The notes under the pieces are model-generated. The model saw only the letters and a list, made by a program, of their open reading frames with translations. It was not told the origin of the DNA and made no database searches. Position numbers and translations under genes: made by a program. Positions 1 to 64,000 of a DNA stretch of 64,000 nt are shown one piece after another. The stretch lies in IMG/VR virus record IMGVR_UViG_3300033997_000092, positions 186,001 through 250,000 of that record; one strand, 5' to 3'. Numbering within the stretch: position 1 is the stretch's first letter; each line of letters begins with the position of its first letter.

Positions 1-867
1 GAGCCTACTGGTGCAGTTAAAGGTTTCGTTAATATGGTCAACAGCCTTATTAAAAAGCGCATTGAAAAATATGGTGTGTGTTACTTGGTTGTTGCTTTTG
101 ACAGCAACAAAGGAAAGAACTGGCGCCACCAATACACCGCTGACTTCCTTTCAAAGAACAAGAAGCACATAGGTGTAATGCCTACAGATACCGACAAAGG
201 ATATAAAGGCACACGGTTAAAAGATGAAACAAAATCATCTGAACTTAATCCACAAATTGAATTGGCTAAACAGGTACTTGCTGCCCGTGGAATCGTTTGC
301 TTAGAATCTCCAAGATACGAAGCAGATGACATCATAGGTACTCTTGCCTTACACGCCAGTCCTAAAACGTACAACCTTATGATATGGAGCCGTGATAAAG
401 ATTTCGCGCAGCTACTTTCTAGGAATGTACGCATAACACAGCAAGCTCAAGGTAATACCAAAGAGATTGTTGTGACACGCATGAACTGCAAAGAAGTCTA
501 CGGTGTACTTCCAAAACACGTTATACCTTATCTGGCCATGTGCGGAGATAAGTCTGACAATGTTCCTGGTATACCTGGAATAGGACCAGCTAAAGCAGTA
601 GAGCTGATTGCCTTACATGAGAACAGTGAAGATCTCATGTCTTCGATTTTCGCAGGATCTTATACAAAAGGACTTCAAAAGAAACTTACCGATCCAGTCA
701 ACCAAAAGTTGTATTATATGTCGGAGACTTTAGTTTCTATTTGCACAGATGTACCAAACGTACCTACAAAATTAAGTGAGTATCGTCTTGGTAAACTTTC
801 AAACCACATGAAACAACTAAACAAACTTGCCAAGCGTTGGGAGTTTACACAGTTGTTTACCGTTTAG
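1..867 (+). CDS. 5'-3' exonuclease / flap endonuclease (PolA N-terminal domain, T5 D15, T4 RNase H family); 5' end lies outside the window
   Basis: Motifs YEADDIIGTLA, SRDKDFAQL and GDKSDNVPGIPGIGPAKA (H3TH). The frame is open from base 1 and reads EPTGAVKGFVNM, matching the family N-terminal motif, so ATG 34 is internal. Confidence 0.93.
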   Translation, partial: EPTGAVKGFVNMVNSLIKKRIEKYGVCYLVVAFDSNKGKNWRHQYTADFLSKNKKHIGVMPTDTDKGYKGTRLKDETKSSELNPQIELAKQVLAARGIVCLESPRYEADDIIGTLALHASPKTYNLMIWSRDKDFAQLLSRNVRITQQAQGNTKEIVVTRMNCKEVYGVLPKHVIPYLAMCGDKSDNVPGIPGIGPAKAVELIALHENSEDLMSSIFAGSYTKGLQKKLTDPVNQKLYYMSETLVSICTDVPNVPTKLSEYRLGKLSNHMKQLNKLAKRWEFTQLFTV

Positions 868-879
868 CAGGAATAATAT

Positions 880-2073
880 ATGAGCGAAGCACATCAAGTA
901 CAAGGTGAAATCCAATGTGAAGATCAGGTCCAGGGTCACGTTCCTGGAACCCAGGTTAAGCCTGTAGAAATACAGACAGCTTTCATACCTGCACCTGAAC
1001 CAGACCATGCACCTGACGAAACTTACGCTATTTCAAATGATCCGGTTGAGCATTACCGCAAAACTGATCTTACCCCGCACATGGTGTCTGTGTCTCTGAT
1101 CGGTGGTACGTCTGTTGATCCTGAAATTGTTGAAGCAGAAGCCGAAGGCCAGTTAGCTGTTTTAGGCGAAACACAGGTAGAAGTATTGGAAGACGTGGAT
1201 AGTGAAGAGGTCCATGAACCTGTTGACGACCAAGCAGCCGTTGGTCTTGCTGTGCAGACTGAACAGCGTCCTGCTAAACGTAAGAACAAAAACAAATTGA
1301 CCACTCGTAATACTCCTATTGCACAAAACAGTTACAAGCCTGCAGGCAATGAATTGAAAGCAGCGTCTCCTGGTAGTTTGCAGCAATTGGCGGAACGGTT
1401 CAACAACAACGTAGACATTCCATCTCCAATCGATTACGTTGTTTATAGCAGCGTCGGTTACCTGAGCGCTGTCATGACACGTCCTCACCCGGACATGGTA
1501 AAGGCTTCTGCTGAATACAATGCCGGTGACGCGACTGCAAAACGCCGTATGCTTATCCAAACAGAGCAACATGCAGTTGATGTTATGGTTCTTACATCGA
1601 CAGTGTTCGGCAGTTTCAGTAATTGTGGTCGTCCTATCGCAAACAACTACAAAGACTTCGTTAATATGGTGCGTAGTGACCGCGAACCTAAAGCTAAGCG
1701 TTTAGGTCGTATTTCGTTCATGCGTTATGACGCGCAGAACACACGTAAGTTCCTGGCAGCCGCCTTCGTTCAATACAATGACGGCAGCCGCAATCCAGAA
1801 GATGCTACAACTGTCAACTTGAATGCGTTGCGTAAATCTCTGGTCAAAATCTTTGAAACATTCCGCAATGTACGCATCGGTATTATGTTCTTTGGTGACG
1901 ATCAGCACAAGCCTACTCACTGGTCTGAGATTGAATCGGTGATTGAAGCTGTGTGCCGTGAAAACAAACGGCAAGTAACTGTCTTTGTTCACAGCCGTGT
2001 GTTGGTAGACAACTCAAATCTTATGAGCCACAACCTGAAACAAAGTGCTGCTAAACGCGGCTTTGCTGTATAG
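880..2073 (+). CDS. Protein with acidic low-complexity N-terminus and divergent macrodomain-like C-terminal domain
   Basis: SD GGAAT before ATG. Residues ~229-372 follow the phage macrodomain pattern (AVDVMV..., LGRI, FVQYNDG, NALRKSL, RIGI, WSEIESVI, VTVF). By-eye similarity only. Confidence 0.45.
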   Translation: MSEAHQVQGEIQCEDQVQGHVPGTQVKPVEIQTAFIPAPEPDHAPDETYAISNDPVEHYRKTDLTPHMVSVSLIGGTSVDPEIVEAEAEGQLAVLGETQVEVLEDVDSEEVHEPVDDQAAVGLAVQTEQRPAKRKNKNKLTTRNTPIAQNSYKPAGNELKAASPGSLQQLAERFNNNVDIPSPIDYVVYSSVGYLSAVMTRPHPDMVKASAEYNAGDATAKRRMLIQTEQHAVDVMVLTSTVFGSFSNCGRPIANNYKDFVNMVRSDREPKAKRLGRISFMRYDAQNTRKFLAAAFVQYNDGSRNPEDATTVNLNALRKSLVKIFETFRNVRIGIMFFGDDQHKPTHWSEIESVIEAVCRENKRQVTVFVHSRVLVDNSNLMSHNLKQSAAKRGFAV

Positions 2074-2090
2074 TTAAATGTTAAGGTAAC

Positions 2091-2822
2091 ATGATGTCAG
2101 TTTACTTAATACCTTCCCATGTAATTGATTTAGACAGTGCTGCATATCTGAACCAATCTATGGATTTGGTAAAAGCTCATGTTGCCTTAGCTAGACACTT
2201 ACACAAGCAATACGGTTTCGATACACTATCTGTCAAATTGTCACCGACAGGAATTCCAGCAGCGTATGGTTTCCGTGTAGGTGACACTGTTAGCCCACTT
2301 TATAGTGTTAACGGCTCTCTGACACTGCTCTCTGATGTTGAAGAAGACCTTGACCTTGTGTCTTTGAAAACATTGTATGCAGGATATTGTATACCTGAAT
2401 TTTTGAAATCCATTCCTCCGACAGAATATTATTTGACAATAGTTCCTGTTGATGGTCTAGGATATTGCTTTAAATACATTGTATGTCTTCCACGTGATGA
2501 CCGTGGTGCCTTGCATCAACCAGTATTGGCAGCTAAAAGCATCTGTACTGAGGCATCTTATTTTGCTGACAAGGCACTTATAACAGGACAGCGTTTGGAC
2601 TTGAACCAATTGCCTGCCTTGGGACAAGCGGATGAACAGATGTACAACCTCATGCTTGACACATACCTGTTTGTACGTGACAAGTCAATAATCGATAGAA
2701 CAGCAAATGTTATGTATCGCTGGAATCTTCGTGGTTTTTTATTTGACCTAGTTGATTCCTTGCGTACAAGAGGCATTGATGTGCCTAAAGACATTTTAAA
2801 CTTTGTTACGGTGTCAGAATGA
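2091..2822 (+). CDS. Hypothetical protein
   Basis: 243-aa ORF, SD AAGGT, stop overlaps the next start (ATGA). Confidence 0.75.
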   Translation: MMSVYLIPSHVIDLDSAAYLNQSMDLVKAHVALARHLHKQYGFDTLSVKLSPTGIPAAYGFRVGDTVSPLYSVNGSLTLLSDVEEDLDLVSLKTLYAGYCIPEFLKSIPPTEYYLTIVPVDGLGYCFKYIVCLPRDDRGALHQPVLAAKSICTEASYFADKALITGQRLDLNQLPALGQADEQMYNLMLDTYLFVRDKSIIDRTANVMYRWNLRGFLFDLVDSLRTRGIDVPKDILNFVTVSE

Positions 2823-3508
2823 AAGATCTGATTAAAGAATATTGCACAGCTTACAGGACCAAGATAATAAACTATCCTGCTCCTATCACAACAACTTCAG
2901 TAATATCAGAATTGCCTCAACGTGTGGCAAAAGCAGTGATGGCACTAGCCACTCTTGAGCATAAACTCGCTGATGCTGTAGGTAAAGTAGATTCTGTTAT
3001 CCACATGCGTTACGGCAGTACATCGTTGCCTATACACATGATGGCCAAAGCTTTGGATGTGAACGAACATTTTGTTTATGCCTACTATCTTGAATACGGC
3101 GGCGATGTCGGCGATTTGATTTCAATGTTAGGTCGGCAACCAATCTATTACTTCAACCTTGTTGTAGATAAAATAGAGTTGGGTAACGCTTATGACATCC
3201 CATGGGAGCTTGTTGATGCTTACAAAAATGAGTACGACATTTATCGCGCATTCGTATCTAAGTACACTGTTGGTGCCAAGAACGAATCTATTTATGTCAG
3301 AAAATCTATTGTCTCAGGTCAGTACCGTGAATTAAAAATAACTGCCAAAGTGCAGGAACGCTTCGACTCATTTGAGAAAAGCATTTTACAACAGTTGCGT
3401 CCAGCTCAGGCCGAACAGCGCTACGGCCGTAGAGTTCCAATCAAACTTCGTGGCGTATCTTCTTCTGAACATGCCCGACAACTGAAGGAAAGTGGATATG
3501 AAGATTAA
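2819..3508 (+). CDS. Hypothetical protein
   Basis: 229-aa ORF overlapping both neighbours in a tight operon. Confidence 0.75.
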   Translation: MKDLIKEYCTAYRTKIINYPAPITTTSVISELPQRVAKAVMALATLEHKLADAVGKVDSVIHMRYGSTSLPIHMMAKALDVNEHFVYAYYLEYGGDVGDLISMLGRQPIYYFNLVVDKIELGNAYDIPWELVDAYKNEYDIYRAFVSKYTVGAKNESIYVRKSIVSGQYRELKITAKVQERFDSFEKSILQQLRPAQAEQRYGRRVPIKLRGVSSSEHARQLKESGYED

Positions 3509-4301
3509 TATTCTGGACCCGTACTCATTATCTGGTTCGTTGAGTAAAGAACAGAAAACTACCTTGTTTGCTCCTAAAGTAGTTACTGTAACCACATTGG
3601 AGAATGCTGCTGAAGAAGGCATCACTAAATATCGTGATGATAATAAGGACGGTTATGTTGACCTTCCTACAAACCACAAACTCAGTGAATTTTTCAATTA
3701 CGGTGAGTTGATTCACAGCGACAATGCTGTGAAATTCAAACTTGAGAATCGTGTACCTATCTCCCGCACAGATATTCTGGATTCAGCAATCTATACAGGT
3801 ACCAATTTGCTTGATAAGTTGCGTGTCCAGTTCGGCTCATTTGTTCCTAACAGTTGGTATCGCGGTCCTGAAGTTGAATACGCCGCAACATATCGTGATG
3901 GGTTTGTTAAGTACATCAACAAATCATACAGTCGTACACAGACAGGTGAGCCTACAGCGGCTGAGTTAGTGTCTACTGTCACGAACACGATGTTTTTGCG
4001 TGATTTGGTTTCCAGAGCAAATGCAGGTTCCCGTACCTGCGGCCTTATTCTTAACCTGTGGAACAACTACTACAAAGGCAAGCAGCACCCTAACGGTGAA
4101 GCTGTTGACTTTGAAATACCAGGTTCAAAAGGCAACAAAGCTTTGTGGGACTGGATCAAATCAAGCGGTCTCAAATACGACCAGCTCATTCTGGAGTTTC
4201 ATAATCCACAAACCGGTCCATTCTCTGGTTGGGTACACGGCAGTGTTATTGATGAACAGGTCAAAGGTCGTAAGAACCGCATGTCCGCATTTACAATTTA
4301 A
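3492..4301 (+). CDS. Peptidase M15A-family Zn peptidoglycan hydrolase (endolysin or virion lysin)
   Basis: LSEFFNYGELIHS, SWYR, QHPNGEAVDFEIPG, DQLILEF and SGWVH supply the His/Asp/His Zn ligands and the catalytic Arg of M15A. Confidence 0.9.
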   Translation: MDMKINILDPYSLSGSLSKEQKTTLFAPKVVTVTTLENAAEEGITKYRDDNKDGYVDLPTNHKLSEFFNYGELIHSDNAVKFKLENRVPISRTDILDSAIYTGTNLLDKLRVQFGSFVPNSWYRGPEVEYAATYRDGFVKYINKSYSRTQTGEPTAAELVSTVTNTMFLRDLVSRANAGSRTCGLILNLWNNYYKGKQHPNGEAVDFEIPGSKGNKALWDWIKSSGLKYDQLILEFHNPQTGPFSGWVHGSVIDEQVKGRKNRMSAFTI

Positions 4302-4313
4302 CAATGGGGCCTA

Positions 4314-4931
4314 GTGCCCCATTTTCGTTTAGGAGACGTTATGGACCAACTTGACATAAAACGAGACAGTGTATCTCTTGCAACGTCGCTGTTGTTGAAT
4401 CTAAACAGGCCAGAGATTCAGAAATGTATCGACTCAGGACTGTACGAAAATTTTGACTGTATTGTAATAGGGTCAAATGTAGATACGGCCTTAAAGTCCT
4501 CACGTATTAAGACTATTGCTGGTGCCATTGTGCATTCAACTTACTTTGTAGTCAGTGAACCTATATTAAATCCTGTACACTACTACTCTGGCTGCTCTTA
4601 TAATCTATACGATGTTGCCAATTATTTCATGGTCCCATATTGGATAGCTTGTCCTGTGCAATCTCCTTATGATCCTACTTTGTTTATTACTTCAACATCT
4701 GAAACTACGGAAGCCTTGCTTAGAACAGGTATGATTCCTAATTACAAAATTGATGACAGGATGAAGGACATAACACGGGATTTGTTTGTGGGTTATGTTA
4801 ACCAGGATGGGTTCAACTTTGAGTATGCCGGTTTCATTCAACATCGTACTTCAGGTTACTATCATTTAGTATTCGCATTCAGCAAAAACAAGCCTAAGAC
4901 TTGTTGCCACGGATGTCGAGCATCGAACTAG
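4314..4931 (+). CDS. Hypothetical protein
   Basis: 205-aa ORF with GTG start, in frame with operon spacing. Confidence 0.7.
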   Translation: MPHFRLGDVMDQLDIKRDSVSLATSLLLNLNRPEIQKCIDSGLYENFDCIVIGSNVDTALKSSRIKTIAGAIVHSTYFVVSEPILNPVHYYSGCSYNLYDVANYFMVPYWIACPVQSPYDPTLFITSTSETTEALLRTGMIPNYKIDDRMKDITRDLFVGYVNQDGFNFEYAGFIQHRTSGYYHLVFAFSKNKPKTCCHGCRASN

Positions 4932-4939
4932 GAAATATT

Positions 4940-5842
4940 ATGCGCCCAGGTAAGTTACAACAAAGAATTATAAGTTGGTTAGGAAGGACATACGGCCAGA
5001 AAACTTTGGAGAAAGAAGAACGCTGTTTGCGATATGCAGAAGAATCTATGGAACTGTTGCAGGCAGCAGGTGTTGATCGTGAGACATTGTTGAAAATAGT
5101 CGATCACGTATACAGTCGTCCTAAAGGCGATGTCGATCAAGAAGTGACGGGTAGTTATATCACGCTTGTAGGTATGTGTCATGCCCACGGAATTGATTTA
5201 CACCGTAGTGTTGACCGTGAACTTGATCGTGTTGAGCAAATTAAAGATGCCTGCCGTACCAAACACGATAGCAAACCTGATTTCATGCGTACACATTCGG
5301 CGGATATCCCTGTTGGTAAAATCCAACCTGCCGTAGATACAGTACGTTTCGGCAATGAATTGGAGTCCTTCATAGAAGCGATTGATTATCCTGACGATTA
5401 CATACATCGTATATCTGAACTGTACAAGTACCTTATTGAATTAAGTAAACAGAGTGGTCTGTTCTACACACCTGTCGAGGCTTCAATTGACTTTGCATCG
5501 TATGTAACAGAAGCCGAATCTCTCGATGGTGTGTTGCGTCAGCCTATACGGTTGAACTTTATAAATACTCTCTGTACAGATTTCCATATGCCTGATGCTC
5601 CTTACCGGGCCCATAAAGACACGCTTCATGTGGAATTATACGCTTATGAATCTATACGTGGTATCCACAGATTTGAATCTAATGAATCTATAGAGTTCGG
5701 TACCCCTTTAGGTCCTGTCGTATTACCTGTAAGCAAACTTCTTGAGCTGCGGTGCTTATCTATACGTATCGACCTAGATGAAGTTGTGGTTGATGACTCT
5801 ATGTACAGAGGTGCTAGTAGAATCAGCTTCTGTGTTTCCTAA
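4940..5842 (+). CDS. MazG-like nucleotide pyrophosphohydrolase domain fused to an unknown C-terminal domain
   Basis: ERCLRYAEESMEL ... DQEVTG ... DRELDRV has the acidic EExxE/QE pattern of phage MazG-like proteins. Start moved to ATG 4940 (SD AGGAA); the track used 4901. Confidence 0.6.
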   Translation: MRPGKLQQRIISWLGRTYGQKTLEKEERCLRYAEESMELLQAAGVDRETLLKIVDHVYSRPKGDVDQEVTGSYITLVGMCHAHGIDLHRSVDRELDRVEQIKDACRTKHDSKPDFMRTHSADIPVGKIQPAVDTVRFGNELESFIEAIDYPDDYIHRISELYKYLIELSKQSGLFYTPVEASIDFASYVTEAESLDGVLRQPIRLNFINTLCTDFHMPDAPYRAHKDTLHVELYAYESIRGIHRFESNESIEFGTPLGPVVLPVSKLLELRCLSIRIDLDEVVVDDSMYRGASRISFCVS

Positions 5843-5848
5843 GACCGT

Positions 5849-5875
5849 AAAAGGCAGCTCATTTGGCTGCCTTTT
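5849..5875 (+). terminator. Intrinsic terminator, likely bidirectional
   Basis: AAAAGGCAGC-tcatttg-GCTGCCTTTT, 10-bp stem just after the stop at 5842. Confidence 0.85.
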
Positions 5876-6025
5876 GCTTATCTACGGATTGTGCCTCAAT
5901 ATGCAGTGTCAAAAACCACCTACCCATTATGGCCGTCTGCGGTACCCAAATCCTGCCTATAACTACCAAAACTAAGTACCAAAATATGCTAGTTTTCGAC
6001 TAATATACTTAGCTTCCTTAGACCT

Positions 6026-6049
6026 AAAAAAGGGAGCAAATAGCTCCCT
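6026..6049 (-). terminator. Intrinsic terminator ending the late operon
   Basis: Minus strand AGGGAGC-tattt-GCTCCCT followed by a U tract, 5 nt after the stop at 6055. Confidence 0.85.
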
Positions 6050-6054
6050 AATAG

Positions 6055-6519
6055 TTATATCGCTACTGCCAGAGCAAGTGCTGCCAGTATTTTTAAACTA
6101 ATGCTTTCAATCTGATTCCGCAACTGTTCTTCCCTTCGTGCATCTATTTCCATATCCAATAACACGTAAGCTTTGTTGGCCCTCATTTCTTCCAGTATAG
6201 CCAATTCACGAATCAAGTTTGCTCTTTGTACAGTAAGTGCCAATATGCTGTTAGCTTGTTCAACCAACGCTGCGTTGGACTCTGCACTTATATAAGCCTG
6301 CTCGATTTTATAAAGCTCTGCAGGATCAACAAGCGCCCAAACTTTACCGTTCGTATCAACATATTCCTTTACGTCTGAATCAAATGCTTCCGGTAATGCT
6401 ACAGGAGTAATGTCCTTATGGACAAATTCCTCTATTTTCGTAGTCTGCATCACAACAGGTTCTTTTTGTTGTGACGCACAACCTACTAATAAAAACAACG
6501 CTAACAGCAACACACGCAT
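6055..6519 (-). CDS. Outer-membrane lipoprotein, spanin candidate (o-spanin or u-spanin-like)
   Basis: Start at MRVLLLALFLLVG-C (lipobox; SD GGAG), coiled-coil body, hydrophobic C-terminus ILAALALAVAI. The track's N-terminal extension lies inside the upstream gene. Confidence 0.7.
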   Translation of the reverse strand: MRVLLLALFLLVGCASQQKEPVVMQTTKIEEFVHKDITPVALPEAFDSDVKEYVDTNGKVWALVDPAELYKIEQAYISAESNAALVEQANSILALTVQRANLIRELAILEEMRANKAYVLLDMEIDARREEQLRNQIESISLKILAALALAVAI

Positions 6520-6520
6520 A

Positions 6521-6874
6521 CTATTCTCCAGTTCGGCGCTTCTTCTGGCCTTTATTGAAGTTTGCAATCTGCTGGCTACTATCCGAATTTTCACTTTCTT
6601 TAGCTACTTGGTCGAATGCGGCCTGGCCCTGTTGAGCTACTTCCTCAGCTACTTGCTGTTCCTGCTCTATGTTAACTTGCAGTTTTTGGTCAGCTATGAT
6701 TTTATCACCAATGTGGTTTTTATCAATCGTGTCTAATTCATCTGCAACATCTTTTGTAGTTGGTTGGCGTTTAGCCATAACTACAGTGGCACCCAATGTT
6801 AGAATGGCAAGCACTGCCATCAAAATGTACTTGCCCCATTTCTTATACCAAACTTCTGTTAATTCTGGTTCCAT
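6521..6874 (-). CDS. Inner-membrane spanin (i-spanin) candidate
   Basis: Basic N-terminus, one TM (YILMAVLAILTLGATVVMA), Q/E-rich coiled coil, directly upstream of the lipoprotein. Confidence 0.6.
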   Translation of the reverse strand: MEPELTEVWYKKWGKYILMAVLAILTLGATVVMAKRQPTTKDVADELDTIDKNHIGDKIIADQKLQVNIEQEQQVAEEVAQQGQAAFDQVAKESENSDSSQQIANFNKGQKKRRTGE

Positions 6875-6922
6875 TTTATATTACCTTATGTTTCGGTCAC
6901 ATACTCACATACAGAGACACAT

Positions 6923-7261
6923 TTAATTTTCCACAATATACGTTGCACATATAGAATACCAATTATATCTGTTTGCTGTAAATTCTTGGAATTGACCTCG
7001 AGTTATTCTAGCAACAAAGGCATCTATTTGCGCGGTATCTGTGATAGCAACGCCGTTTTTGGAGAACGATACGTTGTTATTTACCAGATTTTTAATATAG
7101 ACGTATCTTGTACCTCCAGGTTCATACAAATACAAATACAAATACCCTGCGGCATCCTCAACCCAGGTATTTTCTTTATTAACTGTGAGCCTGTCATAAG
7201 CACATACTGTGACAAATTCAGGCTCAGCTTCTCTCTTATAGATATGTTGGTGCAATGGCAT
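6923..7261 (-). CDS. Small paralog family D protein (D3)
   Basis: QHIYKRE..VTVC / WVEDAAGYLY / ARITRGQF..YNWYSIC aligns with the 9711-10040 protein. Confidence 0.7.
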   Translation of the reverse strand: MPLHQHIYKREAEPEFVTVCAYDRLTVNKENTWVEDAAGYLYLYLYEPGGTRYVYIKNLVNNNVSFSKNGVAITDTAQIDAFVARITRGQFQEFTANRYNWYSICATYIVEN

Positions 7262-7285
7262 AAAGTATCCAGAGTTGGATCCTAC

Positions 7286-7621
7286 TCAGTAGGTAGGCTC
7301 GTTGTTGTTTTGTTCAATTCCAGTACGTACACCACCGTCTTTATTCAACATACTGTCAATCATATAGCTGATGCTGATAAACGTGAGCATACTCGGGTTA
7401 GGATCGGTTAACAGGATACCTAAATAACTTGTCAACACACCGAAGATAACAAGAACACTGTTGCCTTTATTTGTAGTCCAGTACTTGACCCAATCCAAAT
7501 TTCCCTGCACACATTTTTTAACATAGTGAGCAGCTACTCCCAAGAAAGTAATCAACAAGGACAGTACGTAATAGTCCCATGTATAGTTTGCTAAGGGTCC
7601 TAATAAAATGGATGAATCCAT
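7286..7621 (-). CDS. Holin candidate
   Basis: 111 aa, two to three hydrophobic segments, charged C-terminal tail, SD AGGAG, near the spanin genes. Confidence 0.55.
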   Translation of the reverse strand: MDSSILLGPLANYTWDYYVLSLLITFLGVAAHYVKKCVQGNLDWVKYWTTNKGNSVLVIFGVLTSYLGILLTDPNPSMLTFISISYMIDSMLNKDGGVRTGIEQNNNEPTY

Positions 7622-7637
7622 AAAACACTCCTAATAA

Positions 7638-7967
7638 TTAAACTGTTTCGCAGATCCAGTGGACTTGAATTCCTCCATTCCACGGTTCTTCGATTTTACC
7701 TACTGTATACCTGCTCCTTATAGTAGCAGCTTCGTACTCAGGCACAACTGTCCCTAGAACTACGTTATCCATTTGACCTAAAGGCTCACCTGTACTTATT
7801 TTTGTATACCAGCGGTAGTTATCCCATACCCACTCGTACACATCAGAAGAAAGCCAAGCACCTATCATACGACTGTCGCCAGAGCCACCCCGGTTAAAAT
7901 AACATACCGATTGGGGCAACTCAGGCTCAACGTCTTCTATAGGCCTATAGGAATGTATTGTTAACAC
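7638..7967 (-). CDS. Small protein, probable divergent family D member (D2)
   Basis: GTG start with SD AGGAAG. N-terminal HSYR..E.E....VC resembles D1/D3. Confidence 0.6.
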   Translation of the reverse strand: MLTIHSYRPIEDVEPELPQSVCYFNRGGSGDSRMIGAWLSSDVYEWVWDNYRWYTKISTGEPLGQMDNVVLGTVVPEYEAATIRSRYTVGKIEEPWNGGIQVHWICETV

Positions 7968-7988
7968 TTTAACTTCCTGTTGTTGTGT

Positions 7989-8528
7989 TTAAATAACGAA
8001 ATTGATTGTCATGTCCGGCATTTTAATCTGTTGGCCTACAACAACATTCAATTGAGACAGTTCAAGATCGGCTCCAGAATCAGCCAAGCCACAAGTACCG
8101 TGAATAATAAAATTCGTTTGGGCCGCAGCGGCTGTACTGTTTGTATAGTCTGAGTTACTAAAACATAGTGTAAAGCAACCAATCGTTCCAACTTGTGTCG
8201 CTTTGAACACATCAGCACGTTTAGAGAATGCCAAGATACGTTGCAGAGGATTATCGCCCAAGTAACGATCATCAAAGTTCAGGAATACCATACGTGCTAA
8301 CTCGGTCTTCCCGTAGCTAGGCATACCTGTAGTAGCATTGAACGGCCATGTACTGTTGATAACCGTACCAGAGCGATGTGATTCATACATAGCTGCGAGT
8401 TGTACATCAGACAATTCGCCTCCTGTCCACAGACTCACTATACAATGGTTATTATTGCCTAAATGAGTTTGGATAGGAGAAGTGAACTGGCCTAACATAA
8501 GGCTCTTGGCCGTAATTGCAAATTCCAT
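7989..8528 (-). CDS. Short-type array paralog S6 (putative virion structural protein)
   Basis: Shared S motifs: SLWTGG near the N-terminus, GTIGCFTLC, GTCGLADSGADLEL. Confidence 0.7.
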   Translation of the reverse strand: MEFAITAKSLMLGQFTSPIQTHLGNNNHCIVSLWTGGELSDVQLAAMYESHRSGTVINSTWPFNATTGMPSYGKTELARMVFLNFDDRYLGDNPLQRILAFSKRADVFKATQVGTIGCFTLCFSNSDYTNSTAAAAQTNFIIHGTCGLADSGADLELSQLNVVVGQQIKMPDMTINFVI

Positions 8529-8540
8529 ACTGGACTCCTA

Positions 8541-9701
8541 CTACGATACTTTGATTGGGAACGGATTCAGGAGTTTGGGAACGATGTTCTCTGTACTCAA
8601 GAATGTGGTACGGTTTAACTCAATTTTTCCAGGACCTGTGCCAACTTCCGCAAGAATCATAGGATAGTAACTTACATTGGGGCTGAACTTACTGTTCTTA
8701 TCCGTCGCATACGTCGGGAAGCTCGGTGAGTAAGGGGTAATTAATGCCCATGTCGGAGTAAACGAATTGTTTTGCGGTGAAGCTGCTTTACCTAAACCAA
8801 AATCACTTAGATATAACGCCATAGAGCTGCCTTCACTCAAGCTTCCAGTTGACCACGCACGTATCAAGAACTTCGATGCCGTTACAGGGGCGTTTAAAGG
8901 TACTACTATATACGAAGTGTGGTTACCGGTAGAATATGACATAATTCCTACACTGGTCCAAGCAGTATCTGCCTCATTCCTGTAGTAGAACTGAATGTTC
9001 ATCGTTCTTGCACCGCTGCTATGGCCGTTGTTCTGTCCACTAGGTGGATGAATTCTGATTATTATTCTATCTACAGTGATAGGACTCCTATACTCCATAG
9101 CACTGTATCTGTCATTAGCGCGTATATATGAATGACCACCCACATAAGCATAGAGTTCAGGAGAACCATCTAGTCCTGGTCTTGGATCTAACCTTCTAGC
9201 TACTGTATACGTAGCTATGGATATGTCTGAATCTAATATAGGACCCGAGCTTGTATTTCCGTATAGCCAATAGTCCATTGGAAATACTGCGATTGACGAA
9301 TCCATTGTTCCTGAGGACAGAGCGCCTCCGAATGTAGAAGCATTGAAGCTCGTTAATCCTGTAGGAAGGTTTCTCGGGTGGAATATAGTATTTAGTGAGA
9401 GTGCGTCTGTACCAGAATTTACTAAGTTAATCGTATCATTTGCTTCTACGGTAGTTGCCAATTCTGTACTATACGCAATAATACCTTTTGCATTGTATTG
9501 GAGTGCTTTAAGGCGTGTGCCTGTCTCTCCGGTTTGCTGGGAGTCATCCAAGAAAGGCACATTATCAATACTTGAAGGAACGGCACCATCGAACAGAAAA
9601 ATGTTACCGCCGTACGTAACAGAGCTAGTCGCCACATTTTGGCTTACCGCTCTCAGCAATCCGCCTTTAAGACCTATATGCTTCATAAGAAAATTCTCCA
9701 C
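8541..9701 (-). CDS. Long-type array paralog L5 with inserted discoidin/F5-8-like domain
   Basis: IFLFDGAVP ... PTWALI ... EVGTG scaffold; insert with MEYRSPITVDRIII, WTSVG, VTASKFLIR. Confidence 0.7.
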   Translation of the reverse strand: MENFLMKHIGLKGGLLRAVSQNVATSSVTYGGNIFLFDGAVPSSIDNVPFLDDSQQTGETGTRLKALQYNAKGIIAYSTELATTVEANDTINLVNSGTDALSLNTIFHPRNLPTGLTSFNASTFGGALSSGTMDSSIAVFPMDYWLYGNTSSGPILDSDISIATYTVARRLDPRPGLDGSPELYAYVGGHSYIRANDRYSAMEYRSPITVDRIIIRIHPPSGQNNGHSSGARTMNIQFYYRNEADTAWTSVGIMSYSTGNHTSYIVVPLNAPVTASKFLIRAWSTGSLSEGSSMALYLSDFGLGKAASPQNNSFTPTWALITPYSPSFPTYATDKNSKFSPNVSYYPMILAEVGTGPGKIELNRTTFLSTENIVPKLLNPFPIKVS

Positions 9702-9710
9702 ATAATCCTG

Positions 9711-10040
9711 TTAAGGATCGATTTCATTTAATACACATAATTGGTAATACGTATAGGTTATGTCTTCCGATCTATACGCTCCCCGAGAACAACGACCCAC
9801 TACTTCCATGATAGGTTCAGCTAATATGCTGTTTATCGTGAATGTTCCTACTACATAAAACTCGAATGTTGGTGTTGTACCATTTGTTTGCCAGTGGTAT
9901 TGATTACCTTCTTCATCAGCGAAGTACCAGTAATGCCTATTAGATGCAGATAGCCTTTTCTTATAGATTACTTGGCCTTGACTTATACCACATACTTGTA
10001 CAGTTTCTTTTTCTTTCCTATATACATGCTGTGTTATCAT
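9711..10040 (-). CDS. Small paralog family D protein (D1)
   Basis: Start MITQHVY overlaps the upstream stop (ATGA); homologous to 6923-7261. Confidence 0.7.
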   Translation of the reverse strand: MITQHVYRKEKETVQVCGISQGQVIYKKRLSASNRHYWYFADEEGNQYHWQTNGTTPTFEFYVVGTFTINSILAEPIMEVVGRCSRGAYRSEDITYTYYQLCVLNEIDP

Positions 10041-10537
10041 TGTCTGTTTTCTTCCCATGCACGGCATCCCATAAGACGTAAAGCAGAATACATTGCCATT
10101 GTTTTACGTTTAGATACTCCATCTGCAATCAAGCCTAGCCTGAAAATCTGATCAGCTTGTTTCTGGTTAAAGAAATCTCCAGATGGATTTGGAACATCAT
10201 GTCTGTATAGCAGATCATGAATTACAGATGCACGTAATCCAGAGCCGAAAGGTGGAAACAGAGACCAAAGGCTACGTGGGCTACTAATCAAATCTGTTCC
10301 GAATCCTTCCAAAGCAACCAAATCTACTGTGCGGAAGTTACACACGTACGGAGATTCAATTACACATTTCTTGTCCATATCCCAGCAAAACTGAAAACCA
10401 AAGTCTTCAACAAGCTCGAATTTATATCCACCTGGGAATGAATACAACTTTAAATCGCCGACAAACACAGGTGCATGCGGTACACCTTGTTTTGTCTCTG
10501 TGACAGTTATTTCATACATAGAAATTGGAGTGGACAT
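10037..10537 (-). CDS. DUF1353-family protein
   Basis: GFGTDLISSPRSLWSLFPP...ASVIHDLLY...ADQIF...MYSALR is the DUF1353 pattern. Start MSTP has SD GGGAG. Confidence 0.8.
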   Translation of the reverse strand: MSTPISMYEITVTETKQGVPHAPVFVGDLKLYSFPGGYKFELVEDFGFQFCWDMDKKCVIESPYVCNFRTVDLVALEGFGTDLISSPRSLWSLFPPFGSGLRASVIHDLLYRHDVPNPSGDFFNQKQADQIFRLGLIADGVSKRKTMAMYSALRLMGCRAWEENRQ

Positions 10538-10556
10538 TGCTGCCCACTCCCTCATA

Positions 10557-11048
10557 TTATGGAACGCGAATTTCCAAATCTGTTATCTTGTAGACTTTGC
10601 CCGATTCAGATAAAGCAGACAGTACCTCAAGATCAGACCCTGAGCCTATATCACCGACACTTCCAACAAACGCTTGGTACACGTTCGCATTAGTTGTATA
10701 CGTCGGGTTGTTAATCGCGCTATCCACATACATAAACACGAACCAATTCAACGCACCTGAGGAGTGCAGTGTGTAATCCTGAGCTAACGCTTCGAGGCTC
10801 CACTTTTTGAAGTTCTTGTTAATGATCTGGACCGTAGCTGTGTTTGGATATGCAGCACTAAGACGTAACGTACCTAGTGCTTTCAAGCTGTTGCTTTGAA
10901 TTACACCAGATGTTTGAATCAGTGCTTCAATCTGAGCTTTGGTCGGCATAGTACCACCGAACAACCAGATTACTTTCTTTGATGCAGATACTACCTGCTC
11001 ATGTCTGGCTGTAGAAAGATGCTTCATACCTAAAGAGAACTTAGCCAT
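10557..11048 (-). CDS. Short-type array paralog S5
   Basis: IWLFGGTMPTKAQ, LNWFVF, GSVGDIGSGSDLE. Confidence 0.7.
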   Translation of the reverse strand: MAKFSLGMKHLSTARHEQVVSASKKVIWLFGGTMPTKAQIEALIQTSGVIQSNSLKALGTLRLSAAYPNTATVQIINKNFKKWSLEALAQDYTLHSSGALNWFVFMYVDSAINNPTYTTNANVYQAFVGSVGDIGSGSDLEVLSALSESGKVYKITDLEIRVP

Positions 11049-11049
11049 A

Positions 11050-11916
11050 TTAAATCTCCGTTACTTCAGGTTTCAAACGGGCATACATCAAAGCAGCCTG
11101 TTGTTGTGGAAGTATCTGTGCTTTGCTTAAACGCACTTCTGCTGTTGTAGCAGGTCCGCCTGCAGTACAGATCAGGAACGGTGTAGATGCTCCTGCTGGC
11201 ACATAGGCGCTGTTGTATGTAACAGGCTTAATGATTGCCCACGTTGGAACAACAGCACTGTTATTTGGATTCACTGAGGTATAAGGAACGAACTTAGTGA
11301 TACCGCAACTTCCTACAGCAAACCGCACTATCAAACGTGTTGCACCTGGAGCAGATACTGGACGTAATACAGTGCTGCCTATTTGGGTAAACAACTCAGT
11401 TTCAGTTGTGCCGTTGTAGGCAAACACGGTGTACTGAGTGTTGCTATCTGCGGTTACAGTAATGTGTGACACATCTGCTGTATTCCATAGATCGAAGTTT
11501 AATTGGTTTGCGCCAGCCGCCGCAGTGAACGCATATTGAAGTCTCGCAGACAGTACATCCAATTTACGTTCCAGGTTTAAGCTTGGTGTTGTTCCAGTTA
11601 AATCACGCATACCTATAGCATACACAGGTACACCGTTTACCTCAGTTTCTGCTTCGTCGCGGCCTGCAGCAGGATAACCATAAAGGCGCTGTGTCTGAGC
11701 AAATTCCATCATGTGTGATGGAGATACAAGTAACGAAGAAGAAACACGTAAAGCCTCTACTGCATTTTGCAGCAAGCCGCTATCTGTGTTTGGGTCAAAT
11801 GATATTGCTTCTTCGGATTCTGGAACTGTACCTGCAAAAACAAACACGTTCCATCCAGAAGTACCTGCATAGTCCTGCATACTCTGCAAGATATTAGAGT
11901 GACAGAATAAAAACAT
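11050..11916 (-). CDS. Long-type array paralog L4
   Basis: VFVFAGTVPES ... VPTWAII ... CTAGG scaffold around a beta-rich insert. Confidence 0.7.
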   Translation of the reverse strand: MFLFCHSNILQSMQDYAGTSGWNVFVFAGTVPESEEAISFDPNTDSGLLQNAVEALRVSSSLLVSPSHMMEFAQTQRLYGYPAAGRDEAETEVNGVPVYAIGMRDLTGTTPSLNLERKLDVLSARLQYAFTAAAGANQLNFDLWNTADVSHITVTADSNTQYTVFAYNGTTETELFTQIGSTVLRPVSAPGATRLIVRFAVGSCGITKFVPYTSVNPNNSAVVPTWAIIKPVTYNSAYVPAGASTPFLICTAGGPATTAEVRLSKAQILPQQQAALMYARLKPEVTEI

Positions 11917-11917
11917 A

Positions 11918-12463
11918 TTAGCCGCCCCATGTGTAGTTGAATGTCAAGTCGTTGCCTTTCAGCACCTTTGACATATCGATTGCACTTCCAGCAAGGACCA
12001 TATCAGCATTGCTGCCAACATCGCCTATAGTACCGATACCAACAAAGTAAGCAGGCTGGCTCGAGGTCATATCAACAGCAGCCGTAGCACAAGTTGCGAA
12101 CAAGAACCAACTAACTGTACCGCCAGAAATTTTAGTAAATTCTTCAGCACGTTCACTCAGAGGGAAACGGAACTTGGTCGGACCTATGTTGTGACCTTGT
12201 AGTGTGTTCTCATAACGGCACCACGCCTTCAACGTACTGCCTAATGCTACTGCCCACTGATTTAACAGAGTCAGGCTGTACTGGCCACGCACTGTACTGA
12301 ACTGAATACCTGAACCGGCAACAGTGCTAAACATAGCCGCTTCAAATTGTGCTTTGGTAGGCATCGGGCCATTATAAATAGCCATCATCTTGCGGTACGC
12401 ACCTGAAGTAACGTAATCAGCGTTTGCTAAAGGTACTAAACCGTCCGTTGCTAAAATTGTCAT
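11918..12463 (-). CDS. Short-type array paralog S4
   Basis: AIYNGPMPTKAQ, GTVSWFLF, GTIGDVGSNADM. Confidence 0.7.
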   Translation of the reverse strand: MTILATDGLVPLANADYVTSGAYRKMMAIYNGPMPTKAQFEAAMFSTVAGSGIQFSTVRGQYSLTLLNQWAVALGSTLKAWCRYENTLQGHNIGPTKFRFPLSERAEEFTKISGGTVSWFLFATCATAAVDMTSSQPAYFVGIGTIGDVGSNADMVLAGSAIDMSKVLKGNDLTFNYTWGG

Positions 12464-12474
12464 GCGAAGGCTCC

Positions 12475-13416
12475 TTACTCTACTTCGTTAACTACGTTGC
12501 CGAACACTTTCAGGTGAACCAGCGAGAAACTATCACTGATGCCTGCACGACGACGATTTAATACAGCTACTTTACCGTCAAGTGGACCACCTGCACTCAG
12601 CACCATAGCAGGCACCTGTGTAGCATCGGCAGACTTGTAAGTTGCTGTTGTTGGGTTAGCTGGAACCAATACACACCACGTTACGTCTGTAGTAGTTTTG
12701 TCGAACGTGTTTGATGGCAGCTCACTCGCAAAGAAACGAATGAAGCGATACTGCAATGTGTTAGCGGCCACTGTACCTGTATCATTCAGGAAACGAACAC
12801 GCCACAGACGCGCACTAATTGGAGCGAATGTAATTTCAATGCCCGCAGCGTTGTATGTTTTCACTGCTACGTTTGATGCCGCTGGAACCCATACAGATCC
12901 ATCGTAGTATTCGACGTTGATGTTGCTGGCATTACGAGTGGTTGCACTCATGTTAGCAAACAGTACCTTGTTGATACTGCACACATCGCCAAAATCAAAT
13001 TGAATGAAACGACCTGTGACTAAGTGTGTCGATGCTGTTGCTGTAACGGCGCTATCCTCTAAGCCATTAACATAGCCAACAGGTTCATCCATACCAGGAA
13101 TGTCAGTAGATATTGCCTGAGGCAAACACTGTATACCTGCAGTACCGTTATTGAGGCGTTCTCCGTGCATTTTCAAAGTAAACAAGGTCGACGCATGTTC
13201 AAAAGCTAACAGTTCTTGGCCGTAACCAGCGCTGTTAACCGCAGTAACACGAATACCAGCAATAGCATTGGCGAAGATACTGTCCATGTTAGCTAACTGG
13301 AATGGAAACGTACCCATAGACTCAGGTACTGTTCCTGACATTAAAAACATATTCCAGGCAGTGCCTCCTTTAAGAAGCATAGACTGAGCTTGAGCAAATT
13401 GTGCGGCTACGTACAT
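12475..13416 (-). CDS. Long-type array paralog L3 with discoidin/F5-8-like insert
   Basis: MFLMSGTVPES scaffold; FIQFDFG..VEYYDGSVW..ISARLWRVRF insert; VTWCVL..LSAGG. Confidence 0.72.
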   Translation of the reverse strand: MYVAAQFAQAQSMLLKGGTAWNMFLMSGTVPESMGTFPFQLANMDSIFANAIAGIRVTAVNSAGYGQELLAFEHASTLFTLKMHGERLNNGTAGIQCLPQAISTDIPGMDEPVGYVNGLEDSAVTATASTHLVTGRFIQFDFGDVCSINKVLFANMSATTRNASNINVEYYDGSVWVPAASNVAVKTYNAAGIEITFAPISARLWRVRFLNDTGTVAANTLQYRFIRFFASELPSNTFDKTTTDVTWCVLVPANPTTATYKSADATQVPAMVLSAGGPLDGKVAVLNRRRAGISDSFSLVHLKVFGNVVNEVE

Positions 13417-13426
13417 AACTCTTACC

Positions 13427-13969
13427 TTATGTCAGTGAGAAATTAAATTCTGAAGTGGATGCTTCCATCAGAACTACAGTGATTGGCGATACAGTTATTT
13501 CCATGGAGGATACATCGCTATAGAATATTTCACGCACTGCAGGTGATGTAGAGAATTGTGATTCACCTTCACCTACCAATGTAATACGTGAATCCAACAA
13601 GCGTCCATCGAGATACTGTTCAGGCGTTACGTTGACTGTGATGTTATTCGCATCATAAGTAGCAATGTTTGACTTATACCCAAGCATTTCATTCAGGTTA
13701 AAGTCTTCAGGTGCACCAAAGAAGTACAGACCTATATAACCGTAGAACAGACTTGTATCTTGATTGAGTGTAGCTTCCGCTTCTTGGAAAACACTCAACG
13801 ATACTTGGATACCATTGATGTCAATGTTCTGGTCGATTTCACTTGTTATAAGTGGGCGGAAGTTAGTGTCTCCTTCCAGTACACCCAACATAGTTGTTGA
13901 GATTGTGTCTGGAAAAAGTACACCAGGCTCGAACCGTTGAGCATAGTAATTATGAACTTGGATAAACAT
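13427..13969 (-). CDS. Array family C protein (C2)
   Basis: N-terminal RFEPGVLF and C-terminal IFYSDV..VSPI are shared with 16090-16431. Confidence 0.6.
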   Translation of the reverse strand: MFIQVHNYYAQRFEPGVLFPDTISTTMLGVLEGDTNFRPLITSEIDQNIDINGIQVSLSVFQEAEATLNQDTSLFYGYIGLYFFGAPEDFNLNEMLGYKSNIATYDANNITVNVTPEQYLDGRLLDSRITLVGEGESQFSTSPAVREIFYSDVSSMEITVSPITVVLMEASTSEFNFSLT

Positions 13970-13972
13970 AAA

Positions 13973-14509
13973 TTACCCCAGCAGGTTACTGATGTTCACA
14001 CGGAAGTCAGCTATACTGTATTTCTTACCTACAGTTACAGCCAGTGAGCCTACTTTAATGTCTTCTGTTGATGCTGGTAATCCTACAGTACAACAGAATA
14101 ATGTTCTGGCACTTGTAGTTGCTGATCCGTGTAAAGCTATTACCATAAGGCCCACATCACCAGCAGCAAGACCTTGCATGAAGTCAGTACGTTGGCTGAA
14201 CAAGAACGCTGCTCCTGAAGGACCTTCATGGCGCTTTTGTGTGAATGACGTCATCGCAGTAATAGCACCCGCAGTTGTTACCACAGAACCCAAGCGAGTT
14301 CGCGTAGACACCAGATTGGTATTCACTAAATCTAAGTTGATAATACCAGTCGTAGCGTTTTTAGCAGTGCCATTTATATAGTTCATTTCAGCAGGAGTAA
14401 TTGCAGGACCTGTGTAAAAGAAAATCGATACACGATCTGTATTCGCTAAATCGTTCCTGTGGAATGGGTACTTCAAGAAACTCAACATCGTCTTATTTGC
14501 TAAAAGCAT
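13973..14509 (-). CDS. Short-type array paralog S3
   Basis: MLLANK, FFYTGP, CTVGLPAS; closest to S2. Confidence 0.7.
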   Translation of the reverse strand: MLLANKTMLSFLKYPFHRNDLANTDRVSIFFYTGPAITPAEMNYINGTAKNATTGIINLDLVNTNLVSTRTRLGSVVTTAGAITAMTSFTQKRHEGPSGAAFLFSQRTDFMQGLAAGDVGLMVIALHGSATTSARTLFCCTVGLPASTEDIKVGSLAVTVGKKYSIADFRVNISNLLG

Positions 14510-15057
14510 TACGACTCTCCTAATAAGTCTGTCAGCCTGACATACATATCATTCACACGGATTACATCGTTGGCTGCAATTGTTGTATTTTCTATCTCAA
14601 TCTCTTTGCCAGATCCAGGTAGACCTACTGTCATAAGTACCGCTGCGTGAATAGGACCGTTGTAGTTGTCGTACAGCATACACAACATTAGTCCAGTCGT
14701 ACCTGCTTGAAAACCTTTCAGTACCGAGGTCACTACTGGCCGCAAACGTAAACAGAACTCGTCTACTGTATTGCCATACGCTTTGTTCACTAACAACTGA
14801 CCGCTAACCGTAGTTCCACTGATAGAAGTGTAGGCTAAGTAACGGCGAATGCTGTTTAAATATGTTGTGAACGCACTGCCTCCTGCCATTGCCCCCGTTC
14901 CAGTTGTAACAGCAGTTTTAAGTGCGGCTAATTCTCCTGCAGTCAGTTCTGGACCTTCGTACAGGTAAGTCACTGCGTAACTTGCAAATGCTCCGCCTGC
15001 TGCCGCCCGGAAAGGATTCATCAAATAGGCAGTCATGCCTTTGTTTGCTAAGAACAT
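14509..15057 (-). CDS. Short-type array paralog S2
   Basis: MFLANK, YLYEGP, MTVGLPGSG. Confidence 0.7.
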   Translation of the reverse strand: MFLANKGMTAYLMNPFRAAAGGAFASYAVTYLYEGPELTAGELAALKTAVTTGTGAMAGGSAFTTYLNSIRRYLAYTSISGTTVSGQLLVNKAYGNTVDEFCLRLRPVVTSVLKGFQAGTTGLMLCMLYDNYNGPIHAAVLMTVGLPGSGKEIEIENTTIAANDVIRVNDMYVRLTDLLGES

Positions 15058-15074
15058 TAGGACTCTCCTATTTA

Positions 15075-16082
15075 TTAGAACAACTGCCCGTAAGCTAAGT
15101 ACAGATCAAACTTACTATCGTTGTTGGCTTGCACAGGAGCGTTGAAGCGCAGACGTCCATTTCCACCAATACCAGAAGCACTTACCAAGAAACAGAAATC
15201 ATCTGTGTCAAACGGGCTATTGCCGTAAGAGTCAATCAGTTTTGCCTTTAAATTTGTCAACACTGTTGCTGATGTGAAATCAGGAACGATAACTGCCCAA
15301 GTAGGAACAGCTAAGTTGTATTGTACATCACCAGCTTCATAATCAAACTTACCGAAGTAGGCAAATGCCATAAGCACGGTACCTGCTGTACCTGACGCCA
15401 GTTTACGAATACGGAAGCGTGTTGCAGTTACTTCTGGGAAGCGAATGATTTGGTAACCTGTTACGTTCAGTACAGAAGTAACCAGCTCTACCCAAGCACT
15501 ACCGTTATAGTATTCGATGACCATCTGACGCATAAACGTGTTTGCAGCAGTACCTTGTTTGATACCGAAGCAGTTAACGTCTATAGGACGATTATATTCA
15601 AATTCAAAAACTTCGTTGGTGTTTGTGCTTACAGTCACATAACTTGTTGTCAGACCTGCGAAGTTTGCTTCGGAACTCTGCTTGTACATAAACAGTTCAA
15701 ACAGTTTGTGGTCACGGTAATCACCATACGCTTTAAAATTCGATGGGCCATAAACCAAGTGATTGGCGAAATTGGTACTTACAACACTTCCGCCTTGATA
15801 CACGTTCACAGTCTCACCAGCATATTTGGCAACTATGTCTGCGCCTTTCAACAAAGAACTACGCTGAGTCAATTGCACTTCAGATACAGATGGATACGAC
15901 AGTGTTGCCAGGAAAGCGTTTTTGCAGTTTTGGATAAGGTTAGCTGCGTTTGGAGCAAAACCAATACCATCGAAATCTGTAGGAGGTGTGCCTTCGAAAG
16001 CATACACCAGCATGTTTGTGTTTGCTGGAAAGTTTACTTGCATACCAGCAATCATTGTTTCAGTTGCGCCAAATACGTGCAT
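15075..16082 (-). CDS. Long-type array paralog L2 with discoidin/F5-8-like insert
   Basis: VYAFEGTPP scaffold; FEFEYNRPIDV..IEYYNGSAWV..VTATRFRIR; VPTWAVI. Confidence 0.72.
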   Translation of the reverse strand: MHVFGATETMIAGMQVNFPANTNMLVYAFEGTPPTDFDGIGFAPNAANLIQNCKNAFLATLSYPSVSEVQLTQRSSLLKGADIVAKYAGETVNVYQGGSVVSTNFANHLVYGPSNFKAYGDYRDHKLFELFMYKQSSEANFAGLTTSYVTVSTNTNEVFEFEYNRPIDVNCFGIKQGTAANTFMRQMVIEYYNGSAWVELVTSVLNVTGYQIIRFPEVTATRFRIRKLASGTAGTVLMAFAYFGKFDYEAGDVQYNLAVPTWAVIVPDFTSATVLTNLKAKLIDSYGNSPFDTDDFCFLVSASGIGGNGRLRFNAPVQANNDSKFDLYLAYGQLF

Positions 16083-16089
16083 GTTTACC

Positions 16090-16431
16090 TCACGATAAGT
16101 TTAACACTATTGTAAAATTACTCGATTGTCCGACCGAAGCAACGATTGGTGTGACACCAGCTTCAAAATCTAAGACATCGCCATAGAAGAATCCATCTAA
16201 CACAACTGGACTCACATTAACAGTGAAGTTAGCAACACTGTCTTGGTAAAACAGATTGTTTTCATTTTGACTTGCATTCGGGAATAAAGGAGCACTCACT
16301 CCTTCGAGAGGCCTCAAAATTCTAAATGTCTTTGGGTCCAGCGCTACAGATACCTCTACTGTCTCACCAAACAAAGCACCAGAATCAAAACCAGGACCAT
16401 AACGTCCACTTGCTTTTACTAAGTTGCTCAT
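16090..16431 (-). CDS. Array family C protein (C1)
   Basis: GFDSGALF and FFYGDV..VTPI are shared with C2. Confidence 0.6.
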   Translation of the reverse strand: MSNLVKASGRYGPGFDSGALFGETVEVSVALDPKTFRILRPLEGVSAPLFPNASQNENNLFYQDSVANFTVNVSPVVLDGFFYGDVLDFEAGVTPIVASVGQSSNFTIVLNLS

Positions 16432-16931
16432 ATCACGTGCCTCACTTTAAAGTTCAATGCACGGTATGTTTGACCTAATGTCATAGATGGATTGTTGATT
16501 TTCAAATCACCATCATCATTTAAGTCCGTTATAGTTCCTTTCATTGAGAACAGTGAATTACCGTTTACGTTGTAGGCTACGTTTGATGCACGGTCATACA
16601 GCAAGAACCAGTCAGGTACTCCAGAGGTCAGTACAGTTACAGGAACTCTGCCTAACTGAAAGTTTATATTCAAGTCAGGTGCACTTCCTATATTTGGATA
16701 GGTTGCTTTATCAATATCGATGTAACCAACTATCTTACCTCCACGTGCAACAATAGCAGAGTACAGTCCTGCAAAGCTGCCGAGAAAAGGATTAGATGTG
16801 TTAGTTATGTAAGCACCAACTTCCTGTGCAGTCATATAACCTTTTTCAATCAACACGAACTGATAACGAAAGCCTGAATTTTTCAAAGGATATTGGTAGA
16901 TTAATGCAGCCGCATCTTTATTCATTCTCAT
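16428..16931 (-). CDS. Short-type array paralog S1
   Basis: Start MRMNK overlaps the L1 stop (ATGA); VPDWFLL, GTITDLNDDGDLKI. Confidence 0.68.
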   Translation of the reverse strand: MRMNKDAAALIYQYPLKNSGFRYQFVLIEKGYMTAQEVGAYITNTSNPFLGSFAGLYSAIVARGGKIVGYIDIDKATYPNIGSAPDLNINFQLGRVPVTVLTSGVPDWFLLYDRASNVAYNVNGNSLFSMKGTITDLNDDGDLKINNPSMTLGQTYRALNFKVRHVI

Positions 16932-17845
16932 GTTGCAGTTGCCTCCAGCTTTATGTCTTCTGTTATGAAAACAATAGGAGTATAAACAGACGGCTCTTCC
17001 CTGTTTGTTTCGCATTCTGATTTATCGAATGCAAATACTGGACACCGAGTTGTTGACCAATCTAACGCAGTAGGATATCCTAAGATATTGTACATGATTG
17101 GACAAAGAAGGATTGTTTGTATTGGACGAGATACGCAGCGTCTCTGGTCTGTTGTAGCGTAGAATGTGTCAATTGACCATCCTACTTGGCCAGCACTAGC
17201 AACAGCAACAGTCAGTTTTATGCCTGAGCATACGCGCTCAACCAATCCACTTACTATATTTGTCCCAGAGCCTACAATCAAACCCAAGTCTTGCCAACTT
17301 CCATTCACAAGACACTCAAGGCGTACTGATGTTGGGCGTTGGTTTGTAGCACTGGCTATACCTGGAGCGTATTTAACATCTTTCACAAAGCACGGTTCAA
17401 ATGTCTGCACTATTTCAGCAGATATGAAATCCGTTCCCCATACAATTGGAATGTTCCTTTGTGGAGCAGCCAAGCTGTAGTGTGGCGTGTAGAATGCGAA
17501 TATGTCTCTTGGGACAGTTGTGCCAAAGTACATTGATTCAGGACAAACACGTATTTCTTGCTGACCGTCGTCACTATAGGCTCCTAAGTGTTTAACCAAA
17601 GGCGCTCCATATGTTGTAGTCAACTTGTTGTAAGATATTGTCCCTAATCTGCCTGCCGCAGACAATGTATGTGAGGCAATGCAATGTTCGGTGAAATACT
17701 TCAGAGCTTCTGGTGAAGCTGGAGATTCCATCAGAATATCCAACTCACTTGTATCCATGAACAATGCAAGCCACGTATAAGCTGACCCAGATTGTCCTGC
17801 TAGTCCATTAGCAATACTTGCGTTCCAGTGAATTAATTCCATCAA
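16928..17845 (-). CDS. Long-type array paralog L1 (most divergent)
   Basis: 305 aa; insert with RLECLVNGSWQDLG...SGIKLTV; first gene of the array. Confidence 0.55.
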   Translation of the reverse strand: MMELIHWNASIANGLAGQSGSAYTWLALFMDTSELDILMESPASPEALKYFTEHCIASHTLSAAGRLGTISYNKLTTTYGAPLVKHLGAYSDDGQQEIRVCPESMYFGTTVPRDIFAFYTPHYSLAAPQRNIPIVWGTDFISAEIVQTFEPCFVKDVKYAPGIASATNQRPTSVRLECLVNGSWQDLGLIVGSGTNIVSGLVERVCSGIKLTVAVASAGQVGWSIDTFYATTDQRRCVSRPIQTILLCPIMYNILGYPTALDWSTTRCPVFAFDKSECETNREEPSVYTPIVFITEDIKLEATAT

Positions 17846-17866
17846 GAATCTCCAACGTAGGACTGC

Positions 17867-18433
17867 TTAACGTGGAACTACCAGGTTACCGCAGATGGTG
17901 ATGTCGATATTTGCTAATGTTGCGTCACGAATCTCAGGAGACTTCATACGGAATATTTGACCACGTTCAAATACTATTGAAGTACCGCCTGTAGATGCAA
18001 ACACGCCTGAAGTGGCACCAGCAGCAAACGTCAGTGTGCCTACTTGGGTCGCTACTCCACCTACCACACGCTCAACAATGAATTGAGAAGTTGCAGTTGC
18101 CGCAGTTGTTGCTACAGCCAGAGAGTTTGCAAAGTTTGCACCAATTTGGAAAGTACGTGCGGCTATGTGTTTACACACAATGTCCAAAGACTTCGGACGG
18201 TCGAATATAGTTAGACCTATATCATATACGTCGAATTCAGTGTTTTCCGCCAGCACCCACTTGTTCAATTGGGCATTGAAAATGTATACGCCATTCGTGA
18301 TAACCACACTGCCTATTACTTCAAACAGTTGTTTATCGACAGCACCGACAACAGAAGGCAATACTGAGCCACTGTTTTCTGCTGTACGGGACAGGCGACT
18401 TGATTCTAACAAGCTTAAACCATCAGATAACAT
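17867..18433 (-). CDS. Putative virion fibre-associated protein
   Basis: C-terminal VGTLTFAAG...FERGQIFRMKSP..DATLANIDIT resembles phage fibre accessory domains; SD AAGGAG. Confidence 0.5.
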   Translation of the reverse strand: MLSDGLSLLESSRLSRTAENSGSVLPSVVGAVDKQLFEVIGSVVITNGVYIFNAQLNKWVLAENTEFDVYDIGLTIFDRPKSLDIVCKHIAARTFQIGANFANSLAVATTAATATSQFIVERVVGGVATQVGTLTFAAGATSGVFASTGGTSIVFERGQIFRMKSPEIRDATLANIDITICGNLVVPR

Positions 18434-18443
18434 TGTTCGCTCC

Positions 18444-18671
18444 TTAATTGACGCGAGCTTCGCCTGTTAATGGGACAGAGAATTCAACACGCAAAGTGTT
18501 TGAATCTACCGATGAAACTGACTTAGGCAGTATCTTTTGGAGCTTGCCTTGCCAGTTAACAAACACGTCCACAAGAACATTAGTTCTTCCAAGATTGTGT
18601 GGGATGCTCCACACAGTGTTTGCATGATCTTGTTTGTGCGAATAGCCTGCACCACGAACTTTAAGTGTCAT
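18444..18671 (-). CDS. Single copy of a ~65-aa 'H-N-L-G' fibre module
   Basis: WSIPHNLG..VLVDV..ILPKSV..DSNTLRVEF..TG; the same module occurs in three neighbours. Confidence 0.65.
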   Translation of the reverse strand: MTLKVRGAGYSHKQDHANTVWSIPHNLGRTNVLVDVFVNWQGKLQKILPKSVSSVDSNTLRVEFSVPLTGEARVN

Positions 18672-18683
18672 AGTTAGGCCTCG

Positions 18684-19304
18684 TTACATACAAAGAACAG
18701 TACCAGTCACTGCATTAGTGAATGTCAATACTGTTTGGTTAGTTGTTGTGTGTTGGACTGAGCTAGGTAATAACTCAAATCCATCCGATGTAATGAAACG
18801 GATGATAGGAGCATATCCCAGCATGTGGTTCACAGTTACTTCTGTTGTAGCCACGTCCACTTCCATTTCATATGCAACATCAGGCTTAGTCATGCCGTCC
18901 AGGTTACCTATCATTATGATAGCGTGACCAGTAGTTGCTTGCGCGAAAGTAATCTCAACTGTATCAGCATCAATGCCTTCAACGCTGTCAGGAACAACAA
19001 GCTGGTTATCGCTGTTGTATACTTGGACAATTACTTTAGCACTGTTCATACCGTGTGGGACAGTCCACACAGCACTTGCAGAGTCTTGCTGGTGTATGTA
19101 AGTATTACGCTCTTGCAGCAGAGGTACCCACAGTACACTTTGACCATACGCTATAGCAAACAGCAAACGACCATCTACTACAGCTACACGGTTTGGAACA
19201 GCATATTGTACGCCAGCAGAGTCATCACCTAAAACAACATGACTCAAAGCATTACCTTGCATGTCCAGACCGCCGAACATCGTTAATCCGCCTAAGACCT
19301 TCAT
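18684..19304 (-). CDS. Fibre-associated protein with two 'H-N-L-G' modules
   Basis: True start MKVLGG (SD AGGTG), downstream of the terminator; modules WTVPHGMN... and VTVNHMLG.... Confidence 0.65.
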   Translation of the reverse strand: MKVLGGLTMFGGLDMQGNALSHVVLGDDSAGVQYAVPNRVAVVDGRLLFAIAYGQSVLWVPLLQERNTYIHQQDSASAVWTVPHGMNSAKVIVQVYNSDNQLVVPDSVEGIDADTVEITFAQATTGHAIIMIGNLDGMTKPDVAYEMEVDVATTEVTVNHMLGYAPIIRFITSDGFELLPSSVQHTTTNQTVLTFTNAVTGTVLCM

Positions 19305-19329
19305 GGATTCACCTTTGGTTCGTTGGGAC

Positions 19330-19360
19330 AAAGAAAAATGGGGAGACAAAGCTCCCCATT
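19330..19360 (-). terminator. Intrinsic terminator after the 566-aa fibre gene
   Basis: Minus strand AATGGGGAG-ctttgt-CTCCCCATT followed by TTTCTTT. Confidence 0.8.
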
Positions 19361-19379
19361 CATCAATCACTGAGGCCTA

Positions 19380-21080
19380 TTAGGCAGCAGGAGCAACAGT
19401 TGTTACGATCACTTTGCACTTAACGGCGATAGCGAAAGTAACTGTCAGGCTGTTACCATCTACGTAGGTGATGGTGTCTGGCAGAACAACTTCGTCTGAT
19501 TCGTCAACAACAGTTACCTGGCAGTATTTCGTGCCAATGTTGTGTGTAACAGTGTGTGAAGCAGAAGCAGTGTCAGTACCTGTTGCAGTGCTGTCGTAGA
19601 TGAACTGGCCAGCGCTGATACGAGTGTTGACGTTGCTGATTGAAGTGTTGATACCAGATACTGCGGTATCTAAGTCCAGCTTACGTGCTGGGTTAGCATC
19701 GGCAGTAGGAGCAATCACAGTAATCGCGCCTGTGAAATCAGCACCATCTAAACGGCCGTACAATGTGTCCAGATGTGCTTCATTCACTTTAACGCCAGTA
19801 GCATCAACAGTGATAGAAGAATCTGAAGCCAGAACAGCCAGGTCAACACCTGAACCGCCAGTTAAACCGTTACCAGCAACGTCACCTAACATAGTAGATG
19901 CAACGCCCTGAGAAGCGATTTGTAAACCACCAGAACCGTCGAAGCTCAAGCTGTTGTTCGCGCCGACTTTGATAGCCAGTTGGCCATTGCTGTCAGTAGT
20001 TTCGTCAGTACCGTTGATAGTCAGCATCAAACCGCGGTTCAGGTACAGATCTAAACCAACTTCGTCTGAAGGCAGTTCAGCGATACCAGCACCTAAGTTA
20101 ACGCTGATTGTGTTACCAGATTTGCTCAGACCGATACCAGCATTCACGCCAGCCAGACCACCGAACTCACCCCATGCGCCGCCCTGCAGAGCTAACCAGG
20201 TACCAGCAGTTGTATTCCATGCCAGCGCACCGTTAGGGCCTGATACAGAAATGTCATAGCTGATAGACTGGATTGCACCAGTAGCATCAACAACTACGAT
20301 GTCACCAGCAGCAGGAGTCAGAGTGTTTGGATCTGTGAAGTCTGAACCATCTACATAGATGTAACGGCCAGCAGCATCAACGAAATCGCTTTCGTAACCA
20401 ACTACGTCAGCTTGGAAGTCCAGGCCAGCGATAGCATTTTGCACGTCGATTAAACGGGCAGCATCTGTAGCGTTTTCTGGAGTAGCCAGACCGATGATTT
20501 TGTTGTTGTTCATCGCTAACTGACCGAACATGCTGTCGCCAGCTTGGTTTACTGGAGTGTAGCCCAGATTGTCTTGCTTGCTGTCAATTTGGGTCTGTAC
20601 GTTATCAGTCACACCTGACAGGTAACCCAGCTCAGTAGTAGTTACAGCAGATGCAGCAACTTTACCAGAACCATCAGACACTAAAGCCTTGCTTGTATCC
20701 AGGTCAGAAGAAACGATGGTTGTAGCAGCACCAGTGACAGTATCCTGTTTGGTACCTAAACGAGTTTCAACGTGACCCTTAGATACAGCAGCCAGGTTAT
20801 CTGAACCAGACTGATCAGTGCTTGATAACAGCAAGTCGGCTTCCATAGCCACTGTGCCGTCTTTCTTCACGTAATCGTTCAGGTTGCCACCTTTAGCAAC
20901 TGTCTGTACGCTGGTACCATCGTAATACTTCAGCGCTTTTTCAGTTGAGTTGTACCACAGGCGAGACTCATAGCCAGCTAACTCGCCAACCGTTGGGTCA
21001 GTTGCCAGGTTTTCTGGTTTCATGTTGCGGATGGTACCGCCGCCGACTAATGTGATATTACCAATTACTTGCATCGTCAT
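19380..21080 (-). CDS. Abundant fibre/whisker-like virion protein
   Basis: 566 aa, G/A/T/D-rich, KQD..TGAATTI and TELGYLSGVT fibre segments, C-terminal H-N-I-G module. Codon choice (GGT/GCT/CTG/AAC) and a terminator immediately downstream suggest high expression. Confidence 0.6.
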   Translation of the reverse strand: MTMQVIGNITLVGGGTIRNMKPENLATDPTVGELAGYESRLWYNSTEKALKYYDGTSVQTVAKGGNLNDYVKKDGTVAMEADLLLSSTDQSGSDNLAAVSKGHVETRLGTKQDTVTGAATTIVSSDLDTSKALVSDGSGKVAASAVTTTELGYLSGVTDNVQTQIDSKQDNLGYTPVNQAGDSMFGQLAMNNNKIIGLATPENATDAARLIDVQNAIAGLDFQADVVGYESDFVDAAGRYIYVDGSDFTDPNTLTPAAGDIVVVDATGAIQSISYDISVSGPNGALAWNTTAGTWLALQGGAWGEFGGLAGVNAGIGLSKSGNTISVNLGAGIAELPSDEVGLDLYLNRGLMLTINGTDETTDSNGQLAIKVGANNSLSFDGSGGLQIASQGVASTMLGDVAGNGLTGGSGVDLAVLASDSSITVDATGVKVNEAHLDTLYGRLDGADFTGAITVIAPTADANPARKLDLDTAVSGINTSISNVNTRISAGQFIYDSTATGTDTASASHTVTHNIGTKYCQVTVVDESDEVVLPDTITYVDGNSLTVTFAIAVKCKVIVTTVAPAA

Positions 21081-21108
21081 TCACCTTTTGGTTGTTGAAT
21101 TTTGCATA

Positions 21109-21861
21109 TCACAGTATGCAAACTATTTCCATACCTTCCTGCTTCAAAGAATCTAACAGCGATTCGTAGTCGGCATGAAGTTTAGGATCCGATTCCAGAC
21201 TAACACTATCTATGTAGGACTTGATGCACAGTTTGTGCCCCTGGATGTAACGGCTTTCTCTGTAAACAGACAGGCGCATTACAGGCATTGAAATTGATCT
21301 GTCTCTGTGGATAGCTAAGTCCAACAAATCAATCGTAAGAAACGGGTCGCACGATTTCTTGGAGCCAAATATAAGGCAGTCCATTTCGTGCATTACAATA
21401 CGCAAGTGGTTCATGTATTGTATTAGAAAATTATTGAGATCTGTTACGGCAGCAGTAGTGTTATTATCAAGTAGTTTGTTAATCCGAAACACAAGGTGGT
21501 CTTTGTATTTATCGGATACTACCATGAGAATCAACGCCAACTTGACATCTATGTCAGGATACTTCATCCTAGTTACGTGAACAGATTTACTCATACCATC
21601 CAAGAATTTCTCGGATAGAGTTTTTATGATGTATGTGTCTACTGTGGCTACTTTGCTGTTACGCAGTGCCATATAGACTTCATTGGACCAATCAAGTATT
21701 TGCTCAAGCACCGTGCATATTATTGCTTTGGTGCTATCGTCGAACTTGTAGGTAGATGTGTTGGTCAAGCTATCCAAGATAGTAAACCTAGCATTGTGAA
21801 AAGCAATACCATTAAGACTTATCATAGCTTGGAAATCGAGGTCATCAGTCAGGAATTTCAT
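21109..21861 (-). CDS. Hypothetical soluble protein (last gene of the four-gene envelope module)
   Basis: 250 aa, no TM segment or signal; ATGA overlap with the upstream gene. Confidence 0.7.
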   Translation of the reverse strand: MKFLTDDLDFQAMISLNGIAFHNARFTILDSLTNTSTYKFDDSTKAIICTVLEQILDWSNEVYMALRNSKVATVDTYIIKTLSEKFLDGMSKSVHVTRMKYPDIDVKLALILMVVSDKYKDHLVFRINKLLDNNTTAAVTDLNNFLIQYMNHLRIVMHEMDCLIFGSKKSCDPFLTIDLLDLAIHRDRSISMPVMRLSVYRESRYIQGHKLCIKSYIDSVSLESDPKLHADYESLLDSLKQEGMEIVCIL

Positions 21862-22421
21862 TTGAGATCCTTCACCTCTCCAACGCCCATAAGTTCACCG
21901 GCGGCTCTAGCATTAGGACCAGAGCCTATCAGTAAACCTGTGATGCTAGATAACTTACTAACGATACCATTTACTTGTTGTCCTAAGACACGCAGTTCGG
22001 CATCAATTGTCATCAACTTAGCCTGAGCAGGATCGGACATACTCGACCTTTGTAGATCTTTGAGCATATCTGTAACGCTGTCGATTTCATCGATCAGTTT
22101 TCGTGCATCCAAGTCAGCGGTCCGTATATACTCTACCAAGATATTGTACGTCATCTGGCAGGTTTTTAGGACCTCAGCTATTTGATATTCTGTTTTGCTA
22201 TTTTCAACGTGGAGTTGAATCGTTTTACTAGCCTTATCCAAAGCTTCTCTGTATTCAGAGAGCTTAGTGCTCCATTCTTGTTTTTCTGCTTCCAGTTCTT
22301 CCAGCTGGCGCAATTTTGGTATAACGTACATTATGAAAAAGAACGCTCCAGATATAAGAGCAAGCAGTAATGTAGTAGTACCTACCGGCACCGTAGCCAG
22401 AAATTCAAATACTATATCCAT
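21858..22421 (-). CDS. Bitopic membrane protein with long coiled coil
   Basis: TM TLLLALISGAFFFIMYVI followed by KLRQ (suggests C-in) and heptad-rich helix. Confidence 0.7.
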   Translation of the reverse strand: MDIVFEFLATVPVGTTTLLLALISGAFFFIMYVIPKLRQLEELEAEKQEWSTKLSEYREALDKASKTIQLHVENSKTEYQIAEVLKTCQMTYNILVEYIRTADLDARKLIDEIDSVTDMLKDLQRSSMSDPAQAKLMTIDAELRVLGQQVNGIVSKLSSITGLLIGSGPNARAAGELMGVGEVKDLK

Positions 22422-22438
22422 AGCAGTAGTCCACCGCC

Positions 22439-22741
22439 TTATTTAAACGTAGAGGTTCCGCATTGCTTGTCGCTAGTTTCAATAACTATCCTTTTAGCTC
22501 CTACGACATTATTGTCCTCAGTGACTATGACAGTAGCTATCGAACTGCTTAGCTCCAAGCACTGGTGTCCTGGAGCCCTGTCAACACAGATTGCACTTAG
22601 ACATCCTACGTATTCGGATTTGATTGCATGATCTCTATCGTTCTTCGACTGCTGCTGATATTGCACGCCAGCGATAACTATACCAATCAACACAACAATC
22701 AACACCAAAAACGAAGACATCCTGTATTTATCGATTTTCAT
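22439..22741 (-). CDS. Bitopic membrane protein with four-cysteine periplasmic domain
   Basis: Basic MKIDKYR, TM FLVLIVVLIGIVIAGV, then a ~70-aa domain with 4 Cys. Confidence 0.7.
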   Translation of the reverse strand: MKIDKYRMSSFLVLIVVLIGIVIAGVQYQQQSKNDRDHAIKSEYVGCLSAICVDRAPGHQCLELSSSIATVIVTEDNNVVGAKRIVIETSDKQCGTSTFK

Positions 22742-23649
22742 TTTACTATCTCGTCAATATGTTCGACAGCTTGCACTGGACGGAATCCTAATGTCTCCAT
22801 CCTGTGTATATTAGCATACAGCCTTGTTTTAAGCTGAGCTGTCTTCGCTGTTCCGTCTAAGAATGCACCAATACCCGCATAGTCCAGTTGAAGTATTATT
22901 GCCTCATTGGAATCACCAAACCTATAGCCTCCGACATCTAAGTGGGTGCGGTTATATCGCACCAATGTCTTCTTAATGTCGACCACAAGCTTATGGTTTG
23001 TATGTTCATCATCTGCAAGTTCATACATACAATTGATGATTACGCCTTTATTATGTCTGTTTAGTACGCGAAGTTTAGACTCCAATTCCTGCACAGAACG
23101 GACAGATATTGTTTGAATTTGCTTTTCAGGTATACCAGCTTTTAAAATCGCATCCTTGTAGATTTCAGACGCACGTTTACCTTTTAATGACCCATCATCC
23201 ATGATAAAGAACTTACTTGGGTCGAAATTTAATGCTTTAGTGAAGGAAATTAAACGACTAACGGGATTGTCTTCGTGAAAGTCACTTCCTGTTACTGAGA
23301 ACGAAAACTCCATGACTTTTTTCTTAGGAAAGGCCGCACGGACCTCTTTTGATAGACCAGAACCATGTACTACAATAATCTCAGGGTCGATCCTTTTGAT
23401 GTCATCAATAACGCTGTCTATTAGGAATCGTTTATGTCCAACAGACTTTCCAAAATCCATTTTCAAATAAAAAGAGTATACCCTGTATTTCGTACTACGG
23501 TGAGATATATAACTCGCCGCTGCATTTCCATAATAAGCAGATATTGGATTCTGGTTTAGAAAATATATAACAGGTTTGCTTTTGTCTTGGTATTCCATAC
23601 CGAACACAGGAAATACCAAGACAAGTAGCAATAGAAAGCGCTTTATCAT
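22738..23649 (-). CDS. Secreted periplasmic-binding-protein (ABC substrate-binding / sensor type I)-like protein
   Basis: Sec signal MIKRFLLLLVLVFPVFG. YSFYLKMD, IKRIDPEIIVV, FIMDDGS and SVQELESKL follow the pattern of ABC_sub_bind-type sensor domains (by eye). Confidence 0.5.
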   Translation of the reverse strand: MIKRFLLLLVLVFPVFGMEYQDKSKPVIYFLNQNPISAYYGNAAASYISHRSTKYRVYSFYLKMDFGKSVGHKRFLIDSVIDDIKRIDPEIIVVHGSGLSKEVRAAFPKKKVMEFSFSVTGSDFHEDNPVSRLISFTKALNFDPSKFFIMDDGSLKGKRASEIYKDAILKAGIPEKQIQTISVRSVQELESKLRVLNRHNKGVIINCMYELADDEHTNHKLVVDIKKTLVRYNRTHLDVGGYRFGDSNEAIILQLDYAGIGAFLDGTAKTAQLKTRLYANIHRMETLGFRPVQAVEHIDEIVK

Positions 23650-24563
23650 GCTACCGCAGGTGTTGTTGTTATTACAACACGTCCTACAATAGGAATTTGC
23701 GTCCTGACAATAATGAAATTTTTATCAGGAAGTTCGATTGATTCAGGTATGATTTGTGCATAAACTTCAGGAGCATCAGGAAATTCAGGGTCTTCCCCTT
23801 CACTTGATGCCAATAACCATACTTGAGCAATTATGTTGTATGAGTCCAGCTCGTGGTGAATAATAACCTCAGAACTAGGTTCATTGATTACATGGACATA
23901 GAATCTAGCACCCGCAACGCCTCCACCGACATCACCGCCTGTACCTGTCTCTATATTCTGCAATCTACGTTTCAATTCAATGATGTCTTCTTCAGCCTGT
24001 GTGAGTCTGACATTCATTTCCATCATTATGTTGAAGTAGTTGTTCGACTGTTGGCTTAGTATTGTCCTGAATACACCGTATGGAAATACTTCAGCATTTG
24101 CATATTGTTGTCCTGGCCCCACCGTTCTAGGATATAGAGGTCCTGTCAGCGTCTGACCGCCACTCAATCGTACCAAGTTAGGATGTGCATCAGTATCCCG
24201 TGTGTGCTTCTCTAAACTTGTCGGATCAGCCAATCGTAAACGATCTGCCTCATCATAATACTGGTTTTCTGTTGCGGTCGCATAGTCAAACAACTCGGTC
24301 CATGTGTGTTGTCTGTTGCCACTTACGTTCTTGGAGACACGCTTCAGCAACTTAAAATAATCAGCATCATTTTCACCTGACACTAACCAACACACATTTA
24401 ATGGTAAAGAGTTGTTTATGGGTTCGTCACTTCCGACATAGATATAAATGATTTGACCTACATCGTTACCAAACTCTAACAGAATAGACTGCTCTTGCGT
24501 TAATCCATAACCTACTGCACGTACATAACAGTCATTGATTAACGTCTGTAGTTGCTGGTCCAT
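23646..24563 (-). CDS. Tail-fibre-like protein with C-terminal 'H-E-L-D' module
   Basis: HTRDTDAH and LSGGQTLTGPL fibre motifs, a coiled coil and the C-terminal module. Confidence 0.55.
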   Translation of the reverse strand: MDQQLQTLINDCYVRAVGYGLTQEQSILLEFGNDVGQIIYIYVGSDEPINNSLPLNVCWLVSGENDADYFKLLKRVSKNVSGNRQHTWTELFDYATATENQYYDEADRLRLADPTSLEKHTRDTDAHPNLVRLSGGQTLTGPLYPRTVGPGQQYANAEVFPYGVFRTILSQQSNNYFNIMMEMNVRLTQAEEDIIELKRRLQNIETGTGGDVGGGVAGARFYVHVINEPSSEVIIHHELDSYNIIAQVWLLASSEGEDPEFPDAPEVYAQIIPESIELPDKNFIIVRTQIPIVGRVVITTTPAVA

Positions 24564-24571
24564 AAGCTCCC

Positions 24572-25057
24572 CTACGTGTAAAGATTGGTGCTGATTTGTT
24601 CGCGGCGTATCCTGAGTGCTTCAGTGATTTTTATAAGCTGCTTGTGATCATGCTCGGCGAACTGCCATTGTCCTTCTACAACACACCACATCTTTGGTTT
24701 AACTTCAGGATTATGCAATGTTTCATGCAATGCTAATCCTAAGTTTAATTGAAAAGAAAGATCTGGAGTGTATATCCTGTTATCTATCTCCAGAGGAGCA
24801 AGTATGTCGTTTCGTGCGCTGCTCTGTCCTTGAGCTTTTGCTGCCAAAGCTATATCAGCTTGGTCTGCTTTGATTCTGATAAAAGTACCGTTCTCAATAC
24901 GATAGTTATTCGGGTTATCACGCCATCTTTGCACTTCAATAGCTGTAGCAAGGATATAGTGTTCCGATTTGATTTGTTGCGGATTCGAGTAAGACCCTGT
25001 TATGTTACTGCCGGAAACCACTTCAGGGTTATATGTTAGAAAAAGTTGACCTGCCAT
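24572..25057 (-). CDS. Tail fibre assembly/chaperone protein (DUF4376-like)
   Basis: ARNDIL..LEIDNRIY..D..FQLNL...W...W pattern; follows a fibre gene. Confidence 0.55.
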   Translation of the reverse strand: MAGQLFLTYNPEVVSGSNITGSYSNPQQIKSEHYILATAIEVQRWRDNPNNYRIENGTFIRIKADQADIALAAKAQGQSSARNDILAPLEIDNRIYTPDLSFQLNLGLALHETLHNPEVKPKMWCVVEGQWQFAEHDHKQLIKITEALRIRREQISTNLYT

Positions 25058-25061
25058 AAAA

Positions 25062-25853
25062 TTAATCTCCCATCACTTGCCAGAAGAAATCCCATTTATC
25101 TGGAAGTGGGTTTGGGTGGGTTCCGGGTTTGAGTGTTATTGTTATACCGCCAATCTCAGTATCATCATAGATGAATTCACCAAAGAAGTATTTACTTGCT
25201 TGATAGCATTCTGGATCTAAGAATGTAAGCTGAATACTTGCGATACCGTTTACAAAGTTTAGTGGAAACAATAACGACACTGTATCACTGATAGGCAATG
25301 TCTCAGAAGTGAAACGTCCACTTTGAATCATACCTCCAGCTCTACGAAGCCGCATTGCTACACCGCGAGTACCTTTTACCCATTCAGGTTCATCGCCATC
25401 ATTACCCGGAGCGCCTGTTGCTCCTGTAGGGCCGGTAGGGCCAATGGGGCCCAATAAACCCTGAGGACCAATAGGACCTGTAGGCCCAGTGGGACCTATA
25501 GTCCCTCTGTCGCCTTTAATACCAGGACATCCTTGAATGCCAGGACGACCGTCACGACCGTTTCGTCCTGCTGCTCCAGTAAGACCTCTAGGTCCTCTGG
25601 CTCCTGTCTTTCCTTCTGGAGCTGTTCTTTCTGTTAACAGTCCTGAAGCCGTGTAGATATTGTTGTTCATATCTACAATAGTTATTGTTCCTGAGTTGCT
25701 ATCAATGCTGAAGCTCTTTATTAGAGGATCGCCCACTGATTCAGGAGCTACTACTGCCATCTGGCCTGGAGCCGCAACTTGCATCAAATCGCCTGTACCT
25801 GCTGTACCGGGATCGATCATAGCTGGGCTGATTTTAGTCAATTTGTTAGACAT
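25062..25853 (-). CDS. Collagen-like tail fibre protein with gp53-like C-terminal domain
   Basis: About 23 contiguous G-X-Y triplets; C-terminal MIQSGR...VSLLFPLNF...QLT...ITI...FFWQVMG. Confidence 0.8.
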   Translation of the reverse strand: MSNKLTKISPAMIDPGTAGTGDLMQVAAPGQMAVVAPESVGDPLIKSFSIDSNSGTITIVDMNNNIYTASGLLTERTAPEGKTGARGPRGLTGAAGRNGRDGRPGIQGCPGIKGDRGTIGPTGPTGPIGPQGLLGPIGPTGPTGATGAPGNDGDEPEWVKGTRGVAMRLRRAGGMIQSGRFTSETLPISDTVSLLFPLNFVNGIASIQLTFLDPECYQASKYFFGEFIYDDTEIGGITITLKPGTHPNPLPDKWDFFWQVMGD

Positions 25854-25867
25854 ATCGTTGCATCCAC

Positions 25868-26107
25868 TTAAGGAGATTCGCTTGGTTCAAATGGCTCAAG
25901 CCATAGAGGAAATTCTGGATCGTCTGGAGCATGTACTGCTTCATCATGCTCTGGATTCCGAATTCGTGTATTTTCTGGCACCATGCGGTACCACCCAGTG
26001 TTTTCGATATTACGAACGAGCCAACCAGCGTCCGCGAAATTATTTACACGGAACTGGTTGGCTTCTTTGCGAATATCTCTGGGTCTCAGGATTATTCGTT
26101 TTGCCAT
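25868..26107 (-). CDS. Small protein resembling the N-terminus of the 1123-aa fibre
   Basis: WLVRNIENTGWYRMVPENTRIRN versus LRIRSRDNRSWLLIDPKAIRMRD. Confidence 0.55.
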   Translation of the reverse strand: MAKRIILRPRDIRKEANQFRVNNFADAGWLVRNIENTGWYRMVPENTRIRNPEHDEAVHAPDDPEFPLWLEPFEPSESP

Positions 26108-26118
26108 AATAAATTAAA

Positions 26119-29100
26119 TTATAGAGAAGTTATGTTATTGTTGTTAATCAAGAACCTGGAAGTTGTTTCTGGATTCTCAATTATAACAGGCGAGCCTGCG
26201 TCTTGCGCGATAGTCAGACCTGAATTCTGCCATGCTGACACACTCTGGTTATACCGATATGTAATGTTTGCTTGAGCATCGTAAACTTTTGTTAAGTCCA
26301 CAGCTCCAGAAAACATTGTATCTAAGAATGTTGCACCTGCTTGGCTTCTGACCATATACCCGTAATTGCTTTGATTGCGGAACGGCGCATATTTTGAATC
26401 AGAATTCAAATCAAGCGTTATAGTCGAGTTCGGATCATATGATGGGACTGCTCCTGTGTACCAATCAGTACAACGCGCTGTTAACGTATTTCCTGAGCGG
26501 ACAACTTCAATTTTGCGTCGGGCATCAGACCATCCTCGTATACCACTTCCTACAAGTATACCAGGAATAGAAGCTACTACGACACCATTCTCAATAAAGA
26601 ATAGTCCCCAATTCATGTCAGGCGCAGGCGTCATACCGTTACCTATGCCACCACCTGTACAACAGAAAGATATTGTACGTACTATGTTGTCTGACCCTAA
26701 ATCGAAGCCCACTAATGCTCCTATTAAGTCGTCATCGGTATCAGCAGATGTTACAACCACTTCATACTTGTAGTCGCTATATTTATCAGGAGATACGAAG
26801 CCTGTGTAGGACGATAAGTTGTCTGGCATAACTATTCTGTCTGGGTTAGATTGTAGTTGCCAGTTTGCTGCGGATCCTTGTGCTGTGCTGGCATTTGCAT
26901 AGAAGTTGTTTGCGTCAGTTCTCCCCCAACTGTTGAAAATCTCTTGTTGGGTTGGAGGAGAGTACGCATTCATACGGGCCTGTGCTTCTACAGACGTTCC
27001 ATAAATATAACCAGAAATTTGTGGAATCGGTGTAGGGCAATTCATCGTGTACGTCCATGCCGTTCCATCTGGACCTGTCACACGTATCATACACGTTGTT
27101 GCGTGTGGAGGGCCAGGATAAAAGAAACTTAATGTTCCGTTACCTGAGACCAAACCACCTGTAGTAGCAACAAGTTGACCTTCATAGAAGATTTCCATCA
27201 TGTCAGGTACACTGTACATAGTGTAGTTTACGTCAAGACGTCCTGCATCAGGACCTAAATAATGTATCGTTTCTGTTGTTCCTGCACCACCTGCAGGTGT
27301 TTCAACACCGCAAGGAGTAGCATCGTCGTCGCGTATTGTGATAGTTCCTATAGGTTTAACAAGGATACCACGAGTGTTGTTGGATAAGATGATTTCAAAA
27401 GTTTCATCATTCTCTATATCGCTATCACCTACTATCGTAATAGGAATAGTCTTTTCACTTTCGCCTGATTGGAAGCAGATTTGCCCACTAGCACCGACAT
27501 AATCTGGTTCTTGATCAACTGCGTCGATATATGCTTCTGATTGACCTGAGTTGATTTGGCCAGTCATTCCTGTCCACAATGGATGAGGTCCGTTCTGGGC
27601 AATAGCGTTTTCCACAGTCAAATTCATTGTATCGCGATCTATTGAGCCTTTGAACTTAATCCCGTAGAAATCAAACAGAACTTCGTTGGCGCCCTTGTAG
27701 AAGCCTATGCCGCTAGGGTCACCATCTACGCCGTGGTCAGCGATTACACCGAATCCTTGACCTGCAAGATGTGAAGCCTTCATCGCTGCTATCAGCGCTG
27801 GAGAGTTTACTTGTCCTCCAGTGTATGCACTACTGATATACAAAACACAATCAAATCCGTCAAAGAACGCTTGTGTTTCTGGACACTCATTGCCGTACAT
27901 GACTGTTAACGTGCGTCCTGTACCTGCAGCAGCCGAAGTAAAGTAGTTTGTGAAGCCTGTGTACGTTACACTGTCTTTAACATCGTAAGCTTGTCCAGCT
28001 ACTCCTGCATCACCCATGAGTAATACTGCGCCACCTGTCTTGCTTCCACTTAACCAGTTCATTACGTTTTGTAAGAACAGCAGAGTGTTTCCGTACTTCT
28101 GGACTGTAGCGCGATCATTCCAATATCCGTTGTAGAATTTAGGAAATGCACCGTCTAAGTACATCTTACGGTCACCAGCTATGTTCTCAATAACCATAAC
28201 ATGGGGGAGCTGTTGGTCGTCTTTAGCTAATGAGCGAACACTCAAGTCGCTCTTTGCAGTTCCATCTTGTGTACGCCAATCGACACACAGTGGAGTTGAT
28301 CCCTGATAAGGCTCGCTAAGGAAAACACGTACATCTATTTCGCGGGAAACATCCAATTCAACGATGCTCATGTCTTCTATGCGAATCTCAGGATCGTTAC
28401 CCTCAAGAACGCACGGTAATTCAAATGTGATTGTTCCAGAATCAGTATCACTTACACCAAGAACAGCATATTGCTTATCCGCAACAGTGGCTGTTATTGT
28501 TATAGGATATTGTGCGCGGTTATCTTCAAGTGCCAGTTGTTTCGTGAAACGAATCTTTGCTATACGTCCTTCTTCTTGGACTTCTAGCAGTTCTACCATT
28601 CCGTTACCTATGTCTCCGTGCCATAGATATTCGTATTTTCTCTGTTGCCAGTCAGGAGGATTAACAAATCTGACTTCAACAAGTGCTTCTTGTGACCAGA
28701 CATCATCAACAAAATAACATCTGTCTTCACATGGAACAGGCGGAGGCGGTGTTGGATCGGGTGGAGGAGGAGCAACAGGCACTACTGGAGTACGCTCATA
28801 CACTTCGTACAAGTGAGGACTATGTTCACCCCAACTATGCACTTGACGATAGCCTCTACGTTCCCATGTCTCCGGACAAAATCCAAATGGAGCACTAGAG
28901 CCACTTTCAGTAGCTAAAATGTTCCAGCGCCACCGAGCTAATATCGACGGGTCTGTTACTATCAAAGGGTCAGTGTATATAGATGCACATGATATTTCGT
29001 CTGTGCCTCTCGGATCACTGTACACACTTGAGTATTCTTTATCGTTTTCCCAAGGAAATGCTGTGGCTTCATTTGACTTACCGCCAATCATCTTACCTTT

Positions 29101-29823
29101 AGGCAACTGTGTGAATATTCGCTTCCATCCGTTGTACTTGTCATCAGGCTGAGTTACTGTGCGTATTGGTCTACGTGCTAAATAACGTAAGTTTGCATTG
29201 GTGTCGATTATTTTCATGCGACGACCCGCCAAGCTGCTTGGATTACCGGGAGCTCTAAAGAAGCTGCACCAACCGCCAAACACCTGCGCGTGATATATTT
29301 CACCTGAACTGTTGATTAGTCCATTATCGATTCTGTTACACGATGCAGGACAGAACGCATAACCTTGCGCTACAAAACGTGGATTACCGCCGTACGGACC
29401 TACGTTGAATACTCCATGAGCATGTACAAGATACTCATAATCATCTTCCCATTGAATAGGAAAATCAGTCACGGCGCCTAACCAAAAATGTTCCCAGTTG
29501 TCGTTATCACCTGCAGGAGAAGCAGTACCGAAGTTGATAGGACGTTCCAGGATACGTATGATATTTACGTTACCTCCGCGCCTGTCAATACTGCGGATGC
29601 CTTTAGTTACTTGATCGAATATCATCCAACCGTCAATAGTTCTGATAGCAAATCCGCGATCTCCTGGATTTATAGCTGCTGCCAGTGTTATACAGCGGCT
29701 GTGATCCATTTCGATATTTCTGTGTCCCGCTATAGAGAACACAATGTATTCATGATCGAATTTCCAATCATACGGAACCCATGTAGCTCCGTTCAAATTG
29801 TCATAGACTACATTCCAAGTCAT
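26119..29823 (-). CDS. Giant multidomain tail fibre / adhesin with interrupted Calx-beta domain
   Basis: VDWRTQDGTAKS...PDY..SGQICFQSGESEKTIPITIVGD..ENDETF (Calx-beta), Pro-rich linker, one beta-sandwich module, lectin-like C-terminal region. Confidence 0.7.
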   Translation of the reverse strand: MTWNVVYDNLNGATWVPYDWKFDHEYIVFSIAGHRNIEMDHSRCITLAAAINPGDRGFAIRTIDGWMIFDQVTKGIRSIDRRGGNVNIIRILERPINFGTASPAGDNDNWEHFWLGAVTDFPIQWEDDYEYLVHAHGVFNVGPYGGNPRFVAQGYAFCPASCNRIDNGLINSSGEIYHAQVFGGWCSFFRAPGNPSSLAGRRMKIIDTNANLRYLARRPIRTVTQPDDKYNGWKRIFTQLPKGKMIGGKSNEATAFPWENDKEYSSVYSDPRGTDEISCASIYTDPLIVTDPSILARWRWNILATESGSSAPFGFCPETWERRGYRQVHSWGEHSPHLYEVYERTPVVPVAPPPPDPTPPPPVPCEDRCYFVDDVWSQEALVEVRFVNPPDWQQRKYEYLWHGDIGNGMVELLEVQEEGRIAKIRFTKQLALEDNRAQYPITITATVADKQYAVLGVSDTDSGTITFELPCVLEGNDPEIRIEDMSIVELDVSREIDVRVFLSEPYQGSTPLCVDWRTQDGTAKSDLSVRSLAKDDQQLPHVMVIENIAGDRKMYLDGAFPKFYNGYWNDRATVQKYGNTLLFLQNVMNWLSGSKTGGAVLLMGDAGVAGQAYDVKDSVTYTGFTNYFTSAAAGTGRTLTVMYGNECPETQAFFDGFDCVLYISSAYTGGQVNSPALIAAMKASHLAGQGFGVIADHGVDGDPSGIGFYKGANEVLFDFYGIKFKGSIDRDTMNLTVENAIAQNGPHPLWTGMTGQINSGQSEAYIDAVDQEPDYVGASGQICFQSGESEKTIPITIVGDSDIENDETFEIILSNNTRGILVKPIGTITIRDDDATPCGVETPAGGAGTTETIHYLGPDAGRLDVNYTMYSVPDMMEIFYEGQLVATTGGLVSGNGTLSFFYPGPPHATTCMIRVTGPDGTAWTYTMNCPTPIPQISGYIYGTSVEAQARMNAYSPPTQQEIFNSWGRTDANNFYANASTAQGSAANWQLQSNPDRIVMPDNLSSYTGFVSPDKYSDYKYEVVVTSADTDDDLIGALVGFDLGSDNIVRTISFCCTGGGIGNGMTPAPDMNWGLFFIENGVVVASIPGILVGSGIRGWSDARRKIEVVRSGNTLTARCTDWYTGAVPSYDPNSTITLDLNSDSKYAPFRNQSNYGYMVRSQAGATFLDTMFSGAVDLTKVYDAQANITYRYNQSVSAWQNSGLTIAQDAGSPVIIENPETTSRFLINNNNITSL

Positions 29824-29835
29824 ACATATTCCTTT

Positions 29836-29854
29836 TGGGAGACCAAGTCTCCCA
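29836..29854. promoter_or_regulatory. Intergenic hairpin without U tract directly upstream of the 1234-aa gene RBS
   Basis: TGGGAGAC-caa-GTCTCCCA, 8-bp perfect stem. On the coding strand it is followed by AAAGGAA (SD). Confidence 0.5.
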
Positions 29855-29859
29855 TAAGA

Positions 29860-32800
29860 TTATAATTGAAGATTTCCCGCAACGTCTGACAATACTAAAG
29901 TAAGTTCGTTACTCTTTAATATATTGCCTGCGCTGTCTTTTATTAAACAGTATACCCTCCACTCACTGCGTTTTTCAGGAGGTGTGTTTGATGATAAGTG
30001 TCCATCTATAACTTCCACTCTAAATAAGTCATTATCTGGAGAGAAGTCATTAGGCACGGCTACATCAATTTTAGCAACATAATTGCTATTAGGGTTGTTT
30101 ATGTTGTTGAAAGTTTCGACAGCTTCCCATTTGTAAGAATATGTCTTTGCAGGATCGTATGGATACGAAGCAGCAATTCCATGTCTGTTACGTGCGGCAG
30201 GATTACTGACAAACCCACCGTTAGCTTCCATATATGCTATTTTTCCTGGCTGCGCTATTTCTGTATGGTTTTGATCAGCTAATTGAGAGAATCCTATACC
30301 AAATATAACTGCACATCCAAAAGCTTGGTATTGTGTTGTTGAGTATGATTCTGCGGCATAGTTAGTACGTGTGAAGTTTAAGTCACTCACTGTGCCTCCA
30401 CCGACATTCGGCTTCAGTATAGTAACAGTACCTTCGTTATCCAGAATTGTTGCATTCACAGGATTACTTATACGCAAGTAGAACTGTCTGCCATTATTGT
30501 CGTGCGCTGGAGTTAATGTTTCCACAGGAACATTAACACTTGCTTGTCCCGCTAACAATGTAGCTGTCCCACTGCGACTATTGTAATCCGGATTTTGCAC
30601 TGTGCTTTCTGGAGTAACCATTAACTGCGCTTGGTTGTAGCTTGCATCTATTACACCATCTGTAGGAACGCCTTGAACAAGCGGACTTCCAGGAAGGTGA
30701 GCTAAATGGTCAACTACATAATATTGAGGAGTAGCGCGCCATTGACGCTGTGTAGCATCGAATGAAATACGCTCATCCGACAAGTTGTTGAATGTTGCCT
30801 GTAGTGCTGCATTGGCCCAGTAGTTACGGTGCATGTCCGTCGGGAACACACGCATTGGGAAGTGCAGTACAGCTCCATTACGCAGCAGTGTTCCAAGTGC
30901 TTGGCCTATACGCGCAGTATTACCTGACATATAGACAGCAGCAACTGAGAATCCTGACATCTGGAACCACAATTTAGAATCGGCTACAGTAATAATGTCA
31001 GCATCCGTTGTAGACAGTGTGTTTTCCCACGTGTTGCTATTGTTTGGGATAGTACGCATTGGAACCTGCACAACAGTCATGTTGTAGATGTTACGCATTG
31101 CCTGAATAAAGTTAGAGCATTTAAGTGCCCACTCTGTTTCAGGTTCACCTTCACCTAGTATCAGCCATTTCTTGTTAGTCAAATCTGGAATTTTCATCTT
31201 CCATGCGTTAACTGTCATCTTGGCTTCTGGTGTAAGCGTAGCAAACGATGATACTGCCTGAATAGTGTTTATTTGCGAACATTCGGTCGCACGATATTCA
31301 CTGTTCATCAGGCGTTCCCACGAAGCATCTACTACAAGAGAGCCTGCTGTTCCGGGGAAGTTTTGTACGCCGAAAGTAGCTAAGTTCGGCACTGCGTCAC
31401 CGTATGGACGGTTCTCATTGCCTGTACTGAACACTGCCAGAGTACCACTTAATCCACTACTACCGCCAACACTTTTAGCTGTCCCATCTACAGTAACAAA
31501 ATCAAACGTCACATCAGTTGGAGCAGGAATATTGCTGCTGACAGTTACTTGGGCAACGGCACCTTTAGTCACATTGGCATCACTGACCACCAACTGCACT
31601 TCGTCATCACATACAGGTATAACTTTATCATCTACTTCAATGTCCAATACAGGAACAGGACAACCAACAAAGTATTCCCAGCTTGAGCCTAATGGTGCAT
31701 CGATTCTCACTGTGATACGTTTACGTCTGCCATTATCTAAAGCACTGTTTGTAAGGAATTGCACGAACGTAGTGCGCTTGCCTGTTTTGGCTTCGATAAG
31801 ATTCATGTCCATGTCGAATACAGACACGACATATTGGAACTCGCCTTTACCAACTACTTTGATACTGACTACGCCAGGATCGACACCATTATCCATATCA
31901 TAGTTGTCTTCTGTGCTGCTGTGGCCCATAGACTGCAATCCAGCTACAGGTTCCTCACACGGCCACGGATTATCACGGTAGCCTGGAGTGTTTGTACAGA
32001 ACAGAGTATAATACCAGCTTTTCATATCGTCATCGAGCAGACGCTCTGCCGATGTTACACGTACCATGATGTCATGTACTTCTGTAGGGAACTCGTAAGG
32101 TTTCCACCACCACTTCAACGAACCTAATTCTTGAGCTGGGTCCATTGTACTTGCTACACGATTCTGGTTGTGATACACTTCAAACTTATCTGCATTTAAC
32201 CAGCTAGTGTAATCAAGAACTAACTGCCAGTTCACGTTAGGGTCTGATACTGGGCCGATGTAATGATGGAATTCATAGTACCACTTACCGTCTTCCAAAC
32301 GTGCTTCAAGAGGAAACACAGTTGCGTGACACGGAGCAGGGTAAATAGGAGTACCGACATATTCTTCTGTGAATACACCCAAGAATTGATTCAAGTCAGT
32401 GTTATCCAAATTCACAACAGCTAAGTTGGGTTTTGGTCCCACAAATTGATACGCCCAGCGAGTACCGTCGCTACCACGCACACGAATCATAACACGTTGT
32501 TCACCTTCACCTACAGCTTGGTCAAGATAGAATTCGATTTTGCTACGATCTTTAACACGGCCACAAGTTGTTGCTATGCGAGTTCCCATGTAATAAACGT
32601 CAACACTGATACCTTCACTGTCGTAGCTGGCAAACAACACTTCAAAGTAACCTGGACGATCACCTGTGTTGAATATAGTTTCAGTTATCTGACTTCCGCC
32701 ACTGAACACACTGCTTCCCAAGTAGTTCGGGTTAGCATAAGTACCACGACCGTATGACGGCGTAACACCTGAATCATCGTAGCTTTCAATAGCATAGTTT

Positions 32801-33231
32801 AATGCTGGACGTTTAAGCACGTAGCCTTTAGGTGCACCAGCATCCGGCAACTTTTCAAATCCCGGTTCACCTGCATCAGGCAAATCATATCCTGGAGGAT
32901 AGCCTGTTATCAGATTGAACAAGTTACCATCAGAGCCTATTCCATTTCCAGAACCAGCTTCGTCTGCTGTTAGTCCTGGAGGACAATTCACTGAACCTAC
33001 TACGCGGAATTCACACTCAACATCAAAGCGAGGATCGAATGTGCAGTCGTTATGTATAAACTCACTATTGGCACCATCACGCATACGGATAGCTTTTGGG
33101 TCAATAAGCAGCCAGCTCCTGTTGTCGCGTGACCTGATACGCAACGTAGCTTTGCATGGATCTAGCCATTTATTGTTGTAGGAGTTTCTTATTAAGAGGC
33201 GTCCCAGCGCTGGGATTTCGTTATCAGCCAT
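29860..33231 (-). CDS. Giant multidomain tail fibre / adhesin with three beta-sandwich repeats and interrupted Calx-beta domain
   Basis: FDFVTVDGTAKS...PDYNSRSGTATLLAGQASVNVPV; three repeats ending W.Y...[CG]P or CT. Confidence 0.7.
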   Translation of the reverse strand: MADNEIPALGRLLIRNSYNNKWLDPCKATLRIRSRDNRSWLLIDPKAIRMRDGANSEFIHNDCTFDPRFDVECEFRVVGSVNCPPGLTADEAGSGNGIGSDGNLFNLITGYPPGYDLPDAGEPGFEKLPDAGAPKGYVLKRPALNYAIESYDDSGVTPSYGRGTYANPNYLGSSVFSGGSQITETIFNTGDRPGYFEVLFASYDSEGISVDVYYMGTRIATTCGRVKDRSKIEFYLDQAVGEGEQRVMIRVRGSDGTRWAYQFVGPKPNLAVVNLDNTDLNQFLGVFTEEYVGTPIYPAPCHATVFPLEARLEDGKWYYEFHHYIGPVSDPNVNWQLVLDYTSWLNADKFEVYHNQNRVASTMDPAQELGSLKWWWKPYEFPTEVHDIMVRVTSAERLLDDDMKSWYYTLFCTNTPGYRDNPWPCEEPVAGLQSMGHSSTEDNYDMDNGVDPGVVSIKVVGKGEFQYVVSVFDMDMNLIEAKTGKRTTFVQFLTNSALDNGRRKRITVRIDAPLGSSWEYFVGCPVPVLDIEVDDKVIPVCDDEVQLVVSDANVTKGAVAQVTVSSNIPAPTDVTFDFVTVDGTAKSVGGSSGLSGTLAVFSTGNENRPYGDAVPNLATFGVQNFPGTAGSLVVDASWERLMNSEYRATECSQINTIQAVSSFATLTPEAKMTVNAWKMKIPDLTNKKWLILGEGEPETEWALKCSNFIQAMRNIYNMTVVQVPMRTIPNNSNTWENTLSTTDADIITVADSKLWFQMSGFSVAAVYMSGNTARIGQALGTLLRNGAVLHFPMRVFPTDMHRNYWANAALQATFNNLSDERISFDATQRQWRATPQYYVVDHLAHLPGSPLVQGVPTDGVIDASYNQAQLMVTPESTVQNPDYNSRSGTATLLAGQASVNVPVETLTPAHDNNGRQFYLRISNPVNATILDNEGTVTILKPNVGGGTVSDLNFTRTNYAAESYSTTQYQAFGCAVIFGIGFSQLADQNHTEIAQPGKIAYMEANGGFVSNPAARNRHGIAASYPYDPAKTYSYKWEAVETFNNINNPNSNYVAKIDVAVPNDFSPDNDLFRVEVIDGHLSSNTPPEKRSEWRVYCLIKDSAGNILKSNELTLVLSDVAGNLQL

Positions 33232-33287
33232 TTTACTTCTCCGAGCCAGAAACGACTTGAGCCAGAATAAACTGGCCCAAATCAGTA

Positions 33288-33782
33288 TTATTTAGTTGCT
33301 ATCCATAAAGCGCCTGCACCTACTGCACCAGGATCTTCAGCTTGAATGTAGATCTGCACACGTCCATCTTGTCCTCTGATGCCTTGAGGACCTGTAGATC
33401 CTGTAGGACCAATAGGACCTTCAATGCCTCTAGGTCCACGTACTCCAGGCTTACCTTGAGGGCCTTGGGGTCCACGACATCCACGAGGACCTTGAATACC
33501 TTCAGCTCCAAGTAAACCATCTACACCAGGAGAACCATCGAATCCAGGAAGACCTTGACGACCTGTTCCCATACTTGATAGCGTTGGATATCCGCGAATG
33601 TGCAGAGGCTCAAATCCTGGAATAGTTATTGTAGTTATTCCCATTACAGGATCGAATACACCAGTTACACTTTGCCCTGCTGTAGGATCAGGTAATACAG
33701 AAAGTGATTTGCCTTCAGCTACAACTTGACCTGCTACTGCGGTAGCTGGCTTAATCATATCCATAGATACTTTGGTAACCAT
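33288..33782 (-). CDS. Collagen-like protein
   Basis: 23 G-X-Y triplets, C-terminal EDPGAVGAGALW. Confidence 0.85.
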   Translation of the reverse strand: MVTKVSMDMIKPATAVAGQVVAEGKSLSVLPDPTAGQSVTGVFDPVMGITTITIPGFEPLHIRGYPTLSSMGTGRQGLPGFDGSPGVDGLLGAEGIQGPRGCRGPQGPQGKPGVRGPRGIEGPIGPTGSTGPQGIRGQDGRVQIYIQAEDPGAVGAGALWIATK

Positions 33783-33792
33783 GAATCACTCC

Positions 33793-34440
33793 TTAATCGA
33801 AAAACTGTTCAATGTCATCATCAATCTGACCCACAGTAGGATTAACCCAAATACCGCCAGGACCTATCGATGGTCCGGGATCGATTTCACTGATAACGAG
33901 ATTGATACGTCCGACTGGGCCTTGAGGACCAATGGGGCCTGCTGGACCAGGAGCGCCTGTTGGGCCTGTTGGGCCTTGAGCTCCAGTCGGACCTGTAGGA
34001 CCTGTAGGTCCCATTTGACCCATAGGACCCGGACACCCAGGAGCTCCCTGAGGACCTATGTCTCCAGGCAAACCGTCGCGTCCATCTAAGCCCTGAGGAC
34101 CTGTTGGGCCCTGAGGACCAGGACATCCTGCTTCACCTTCTAAACCGTCGCGTCCATCTTTACCTGGAGCTCCGTCAGGACCCGGATCACCCTGAGGACC
34201 TTGAGGACCCTCAGGTATCTGACTTACTATGGGAAAGTTACCCAGCACTTGTGTACTGCCGTCATAGAACGAGAATATAACTTTGCCTGTAGTTTCGTCG
34301 TATCTAAGTCCTGTCACAGGGGACACTGTTGAAGCAGTTCCTTCTGTGGGAGCAAGTACGCCTCCAACAACGCTTAAAGATTTACCTTCAGCCGATGTAG
34401 GCGCACGAACCATGCTTGTGTCAATTCTTGTTAGTTTCAT
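33793..34440 (-). CDS. Collagen-like protein
   Basis: 34 G-X-Y triplets, C-terminal [13 protein letters not shown]. Confidence 0.85.
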
Positions 34441-34443
34441 TAC

Positions 34444-35949
34444 CTATACCTTATGAATAGGACCCGCGTTATCTAAGTTGTGAATTAAATAACCACTCAC
34501 AAAGAATACGTCGGTCGTTTCCACATTGAGGCTGACTACAGGCTTCTGGTCTTCAATAACTTCCACTTTAATTACATCGTGGAACTGACCAGATTCGTGA
34601 TAAATTTTGTCACCAACAACTACACGATACATACGTTCAAAATAACAAACGCCATTACGTTGAATTAATATGTTTTCGTCTGATGTTAATGTGACAGTGC
34701 CATTCAGTCTGATAAACCTTCCGAATGAGCTATGCGTGGCTGTCATTACAACAGCGGCTTCATACTCTGCTTTAAAATTAGTTGTTGTCCACGATAAGAA
34801 CTGATCGTTATCTGAACTATCAGGAAGTCCTGCAATACGCACTGAGTCAACCGCGTCTGCTTCGTAAAGCGATTCGACTAATACTTTGCGCCTGCCCGCA
34901 GAAATCATTTGACCGTACGGTATACAGCCGCCACCGCCACCTCCAGGAGGGTTAGTTGGAGGGGTAGCTGCATTAGTTGCAGAAAACTTAAACGTACCTG
35001 TCAATGTCAGTGTTTTGTTGTTGTCACCTGTGTCTTTGATTGTCAGTATTACCTGACCTTCGCGGACTTCAGTTGTTCCTGGAGCAACATACACACGACA
35101 ACGCAAGTTCATGTTTGTGGAACTATCGCCTGTTTGATATATGTAGACATTTGGCGCCATCGTAAGAAAATCACCTGTCCACTTATACTCAAAAGGACCT
35201 TTACCGCCACTAAAATTGTCGAGTGTGTACGCAGCAATGCCTTCGTAGAAATCACCACCGACATGGGACAGCGTTAATGCGCGACTAGGAATGCTGCCAC
35301 GCATTTGCTCTATAATCTCTGGATTAGTAGGAAGACCTGTATCAACAGTAACAAGTTGCCCCCAGATATAGACAAGTGGATCAGTAGGTTCAGAATCGCT
35401 GAATACTACAGATGTTATAGGCGTAGGACCTGTAGGACCTGTAGGACCAATCAAGCAGCTATTACCTATCGCTCCTCGTGCACCGTCAGGTCCTGTCGGT
35501 CCTATTATACCCATCGGGCCTGTAGGACCTTCATCGCCTCCACAGCCTAGCGGGCCTACTGGTCCACGGGGGCCATCTTCAGCATCTAATCCTGGCTCAC
35601 CCTGAATACCCATCACACCAGGAATACCAGCACAGCCTACTTTGCCCTTACGGCCATCAAAGCCTTTGTAGCCATCACGGCCTTTACGTCCAGGAAGACC
35701 TTTCTTGCCAACTTTACCTGTACCCAGATTGGACTGTGTTAAGAATCCTGTAGCTTCAAAAGTACCGTCGGGCGTAATGAATGTTAGAGCACCACGTACA
35801 CTGTCCCAAGCAAACTCATAAGAACTTGACTTCGCTACAGGAGGTGCTTCGTAATCTATTAGCGCAGAAGAACCTGGTACGATAGCCTTTTGACCATCGT
35901 ACCCTTGTTCAGCAGCTACGTTTTGTAAGTTAACGTAAGTGTCTGACAT
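34444..35949 (-). CDS. Collagen-like protein with C-terminal Hint domain
   Basis: About 33 triplets with two non-Gly interruptions, a beta-rich domain, a PPGGGGG linker and a Hint domain. Confidence 0.8.
   Translation of the reverse strand: MSDTYVNLQNVAAEQGYDGQKAIVPGSSALIDYEAPPVAKSSSYEFAWDSVRGALTFITPDGTFEATGFLTQSNLGTGKVGKKGLPGRKGRDGYKGFDGRKGKVGCAGIPGVMGIQGEPGLDAEDGPRGPVGPLGCGGDEGPTGPMGIIGPTGPDGARGAIGNSCLIGPTGPTGPTPITSVVFSDSEPTDPLVYIWGQLVTVDTGLPTNPEIIEQMRGSIPSRALTLSHVGGDFYEGIAAYTLDNFSGGKGPFEYKWTGDFLTMAPNVYIYQTGDSSTNMNLRCRVYVAPGTTEVREGQVILTIKDTGDNNKTLTLTGTFKFSATNAATPPTNPPGGGGGGCIPYGQMISAGRRKVLVESLYEADAVDSVRIAGLPDSSDNDQFLSWTTTNFKAEYEAAVVMTATHSSFGRFIRLNGTVTLTSDENILIQRNGVCYFERMYRVVVGDKIYHESGQFHDVIKVEVIEDQKPVVSLNVETTDVFFVSGYLIHNLDNAGPIHKV
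34477..34926 (-). other. Hint (intein/Hedgehog/BIL-like) autoprocessing domain
   Basis: Begins at Cys in GGGGG-CIPYG; V..L..GD.V-like, LT block B, VVVGDKI, VVSLNV..TDVFFVSGYLIHN end motif; 150 aa, no endonuclease. Confidence 0.8.
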
Positions 35950-35964
35950 ATATTTGCCTTTAGT

Positions 35965-38334
35965 TTACGGCAAAGGAACTACAATGCCTGTCAACTCTGC
36001 TACAAGTGCTATTGTGAACTGGCCAGCAACAACATTCGTTACTTTAGCTTTAGCTACAATATCAACTACGCCATCTGGGTAGTTTTCTTTAAGCAGAATA
36101 AGACTTGACCCTTTAGAACCGTTACCATATCCGTAAGAGTTTTCACCGCCACGCTGAGTAGCAATACCTGTCTCGCCTGTACCTGGAATACTACGACCGT
36201 AGTCAACTGTCGCTTCACTAGGACGCTTAACAGCCAGAATGAATTGCAATTCTTCATTGCCTGATGTCACAGTGTAACCTGGACCTAAACGGGCACTAAA
36301 GTCTGCATGGACGTTAATCATTATGTCTGTTTTGAATTCCACACGCTGCGTAATGACAACTTCGTTTGTGTCTTCGGCGCGTTGGCGTGAACTGATGCGT
36401 TGGTAGTTACCTTTATCAAGTCTGACCTTATCAGTCGAACTGATTTTGAAGTTAGGGAACGTACCTTCTATTAGCATGCCTGGACCTGGAACCAAGTCAA
36501 TCGGCACAGCAGGCAGGAATATTGGGTCAGCATTCTGACGTATTACCTTGTACCCTGTTGGTGTAGGAATAATATCAGTTACCATTCCACGCAATCCAGT
36601 GTCGCTGCTTCCTTCTGCTCTTACGTTATGGAAAATCATTACTTCAAGTGGTCGTCCCGTAGCAAAATCTGTTCTTGCTACAAGCTTGTTGCCTACAATA
36701 GAATACTCTGACTTCATAACGTGTGCACCTGACTCACTCAAAAACACTAGGTCTTTTGACTGTGGTGCGATTGGCAGTGAAAGCACGTTACGCTTGGTAG
36801 TCGGATTGAACGTAGCCGTGATTACCTGTGTACTATAGCCTGGAATTGGACGCTGTATGAAAGCGTTGATTTCAATCTTCAAGCCTACACCAGGAGCTTC
36901 GCTGAATATTACTTTCCTGCGTACAACATCTACGGTATATGACGAATGCACTGTCATTATCCTGTCGATGAAGCACCAAGAATAGAATACGTTTTCAATA
37001 TCAGCAGGCAAGTCGAATTCACGACGGGAACCATCACCAATATCTTCAAAGCTAACGCATTCCGTGTACATGCCCGAGTGAGGCTCTAACTGGAATAAAC
37101 GCGCATCGATTTCTAACCCAGAAGGAACATTCTCTGCAAATTCCAGCATGTTGTCTTCGATGTTAGCGGACTGGCGGAACTGACGCACACCAGAAATACT
37201 GATATACCAGTAATGGCTATTCTTGCGATAGCTGTACAGGCGCATCTGAGTTTCATCTACACCTGCTGTCAGTGGATCTTCGCTGTACAGAAGGAATTTG
37301 TTTGTTTCTTCCATAACAACTTGCGTTATCGCACTGAACTTCAACTTACCTGGAGGATGATACAGGTTTCCTCTTGTGCGGGAAGCTGCTGCTCCACTCG
37401 GTACCCAACGTGGAACACCATCAAGCGGACCAGCTACAAGTACCCAGTCTTCATCTGTTCCTGCACGGCTAGGCAATCCTGAACCTGAGCCTTGCACTGT
37501 GTTTTGTTTCCAGATACTTACAGTGCTTGTTACATCAAGTTCCAAGAACGCCAAATCACGGGTCATTACTTCTTCGGCTGCTGTTATAACACAACGTCGT
37601 GTAGTACCTTCTCCAGGACCTGAAACAATTTGAACTACAACAATGTCATCTTCTACAAGACCATAATCAGTTATCAATGAATCGACTTTGAATATCGACG
37701 GGTCTGTTACTTCTGTTGGGTTACCCATAAACAACTTGGTAAATCCCAGGAAGCTCCAATGCTTACCTGCCAATCCACCGCGCACAGCAAGTCCTGCTGT
37801 TTCACTGTTTTGTTCATCTGGATTGACGACAATATCAAGCACAGCCACAGCATTGGTGATTGCTTCTGCTGGATTAGGTAAGGCATCGACGTTGCCTACA
37901 CTCGGTACTGAACCGAATTCTGACAGTGTGACATCGATAACGTGTGCATTGCCTTGTGCTAAGTGCAACAAGAATTCTATTTGCGCCGCACGATTCTTCC
38001 GTTTAGTAACAGATTCACTGAAACGTACACGGCCTAACACAGTGCCGTCGTTCAGTCCAATAGTTGCTTCCGACAGTTCTATTGATGAATTGCCTCCTAC
38101 TTCACGAGGTACAACTACAGTGAACCGAACTGTATTGCGGTTTAAAACTTCAATGTAGTGAATGCGTCCGCTGTGGTGTTCTGTACCTAGTAACGCATCT
38201 GGTGTCTGAGCCGGTTCTGAGCCTTGGTAATCACCAACAGCAAAGAAACGGGGGCGAATAACTGCGCCCCCTGCTTCGGCACTCAGCAACGCCTGTTCAC
38301 CTTGTGGGGTAAGAATCAAACGATCTGGTGTCAT
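35965..38334 (-). CDS. Baseplate-attached tail-collar fibre protein (DUF3751 / P2 gpH-like N-terminus)
   Basis: ILTPQGEQAL....FAVGD ... VGG ... EATIGLNDGTVLG N-terminal domain; internal GDGSRREFDLP-type repeats. Confidence 0.65.
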   Translation of the reverse strand: MTPDRLILTPQGEQALLSAEAGGAVIRPRFFAVGDYQGSEPAQTPDALLGTEHHSGRIHYIEVLNRNTVRFTVVVPREVGGNSSIELSEATIGLNDGTVLGRVRFSESVTKRKNRAAQIEFLLHLAQGNAHVIDVTLSEFGSVPSVGNVDALPNPAEAITNAVAVLDIVVNPDEQNSETAGLAVRGGLAGKHWSFLGFTKLFMGNPTEVTDPSIFKVDSLITDYGLVEDDIVVVQIVSGPGEGTTRRCVITAAEEVMTRDLAFLELDVTSTVSIWKQNTVQGSGSGLPSRAGTDEDWVLVAGPLDGVPRWVPSGAAASRTRGNLYHPPGKLKFSAITQVVMEETNKFLLYSEDPLTAGVDETQMRLYSYRKNSHYWYISISGVRQFRQSANIEDNMLEFAENVPSGLEIDARLFQLEPHSGMYTECVSFEDIGDGSRREFDLPADIENVFYSWCFIDRIMTVHSSYTVDVVRRKVIFSEAPGVGLKIEINAFIQRPIPGYSTQVITATFNPTTKRNVLSLPIAPQSKDLVFLSESGAHVMKSEYSIVGNKLVARTDFATGRPLEVMIFHNVRAEGSSDTGLRGMVTDIIPTPTGYKVIRQNADPIFLPAVPIDLVPGPGMLIEGTFPNFKISSTDKVRLDKGNYQRISSRQRAEDTNEVVITQRVEFKTDIMINVHADFSARLGPGYTVTSGNEELQFILAVKRPSEATVDYGRSIPGTGETGIATQRGGENSYGYGNGSKGSSLILLKENYPDGVVDIVAKAKVTNVVAGQFTIALVAELTGIVVPLP

Positions 38335-38369
38335 TGTATTAACTTCCTATTTCTAATCGTGTCTACAAA

Positions 38370-41300
38370 TTAGCGTTTGAACGCCACAGAGAATTCAGCC
38401 TGGCCGAATCCGCGCTTCACACTTTTGAAAATGATCCAAGTCTCTGTCATTCCGTCCAAGTAAGTACGGACAACATCTACTCCTGGTTCCAAGTTACCCC
38501 AATCAACATCTGGGTTAATACTAGGAACCGCAGCCATTCTCAACGGCACTAACACTTTCGGGCAAGCAAAGTACAGATAGTCTGTGCTGTTTGGTAACAC
38601 AGTAAATTTACCTGTGTCAACGCTTGTTAAACGCTTGAACTTATTCTCTGACCAAATCAGGTTAAAGTAAGTTGTGTTGATTACATTAAATCCTGCTGTC
38701 CAATATATTGAGAAGCTGGATTGCAACAAGATACGGAACTTCTTCTCTTGCCTGAACCCACCTAATACATAAACACAACGAATATCAATGTAAGTGTCCT
38801 GCTCTACATAAGGCGTTGTTAAACGTCCTGTATTTCTTTCGATTGACAATCCTGTCATCTTAGTATCGAGCATCCAGATACATGCGGAGGTCACATCTAT
38901 AGGAGTCGGATTGTTACGCAACTTCAACATAGCAACCAAGTTTATAACTGAGTTGTCTTTGTAGCCAGGACTGTTAGCATCGACCAGCAGATCCTCTGGA
39001 ACAAATCCTGCCAGCAAGTTGAACACAAAGTCCCGCGTTATTTCACGTTGTCCTTCACGACCAATTGCTTTCAGTGTCATAGTTGTGTCTGTGTCAAGTC
39101 TAGGTATTTTGAATGAAAACCTGTCATTGACTTCAAGGCCTTTAGGACCATTTACTATTTCCCATGACAATACATCCGCAGCAATGGCTGTAGATCCGTC
39201 ACGGCGAAGTACACGGACATTCGGATAGAAAACAGTATCATCCTGTGCAAAGTTAGGACCGATCAGTTCAATAATGTCCAGTGCCTTGGAGGCTGTTACT
39301 GTGATTACATAACGGGCTTCCACTGTTTCAGTGAACACTTCGGCTGATTCTTCTGTCTCACGGAATTCCTCAGTGTATGAAGCGACTAAGGTAACCTGCG
39401 AGTCATCTGATTGTGGTGCTATGTACAAACGACCCGTTGCTTCATCAAGAGACACACCATTACCAGTCGGCTCGGCACGCCACAGCACAAGTCCAGGCGG
39501 AGGACCTGCAACAGGGTTATCTGTACGTTCCAAATCAACAGACAATTGGTAGTACAAGGTGCCATCCAAGCTATCAAATGCCCACTGATTGGGTTCATCA
39601 AGTATCAAGCTCTTGAAGTCATAGCTGATTAAACCGCTAGGACCTGTTATCTTCATGTTCAGACCGCGCAGAATACTGTTGATCTTTTTCATGTAGATAT
39701 TCAAGGTTTCTGTAAGTGTTGAAATACCGTCGTCATAGTTGGTGATTAATATCAGCCTAGCATCCACATTCATTTTGGGATATAGGTAACCATCACCATC
39801 AATATCTACTACGCTGGCAATAGGAAGAATCTCTTCCATGTCGATTTTGGAAAGCATATCAACAGATACGCGAGTTCCACTCCCATCACTAGACATAGGC
39901 AATATGTCTTCCTTGCCGTCAACTTCAACCAAGTAACGTATAAGTTCACGTTGCTGGTCAAAATCAACATCACGATAGAAATCAATTTCCCAGTCGCTTG
40001 ACACAGGATATTCTTCACCTTCGTCATCGTAGTCCATGACCAACGCATAACTGTACATCATGCTTTCGTTAGCTTCTATTTCAACTGGACCTGATATGTA
40101 GTACGAATCAATGCGGTCGTGAGGTTGTAATGGTGCATTCACGACAGTCAGAGGCTGCGTTACTTCTTGGGCATAGAATTTGCCTACCAACTGGATAGTT
40201 TCGTCTTCGTCAATGTAACGAGTCTGAATCAGTGTTCTGTTGAGTAATACACCGTCATACTGCGCCATGAGTATGCCTAACTTGCTTGGCCAAGTTTGTC
40301 CTGTTACAGGACGGTTGCTTGGGTTAGCAAATATCGGTTCACCTTGTATCAGCTTTCTTACTTGGTCAACAGACAAGTTTTCATTGTCGATTGCCATCTG
40401 TTCGATTGTAGTGCGGTCAATACCAATCAATGCTTCCACAATACGATCAAGTGGGAACTGGCCGTTGTTGATATTGATAGGGAGATTATCAGTTTCACCC
40501 ATCTGGTCGTAACCCATCCAAGTAGCATTTACTTCTTGGGTTTCGCCGTTGTCGTAGTACCCTATCGTTGGGAAGAAGTAACGGTTGCCTTCTGCAAGCT
40601 GTAGTGGTATAGTAGATTCGATACGTTCCACTTTTGGTATGCGTGGTATTGCAACAACAGGAACAACATACTGCTGCACGTTTCCATTCGTATACACTGC
40701 TTTGATATGTATTGCACCCTGCACCTTGTCTGGGCCTTCCGTGTACTTCAGCATAACCATCGGATGAGTCAGACCAGTCTCCGCATCGATGAATTGGAAA
40801 TCAGGATTGTTCTCGATTTCTATCTGGCTAAAGGACTGGAATTGCAGCGCATTACCTACATTCGTAGCTGTTGCCAATATTTGAGTAAGAGCGTCATCAC
40901 CGTACACTATTACCTGTGTAGGCAGCACTTCAGTTCTGCTGTCAGTTGACCAACGCGCAGTAAAGCGCATTTGAACACTCTGGCCTTCGTTGATTGTGTT
41001 TGCTACGTCTGTGAGAATACCAATCAAATCTCTGGAATTCTTTTGGATAGTGACAAACTTTTGTGCTGTTATTGTCTGGTAATCGGTGTACCGTTGTGTG
41101 CTTACACGGACAAGACCGACACTGTTGTCTGTAACAAGAGGCATCTGCGCCACACCAGTAGAATCGATATTCACGTTCAGCACATCTTGGTTATCGACAT
41201 TTCCTCCTGTACTGTACCAATCGGCCTGATTGATAATACTACGCTGACCGTTGCTCCAGTTAGCGATAGCTATGAATCGGGCAACACGACCTTCTACAAC

Positions 41301-43010
41301 AGCATCAGGTCCTTCGATGTTAATGCTCAACAAATCTATCTGTGGAAATTCCACATTCAAATAGTCTGTTTTCTTTATCGTTTCTTCCTTGTCCACATAT
41401 ATAAAATCGAGGACCAACTTATAGTCTTCACCGGCGGCTGTAGCAAGGAAAATGTTCTGATCGTTTACTTCGACCATGCCTACACGCGAAGATACCAAGA
41501 AGCCTTCGCTAACAACGCTGCCATCAGAAAACAATATGTCGGCGTACACTTTGTAGTAGTTGCCTTGATTGAAGTCTGTTACAGTAGTCTCTGTTGCAAT
41601 ATTACCGTACTGGTCAAATGTAACCAAAGTGTAGGCAGGCTGTATTTCTACAGGAATAGGACTTACCAAATTCTCGACTATCAGAATTTGCTTGTTAGCA
41701 CTCAACTCAGCACCATCAAAAGCACGATACAGGACCTGCATCAATACATTCTGGTCTTGGATAACACGTTTAGCCCGGATAGTAGATGTGTCCAACTCCG
41801 CATACTGGTCGCTGTCCAGTGACCACACGATGTTTTCAGTGTCTTGAATAGTGAAAGTGTTGTTGCCTATCTTACCTAACAACTCATACTTCTCAGATGC
41901 ACCTGGTTTAAGAACACTGGCACCTTTTATAACAAGTGAATCAGGCTTAATCGGAATACCGTACGCCAGCACAACTATGTTCTTGGATATTTCGGTACCC
42001 ATAAACGTAGCTATTACTGTTGTTGATTGGCTGATGCCTGTTTGTGGGTCACGAAACATTGTAGTAGGCTTCGTCTGCGTCATTAATCCCGCCGTGTCCG
42101 ACAGGGTGTTAGGAATCACAGTTGTTACTGTAGTGTCATCCCAAAACACCTTAACATAGACATTGTATTCCGTAGAAGCTGATACTACGTTTGGTACCAT
42201 AAGCTCAACACGCTCTATCCCAGGAGTCTCCAGCCGAGCAAAGTCTTTTGGATAGAACATGGCTGACATACTGACATACAGGTATGTTTTGGAATACAGG
42301 CCAATGTAAATATCTTTGATTACTTCTTCTATTGGAGCAAACTTGTAGAACAGTTCCGATATTCTGTAATCAACAAGAGCCTCGACTATTTCTGGATCAT
42401 CTGTGTCAGGATTTAATTCGCGTGACATCAATGCCATCAATTGGTTGCCAATAGCTACTTTCTGTGCTTCGTCCAGCTTGTCGTAATCCAGACGGCGACG
42501 CACGTACTCCAAATCACCCGCACCCAAGTTGATGCTCAGATCTTCTGCTAGGTTAGCTCCATCAACAACAAGGTTAACGTGCGATGTGCTGAACCAACTA
42601 CCGCCGTCGATATTCAGTTTGCCTGGAACAGGACTGAAGTTCACATAGTCTTGAGAAAACAAGTTCTGCACTTGGAATCCGCGGTTCAACAGAAAGCTGA
42701 TGAATTTTGGATATACAGGAGTGTTGTTAATCTCGCTGTACTTGGACAGTTGGTAGAAGCCTTTGCGAATATTACTTCCGTTTATCTCAAGGATATCACG
42801 GTGAATATCAAAGCCTATGTGCCGAATCATTTCATCTATAATTTCAGGATTAGTATTCCTGTCGATTGCCCGTAAGTTTTCCAACATACGGATGAACTGT
42901 TTGACGTTTTCTTCTGTGTAATCGTGGATGATGTCATAGAGTCTGACCCATGCAGGTTCTTCCTCACGCATCAACTCTACCAACATATCAGATAGGCGTT
43001 TAGATGTCAT
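38370..43010 (-). CDS. Baseplate wedge protein (gpI/gp7-like N-terminus) with tandem Ig-like domains
   Basis: Follows the gp6-like gene. N-terminal LR.ID...IGFD..ISFLLN pattern; repeated L.I.GP..V.EG...[YF]....W domains. Confidence 0.6.
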   Translation of the reverse strand: MTSKRLSDMLVELMREEEPAWVRLYDIIHDYTEENVKQFIRMLENLRAIDRNTNPEIIDEMIRHIGFDIHRDILEINGSNIRKGFYQLSKYSEINNTPVYPKFISFLLNRGFQVQNLFSQDYVNFSPVPGKLNIDGGSWFSTSHVNLVVDGANLAEDLSINLGAGDLEYVRRRLDYDKLDEAQKVAIGNQLMALMSRELNPDTDDPEIVEALVDYRISELFYKFAPIEEVIKDIYIGLYSKTYLYVSMSAMFYPKDFARLETPGIERVELMVPNVVSASTEYNVYVKVFWDDTTVTTVIPNTLSDTAGLMTQTKPTTMFRDPQTGISQSTTVIATFMGTEISKNIVVLAYGIPIKPDSLVIKGASVLKPGASEKYELLGKIGNNTFTIQDTENIVWSLDSDQYAELDTSTIRAKRVIQDQNVLMQVLYRAFDGAELSANKQILIVENLVSPIPVEIQPAYTLVTFDQYGNIATETTVTDFNQGNYYKVYADILFSDGSVVSEGFLVSSRVGMVEVNDQNIFLATAAGEDYKLVLDFIYVDKEETIKKTDYLNVEFPQIDLLSINIEGPDAVVEGRVARFIAIANWSNGQRSIINQADWYSTGGNVDNQDVLNVNIDSTGVAQMPLVTDNSVGLVRVSTQRYTDYQTITAQKFVTIQKNSRDLIGILTDVANTINEGQSVQMRFTARWSTDSRTEVLPTQVIVYGDDALTQILATATNVGNALQFQSFSQIEIENNPDFQFIDAETGLTHPMVMLKYTEGPDKVQGAIHIKAVYTNGNVQQYVVPVVAIPRIPKVERIESTIPLQLAEGNRYFFPTIGYYDNGETQEVNATWMGYDQMGETDNLPININNGQFPLDRIVEALIGIDRTTIEQMAIDNENLSVDQVRKLIQGEPIFANPSNRPVTGQTWPSKLGILMAQYDGVLLNRTLIQTRYIDEDETIQLVGKFYAQEVTQPLTVVNAPLQPHDRIDSYYISGPVEIEANESMMYSYALVMDYDDEGEEYPVSSDWEIDFYRDVDFDQQRELIRYLVEVDGKEDILPMSSDGSGTRVSVDMLSKIDMEEILPIASVVDIDGDGYLYPKMNVDARLILITNYDDGISTLTETLNIYMKKINSILRGLNMKITGPSGLISYDFKSLILDEPNQWAFDSLDGTLYYQLSVDLERTDNPVAGPPPGLVLWRAEPTGNGVSLDEATGRLYIAPQSDDSQVTLVASYTEEFRETEESAEVFTETVEARYVITVTASKALDIIELIGPNFAQDDTVFYPNVRVLRRDGSTAIAADVLSWEIVNGPKGLEVNDRFSFKIPRLDTDTTMTLKAIGREGQREITRDFVFNLLAGFVPEDLLVDANSPGYKDNSVINLVAMLKLRNNPTPIDVTSACIWMLDTKMTGLSIERNTGRLTTPYVEQDTYIDIRCVYVLGGFRQEKKFRILLQSSFSIYWTAGFNVINTTYFNLIWSENKFKRLTSVDTGKFTVLPNSTDYLYFACPKVLVPLRMAAVPSINPDVDWGNLEPGVDVVRTYLDGMTETWIIFKSVKRGFGQAEFSVAFKR

Positions 43011-44463
43011 TCAATGCACCTTTTCTTTCTGTGTACTTGACTAACACTGTGACTTGGTTAGGCGCAATGTATTCAAGTTTTGACCTGGGTTCAATGGGTT
43101 GGATAGGCTCTAATACACGAACATAGTCCAAACCTTCGTAGCGTTTCTTATCAGCACCGAATGTAGCAAGGTCTTTCAAGTCGCTGATTTCTAACTTGCG
43201 TCCAAGCACACCACGGCGGCGCCTGAAGTAATCGGCTATTGCTTGCTCGGTACGGGCTTTCCATGTTTCCCGTGATTGGTCTTCGTTGATGTATACTTCC
43301 ATGACAATGTTAGTCAGTATGCGCTCTGGGTTACATGGCAGTATCATTACATGCTTGTTTTTAATCTTTTCTGCCCATGCCAAGAACTTCGTCCATTGTC
43401 CTGATTGAGGGTTAGGATTAGTGCCTCCCCAACTGCTTGTGCTTTTCGGCAGCACACATACACGCACTACGTTCATGTAGGTCAAATCATCAGGGGCTAT
43501 GTCACGCTGGCCTTGAATAACAACGTCAGCCACATCCGGGTACATGCCTATATTACCCAACCATGAATCATGTCGATCAAGATTGCGTTTTGATTGGAAC
43601 ACATAAGGTGCGTACATTTTAAGTACGTCTGTATCCATCGGCTCACTTCCACCAACAGAAGCTTCGTCAGTGATACCACCTATAGTAGTATCGTTCTCAT
43701 AGCGTACCCGCACACCGCTGGTTCCGATATTGCCAGATTCACCAGAAGTAAGAACATATCGTACTACAATACGATCACTGCTATTTAAACGCACACCAAA
43801 TTGGCCGTTACCGAACATCAAGCTCACATCACCTTCAGCGGTTGTGTTTGGAATGTACATGGGTTCATCGGCATCAACATCGAATATGCTGTCGTAAGGA
43901 ACAAAAGCTTGTCGAGTACCACTTACAGGATTCTCGCTGTATACAAACATATCGTCCATTGATACAACGTGTCCCGGTACACCAAGTACAATCTCAGGGA
44001 AGTCCAAATCCACATTGCCCAAGTTGAATGTTTTGAGTTGTATGGTACCTTGTCCCATGATTACTTTACGTGATTCACTTGGACGCAACATAACGCTTTC
44101 ACGGTTGTAGAAAGGCAAACCGTTTATAGTAAATGCACTGAACTCGGGAATAGATTTGTTCACAGTGCTGTTGTTGCGTAATGTGACTGTTACCGTGCTG
44201 CCTGTCTTACGATTCAGTGTTTGTCCTAAATCACGGGCGTTTGCAAGTACGCTGCTTGCACGGCGCGCTCTACGCATAAATGCTTCACGGAAAGCAAAGT
44301 TGATATATGCTTGGTTGACTTCAGTGCTACCTGCTAAGGCATCTGCAATAAAGATAGCCAGGCGGCTTTTGCTTTTATCAGACCATACATAATCGGAGGC
44401 AAAGCGTGTAAGGATAGCCTGAACGTGTTCCTCAAATGACGCTGCGTTTATAATTGGGTTCAT
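43000..44463 (-). CDS. Baseplate wedge subunit (T4 gp6 / P2 gpJ-like)
   Basis: EAFMRRARRASSV..A..LG, MFGNGQFG, VRYVLTSGESGNIG, GGSEP..D.LK..AP; follows the gp25-like gene. Confidence 0.85.
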   Translation of the reverse strand: MNPIINAASFEEHVQAILTRFASDYVWSDKSKSRLAIFIADALAGSTEVNQAYINFAFREAFMRRARRASSVLANARDLGQTLNRKTGSTVTVTLRNNSTVNKSIPEFSAFTINGLPFYNRESVMLRPSESRKVIMGQGTIQLKTFNLGNVDLDFPEIVLGVPGHVVSMDDMFVYSENPVSGTRQAFVPYDSIFDVDADEPMYIPNTTAEGDVSLMFGNGQFGVRLNSSDRIVVRYVLTSGESGNIGTSGVRVRYENDTTIGGITDEASVGGSEPMDTDVLKMYAPYVFQSKRNLDRHDSWLGNIGMYPDVADVVIQGQRDIAPDDLTYMNVVRVCVLPKSTSSWGGTNPNPQSGQWTKFLAWAEKIKNKHVMILPCNPERILTNIVMEVYINEDQSRETWKARTEQAIADYFRRRRGVLGRKLEISDLKDLATFGADKKRYEGLDYVRVLEPIQPIEPRSKLEYIAPNQVTVLVKYTERKGALNDI

Positions 44464-44467
44464 GTTG

Positions 44468-44926
44468 TTATCCTAATTTCTGTAATCCGAATGAAACTTT
44501 CTTGCCTGTTACTTCCAAACGTGGAATATCTACTTTGAGTTCACACACGTAGGTGCTAGTGCCGTAGTCCATTCCAATATCAATAGTGTCGATGTACACA
44601 CCAAGGTCACCACTTGCTGTACGGTCGGCTGCCGTTTGTATAACAGTTAAGATTTCGTCCCGTGTTATTGTGTCGAATGGCTCAAACAACAAGTCCATTA
44701 ACCTACGCACTCCCCACTCAGGTCTCCACCAGCGGCTGCCTCTTGGAGTAGATAGTAGCAACAAGAATTGTTGTACTTCTGCTTCGCCGTCATAAACAAA
44801 CTCGTCACCTTTCTTGCCAATATCAATATTGACATCACGGAATACATACGTTCCTTTATTCGTAGTTTCTTCCATTGACTCACGGGCAGCGACCTGTTGT
44901 TCATGCGTTTTAATAGTTCTGAACAT
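44468..44926 (-). CDS. Baseplate gp25/gpW-like protein
   Basis: LLLSTPRGSRWWRPEWGV...LFEP is the GPW_gp25 signature. Confidence 0.85.
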   Translation of the reverse strand: MFRTIKTHEQQVAARESMEETTNKGTYVFRDVNIDIGKKGDEFVYDGEAEVQQFLLLLSTPRGSRWWRPEWGVRRLMDLLFEPFDTITRDEILTVIQTAADRTASGDLGVYIDTIDIGMDYGTSTYVCELKVDIPRLEVTGKKVSFGLQKLG

Positions 44927-45216
44927 TACCCTGCTCCTACGTTGCTTGAACCACCCATCGAAGTATCTCCACAGGTAGTTTTATCTCCCATACGTGTGAC
45001 GCCACGTTTATTAACAAAAACTTTGGAAGAACCTGTTGCTGTAGGAACGTGACAGCTTCCATTACAGCAGTGTAGCTTGTATTTATCTCCAGTACGCACA
45101 GCAGGAAGACCGTTAACAAACACATTGTTACTGCCTTGAATTGCTGGTACAGGAGGAAAGCAAGGACTGTGTCCCATCGTCATGTCAGGTCCTTTACGGA
45201 TGACTGGTTTACCCAT
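44926..45216 (-). CDS. PAAR-type spike tip protein (T4 gp5.4-like)
   Basis: GH.C.P....GS.NVFVNG.PAVR.GD...H...C H...GSS.VFVN...R.GD..CG. Confidence 0.92.
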   Translation of the reverse strand: MGKPVIRKGPDMTMGHSPCFPPVPAIQGSNNVFVNGLPAVRTGDKYKLHCCNGSCHVPTATGSSKVFVNKRGVTRMGDKTTCGDTSMGGSSNVGAG

Positions 45217-45276
45217 GATCTTAGCCTCGGTTTTCTGTAAATATAAACTAAATTAGCAACTAGGAGGTATTTACAG

Positions 45277-45354
45277 ATGGCTAAGGTGCTGGCTAAGATA
45301 ATCAAGGTAACTAAAATCCCCTGCTTCCCAATGTCCTGGAGTCGAATATGGTAG
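45277..45354 (+). CDS. 25-aa upstream ORF overlapping the RNase HI start (not in ORF track)
   Basis: Perfect SD AGGAGGT 8 nt before ATG. Translates MAKVLAKIIKVTKIPCFPMSWSRIW; TAG overlaps ATG 45348. Confidence 0.45.
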   Translation: MAKVLAKIIKVTKIPCFPMSWSRIW

Positions 45355-45884
45355 AAGTTCATGCGTACACCGACGGTTCATGTATCAACAATCCGGGACC
45401 AGGCGGCATAGGCATCCACATGAGGAAGCCCGCTACAAAAAAGAAGAAGAAAATCAGCCTACCGTTCGGTTATACGACAAACAATGAAATGGAATTGATG
45501 GCTATATTGATCGCACTTATATCATTAAAGCCTGGAAAGTTTGTTACAGTGTTCTCCGACAGTGAATATTCTATAAATTGTCTGTGTTTGTGGCACCACG
45601 GTTGGGCAGCAAACGGTTGGCGTAAACCAGAACACAACAAAAAGCTGATACAAACCATAGTCAAGTGCTTTTACTTTCATCGTGTAGAGTTTGTTAAAGT
45701 CAAAGCTCACTCAGGAATCAAGTACAACGAGAGTGCAGATGCTTTGGCTAGACAGGGCAGCGCTATCGCCCAAAAGAAGCGAAACAGTCCTGATTGTTTT
45801 ACGTTAGAGCAGTGCCTACAGCAAGCTGAATTGTACTTTAAGAAATATGCAGGCTTCAAAGCACCAAACATAATAACAGCATAA
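45348..45884 (+). CDS. rnhA: Ribonuclease HI
   Basis: YTDGSC..NPGPGG, TNNEMEL.A, SDSEY, KVKAHSG..NE.AD: all DEDD residues present. Confidence 0.95.
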   Translation: MVEVHAYTDGSCINNPGPGGIGIHMRKPATKKKKKISLPFGYTTNNEMELMAILIALISLKPGKFVTVFSDSEYSINCLCLWHHGWAANGWRKPEHNKKLIQTIVKCFYFHRVEFVKVKAHSGIKYNESADALARQGSAIAQKKRNSPDCFTLEQCLQQAELYFKKYAGFKAPNIITA

Positions 45885-45932
45885 CACTAATTTAATCTAG
45901 TACAATTAACCAGTACGACCAGGAGAATTATT

Positions 45933-47033
45933 ATGTCTGGAATTAACTTCCAACCAACTTTCATCGTACAATTGGGTGCGAATTCAAGCCAACACCGTGT
46001 TGTAGTAAGCGCACCAAGCAAAGGCGCTCCATTTACTATAGCTGCAGGTGACGGTACTACTAACGGCCGTGTATTTGCTCCACAAGTAGGCGAAGATCAG
46101 TGGGACGCAGAACGTGTCGCATTGTTAGAAGCTCACCTTAATGCAGCGCTGCCTGGAATCCTGAACAATGTGGATTTATCTAAAGCTGGTGCGGCCGACC
46201 ACGTAAACCTTATGCTGCGTGGTGTAGCTCAGTCTTACATGGAAACAACCTTGTTTGACGACAGTGTTGATGATTTGCAGCAAATTGGCGATACTGCTAT
46301 GACTGAAATCGCTAAGCTGTCCAAGCAAAACAATCCTCCTAAGCGTGGACCAGGTTATCCAATTGACCCAGTGGATCCAGAAGAGCCTATCTTTGAAGAA
46401 GGTGAGTTGGCTGTCACTATTATGTCTGCACTGTCTGCCCAGTTCTTGCAGGCTAACGGTACGTTGTTTGTGGGCTCTGGTATCCCAGGCAGCAAGTATA
46501 ATATTGTCAGCAACGACTTGTTAGAAATCGGCATGACTGCACACCGTCGTGGACAGTGGGACACAGGCCGTACATGGGACGAAGATGAAATCAACCTGGA
46601 TTTAGCTACTACTGTTCCTGCTGATCGCTGGAACGTAAGCTGGTCAATCGGTTTGAAAAATCCTGAAGTTGAACTTATTACTGACCTGTTCGACATCGAA
46701 TTTATCATGGGCCTGCGTAACGACGGTACTCTGGCTGAAGGCGAATCAATTGTTTATCAACTGGAATACAATCCAGAAAACACTGCGCCGAATAGCCCAT
46801 ACGTGTTTACTGAAACAACAGGTATTATCAACAGTATCGTAGATAGCCGTGGTGATGCGGAACTGCGCTGTGTGCAGAACAGTAGCTCCCTGCACTGGGT
46901 TAAATCTTCGTTGATTCCTCCTCTGGCTGCCGACGCTCCTGTTGAAGGTATCTATGCTGCTCAAATCCGCGCTACCAACAAGCAGACTGGTACCGTGCTG
47001 ATCAACACCTTGACTGTATCTGCTATGGTGTAA
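45933..47033 (+). CDS. Two-domain protein, probably virion structural
   Basis: 366 aa, SD AGGAG, high-expression codon choice, Pro/acidic linker PIDPVDPEEP. Confidence 0.5.
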   Translation: MSGINFQPTFIVQLGANSSQHRVVVSAPSKGAPFTIAAGDGTTNGRVFAPQVGEDQWDAERVALLEAHLNAALPGILNNVDLSKAGAADHVNLMLRGVAQSYMETTLFDDSVDDLQQIGDTAMTEIAKLSKQNNPPKRGPGYPIDPVDPEEPIFEEGELAVTIMSALSAQFLQANGTLFVGSGIPGSKYNIVSNDLLEIGMTAHRRGQWDTGRTWDEDEINLDLATTVPADRWNVSWSIGLKNPEVELITDLFDIEFIMGLRNDGTLAEGESIVYQLEYNPENTAPNSPYVFTETTGIINSIVDSRGDAELRCVQNSSSLHWVKSSLIPPLAADAPVEGIYAAQIRATNKQTGTVLINTLTVSAMV

Positions 47034-47048
47034 CACAGGAGTCCTGGC

Positions 47049-47336
47049 ATGAGAATTTTTGTTAGCTTGAGTGCTGAACAGTTTTCTGTTACATTGCGTG
47101 AAGACGCAGGTATGTCAACAGCACAAATCCGTGAAAAGATTGATGCTATAAACAAGGAAACTAAATCGAATGCCAGGATAACTTCTATGGCAAAGTCAAT
47201 TGCCAGTGTTCCCAAGCAGTTTACTATAACAGGCACTAAACGCGATGTAGTGTTTGTTGCCGCTGGCTGGTACGATACCGATCCAGATGAACATCAGTTG
47301 AGCCAAGACTGGAATCTGGATTTCCTTAAAAGTTAA
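47049..47336 (+). CDS. Small hypothetical protein starting MRIFVSLS
   Basis: SD AGGAG; shares its first 8 aa with the next gene. Confidence 0.7.
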   Translation: MRIFVSLSAEQFSVTLREDAGMSTAQIREKIDAINKETKSNARITSMAKSIASVPKQFTITGTKRDVVFVAAGWYDTDPDEHQLSQDWNLDFLKS

Positions 47337-47346
47337 GGAGCGCACT

Positions 47347-47766
47347 ATGCGTATTTTTGTTAGTTTGAGTAAGGCGGACGTGGCGCTCAAACCTGTTACG
47401 GGTCCAGGTCTTCCTTATGCAGATTTCGAGGATAGATTACTATACGGAGATCCTAAGGATAGCGCTAAATACTTATCTAAATACTTTTCTCTGCCTGTTC
47501 AAGGCGCGGATCAGTTTGATGACGGTAACTCTTTTGCTGGTTGCTGGCTTGAAATTTTAAGTGAAGGTAAGATAAGAACTTTTGCTTTGGTTGTCAAAGA
47601 CGCAAGCATATCAGAAACAGTTAAGTTTTCAGGAGCCAAGAACGTAATCTTATTTGAAGTTGAAGATAAGAAACAGTTGTACTTAGGTAAACCTGTTGTC
47701 ATAGGTAAAGCTTATACTGCCAATCGTGTAGATCCACTGATGTATACACTTAAAAATTTTGTGTGA
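47347..47766 (+). CDS. Small hypothetical protein starting MRIFVSLS
   Basis: SD AAGGAG. Confidence 0.7.
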   Translation: MRIFVSLSKADVALKPVTGPGLPYADFEDRLLYGDPKDSAKYLSKYFSLPVQGADQFDDGNSFAGCWLEILSEGKIRTFALVVKDASISETVKFSGAKNVILFEVEDKKQLYLGKPVVIGKAYTANRVDPLMYTLKNFV

Positions 47767-47779
47767 ACCACTTTACTGC

Positions 47780-47815
47780 AAAAACCCACCTCAGCAATGT
47801 CGTGGGTTTTTTTTT
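47780..47815 (+). terminator. Intrinsic terminator
   Basis: AAAAACCCAC...GTGGG followed by 9 T; GCAA tetraloop inside. Confidence 0.85.
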
Positions 47816-47871
47816 GGTCTCCAAACAGCTTAAAACACATGATACTGTAAATCAAGTGTAGGAGGAACATT

Positions 47872-48312
47872 ATGATTCAACATGCAAATTTACGTGATAT
47901 TTTACAACTGCCCTCAGGTCCACTAAAAGAACTGTTTATCAGTCCACATGATAAATTCCGCACAATGAATTGCCGTACTGTGGAATGCAGTTTTGAGTAT
48001 CTGCCACTAACACCGTACACTCAGGCATTTGCTGAATCCATCTGCGCTTACCTAAACAAGAAATTTGTTGATGGACGTATTCATAAATTCGATGCCGATG
48101 ATTTCTGTGCTGTCCACGAAGATACAGCCTATCCTTACTCCCACACGATCATAGTGTGCTTGGACAAAGACGAAGATGACAGGCTTGTGATCAACGACAC
48201 TATTGTCCGGGAATACGAAGGCTCAGTTTACGTGATGCCTCCGTTGACTAGCCACGGTATAGCTAAAGGCAAAAGTTCGCGCATTTCATTCATTATCTGG
48301 GCTAACCAGTAA
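47872..48312 (+). CDS. 2OG-Fe(II) oxygenase (P4Hc / 2OG-FeII_Oxy_3-like)
   Basis: KF..DDF..HED (HxD), TIIVCL, GSVYVMP, distal H in SHGI, and R-x-S in RISFIIW. Confidence 0.8.
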   Translation: MIQHANLRDILQLPSGPLKELFISPHDKFRTMNCRTVECSFEYLPLTPYTQAFAESICAYLNKKFVDGRIHKFDADDFCAVHEDTAYPYSHTIIVCLDKDEDDRLVINDTIVREYEGSVYVMPPLTSHGIAKGKSSRISFIIWANQ

Positions 48313-48347
48313 CTGTAAATAATACTTGTTAACAACGGAGATTTATT

Positions 48348-48866
48348 ATGCAACCTAATACTACTGGCGTTCCACAAATAGGCAACGTACTGTTCGCACA
48401 CAACTTCTACCAACACATCCAAGTACGTACCTGTGTGCGTTTGGTAATGCTGGATTACGAAAATGACCGTGTTGAAATATCAGCACTGTATCATCGTGAA
48501 CCTGAGTATCCACCACAGGCATACATTGAGATCGCTGTTGGTGTGGACAGCTCTGGCCCTATGCTCGTACACAACGAATTCTTTTTGACTAAACTGGAAG
48601 AATCTGGTGCAGTTAAAATGCCCGCTGACTTCAATATCGACACTATGATTCCTTATATCAAGAGTCGCATTGAAAACTTTGACAACAATCCAGACCATTC
48701 AGATTTGCTAGAGCTGGATTATGACGATTTGGAACGTGACATCAACAATCACATTGCTAATGAAATTCCAGCGTTGCGTGAAGTAACTGAGCGTCTGGTA
48801 GACCTGTGTATTAAGTCATACCGTGCACAGATGGATTGTATGCAGGCCGATGGTCTGGTAGTGTAG
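48348..48866 (+). CDS. Hypothetical protein
   Basis: 172-aa ORF, SD GGAG. Confidence 0.75.
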   Translation: MQPNTTGVPQIGNVLFAHNFYQHIQVRTCVRLVMLDYENDRVEISALYHREPEYPPQAYIEIAVGVDSSGPMLVHNEFFLTKLEESGAVKMPADFNIDTMIPYIKSRIENFDNNPDHSDLLELDYDDLERDINNHIANEIPALREVTERLVDLCIKSYRAQMDCMQADGLVV

Positions 48867-48875
48867 GAGAATACA

Positions 48876-50072
48876 ATGAATTTTCAACAATCGAATCCTA
48901 TTATCATCGGCGGCGATACTGAATTCAATGAAGTAAACTGGCTCGATAACAGCTATATCATGGCAGCCGACCGTATTATGGTGGAAGGCGTTCGTAGTGG
49001 TAATCGCACAGGCGTAAACACTTACAAAGTATTCGGCCACTTTATCAATACTAACTTGATGGAAGGCTACCCTCTGCTTACAACAAAGCAAGTATTCACC
49101 CGTCCTATGTTCCATGAACTGATTTGGATGTTGAACGGTGAAACAAATATTCAATACTTGCTGGACAATGATGTACATATTTGGGACGGCTGGGCTAACA
49201 CTAACGGTGACTTAGGTCCTGTATACGGTGAACAGTGGCGTAATCGTGAAGACACTCAGATCCTGATGCGTAACGACCCGTACTACGAACAACGCCTGTC
49301 GTACTATGAAAGCAACGGCTACACAAACGTAGCTACCAACCCAACGCTGGATGTGTACAGCCGTCGCATTGACCAAATTCAGGTAGCATTGGATCGTTTA
49401 AAAACAAACCCAGACTGCCGCCGCATTATCGTAGATGCGTGGAATCCTGGTCTGCTGCCTACAGACGAGCATCCAACAAAACAAGCTGAACAGGGCCGTC
49501 AAGCATTACCTGCATGTCATGCGTTCTTCCAATTCGGCTCCAGTGAACATCATCGTAACGATATTACTATCGATGACTTAGGCATACTGAACATCTATCG
49601 TGTAGGCAACAAAGTCTATATGAGCGGTGTTGAAATTGATGTCCAGTTGTCTGATGTTGAGCAAATGGATGAAGTAGGTCTGTTGCAGCTTATCCGCCGC
49701 TACAAAGATAGCCGTGTTCCATTTAAGCGTATGTTAGATACTCACCTGCACTTGCGTAGTAGTGATGTGTTCTTGGGTCTGCCGTTTAATATCAGTTCCT
49801 ACGCTGCTTTGTCTGGTTTGTTCTGTGCTGTTCTTGGTATGATACCCCGCGGTCTGACACTCAGCTTTGGTGACATGCACATTTATAGCAACCACGTTGA
49901 GCCTTTGCAGAAGCAAGCGAATAACTTGGAAAACACTAAGTACCCACCAAAGCTTGTAACTATTGGTGTTGGTCCTGAGCAAAACGCCGATTTGAAGAAC
50001 CTCAGCATTGATTGTTTCCGTGTGTTGCAATACAGTCACTGTGGTAAAATCACAGCCGACGTGGCCGTGTAA
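48876..50072 (+). CDS. thyA: Thymidylate synthase (with two insertions)
   Basis: PLLTTK, ELIWML.G, LGPVYG.QWR, IDQI, RRIIVDAWNP, ALPACH, RSSDVFLGLPFN (dUMP-specifying Asn), GDMHIYSNH. Confidence 0.96.
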   Translation: MNFQQSNPIIIGGDTEFNEVNWLDNSYIMAADRIMVEGVRSGNRTGVNTYKVFGHFINTNLMEGYPLLTTKQVFTRPMFHELIWMLNGETNIQYLLDNDVHIWDGWANTNGDLGPVYGEQWRNREDTQILMRNDPYYEQRLSYYESNGYTNVATNPTLDVYSRRIDQIQVALDRLKTNPDCRRIIVDAWNPGLLPTDEHPTKQAEQGRQALPACHAFFQFGSSEHHRNDITIDDLGILNIYRVGNKVYMSGVEIDVQLSDVEQMDEVGLLQLIRRYKDSRVPFKRMLDTHLHLRSSDVFLGLPFNISSYAALSGLFCAVLGMIPRGLTLSFGDMHIYSNHVEPLQKQANNLENTKYPPKLVTIGVGPEQNADLKNLSIDCFRVLQYSHCGKITADVAV

Positions 50073-50081
50073 GGTACAACT

Positions 50082-50882
50082 ATGGAACAGTTAAAAACAT
50101 CATTTGATTTTGTTGAAGATGACCAAAGGCCTGTAACACAGGTTGTAGCTGATTGGACAGACTTAATTGCAAAGTCCGTTAAAGAAGACCTTGTTGTGCT
50201 GCATGAAGGTCAGTGGTTCGACCCAAATATCATGGCAACTGCCGATGAATACACTATGCACATCCTGGTACTTACAGGCAAGCTGTGGCCAACGCACGTA
50301 ATTGTCAACCATGTGTCTGTTAAAGCAGATTCAGACGAAGACAGTGCTTGGAAAGACACGGCACCTGCTCCTGTACTCCACAATGAGCTTAGCTGGTTAC
50401 GTGGTATTTTGCCTACGCTGCGTGGTAACGTCAAGTCCCGTGTCCGTTGTAGTTTACGTGCGTTAGAACTTGCGTTACCTCACATCAATAAAGGCAACTA
50501 CATTCTGCAACGTGAATTCTTTGCCGAGGTAGGTCGCCTTACTCGTTTGGTTATCAATTGGAAGAATAAACAGGGTAATTACAACGATGTACTGAAACAG
50601 CGTTTCCTATATCTCGATGCAGCTATGCAGAAGTTAACTGGTAAATCGGCTGACCGTATGCGTATGTCCTTGTACTATGCCCACGACCAGAAGCACAAAG
50701 CTGTTGTTGGTCGCGCAGTAAAAGCTTGGATTGAAGGTGGCCTCAATCAACCACTTTGGTTTCCTCCTGCAGGAACTGATAAAGGTAAGTTGAACAGTGA
50801 CGGAACCATCGACGTATCGTTCAGATTCAATCCTGATTATGGAAAAATAACAGATGTCGAAACAGATGCTGGTTCAAGCTAA
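50082..50882 (+). CDS. Hypothetical protein
   Basis: 266-aa ORF, SD AAGGT. Confidence 0.75.
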   Translation: MEQLKTSFDFVEDDQRPVTQVVADWTDLIAKSVKEDLVVLHEGQWFDPNIMATADEYTMHILVLTGKLWPTHVIVNHVSVKADSDEDSAWKDTAPAPVLHNELSWLRGILPTLRGNVKSRVRCSLRALELALPHINKGNYILQREFFAEVGRLTRLVINWKNKQGNYNDVLKQRFLYLDAAMQKLTGKSADRMRMSLYYAHDQKHKAVVGRAVKAWIEGGLNQPLWFPPAGTDKGKLNSDGTIDVSFRFNPDYGKITDVETDAGSS

Positions 50883-51282
50883 ATCTAAGGCCTTTCTCCA
50901 CAGAGTGGTCAAAAGCAAGTTTATTGAAGTTGCCGATAAAGCAGCAGAGGATATTCTTACACGGCGCGCTTATGCCTATATTATATCCTATTCACCGAAG
51001 CTTGAACCAACAAGTGGTTACATGACGTTAGTTCACATTCTATCTGTCATACGTCCAGGTAACATTCCAAAACCAGGAACTTTACCTACAGGTGAATACA
51101 GTTTCGTATTAGATTCAGTTGTAGTGTCCTTGAACGAGGCTGGCAAGGCTCGTATGGCCAAGTTTGGCATTGTTTCATTCAAGGACGAAGACTACGACCT
51201 AGAAGATTTTGTCGAAGCCGTATCTTTGACAGGCAACTTGGAAAACATTGATGATAAGTCTGACGAACAAAGCTCAGCTTAA
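50854..51282 (+). CDS. Hypothetical protein
   Basis: 142-aa ORF overlapping its neighbours. Confidence 0.65.
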   Translation: MSKQMLVQAKSKAFLHRVVKSKFIEVADKAAEDILTRRAYAYIISYSPKLEPTSGYMTLVHILSVIRPGNIPKPGTLPTGEYSFVLDSVVVSLNEAGKARMAKFGIVSFKDEDYDLEDFVEAVSLTGNLENIDDKSDEQSSA

Positions 51283-52123
51283 ATTGATGAAGAAGAGGTC
51301 GTATGCTTCGGTTGAAGAAATCTCTGACTTAACTGGACAGACACTGACAACCGAAGCCTACTGCGACGATGTCCCTGATTTGGATGCTACCGTTCTAGTG
51401 TGTCCAAAGGGGGATCGTCTGCGCCCACGTTACTTCGGAATCTTTTCAGCTAGAAAGAACATTAAAGGTGACTACGTTATTTCTGTTGAGCAGGCCCTTA
51501 GTCGGATGAATGCCGATAGCTTCAATTTGATATTTGCCAAGCCGGCAATACAATCAAGCGAACGCGACAGGCTCCTAACTCTATATGAGAAACAATTAAG
51601 GGCGCATGAAAAACATGCCAATGGGAAAGGACTTGGAGTACCTATACCAAAAGCCAGCCCAGAAGAAATAATGAAAGCAATGGAAGAACTTGAAGAACGT
51701 CCTGACGCTAACTATGGCAGATGTACAATCATTTCTCCTAACATGCTACAGCAGCCAGACAAACTGCGTCTGCTGTTTGAGACAATAAAATTGCCTTTTA
51801 ATTGGGGCCGTTCCTATTTTATGACGCCCTCAATTTACCGTGAGTTTTTGTGTAAGAACATCAAGTGGATATTAGAGACTATGGATATTTCCATACGTCA
51901 TTACGATGGCCGTCCTTGTGTACGCATAAAGAAAATGCACAGCAAGATATTCGCAGGTTATATTCATTCGATGTGCGAGAATAACCGAAAGCAAGTAGTC
52001 TTGTCTGGTAAAGAAATATGCCAAGTCATATCAAATACCTGGGGCATCGATTGCAGGCTTCCTGAAATTGAATCTCTTTGGTCAGTGTCTGTGATCAAAC
52101 GAACAAAGAAAAAGAAGGATTGA
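51248..52123 (+). CDS. Hypothetical basic protein, possibly DNA-binding
   Basis: 291 aa, K/R-rich, basic C-terminal tail. Confidence 0.6.
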   Translation: MMISLTNKAQLKLMKKRSYASVEEISDLTGQTLTTEAYCDDVPDLDATVLVCPKGDRLRPRYFGIFSARKNIKGDYVISVEQALSRMNADSFNLIFAKPAIQSSERDRLLTLYEKQLRAHEKHANGKGLGVPIPKASPEEIMKAMEELEERPDANYGRCTIISPNMLQQPDKLRLLFETIKLPFNWGRSYFMTPSIYREFLCKNIKWILETMDISIRHYDGRPCVRIKKMHSKIFAGYIHSMCENNRKQVVLSGKEICQVISNTWGIDCRLPEIESLWSVSVIKRTKKKKD

Positions 52124-52126
52124 ACT

Positions 52127-52759
52127 ATGATGTCTCCAAACATAGATGAAGAATATTACTCGTTGAACGATGATGTTAAACAGCGCGTTATCAAACGTCT
52201 GCAGGTCGTTGCAGGTAAAACATTGGACGTTGTTATTTCTGAAGACAATGTTGAAATTCTGGCTTCACTGATATTCCAGCAGACGCATCCTATCCGCATG
52301 TTAGGTGCTTTGTCCGCTTTAGGCTGTGGTGATTTACAATCACTGGCTGTGTCAGGTTTCTTTGATTTACGTGACGCTACTCTGGAAAAGTTACGCGCGA
52401 ATTTAGGTAAACGTGTTTCGTTCTCTCCTATCGAAGAAATACGTGGTGTGCCACGCTCATACATTACTTTCCATGACGTGGAACATACTGTAACGCTGAC
52501 GCGGTTCGCATTTGGTAACTGTCCGTGGTGGGATCCTGACACAATTGTCATGGCGCACGACGGTCTTTTGTTGTGGGTATCGTCAGAAGACTTAGCTGCC
52601 GATAAAGAAAACCACAAAGGCATCGACTATACAATCGTCGGTGACGTTCACCACATCCGTGGAACAAAAATGCTGTACGATCAGCAGAACAAACTAACTG
52701 TGAATCCAGTCACGCTGAATGCGTATGGTGTATTCAATGTTCGTGGAGATACCGAATGA
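52127..52759 (+). CDS. Hypothetical protein
   Basis: 210-aa ORF, ATGA overlap with the next gene. Confidence 0.75.
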   Translation: MMSPNIDEEYYSLNDDVKQRVIKRLQVVAGKTLDVVISEDNVEILASLIFQQTHPIRMLGALSALGCGDLQSLAVSGFFDLRDATLEKLRANLGKRVSFSPIEEIRGVPRSYITFHDVEHTVTLTRFAFGNCPWWDPDTIVMAHDGLLLWVSSEDLAADKENHKGIDYTIVGDVHHIRGTKMLYDQQNKLTVNPVTLNAYGVFNVRGDTE

Positions 52760-53220
52760 ATATTATGGAACATGCCCTGCTTGCAACAGTAGTCCTTTAC
52801 ATTGTGTTGGCTCTGGCACTGTTTGGTTTCGTTACACTGTACTTCCTTTTCTACTACAGAAAAGCACTGTATCACATTCTCGCCAGTTACCAGTATTTCA
52901 GTAGTCCTGAGCATTCGCGTGGTTACACAGGTAACACTGAATTCAAAATGTCTTACAGGACACTGTACGCTCTGTATAAAGCCTTTTCCCAGTTAGCTGA
53001 TGAAGGCTTGCCGTGGACAATGTGTCCTAAGTGCAGCACTAAAACGCATGAAATGAAAGAACCGTTTAACATGCGTGAACATCCGAGTAAGCAATCTAGC
53101 CTGTACATCAAAACATGCGGGTCATGTAAACACGAATCTACTTGGACATTTGGACCAGGTATTTGGATTCATGTACCAGATGTGTGGCATGACAAAGAGG
53201 AAAGCAAAAATGAAAACTAA
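52756..53220 (+). CDS. Membrane-anchored zinc-ribbon protein
   Basis: N-terminal TM; CPKC ... CGSC pair. Confidence 0.6.
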   Translation: MNIMEHALLATVVLYIVLALALFGFVTLYFLFYYRKALYHILASYQYFSSPEHSRGYTGNTEFKMSYRTLYALYKAFSQLADEGLPWTMCPKCSTKTHEMKEPFNMREHPSKQSSLYIKTCGSCKHESTWTFGPGIWIHVPDVWHDKEESKNEN

Positions 53221-53551
53221 AATCCTGATAGTCGATCCCTTCCGTGACTACGAATTCCCATTTGTTAACACGGACACACTATTGTTGATTCAAAACAAGC
53301 GCCCTGTTAAGCTAATGTCCAGCGGCTTCTTTGGAACTGTGATTATCAACGACATGGCTCTACGCGAACTATGTCCTCAGATGGTTCAGTTTTTAATTGA
53401 TTGTTGTACGCATACAATCAACAATTGTGCCTATGCTGGCGATGTTGACTTCCAGATTTTCTTAGCTGGTAAGCTGGAGTACCAATCTAAGTTCTCGCTG
53501 CTGGAAGAAAAGCTACGTGAGTTGATTAAACCAGAGAACCATCAGGAGTAG
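53210..53551 (+). CDS. Hypothetical protein
   Basis: Start MKTKIL (SD GAGG); the track's longer version overlaps the upstream gene. Confidence 0.65.
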   Translation: MKTKILIVDPFRDYEFPFVNTDTLLLIQNKRPVKLMSSGFFGTVIINDMALRELCPQMVQFLIDCCTHTINNCAYAGDVDFQIFLAGKLEYQSKFSLLEEKLRELIKPENHQE

Positions 53552-53553
53552 CT

Positions 53554-54339
53554 ATGCACACTATACAACCTACAACAACATTATTAGATATAGCTGTTCC
53601 AGTTTATTCATTACGTGGACTACAGCAAGTTGACTTTGGTATGGTAGGAGCCTATTTGGATTCTATCACTCGTGGTGATATAACGGCAGCACTGGTAATC
53701 TTTGCCTCAAAATACCCAACTGATACAAATCCAGAAGAACCAATCTACGTTCCTTTAGTATCAGTTTATGATGTGGCAACAGACACGTTGAACTATACAC
53801 GTTTGCCTGAGTCCGTTGACTCTATGCCAATACCTGCGGCAACTCCTGACTCAAGTAACACGCACATAAAGGTTCCTGGGATTCCTGGCGTGTTTCGTAA
53901 AGATGTTCTTACTACCAAACGCTTTAACCATCGCCACAATATGTTCAGGCGTTCTACAAAAGGTATTTTGAACTTCCAAAACAAACACTTTACCTCTATG
54001 TACAGTCGGACCGATTTAGAAAATCTCCGCAGTATGGACGCATTGCCTAGCTGGGCTACGCATGTTTATACACCTGGCTCACAGGATGCACGTATTGGGT
54101 CTCCTTATGACCGCATCTATCGCTTGGCGACATACAGGTTTGTCGGTGAAACTCAGGAAACTGGTGAGAATAAGCTGGTGTATTTCCAACAAGAGCCAGT
54201 ACCATCGTTCTATACGGCCAATGCACAAGCCGCTGAAATACTGAAAACACGGTCTGCTAAAGTAATGACTATTGTTCCGCAGGACAGCAAGATAATCTGG
54301 ACGTTGGACTCTTTCTTTAATCCATTGAGTTGCCTATGA
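53554..54339 (+). CDS. Hypothetical protein
   Basis: 261-aa ORF, SD AGGAG. Confidence 0.75.
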   Translation: MHTIQPTTTLLDIAVPVYSLRGLQQVDFGMVGAYLDSITRGDITAALVIFASKYPTDTNPEEPIYVPLVSVYDVATDTLNYTRLPESVDSMPIPAATPDSSNTHIKVPGIPGVFRKDVLTTKRFNHRHNMFRRSTKGILNFQNKHFTSMYSRTDLENLRSMDALPSWATHVYTPGSQDARIGSPYDRIYRLATYRFVGETQETGENKLVYFQQEPVPSFYTANAQAAEILKTRSAKVMTIVPQDSKIIWTLDSFFNPLSCL

Positions 54340-54761
54340 AACGACTGGTAAAGATGCTACTACACTGTCCTGATGTTCTCCCTATGACATTGCTTGGTCC
54401 TACTTCATGTCTGTCAGAAATACATGCGCTGTGCGGAAAGACACATAACGAACACGGACTACATCAGGTACCTGATATTTTCAGCGCAGCGAACTTCAAT
54501 GTTGAACTTTACCGCAACTCGTTTGGTATAAAGTGGGACGCAGAAGGTAAACCTTTCAACGAAGTTAAGTGTGTTATCGAAATAGGCGATGCCAACGTAG
54601 CCGATCCTAGTGATTACAGCTACGTGCATATTAATGAAAGGACCACTGTAGAAAACAAGCACCTACTCAGGTATGTCAATCATGGATCAAACACATCCAG
54701 AATTCCTGGAATTGGTTTCTTCAGCCCTTACTATTGTTATTTAGGTACTTCAATAGGATGA
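54336..54761 (+). CDS. Hypothetical protein
   Basis: ATGA overlaps at both ends. Confidence 0.65.
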   Translation: MKRLVKMLLHCPDVLPMTLLGPTSCLSEIHALCGKTHNEHGLHQVPDIFSAANFNVELYRNSFGIKWDAEGKPFNEVKCVIEIGDANVADPSDYSYVHINERTTVENKHLLRYVNHGSNTSRIPGIGFFSPYYCYLGTSIG

Positions 54762-55021
54762 ATTTGTCAAAACTAACCAAAGCAATCCGCTTTGAAACCC
54801 AGGCGGATAAGTTACTGAAAACTTGGGACAGACGTTATGAAGAAGGCTGCACTTACGCATATCAGCGGGTATGTGAGGCTGGACCTGACATGACCCAAGT
54901 AAATCAAGTCATACAAGAGTTGGAGCTGAATATTGCTCTGTCTGACTTAGGTGGCCAGAAGACAAGTGCTTTCGATGAAGGCGTGTTGGCTTATATTCGT
55001 AGTTATCGTTTAGCGAGGTAA
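54758..55021 (+). CDS. Hypothetical protein
   Basis: 87-aa ORF from an ATGA-coupled start. Confidence 0.65.
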   Translation: MNLSKLTKAIRFETQADKLLKTWDRRYEEGCTYAYQRVCEAGPDMTQVNQVIQELELNIALSDLGGQKTSAFDEGVLAYIRSYRLAR

Positions 55022-55023
55022 GT

Positions 55024-55146
55024 ATGTCAGGTAAAGATGATTTAGATTTAGATAGCTTCGACGAACTGGAAGTTCCAGACGTTGATATTGAAAACAATCA
55101 GCCTGCGGAAGACGAAGGTTGTGAAGGCGGCGCTTGTAAAATCTAA
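55024..55146 (+). CDS. 40-aa acidic peptide matching the C-terminal redox tail of class Ia ribonucleotide reductase alpha (not in ORF track)
   Basis: SD GAGGT; MSGKDDLDLDSFDELEVPDVDIENNQPAEDEGCEGGACKI*. It fills the gap between two genes exactly, and its stop overlaps the next SD (TAAGGAG). Confidence 0.8.
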   Translation: MSGKDDLDLDSFDELEVPDVDIENNQPAEDEGCEGGACKI

Positions 55147-55155
55147 GGAGATTTC

Positions 55156-55599
55156 ATGGCAAATTTCAACAAACAGGCAGCAACTGTTGTCAGTGGCTTC
55201 CCTGGAATCGGCAAATCACACTTCTTTAATCGCCAACAAGAATTAGGTCTGAAGGTGATGGACAGCGACAGTTCAAAATTCCCAAAAGACAACTTTCCAC
55301 AGAACTACATGCAACACATTGGTGAGGCTATGTATCAGTGCGACTACTTGTTGGTAAGTTCACATGATGCGGTACGCCGTGCTTTGGTAGATGCGGGTAT
55401 AGTTTATACATTGGTCTATCCGCATATTTCACTGAAAGATGAATATATGCGTCGGTATAAGGAGCGCGGTTCTCCTCAGCCGTTCTTAGATCTAATGGAA
55501 AAGAACTGGGACAGTTTTGTTACTGGTTGTATTAACCAAACAGGCTGCAAGCATGTTGTGCTTCAAGCTGGCCAATATATGTCTGACGTAATAGGGTAG
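55156..55599 (+). CDS. P-loop NTPase / nucleotide kinase-like protein
   Basis: Walker A SGFPGIGKS, D.DSS, LLVSSH, LVYP. Confidence 0.8.
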   Translation: MANFNKQAATVVSGFPGIGKSHFFNRQQELGLKVMDSDSSKFPKDNFPQNYMQHIGEAMYQCDYLLVSSHDAVRRALVDAGIVYTLVYPHISLKDEYMRRYKERGSPQPFLDLMEKNWDSFVTGCINQTGCKHVVLQAGQYMSDVIG

Positions 55600-55603
55600 G
55601 CTT

Positions 55604-56320
55604 ATGCTCAGTGAACTGTTAAAATACCTACAGCAAAACACATCGTTGGCCATGCTGCCTGCGTGGTCTGAAGATCTTATGTATATGTCTAGTGAAGATT
55701 CTGATCACTTGCAGCGTACAGCAACCAGTGCTATGATGGAAACGTATAAGCTTTTGACTAATGCACTTCCACGTGTGTTCAGCAAAAGTATTGCATTATC
55801 TCAGGCACCAAACGAAAACACCCGTGTCACGTTTGACGTACTGAACGGTTGTGTTGAAGACTACACGGACATGATAAAGACTACATTTATCGCTCGTGGT
55901 CAACCGATAGTTGATTACATGGTTGCATCTATCCGCAATCAGGTTACAGATTTTGAAATGACTGTCAACTGTTTTATTTTAACTTATACAACTGTTGGTC
56001 CATTACTTAATCTAATCCGTACAGGACAATCTATTGAACTTGCCTTGTCTGTTTTAGAGTGTTTACCTTCGCACGATAATGAAAATGGACCAATATACTG
56101 TCCTGTACTGCCTCCAGGGCCAATAGAACTCTATGACTTAGTTGCTACAAGGCGTGGTTTTACTGTAGGCCAACGGGTTACAGAAATTGTTTCAAGGTAC
56201 GATTGCTTGGTAGCGCAATCAGGCAACAAAGAAATGTCACTTTACTGGGAAGCTTTGAAAAACTTACCAGGCAACAAAAAAGTTCTGGGGTCATTAGGCT
56301 ATGAAAACAACTGCAGGTGA
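55604..56320 (+). CDS. Hypothetical protein
   Basis: 238-aa ORF. Confidence 0.72.
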   Translation: MLSELLKYLQQNTSLAMLPAWSEDLMYMSSEDSDHLQRTATSAMMETYKLLTNALPRVFSKSIALSQAPNENTRVTFDVLNGCVEDYTDMIKTTFIARGQPIVDYMVASIRNQVTDFEMTVNCFILTYTTVGPLLNLIRTGQSIELALSVLECLPSHDNENGPIYCPVLPPGPIELYDLVATRRGFTVGQRVTEIVSRYDCLVAQSGNKEMSLYWEALKNLPGNKKVLGSLGYENNCR

Positions 56321-56999
56321 GTTGCGTAAACGCGGCTTCAATATTCCAGACAATATACCTGACTGCGCTACTACAGAACTCAACGGATACGGAGTTGGTA
56401 CTGTGTCAGCAGGCCATGACAATTCCCTTCAGGTAGACTTGCTTGCCAACTTGGGTCCTTTCGAGTGGGTATCGGCTACTGTTGTTGCTAAAGGTCCAGA
56501 CAAGATAACGCTTGACAAAACTCTATGGCCAGCTCCTCTGACTTTAGATCATGTCCAGCAGCGCACTCCAACAGAATGCCTGTCTGCCTGTATCGCTATG
56601 ATAACGCGCATACCTATTGACCGCGTAGTTGCGGACTTCCATGAGCGTTATAGGCGAGACTGGACTGTAAATGTATCTACATACTTCAACGAAATTGGTT
56701 TGAAGCATACGGTGCGTTCTGCTGTCGACCGTGTCATTGAAGAAGGCTTTGTGTATACAGCCCGTGTGTCTTCGCTGAATAATATCGGCGGCGGCCATGC
56801 TGTTGTAATACATAATTGCCCGGATGCTGGTTTCACTGTTTACGACCCAAACAAAGGTCGTCCTGATACCCGCTATTATGAGTTTGTTAAAACAGACGAT
56901 CCACTGTCTGAAACATTAACGTCCTACATTACTACAACCCAAATAGCTGAGCAGGATTTGCGTGTGTTCTGGGCAGCACAACAGGAGAAAATAGAATGA
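56301..56999 (+). CDS. C39-like papain-fold cysteine peptidase with N-terminal accessory domain
   Basis: QQRTPTEC..ACIAMI (Gln, Cys), GHAVV (His), VYDPN (Asp). Confidence 0.7.
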   Translation: MKTTAGELRKRGFNIPDNIPDCATTELNGYGVGTVSAGHDNSLQVDLLANLGPFEWVSATVVAKGPDKITLDKTLWPAPLTLDHVQQRTPTECLSACIAMITRIPIDRVVADFHERYRRDWTVNVSTYFNEIGLKHTVRSAVDRVIEEGFVYTARVSSLNNIGGGHAVVIHNCPDAGFTVYDPNKGRPDTRYYEFVKTDDPLSETLTSYITTTQIAEQDLRVFWAAQQEKIE

Positions 57000-58051
57000 G
57001 TCATTCTGGTCGTATCGAAAATGCGTTGACTAAGCTTAATGCGCTTGGTTGGACGTGTGAAGTCCACAACTTCAAAATTCCACAGTTCAGTATGCACGTT
57101 GACTATGATAACAAGCGTCTGGCAATCAACTGTCCGAAAGCATATCATACAGCGCAGATGCTGGACCACGTACACGATATTACTACTGTTGAAACTGAAT
57201 CTTTAAGTGGTCAGAAGTGTGTTGTTCGTGGCGCTTATGTTTATAGCTTTGTTGGTCTGGAAGTCTTTGAATACACTTCTCCAAACTCAGGCGACCATAA
57301 AGCATTTGCTAATCTGGTTCTTACTGGAATGCCACGCAGCATGTACACAGGTGAGTTTTTTCCTGAATCAGAAGACCGTGCTGTAATGCACATTGAAGTC
57401 GAAGGCGATGTCAATATCCAGACTCTGGACGCTGTCGTAGCTGCCGTACAGAACGCAACAGGTTATGTTCGTGAGAAGCCAACTATTCCAGGTCGCTACA
57501 ATGTTCGCCACATTGCTAAAGAAGGTCAACCTGAGTTTATCGGTGAAGAAGTTAACGTCTGGTTAGTTGAAGGCGTCCCTTACGTTGACTTAGACCCAGA
57601 CGGTAGCTGTCCAGTGTCCAGCGTACACGACGGTTTAGAATGGCAATTGATTGAAAAAGCAGACAGCCCTGTTGCTGAAGACGTTCAGGTATCTGTTTGT
57701 GTTCGCCGTTCAGACAGCACAATCGTTACAGCCGACGATGCTCCTGGTAATGGTGGTGCACACCACGAATACAGTATCTCGACAGTACACGATCCTGAAC
57801 TCAACTCCTCGTTTAAGATTGCAGTTTTGCGATTCCAGAATGGCGGAGTAGCAGAAGTCGGTGTTAACGGTATTCAGATTGAAGACCTGTTAGCTATGAG
57901 CGCACATCGTCTGGAGTGTTTCCAAGCAGGTCCGTTTGCCTGTATTCAAAATCAATCAGCGCTGGAAAGCATTAAACATGCACTTGCTACATTAGACGCA
58001 CGTACTGCTGACCGCAAGGCTCGTAATGTAGAAGGCAAACAAGTAGTCTAA
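56996..58051 (+). CDS. Tad1/Acb2-family immune-signal sponge domain fused to a ~235-aa unknown N-terminal region
   Basis: C-terminal GNGGAHHEY ... RFQNG...GVNG..IEDLL...RLECFQAGPF ... RTADRKARNVEG matches the Tad1/Acb2 consensus. Confidence 0.82.
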   Translation: MSHSGRIENALTKLNALGWTCEVHNFKIPQFSMHVDYDNKRLAINCPKAYHTAQMLDHVHDITTVETESLSGQKCVVRGAYVYSFVGLEVFEYTSPNSGDHKAFANLVLTGMPRSMYTGEFFPESEDRAVMHIEVEGDVNIQTLDAVVAAVQNATGYVREKPTIPGRYNVRHIAKEGQPEFIGEEVNVWLVEGVPYVDLDPDGSCPVSSVHDGLEWQLIEKADSPVAEDVQVSVCVRRSDSTIVTADDAPGNGGAHHEYSISTVHDPELNSSFKIAVLRFQNGGVAEVGVNGIQIEDLLAMSAHRLECFQAGPFACIQNQSALESIKHALATLDARTADRKARNVEGKQVV

Positions 58052-58055
58052 CCGT

Positions 58056-58082
58056 AAGAGGGAGCAATTTGCTCCCTCTTTT
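58056..58082 (+). terminator. Intrinsic terminator
   Basis: AAGAGGGAGC-aattt-GCTCCCTCTT then TT, after the stop at 58051. Confidence 0.85.
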
Positions 58083-58103
58083 CGTTTCTATGGTTCAGAG
58101 TCA

Positions 58104-58188
58104 TTATCTCTGTTATCCGTAGCAAAAACAGGACACTATAAAACCGACTGTTTTGAGCTATAGTTATCTCTGTTATCCGTTGCATAAA
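58104..58188 (+). repeat. Two 25-bp direct repeats (23/25 identical), 60-bp period
   Basis: TTATCTCTGTTATCCGT(A/T)GCA(A/T)AAA at 58104-58128 and 58164-58188. Confidence 0.85.
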
Positions 58189-58195
58189 TAGGCTA

Positions 58196-58225
58196 TTGAC
58201 ACCCACCCATATACTCTGCTATAAT
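58196..58225 (+). promoter_or_regulatory. Consensus sigma70 (early) promoter with extended -10
   Basis: TTGACA (58196-58201), 18-nt spacer, TG-c-TATAAT (58220-58225). Confidence 0.9.
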
Positions 58226-58257
58226 AAGCCCATACGTTGAACAGGAGAAAGCATATT

Positions 58258-58551
58258 ATGCTGCCTATACAGATAGCTACTGCAATCGTGATAAACAACA
58301 ACGTACACCGCGCAATATCAGGCGTTAACAGAACACGTTTGGGTATTGGAGCTGGTGGCTTTGTTGAACACCGAATCGTTCTTACTCCGCTCGGTCAGAA
58401 GTGCATGGACTTAGTGAAGCAGGACAGAGAGGCAATGCGTTCGGTTATTTACCAACAGCGTGTTGCTGAATTGAAAGCGCGTGGTATTACAAGACCGGGC
58501 GATATTATGAAATATACATACGATATGTTTGGAGGAAAAGTAAGATGGTAA
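58258..58551 (+). CDS. Hypothetical early protein
   Basis: ATG with SD AGGAG just downstream of the promoter. Confidence 0.75.
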   Translation: MLPIQIATAIVINNNVHRAISGVNRTRLGIGAGGFVEHRIVLTPLGQKCMDLVKQDREAMRSVIYQQRVAELKARGITRPGDIMKYTYDMFGGKVRW

Positions 58552-58991
58552 ACTCAAAAGATCTGAAAGCTGGTTCATTAATCGAAGCACAGTTCAACGA
58601 CGGTCCGAATCGTTCAGGTATCGTAACTGAACTCATACACCAGAAAGGAGCAAAAACTGAAGGTGAACTGTTCGGACTACGCGCCTTGTTTTATATGGAG
58701 GAGTTTAAAGCACACTGGAATATTTCTATTGAAACTTCTCAGGTAGTGTTTGTTGCTCCTACGCAGCCGGATTTACCTGCGTTACTTGACGAAGCCAAAC
58801 AAGCTGTAATGCGCTGGACATGCACTATCGACGGCGAAGAATCTGTGCCACTGAGCTTTGCTTCTATGACAATGCCAGAAGACGGCTTCAACCTAAGCAA
58901 AGAAGAAGCGGACAAACTAAAGTCGATGCAAGTCGGCGATAGTTTCGTTGCTGGTGATGAAGGTCAAGCACTGATTAAACGTGTAGCCTGA
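58545..58991 (+). CDS. Early protein, SH3/KOW-like N-terminus plus shared C-terminal module
   Basis: DLKAGSLIEAQF N-terminus; ends LSKEEADKLKSMQVGDSF...IKRVA. Confidence 0.65.
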   Translation: MVNSKDLKAGSLIEAQFNDGPNRSGIVTELIHQKGAKTEGELFGLRALFYMEEFKAHWNISIETSQVVFVAPTQPDLPALLDEAKQAVMRWTCTIDGEESVPLSFASMTMPEDGFNLSKEEADKLKSMQVGDSFVAGDEGQALIKRVA

Positions 58992-59003
58992 GTTTGATAT
59001 TAG

Positions 59004-59025
59004 TAGGCATTCCACAGAGTGCCTG
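59004..59025 (+). promoter_or_regulatory. Conserved intergenic RNA hairpin, copy 1
   Basis: TAGGCATT-ccacag-AGTGCCTG. Confidence 0.6.
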
Positions 59026-59057
59026 CACTATATGATTCTCAACACAAGGAAAACATT

Positions 59058-59492
59058 ATGTTCGATAACCAAAGCAAAGAAGTAAAATCAATCGCTACAC
59101 GTTTGGCAAAAATCACCAAGCCTCAAATGGCACTTGAACGTATGGCTCAGATTCTAAAAAGCAAAGGCATTAATGGTTATCCGCGTATAGGCCATTATGT
59201 ACCAGACATCGGATTTATGATTCCATCCACTGTTCCTGGTTCTGAGTACATAACTGTACCTCTTGTGCCGAAAGTACACGAACACATCAAAGGCCTTATG
59301 GAGAATCACAAAGGCTTCATTGTGTTGCGCCACAGACCCTTTTCTCTATTAGCTGGGGTTGCTTACCGTTCATCTGATGCGGTCATTGATGAACATGGTG
59401 TAGTACATACAGATAAACTTACATTCAACTGTGAGCGAGTAATGACACTCAGCTTAAACTTAGGCCCACGTTCTTCAAACGGAGATTTATAA
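59058..59492 (+). CDS. Hypothetical early protein
   Basis: ATG with SD AAGGAA; the track used upstream GTG 59019. Confidence 0.7.
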   Translation: MFDNQSKEVKSIATRLAKITKPQMALERMAQILKSKGINGYPRIGHYVPDIGFMIPSTVPGSEYITVPLVPKVHEHIKGLMENHKGFIVLRHRPFSLLAGVAYRSSDAVIDEHGVVHTDKLTFNCERVMTLSLNLGPRSSNGDL

Positions 59493-60061
59493 TGTCAGAT
59501 GCACCAGCAAAATTTTTACCTGTTAAAGGTCGCGTATACACAACTAGCCAGATCGACAATGCGTTGGATCTACGAGACAGTCCTCATTTAGGTTTCTACA
59601 ACATCGACAAGGTAAAGGATGTTGTTCAGGATAGTCATTTGGCTGTCAATCTCAGCACTCTGCCTGGCTGGAAGGACCTGCGCTGGATATTTATTCGTGA
59701 AACACACGAATGGATTCCAATCTTCCAGATCGTGGAAGAAGATGAACCGAAGCTGTTAAAGCTGCTTCGGGAAAGCGATACTGAAGGTGAAGACGAAGAA
59801 GCCGTGTACTACCCACACATACCAGAGGGATTTGATGAAAAGGGCAGACCAGTTAAACCTGTGCATGTTCCTAAGACGTACACGTTGTACGATAAAGAAC
59901 GGCATGTAGACACCGAAGAATCTCGTGGTCCGTTCAACTTACTGTCTCTGATTCACACCACTGATTGGTCTGACGAGGAGTTTGACAAAATCACCGATTT
60001 GACTGTTGGTCAAGTCGTTGAATTTGCCGAAGGTCGTCTGGTAGTAACTCGCGTGAGTTAA
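59492..60061 (+). CDS. Early protein with shared C-terminal module
   Basis: Ends WSDEEFDKITDLTVGQVV...VVTRVS. Confidence 0.7.
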   Translation: MSDAPAKFLPVKGRVYTTSQIDNALDLRDSPHLGFYNIDKVKDVVQDSHLAVNLSTLPGWKDLRWIFIRETHEWIPIFQIVEEDEPKLLKLLRESDTEGEDEEAVYYPHIPEGFDEKGRPVKPVHVPKTYTLYDKERHVDTEESRGPFNLLSLIHTTDWSDEEFDKITDLTVGQVVEFAEGRLVVTRVS

Positions 60062-60062
60062 G

Positions 60063-60097
60063 ATTACTAATGGGCATTGTGTTCAGTGTCCATTGTT
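60063..60097 (+). promoter_or_regulatory. Conserved intergenic RNA hairpin, copy 2
   Basis: ATTACTAATGGGCATT-gtgttc-AGTGTCCATTGTT. Confidence 0.65.
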
Positions 60098-60122
60098 AAT
60101 ACTCAAACAAAGGTAACAGGAT

Positions 60123-61271
60123 ATGCTACAACATTTTATAGTCTGCTTGATAGCAGGCTTCTTTATGTCGTTCTCGCGTTGGTTCAAACACAAAGATGCA
60201 CCAGTTGACCCAAATGTACCAAAACACAGGCGGCCCCGACTAGAGGTAGTCAACTTTGAGAAGATAACACTCAAGGAATTTGGTATAAGCGCAATAGGCA
60301 ATGTGTTTGTTGCTGCATTCAGTATGATATTCTTCTTCATCTACTTGACTACAGCCGCATCCGACTTTGAGATTTTGAATGGCCGTGTAACAGACAAACA
60401 GCGTGATGAAGTCAGTTGTAGCCATTCATACTCCTGCCCGCCTTGCCGTGACGTATGTACAAAACGCAGTGACGGAAGTAGGAGTTGTACACGGGAATGT
60501 TCAACGTGTTATAAACATCGTTATGATGTGGACTGGGATGTGTTTACTACAGTAGGTACATTCACTATATCGCGTGGTCCTAACAATGAACAGGGATTAG
60601 ATATGCCTCCGTACTGGGCGTCTTTACAAATAGGTGACCCAGCCTCGGCAGAACATACTTATGAAAACTTTTTGCTTATCGGCCAGAACAGCCTGAACTT
60701 CAAAGCCGAAAGTGTTGAAGAACGATTTGCAGGTTCGTTACACAAATACCCTGAAGTGTACAACTACTTTGATTATAACCGTGTACTCAACACAACCAAA
60801 GCAGGAACAAGCTGGCTCAATGATAAACTCAATCGTTGGTTATCTGTCAAAGGCAGTCAGAAGCAGCTCAACATCATATACGTGTTGACTGAACAGAACC
60901 CTGAATACTTCTATGCCTTAATGTCGAAGTGGTCTGGCGGTAAAAAGAACGACTTGATTATAGTGATTGGTATGGACAACACAGGAAAAGAGATTCTTTG
61001 GTTCAATGCAAACACGTACGGTAAAGGCATGAACAACCGCGAACTACTGACCGAACTGAAGTTTGCTTCTGTTGGTAAGCCGTTTGACGTAAGCTTGGTA
61101 GACAAGCATTTGGAATTAGTAGATGAAAAGTTTGTGCGTTTACCTGCAGAAACTTTCGCTCAGAAGAAATCTGAAGTTCAGATACCGCTGTGGTTCTCGC
61201 TTATCATGGCATCCTTAAATATGTTAGTTAGCTATTTCATTTCACGTAAAATGAGGGAAGTAAATTTATGA
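60123..61271 (+). CDS. Inner-membrane protein with large periplasmic region (Cys-rich finger, TPM-like domain)
   Basis: Two N-terminal hydrophobic segments, CSHSYSCPPCRDVC...C..ECSTC, QLNIIYV...WSGGKKND.IIVIG, C-terminal TM. Confidence 0.6.
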   Translation: MLQHFIVCLIAGFFMSFSRWFKHKDAPVDPNVPKHRRPRLEVVNFEKITLKEFGISAIGNVFVAAFSMIFFFIYLTTAASDFEILNGRVTDKQRDEVSCSHSYSCPPCRDVCTKRSDGSRSCTRECSTCYKHRYDVDWDVFTTVGTFTISRGPNNEQGLDMPPYWASLQIGDPASAEHTYENFLLIGQNSLNFKAESVEERFAGSLHKYPEVYNYFDYNRVLNTTKAGTSWLNDKLNRWLSVKGSQKQLNIIYVLTEQNPEYFYALMSKWSGGKKNDLIIVIGMDNTGKEILWFNANTYGKGMNNRELLTELKFASVGKPFDVSLVDKHLELVDEKFVRLPAETFAQKKSEVQIPLWFSLIMASLNMLVSYFISRKMREVNL

Positions 61272-61849
61272 AAACGCAAAAAGGTTCGGCTCTGGGTATT
61301 ATTCTGGGTGTGTTGGGTTTATTGTTTTTGGTTGTTGCTCTGATTGCAGCAATTTTCTTTCACTACAAAGACAGAGGCTCCGACTTCCAGGTCAAAATCG
61401 GTTCATCTTACCGTCTGGCTCAATCTTCATTGAGTAAGTACACACTCAAGATGCAGGATTTGAAGGGCCTGAAGAATATGGACACGCAGGCACTGAAGGA
61501 TCTGTTAACTTCATCCAACACTTCACGTTACGGTGCAGACGGTTCTCAGGCTGCGGTACAGTGGTTGAAAGAAAACAACATTCCTGTCAACAACGAACTG
61601 GTAACAAAAATGGCTGTGTTGATTGACTCAGGCCGTGACGAATACGGTGTACAGCAGGAAAACTTAAATGCCGACTGTACCACATTCAAATATGAACTGG
61701 GTCGTAGCTGGAGCGGTCTGTGGTATTCAATCGCTGGTCGTCCTGATGAAAGCAACAAAAAAGAATTCAGCCTGTCTATGTGTGACCTGGTTCTGGATGC
61801 TGCTACAGTAGAAGCATACGAAACCAAACAAGCGAAGTCCGTGTTCTAA
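61268..61849 (+). CDS. Membrane-anchored helical protein (LemA-like), partner of the preceding gene
   Basis: N-terminal TM, helical body, SGLWYSIAG; ATGA-coupled. Confidence 0.5.
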   Translation: MKTQKGSALGIILGVLGLLFLVVALIAAIFFHYKDRGSDFQVKIGSSYRLAQSSLSKYTLKMQDLKGLKNMDTQALKDLLTSSNTSRYGADGSQAAVQWLKENNIPVNNELVTKMAVLIDSGRDEYGVQQENLNADCTTFKYELGRSWSGLWYSIAGRPDESNKKEFSLSMCDLVLDAATVEAYETKQAKSVF

Positions 61850-61850
61850 C

Positions 61851-61885
61851 ATTACTAATAGGCATTCATAGTAGTGCCTATTGTT
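61851..61885 (+). promoter_or_regulatory. Conserved intergenic RNA hairpin, copy 3
   Basis: ATTACTAATAGGCATT-catagt-AGTGCCTATTGTT. Confidence 0.65.
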
Positions 61886-62285
61886 GATGAACGAAAAAGG
61901 AAAACTAATCATGTTAGTAGATGCAAAGAAACTCAAAGCAGTAAAATTCTTGTCGATGCTGGACCAACTATACATTGACATTCTTGGTGCAGAGCCGAAT
62001 ACTATGGAACCAAACTCTCTGGTAGTGTTCACGCAGTTTGCCGACTTAATAGATGACAATACGGAACAAAACATCCGTAACTTGTTTGAAGGCACGATTG
62101 ACCTTGCGTGGACAATACAAGAAAACAGAACATCGGTTCCGTTTTATTCGCAGGGCATTGCTGTATTCATTATCTATTTACTTAAACGTCACTGCAACCG
62201 TTTGAAAGCAGACTGGCCATTAGAGTGGCGTTTGCTTTCAGCCGTCGCTACAAACATCGGCGTATCATTGCGCGAAGGCGACTAA
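61881..62285 (+). CDS. Hypothetical protein (start uncertain, ATG ~61911 has SD AAGGAA)
   Basis: ORF fills the gap between hairpin copy 3 and the next gene. Confidence 0.65.
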   Translation: MLMNEKGKLIMLVDAKKLKAVKFLSMLDQLYIDILGAEPNTMEPNSLVVFTQFADLIDDNTEQNIRNLFEGTIDLAWTIQENRTSVPFYSQGIAVFIIYLLKRHCNRLKADWPLEWRLLSAVATNIGVSLREGD

Positions 62286-62313
62286 ATCAAATCTAAATTT
62301 TATCGAGGTATTT

Positions 62314-62946
62314 ATGAAAGTTTTAAGAATTGCTGTTGAAGGCAAACGTGTAGAAAAACCGCGCTGGACAAAAGAGACACCTGAAGAAAGACTGGCGAGT
62401 GAGCGTTTACCTACGTTCACCGTGTTCGGTACTTCTGACAGAACAGACCCACGTATGCACATGGATATTATGGCAACGGCATCCATAATCCGTGGTGCTG
62501 CTGGTGCCCTGGGCGTGTCTCCTGAAGTGTTTACGTCTGAGTTTAACTTTGAACGAAGTGACCACGAAGACAATATGCACACAATACACTTCTTACCAAA
62601 AGTAAAGCCTGGTGTACTGGCGCATCTGCAATTTCCTGGCGATGACGAACCCCATCTAGTAATGGTTATTGCTGAAGTTCTGGAACGTCAAGGTGTAGTT
62701 TGGGAAAAACACGAACCTAATCGAGAAATCCGTCTTCTCAACAAGATTGATTTGCCTGATACAAACGCCCGTATACAATTTCCACAAGTTGACGGTTGGG
62801 TAGTAGCCAGTGTTATCAAAGAAGTAAAAAACACCAACGCCAGATCCATCCACAGTGCGAAATGGGAACCAGGTTTGGTGATTGGCAGTGATTGGTTCTT
62901 TGTAACGCATGAATCTCTGACACCTATTGATTTTGCTCAATGGTGA
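62314..62946 (+). CDS. Hypothetical protein
   Basis: 210 aa, SD GAGGT. Confidence 0.75.
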   Translation: MKVLRIAVEGKRVEKPRWTKETPEERLASERLPTFTVFGTSDRTDPRMHMDIMATASIIRGAAGALGVSPEVFTSEFNFERSDHEDNMHTIHFLPKVKPGVLAHLQFPGDDEPHLVMVIAEVLERQGVVWEKHEPNREIRLLNKIDLPDTNARIQFPQVDGWVVASVIKEVKNTNARSIHSAKWEPGLVIGSDWFFVTHESLTPIDFAQW

Positions 62947-62949
62947 TTT

Positions 62950-63126
62950 ATGTCAAACAGTGAAAAATCATTTGTAGTATCTACGCCGTTTAGCGAAGTG
63001 GTTATGTCACACCGTGATGTGCTGCGTAAATTCAAGTTCACGCCTGCTCAGAGTAAAACATTCTCTGGATTAGGCATCAATTCAACGATGTCAGTAGGCA
63101 AAACTAACATCAAGCGTAAGGAATAA
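62950..63126 (+). CDS. 58-aa stand-alone copy of the shared C-terminal module (not in ORF track)
   Basis: SD GGTG; MSNSEKSFVVSTPFSEVVMSHRDVLRKFKFTPAQSKTFSGLGINSTMSVGKTNIKRKE*; fills the gap exactly. Confidence 0.65.
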   Translation: MSNSEKSFVVSTPFSEVVMSHRDVLRKFKFTPAQSKTFSGLGINSTMSVGKTNIKRKE

Positions 63127-63130
63127 CAAA

Positions 63131-63766
63131 ATGAAACCAGCTAACAATGCTCCTATGTACGCTGCACTGTATCCTGAATTGGCTGAGATATGCCGTAGCT
63201 TTGGTTATGCGCTTGCTGTTCACGGCACTATGTCACGCGATTTTGATATTGTGGCAATACCGTGGGCAGAAACAATGTCAGGCGGACCTGAAGACGTAGT
63301 TAAAGCGATCTGCAAACGCTTTGCAGTAAACAAAGTCTCGGGCGACCCAGTGATTATGAATCACGGACGAATCTGCTACAATTTGGCACTAATGGGTGAG
63401 TTCTTTTTCGACCTCAGTTTCATAGCAACTGATTCTCCTGCTGTTAAGCTACGCGCAGGCCTGAACCAAGCTATCGAACTACTGGCTACTGCACTGCATG
63501 AGCCTGAGCAGATCACCGAAGAAGAAATCCATGAGCTGCGTACTCTGGAACGTGAATCGGTCGGTGACTCTACTCCGATATGTGTACGACGTTTCACGTT
63601 GACTGTTGACGAAGATGCCGAAGATGTCTCTTATGCTGCTATCAGAAAAAGAGCCGATGCTTTGGACCTGAATGATGAAGATCTGACAAACATTGCTCGC
63701 CTTGATGTTCAGGAAGAGCTTCCGATTCACGAAAATCCAATAGTTATAATCACCCGTATTGCATAA
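63131..63766 (+). CDS. Minimal nucleotidyltransferase-like domain plus shared C-terminal module
   Basis: YALAVHGTMSRDFDIVAIPW (hG[ST]..DxD) and a third acidic motif FFDLSF. Confidence 0.55.
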   Translation: MKPANNAPMYAALYPELAEICRSFGYALAVHGTMSRDFDIVAIPWAETMSGGPEDVVKAICKRFAVNKVSGDPVIMNHGRICYNLALMGEFFFDLSFIATDSPAVKLRAGLNQAIELLATALHEPEQITEEEIHELRTLERESVGDSTPICVRRFTLTVDEDAEDVSYAAIRKRADALDLNDEDLTNIARLDVQEELPIHENPIVIITRIA

Positions 63767-63777
63767 GGAAACAGGCA

Positions 63778-64000
63778 ATGAAAGAATTCCACATTTTAAC
63801 ACACGAAAAAGAAATTCTCCGTGTAGTAGAACGCAACTTAGTTGCTATTGAAGGTGTATTATGTATGCGGGCATATGCACCTAACGGTACTGTTATCAAT
63901 GTAGCCGAATCTCGCATTGTCTACGGACACGAAGACACGCAAGTTTTAGAAACGATGCGTACTGGTAAAGTCAAAGTAAAAGACGTTGCCAGTTGGTGGC
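63778..64000 (+). CDS. Hypothetical protein, truncated by window end
   Basis: SD AAGGAA; MKEFHILTHEKEILRVV... stays open to base 64000. Confidence 0.65.
   Translation, partial: MKEFHILTHEKEILRVVERNLVAIEGVLCMRAYAPNGTVINVAESRIVYGHEDTQVLETMRTGKVKVKDVASWW

What the first reader, a model, noticed from the sequence alone, without database searches (positions are those of the whole stretch)
59004..61885. Family of covarying intergenic RNA hairpins punctuating the early gene block
Seen: three elements, each 2-13 nt after a stop codon, with core GGCATT-N6-AGTG(C/T)C. Copies 2 and 3 are 26/29 identical outside a fully divergent 6-nt loop. All differences preserve pairing (A-U to G-C; G-C to G-U), and a U-G wobble is kept in all three, which argues for RNA structure rather than a DNA palindrome. 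There is no real U tract. Known: stem-loop regulatory cassettes (PeSL elements) mediate gene shuffling in some T4-type phages, and T7 early mRNA is cut at RNase III hairpins. Inference: processing/stabilising sites or cassette boundaries for accessory genes.
Basis: partly seen in the sequence, partly recalled or inferred. Interest (0 to 1): 0.6.

Follow-up and report, generated by a model that had tools for sequence, protein, structure and literature searches.

The report
T7-type RNase III sites between early genes
The three hairpins are real and most likely cut sites for the host enzyme RNase III, of the type known from phage T7 early messages; this jumbo phage has five of them, unrelated phages carry the same element, and genes are gained and lost next to them.

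Summary
The core GGCATT-N6-AGTG(C/T)C occurs three times in the window (0.08 expected). The 261-kb genome has two more copies, just past the window's end. All five lie on the sense strand, a few bases after a stop codon and 22-30 nt before the next start, inside operons headed by consensus sigma-70 promoters.

The stems are longer than described: a 9-12 bp upper stem, a small internal loop or mismatch, and a lower stem. The same element occurs in Lu11, Aeromonas phage Aeh1, a T5-sized phage, a T7-like phage and about ten other viral contigs, with strong covariation across 28 copies.

A covariance model built only from those non-T7 copies picks out four places in T7, and nothing else on the sense strand. 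They are R1.1, R18.5, R1.3 and R0.3. The invariant U-A then U·G pairs below the loop are the published "distal box" of E. coli RNase III, and the free loop sequence and the 11-bp register also fit.

Best explanation: host RNase III processing signals of the R1.1 class (0.8, untested experimentally). In related strains, gene content changes at these hairpins, so they also behave as cassette junctions. They are not PeSLs, because they carry no promoter.

The parts
58989..59041 (+). Hairpin c1. Upper stem 59003-59012 / 59017-59026 with a 4-nt loop, an asymmetric 2-nt/3-nt internal loop, and a lower stem. It lies between the 148-aa gene (stop 58991) and the 144-aa gene (ATG 59058).
   Evidence: (MFE -22.5 kcal/mol, z -3.58).
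60055..60104 (+). Hairpin c2. 12-bp upper stem 60068-60079 / 60084-60095 with a 4-nt loop, one C.U mismatch, and a lower stem. It lies between the 189-aa gene (stop 60061) and the 382-aa gene (ATG 60123).
   Evidence: (MFE -19.8, z -3.14).
61850..61889 (+). Hairpin c3. 11-bp upper stem, 6-nt loop, one C.U mismatch, and a lower stem. It lies between the 193-aa gene (stop 61849) and the 124-aa gene (ATG 61911). It is 26/29 identical to c2 outside the loop.
   Evidence: (z -3.78).
59029..59030 (+). Predicted RNase III cut on the 3' arm of c1, after model position 34. This is the register in which the model aligns T7 R1.1, R18.5, R1.3 and R0.3. It would leave a 28-nt leader before the ATG at 59058.
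   Evidence: Inference from the alignments and the 11-bp rule. The T7 cut coordinates are recalled from Dunn and Studier 1983. Not measured here.
60096..60097 (+). Predicted RNase III cut on the 3' arm of c2, leaving a 26-nt leader before the ATG at 60123. Because the stem is almost fully paired, a second cut on the 5' arm (about 60068/60069) is possible.
   Evidence: Inference as for c1.
61884..61885 (+). Predicted RNase III cut on the 3' arm of c3, leaving a 26-nt leader before the ATG at 61911.
   Evidence: Inference as for c1.
58196..58225 (+). Consensus sigma-70 promoter (TTGACA, 18 nt, TG-TATAAT; 12/12) that heads the operon holding c1, c2, c3 and c5.
   Evidence: sequence.
58104..58192 (+). 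Two tandem copies (58104-58132 and 58164-58192) of a 29-nt motif. Elsewhere in the genome this motif precedes consensus sigma-70 promoters. It marks the early promoters.
   Evidence: (D1).
58056..58080 (+). Ordinary intrinsic terminator (11-pair G+C-rich stem followed by a T run) that ends the preceding transcription unit. It contrasts with the U-tract-less hairpins.
   Evidence: (I13).
60123..61849 (+). Two-gene module (382 aa, phrog_2087; 193 aa, phrog_1383) flanked by the near-identical hairpins c2 and c3. In relative L071 it is absent, with a single hairpin left at the junction.
59058..59492 (+). The 144-aa gene directly after c1. In a strain that is otherwise 92-97% identical it is replaced by a 34%-identical allele. 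In relative L069 it is absent, and the hairpin abuts the next gene.
   Evidence: (joint 59062 to 59492 in three runs).

Best explanation
The hairpins are processing signals for the host's RNase III, of the same class as T7 R1.1, placed between cistrons of early polycistronic mRNAs made by host RNA polymerase. RNase III would bind the 11-bp helix below the loop. It would recognise the U-A / U.G 'distal box' next to the loop-closing pair and cut the 3' arm in or next to the internal loop, after window 59029, 60096 and 61884. The upstream message would then end in a protective 3' hairpin. The downstream message would start 22-30 nt before its start codon. c2 and c3 are almost fully paired, so both arms may be cut there. 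Shown: the family exists, it covaries, it lies on the sense strand between cistrons, it matches the T7 sites, and it fits the published determinants. Inferred: the cleavage itself, its position and its effect on message stability. A secondary role is also likely. Because the roughly 40-70-nt elements are repeated and better conserved than the genes around them, they serve as crossover points where early gene cassettes are inserted, lost or swapped.
For: (1) Family and context. There are five sense-strand copies in the genome. All lie after stop codons, inside two operons headed by 12/12 sigma-70 promoters.

(2) RNA structure. Over 28 copies, 82.8% of cells are paired against about 37% slid, 14 of 17 pairs have double changes, and 0 of 500 shuffles reach this. 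Pairs outside the search pattern covary too: column 9-32 is AU 12 / CG 8 / GC 6, and the loop-closing pair is CG 15 / AU 6 / GC 4.

(3) Model R2, built from non-T7 copies only, hits T7 at 5854-5892 (23.9 bits), 36823-36861 (22.1), 6414-6453 and 859-895. There are no other sense-strand hits in T7, and none at all in T4 or T5. These places lie just upstream of genes 1.1, 18.5, 1.3 and 0.3. The first has the GCAA tetraloop, U12:G27 and C13:G26 that the literature describes for R1.1.

(4) Fit to published determinants (PMC1540722). The distal box is U-A then a stringently required U.G; here these are 28/28 and 27/28. The tetraloop sequence is free; here the loops are fully variable. The middle box is C-G plus U.G, with G-C at the second pair raising reactivity; here these are C-G 27/28 and G-C 25/28. 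The helix from loop to cut is 11 bp. Natural R1.1 has a non-Watson-Crick pair at pb4; here the 11th pair is unpaired in 16 of 28 copies.

(5) Predicted folds of c1, c4 and c5 have the same shape as R1.1: a 9-10 bp upper stem, a 2-nt/3-nt asymmetric internal loop, and a lower stem.

(6) In a scan allowing all pair types at the wobble position, the context 'stop, hairpin, RBS, ATG without a T run' is almost confined to the U.G version. The perfectly paired versions are mostly A-run/T-run terminators or lie in coding sequence.

(7) The phage has no RNase III gene of its own.

(8) Orthologous hairpins in relatives keep or compensate the stem while the loop changes. The intergenic element is more conserved than the flanking genes: 87% against 71.5% and 58.7%.
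Against: There is no RNA-end data. The genome comes from a subsurface metagenome, no RNA run holds it, and only contigs could be laid on it. The host is unknown, so its RNase III specificity is assumed to resemble E. coli's. The proximal box fits only in part: pb1 is mostly A-U where G-C is optimal, and pb3 is often C-G or G-C. The weaker T7 hits (R1.3, R0.3) score only 11-12 bits, and six other T7 sites are not found. The T7 cut coordinates (890, 5887, 6448, 36856) come from memory of Dunn and Studier 1983. Only the identity of R1.1 could be checked against a paper held here. Most external copies were found with a pattern or model that presupposes the inner stem, which inflates conservation there.
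Confidence: 0.8

Rival explanations
1. The hairpins are passive RNA elements that need no RNase III. They would act as stabilisers against 3' exonucleases, or as insulators that uncouple translation of neighbouring cistrons.
For: The hairpins are stable (-17 to -22.5 kcal/mol), sit directly after stop codons, and have no U tract.
Against: A passive hairpin needs no fixed sequence. Yet U-A, U.G, A-U and C-G below the loop are invariant in 27-28 of 28 copies from unrelated phages, while the rest of the stem covaries. These invariant pairs are exactly the RNase III distal and middle boxes. The model also retrieves the T7 RNase III sites.
Confidence: 0.07
2. The hairpins are binding sites for another sequence-specific protein. 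This could be a phage translational repressor or antiterminator acting on RNA, or a dimeric DNA-binding protein acting on the palindrome.
For: The stem sequence is conserved while the loop varies. At the DNA level the element is an inverted repeat (TAGGCA ... TGCCTA).
Against: All copies lie on the sense strand. The conserved U.G would be a C.A mismatch on the other strand, and reverse-strand scores are 15-20 bits lower. The carriers are unrelated phages, and the genes flanking the external copies share no homology. No Rfam family matches. Early transcripts are made before phage proteins exist.
Confidence: 0.05
3. The hairpins are only recombination scars or mobile cassette ends, like PeSLs, and have no role in the RNA.
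For: Gene content changes at the hairpins between relatives, and near-identical pairs flank modules.
Against: Compensatory changes at orthologous sites, and loops that drift while stems are kept, show selection on RNA pairing. The defining PeSL promoter is absent. This reading does not explain the match to RNase III determinants.
Confidence: 0.05
4. The hairpins are transcription terminators or attenuators.
For: They are stem-loops placed after stop codons.
Against: No T run follows, and the terminator scan does not list them. The genome's real terminators are G+C-rich stems with T runs, for example 58056-58080 and many sites. The hairpins lie in the middle of operons with no promoter after them.
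Confidence: 0.02

Closest known systems
T7 RNase III processing signals (R1.1, also R0.3, R1.3, R18.5) in mRNAs of Escherichia phage T7
   Same: They lie between cistrons in a host-transcribed early polycistronic RNA. They have an upper stem of about 10 bp with a loop of free sequence, U-A/U.G directly below the loop-closing pair, then A-U and C-G, a non-canonical 11th pair or asymmetric internal loop, and a lower stem. The leader to the next start codon is 22-35 nt. Ungapped identity to the R1.1 39-mer is 19-24 of 39.
   Different: The carrier is a 261-kb jumbo phage related to PaBG, Lu11 and NCTB, with no T7-type RNA polymerase context. The sixth pair is G-C instead of U.G. pb1 is mostly A-U. 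c2 and c3 have only a 1x1 mismatch instead of an internal loop. Cleavage has not been shown.
PeSL elements (promoter-early stem-loops) of T4-type phages (Arbiol 2010; Comeau 2014, PMC4122927)
   Same: They are short, repeated intergenic elements between small early or accessory genes. Near-identical copies flank gene modules, and indels and replacements between close relatives lie at the elements.
   Different: A PeSL is a stem-loop plus a sigma-70-type promoter, and its stem-loops have other consensus sequences. Here no promoter follows, the stem matches an RNase III signal, and the phage is not T4-type.
Intrinsic (rho-independent) terminators
   Same: They are stem-loops just downstream of stop codons.
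   Different: These hairpins have no U tract, A+U-rich irregular long stems and a conserved U.G, and they lie within operons.

Membership tests
R1.1-class substrate of E. coli-type RNase III | Helix of at least 11 bp between the loop and the scissile bond | tested here: met
   The upper stems are 9-12 bp plus a loop-closing pair in all five copies. In 28 copies, pairs 1-10 from the loop are paired in 89-100% of sequences. The rule comes from PMC1540722.
R1.1-class substrate of E. coli-type RNase III | Distal box: U-A then U.G below the loop-closing pair, with a stringent need for U.G | tested here: met
   U-A is present in 28/28 copies and U.G in 27/28 (the exception is C-G in one Aeh1 copy). 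All five copies in this genome have both. In an unbiased Y/R scan, the intercistronic context goes with the U.G version.
R1.1-class substrate of E. coli-type RNase III | No requirement for a particular loop sequence | tested here: met
   Loops differ in every copy and drift between orthologous copies while the stems stay the same.
R1.1-class substrate of E. coli-type RNase III | Middle and proximal box preferences (mb C-G; pb1 G-C, pb2 A-U/U-A, pb3 A-U, pb4 A-U/U-A or non-canonical) | tested here: inconclusive
   These fit: mb is C-G in 27/28 and the second mb pair is G-C in 25/28 (a substitution reported to raise reactivity). pb2 is U-A in 24/28. pb4 is unpaired in 16/28, as with the U.C pair of natural R1.1. 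These do not fit the optimum: pb1 is A-U in 21/28, and pb3 is C-G or G-C in 14/28.
R1.1-class substrate of E. coli-type RNase III | Internal loop or bulge that limits cutting to one strand and leaves a 3' hairpin | tested here: met
   c1, c4 and c5 fold with the same 2-nt/3-nt asymmetric loop as T7 R1.1. c2 and c3 have only a single mismatch, so a double cut is possible there.
R1.1-class substrate of E. coli-type RNase III | Similarity to proven sites: a model of the family must recognise them | tested here: met
   R2, built without T7 sequences, has only four sense-strand hits in the 39,937-bp T7 genome. They lie upstream of genes 1.1, 18.5, 1.3 and 0.3. T4 and T5 give none.
R1.1-class substrate of E. 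coli-type RNase III | Cleavage by RNase III at the predicted bond | not testable with these tools
   No RNA run holds the phage, and only metagenome contigs could be laid on it.
PeSL (promoter-early stem-loop) of T4-type phages | A sigma-70-type early promoter (-35, 17 nt, -10) directly downstream of the stem-loop, within the element | tested here: not met
   The only strong promoter in 57500-64000 is at 58196-58225. After c2 there is only a weak 9/12 match (60113-60142), no better than in shuffles.
PeSL (promoter-early stem-loop) of T4-type phages | The carrier is a T4-type phage, with the elements in hyperplastic regions | tested here: not met
   The structural proteins relate the phage to NCTB, PaBG, Lu11 and the Erwinia/Dickeya jumbo phages. 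However, Aeh1, a T4-type phage, does carry the hairpin, once followed by a promoter-like TTGACA.
PeSL (promoter-early stem-loop) of T4-type phages | Elements lie at indel or replacement boundaries between close relatives, and tandem copies flank cassettes | tested here: met
   L071 has a single hairpin with the c2-type stem and the c3-type downstream leader, where this phage has c2, the 382-aa and 193-aa genes, then c3. L069 lacks the 144-aa gene after the c1-position hairpin. In L069 a 246-aa gene is flanked by two c4-type hairpins.
Intrinsic terminator | G+C-rich stem followed by a U tract | tested here: not met
   The terminator scan does not list them, and the sequences show no T run.

The most novel reading that the evidence does not exclude
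The R1.1-type RNase III hairpin is a portable 'punctuation cassette' shared across unrelated phage families: PaBG/Lu11-type jumbo phages, T4-type Aeh1, a T5-sized phage, T7-like phages and others. It spreads horizontally together with early accessory genes, and it is itself the crossover point at which those genes are shuffled. On this reading, one host enzyme's recognition element doubles as a pan-phage recombination linker. [quoted passage not shown]
Probability: 0.4. Interest if true: 0.7.

Novelty: new member of a known kind. Interest (0 to 1): 0.55.

Why it matters
RNase III processing of phage early mRNA is textbook for T7, but it is not annotated in jumbo, T4-type or T5-sized phages.

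This work gives a small, testable covariance model (39 positions) that finds such sites in many phage lineages. It predicts exact cut positions in this genome.

It also shows that nature conserves the U-A/U.G distal box, which so far is known mainly from in vitro mutagenesis of one substrate. Earlier alignments of natural E. coli substrates found no positive determinant (PMC1540722).

Finally, it links these sites to the shuffling of early accessory genes. This offers a promoter-free counterpart to the PeSL mechanism, and it helps define transcription units and cassette borders when annotating metagenomic phages.

Tried and rejected
- Near-identity search of phage records: no match for the region.
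- Pfam on ten flanking proteins: nothing. PHROGs gave only unnamed families.
- Rfam, permissive threshold: no family on the hairpins.
- One-gene-family UTR idea: rejected, because the genes flanking the external copies are not homologous to each other.
- A relaxed search for ATT-N6-AGT hairpins in this genome gave only the five copies plus chance-level hits in coding sequence (13 hits against 6.25 expected).
- Sigma-54 or operator-type DNA sites: considered and rejected by hand, on spacing and on strand asymmetry.
- Literature search by the motif letters, and for RNase III in jumbo phages: nothing relevant.
- The JGI metagenome scan returned only an identical copy of the same genome.
- RNA evidence: no holder on record as RNA. 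The four 'RNA?' wastewater runs are kept as contigs, so they cannot show ends.
- T7 RNase III coordinates could not be read from the records held, because the feature tables omit them, and one old paper is not held.
- A phage-encoded RNase III: none found.
Full report
**The observation**

The core GGCATT-N6-AGTG[CT]C matches the window exactly three times: 59006, 60073 and 61861, all on the + strand. Shuffles give 0.08 matches on average and never three.
- Each copy lies in a short gap between + strand ORFs. It starts a few bases after a stop codon and ends 26-34 nt before the next ATG.
Copies 2 and 3 are 26/29 identical outside a divergent loop. Their two stem differences keep pairing. A U.G pair is present in every copy. 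No T run follows.
- Folding shows that the structures are larger than the 6-bp core. There is a 9-12 bp upper stem, a mismatch or small internal loop, and a lower stem. Energies are 3.1-3.8 SD below shuffled sequence.

**The genome and its other signals**

The window is bases 186001-250000 of a complete 261,032-bp virus record with terminal repeats. Its virion proteins are distantly related to phage NCTB, PaBG, Lu11 and the Erwinia/Dickeya jumbo phages, at 30-36% identity. No close relative is in the phage collection.

A survey of all intergenic regions shows three kinds of signal:
- ordinary G+C-rich terminators with T runs;
- consensus sigma-70 promoters preceded by a conserved 29-nt motif;
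- a recurrent CTGTAAATA motif.

The hairpins belong to none of these. In the window, a terminator (58056-58080) is followed by two copies of the 29-nt motif and a 12/12 promoter at 58196-58225. The operon it heads runs about 10.6 kb, to a terminator near genome 254,850, and holds c1, c2 and c3.

**More copies in this genome**

An exact fourth core lies at genome 257269, in the next operon, which has the same promoter type.

A covariance model built from four copies found a fifth at genome 250455-250493 (25.4 bits). There the top of the stem (A-U, U.G, U-A around a 6-nt loop) is kept, and three pairs below it are exchanged by double changes. This copy precedes a sigma-70-family gene. A better model finds no further copy in the genome.

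**The family is widespread**

The exact pattern TAGGCATT-N6-AGTGCCTA was scanned over 2.9 million viral contigs and gave 45 hits. That is roughly the number expected by chance, by my own estimate of the collection's size (not a tool result). The context, however, is not random. About 16 independent contigs carry it on the sense strand, just after a stop codon and 21-45 nt before a ribosome-binding site and ATG. Among them are Aeromonas phage Aeh1 and Pseudomonas phage Lu11.
- The flanking genes are not homologous to each other, so this is not the leader of one gene family.
- The model then found extra copies with other stems in the same phages. Lu11 has four to five in its right-end early region. 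Aeh1 has two that flank one ORF. A 176-kb phage has nine or more within 28-54 kb. A T5-sized phage has one copy inside each terminal repeat.
- One carrier has a T7-type RNA polymerase; four others that were tested do not.

**Covariation**

In an alignment of 28 sense copies, a 17-pair structure is paired in 82.8% of cells, against 37-39% when the 3' partners are slid. Fourteen pairs show changes on both sides. None of 500 shuffles reaches the observed values.

Many copies were found with a pattern that fixes eight pairs. Pairs outside that pattern covary as well: the pair below it is AU 12, CG 8, GC 6 with one unpaired, and the loop-closing pair is CG 15, AU 6, GC 4.

Four pairs under the loop-closing pair are invariant or nearly so: U-A 28/28, U.G 27/28, A-U 28/28 and C-G 27/28. 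The eleventh pair from the loop is unpaired in 16 of 28 copies. Beyond it lies a lower stem.

**Identification**

Rfam has no match. The second model (R2) was built without any T7 sequence. Run over model phages, it found nothing in T4 or T5 and one hit in T7, at 5854-5892. With filters off over the whole T7 genome, the only sense-strand hits are 5854-5892 (23.9 bits), 36823-36861 (22.1), 6414-6453 (11.8) and 859-895 (11.1). These lie just upstream of genes 1.1, 18.5, 1.3 and 0.3.

T7's RNase III sites are named after the gene downstream. Model position 34 falls on 5887, 36856, 6448 and 890. I recall these as the R1.1, R18.5, R1.3 and R0.3 cut positions of Dunn and Studier (1983). This is from memory and could not be read from the records held.

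The identity of the first hit as R1.1 is checkable. It has the GCAA tetraloop, the U12:G27 and C13:G26 pairs, and the U-A/U.G pairs described for R1.1 and its minimal form.

**Fit to the known recognition rules**

Pertzev and Nicholson (PMC1540722) showed the following for E. coli RNase III:
- an 11-bp helix between the tetraloop and the cut is the minimum;
- the tetraloop sequence does not matter;
- the 2-bp distal box is U-A then U.G, and U.G to A-U costs more than 30-fold;
- a middle box follows, and G-C in place of U12:G27 raises reactivity;
- a 4-bp proximal box ends at the scissile bond, where natural R1.1 has a U.C pair;
- internal loops restrict cutting to one strand, leaving a protective 3' hairpin.

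The family matches in register on every one of these points except pb1 and pb3, which are often not the optimal pairs.

The predicted folds of c1, c4 and c5 have the same shape as R1.1, including the 2-nt/3-nt asymmetric internal loop. c2 and c3 are almost fully paired.

The perfectly paired versions are mostly A-run/T-run terminators or lie in coding sequence. The intercistronic context without a U tract belongs almost only to the U.G version.

The phage has no RNase III gene, so a host enzyme would act. This matches T7, whose roughly 7-kb early precursor is cut by host RNase III at five sites (PMC4858673).

**Relatives and cassette behaviour**

Metagenome contigs from biofilm, wastewater and drinking water hold related strains. 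The hairpins are retained in them, and three runs show a break at 59062 to 59492. Homologues of the 189-aa protein at 92, 70 and 56% identity led to longer contigs, in which R2 finds hairpins at corresponding places.
- **Orthologous hairpins.** They keep or compensate the stem while the loop changes. The c1 intergenic region is 87% identical where the flanking genes are 71.5% and 58.7%.
- **The 92% strain.** The 144-aa gene after c1 is replaced by a 34%-identical allele, while its neighbours are 92-96% identical.
- **The 70% relative (L069).** That gene is absent and the hairpin abuts the next gene. The 382-, 193- and 124-aa genes are missing between their anchors, with one c3-type hairpin at the junction. 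A 246-aa gene is flanked by two c4-type hairpins.
- **The 56% relative (L071).** A single hairpin has the stem and 3' flank of c2, followed by the leader and first nine codons of the gene that follows c3 here. The two-gene module 60123-61849 therefore differs by an indel whose ends are the two near-identical hairpins. The pair c5 plus sigma gene is also absent there.

This is the behaviour described for PeSLs. The elements lack the defining promoter, however. With hairpins at 4 of about 18 junctions, the overall association is suggestive rather than statistically shown. The c2/c3 hybrid is the one clear case.

**Verdict**

The hairpins are best explained as host RNase III processing signals of the T7 R1.1 class that punctuate early operons (confidence 0.8). 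Cleavage, its position and its effects are inferred, not shown. They probably also serve as crossover points for early-gene cassettes (about 0.5). This is a new member of a known kind. The wide distribution outside T7-like phages, and the natural conservation of the distal box, are the parts a specialist may find new.

Noticed in passing
window 58104-58132 and 58164-58192; also genome 1677, 150703, 158678 (twice) and 254826: A conserved 29-nt motif (TTATCTCTGTTATCCGTAGCAAAAACAGG and variants) sits directly upstream of consensus sigma-70 promoters (cTATTGAC, 17-18 nt, TATAAT) at about six places in the genome. It may be an UP-like element or a factor-binding element of the early promoters. In the window, the first copy has no good promoter behind it.
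   Followed up: partly
window 45235-45243 (+), 45268-45276 (-), 48313-48321 (+); many intergenic sites genome-wide: The motif CTGTAAATA recurs just after terminators and before genes. It faces both ways in the divergent gap at 44926-45348. It is a candidate phage-specific middle or late promoter, possibly read with the phage sigma factor. In the window there are 3 matches against 0.64 expected.
   Followed up: partly
L001:519-1178 (genome 250519-251178, just beyond the window's end): The gene that follows hairpin c5 encodes a sigma-70-family protein (Sigma70_r2 5.7e-17, r4 3.1e-07). The hairpin and the gene are both missing at this place in relative L071.
   Followed up: partly
window 60123-61849: The gene pair phrog_2087 (382 aa, Cys-rich, membrane-anchored) and phrog_1383 (193 aa) has homologues at 37-42% identity in 487 phage records. 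These belong to very different types: T5-like Vibrio phages, Vi1-like Salmonella phages, Aeromonas T4-type phages and Serratia jumbo phages. Its function is unknown.
   Followed up: partly
window 59058-59492: This is a hypervariable gene. In a strain whose neighbouring genes are 92-97% identical, its allele is only 34% identical.
   Followed up: yes
L033:3354-3403 and the neighbouring copies at 3932, 5548, 5831 and 6407 (a 176,660-bp viral contig): In this phage the hairpin is part of a repeated intergenic unit of about 80 nt, with a second small hairpin and the RBS. One copy carries a 17-nt loop insertion, and another has a compensatory G-C to C-G swap.
   Followed up: partly
G002:C1:6919-6957 and 126859-126897 (a 128,241-bp viral contig; L043/L053): A T5-sized phage carries the hairpin inside both terminal repeats, the position of the first-transferred pre-early genes in T5. 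T5 itself has no copy.
   Followed up: no
window 56019-56036 / 56091-56108: An 18-nt inverted repeat, 89% complementary, with 54 nt between the arms, lies inside the 238-aa ORF at 55604-56320 (I1).
   Followed up: no
L060:5578-5660 (Aeh1, record 71400-71483): One Aeh1 copy has C-G in place of the U.G pair. It is followed by TTGACA and, 17 nt later, a -10-like hexamer. This gives a PeSL-like arrangement of hairpin plus promoter in a T4-type phage.
   Followed up: no
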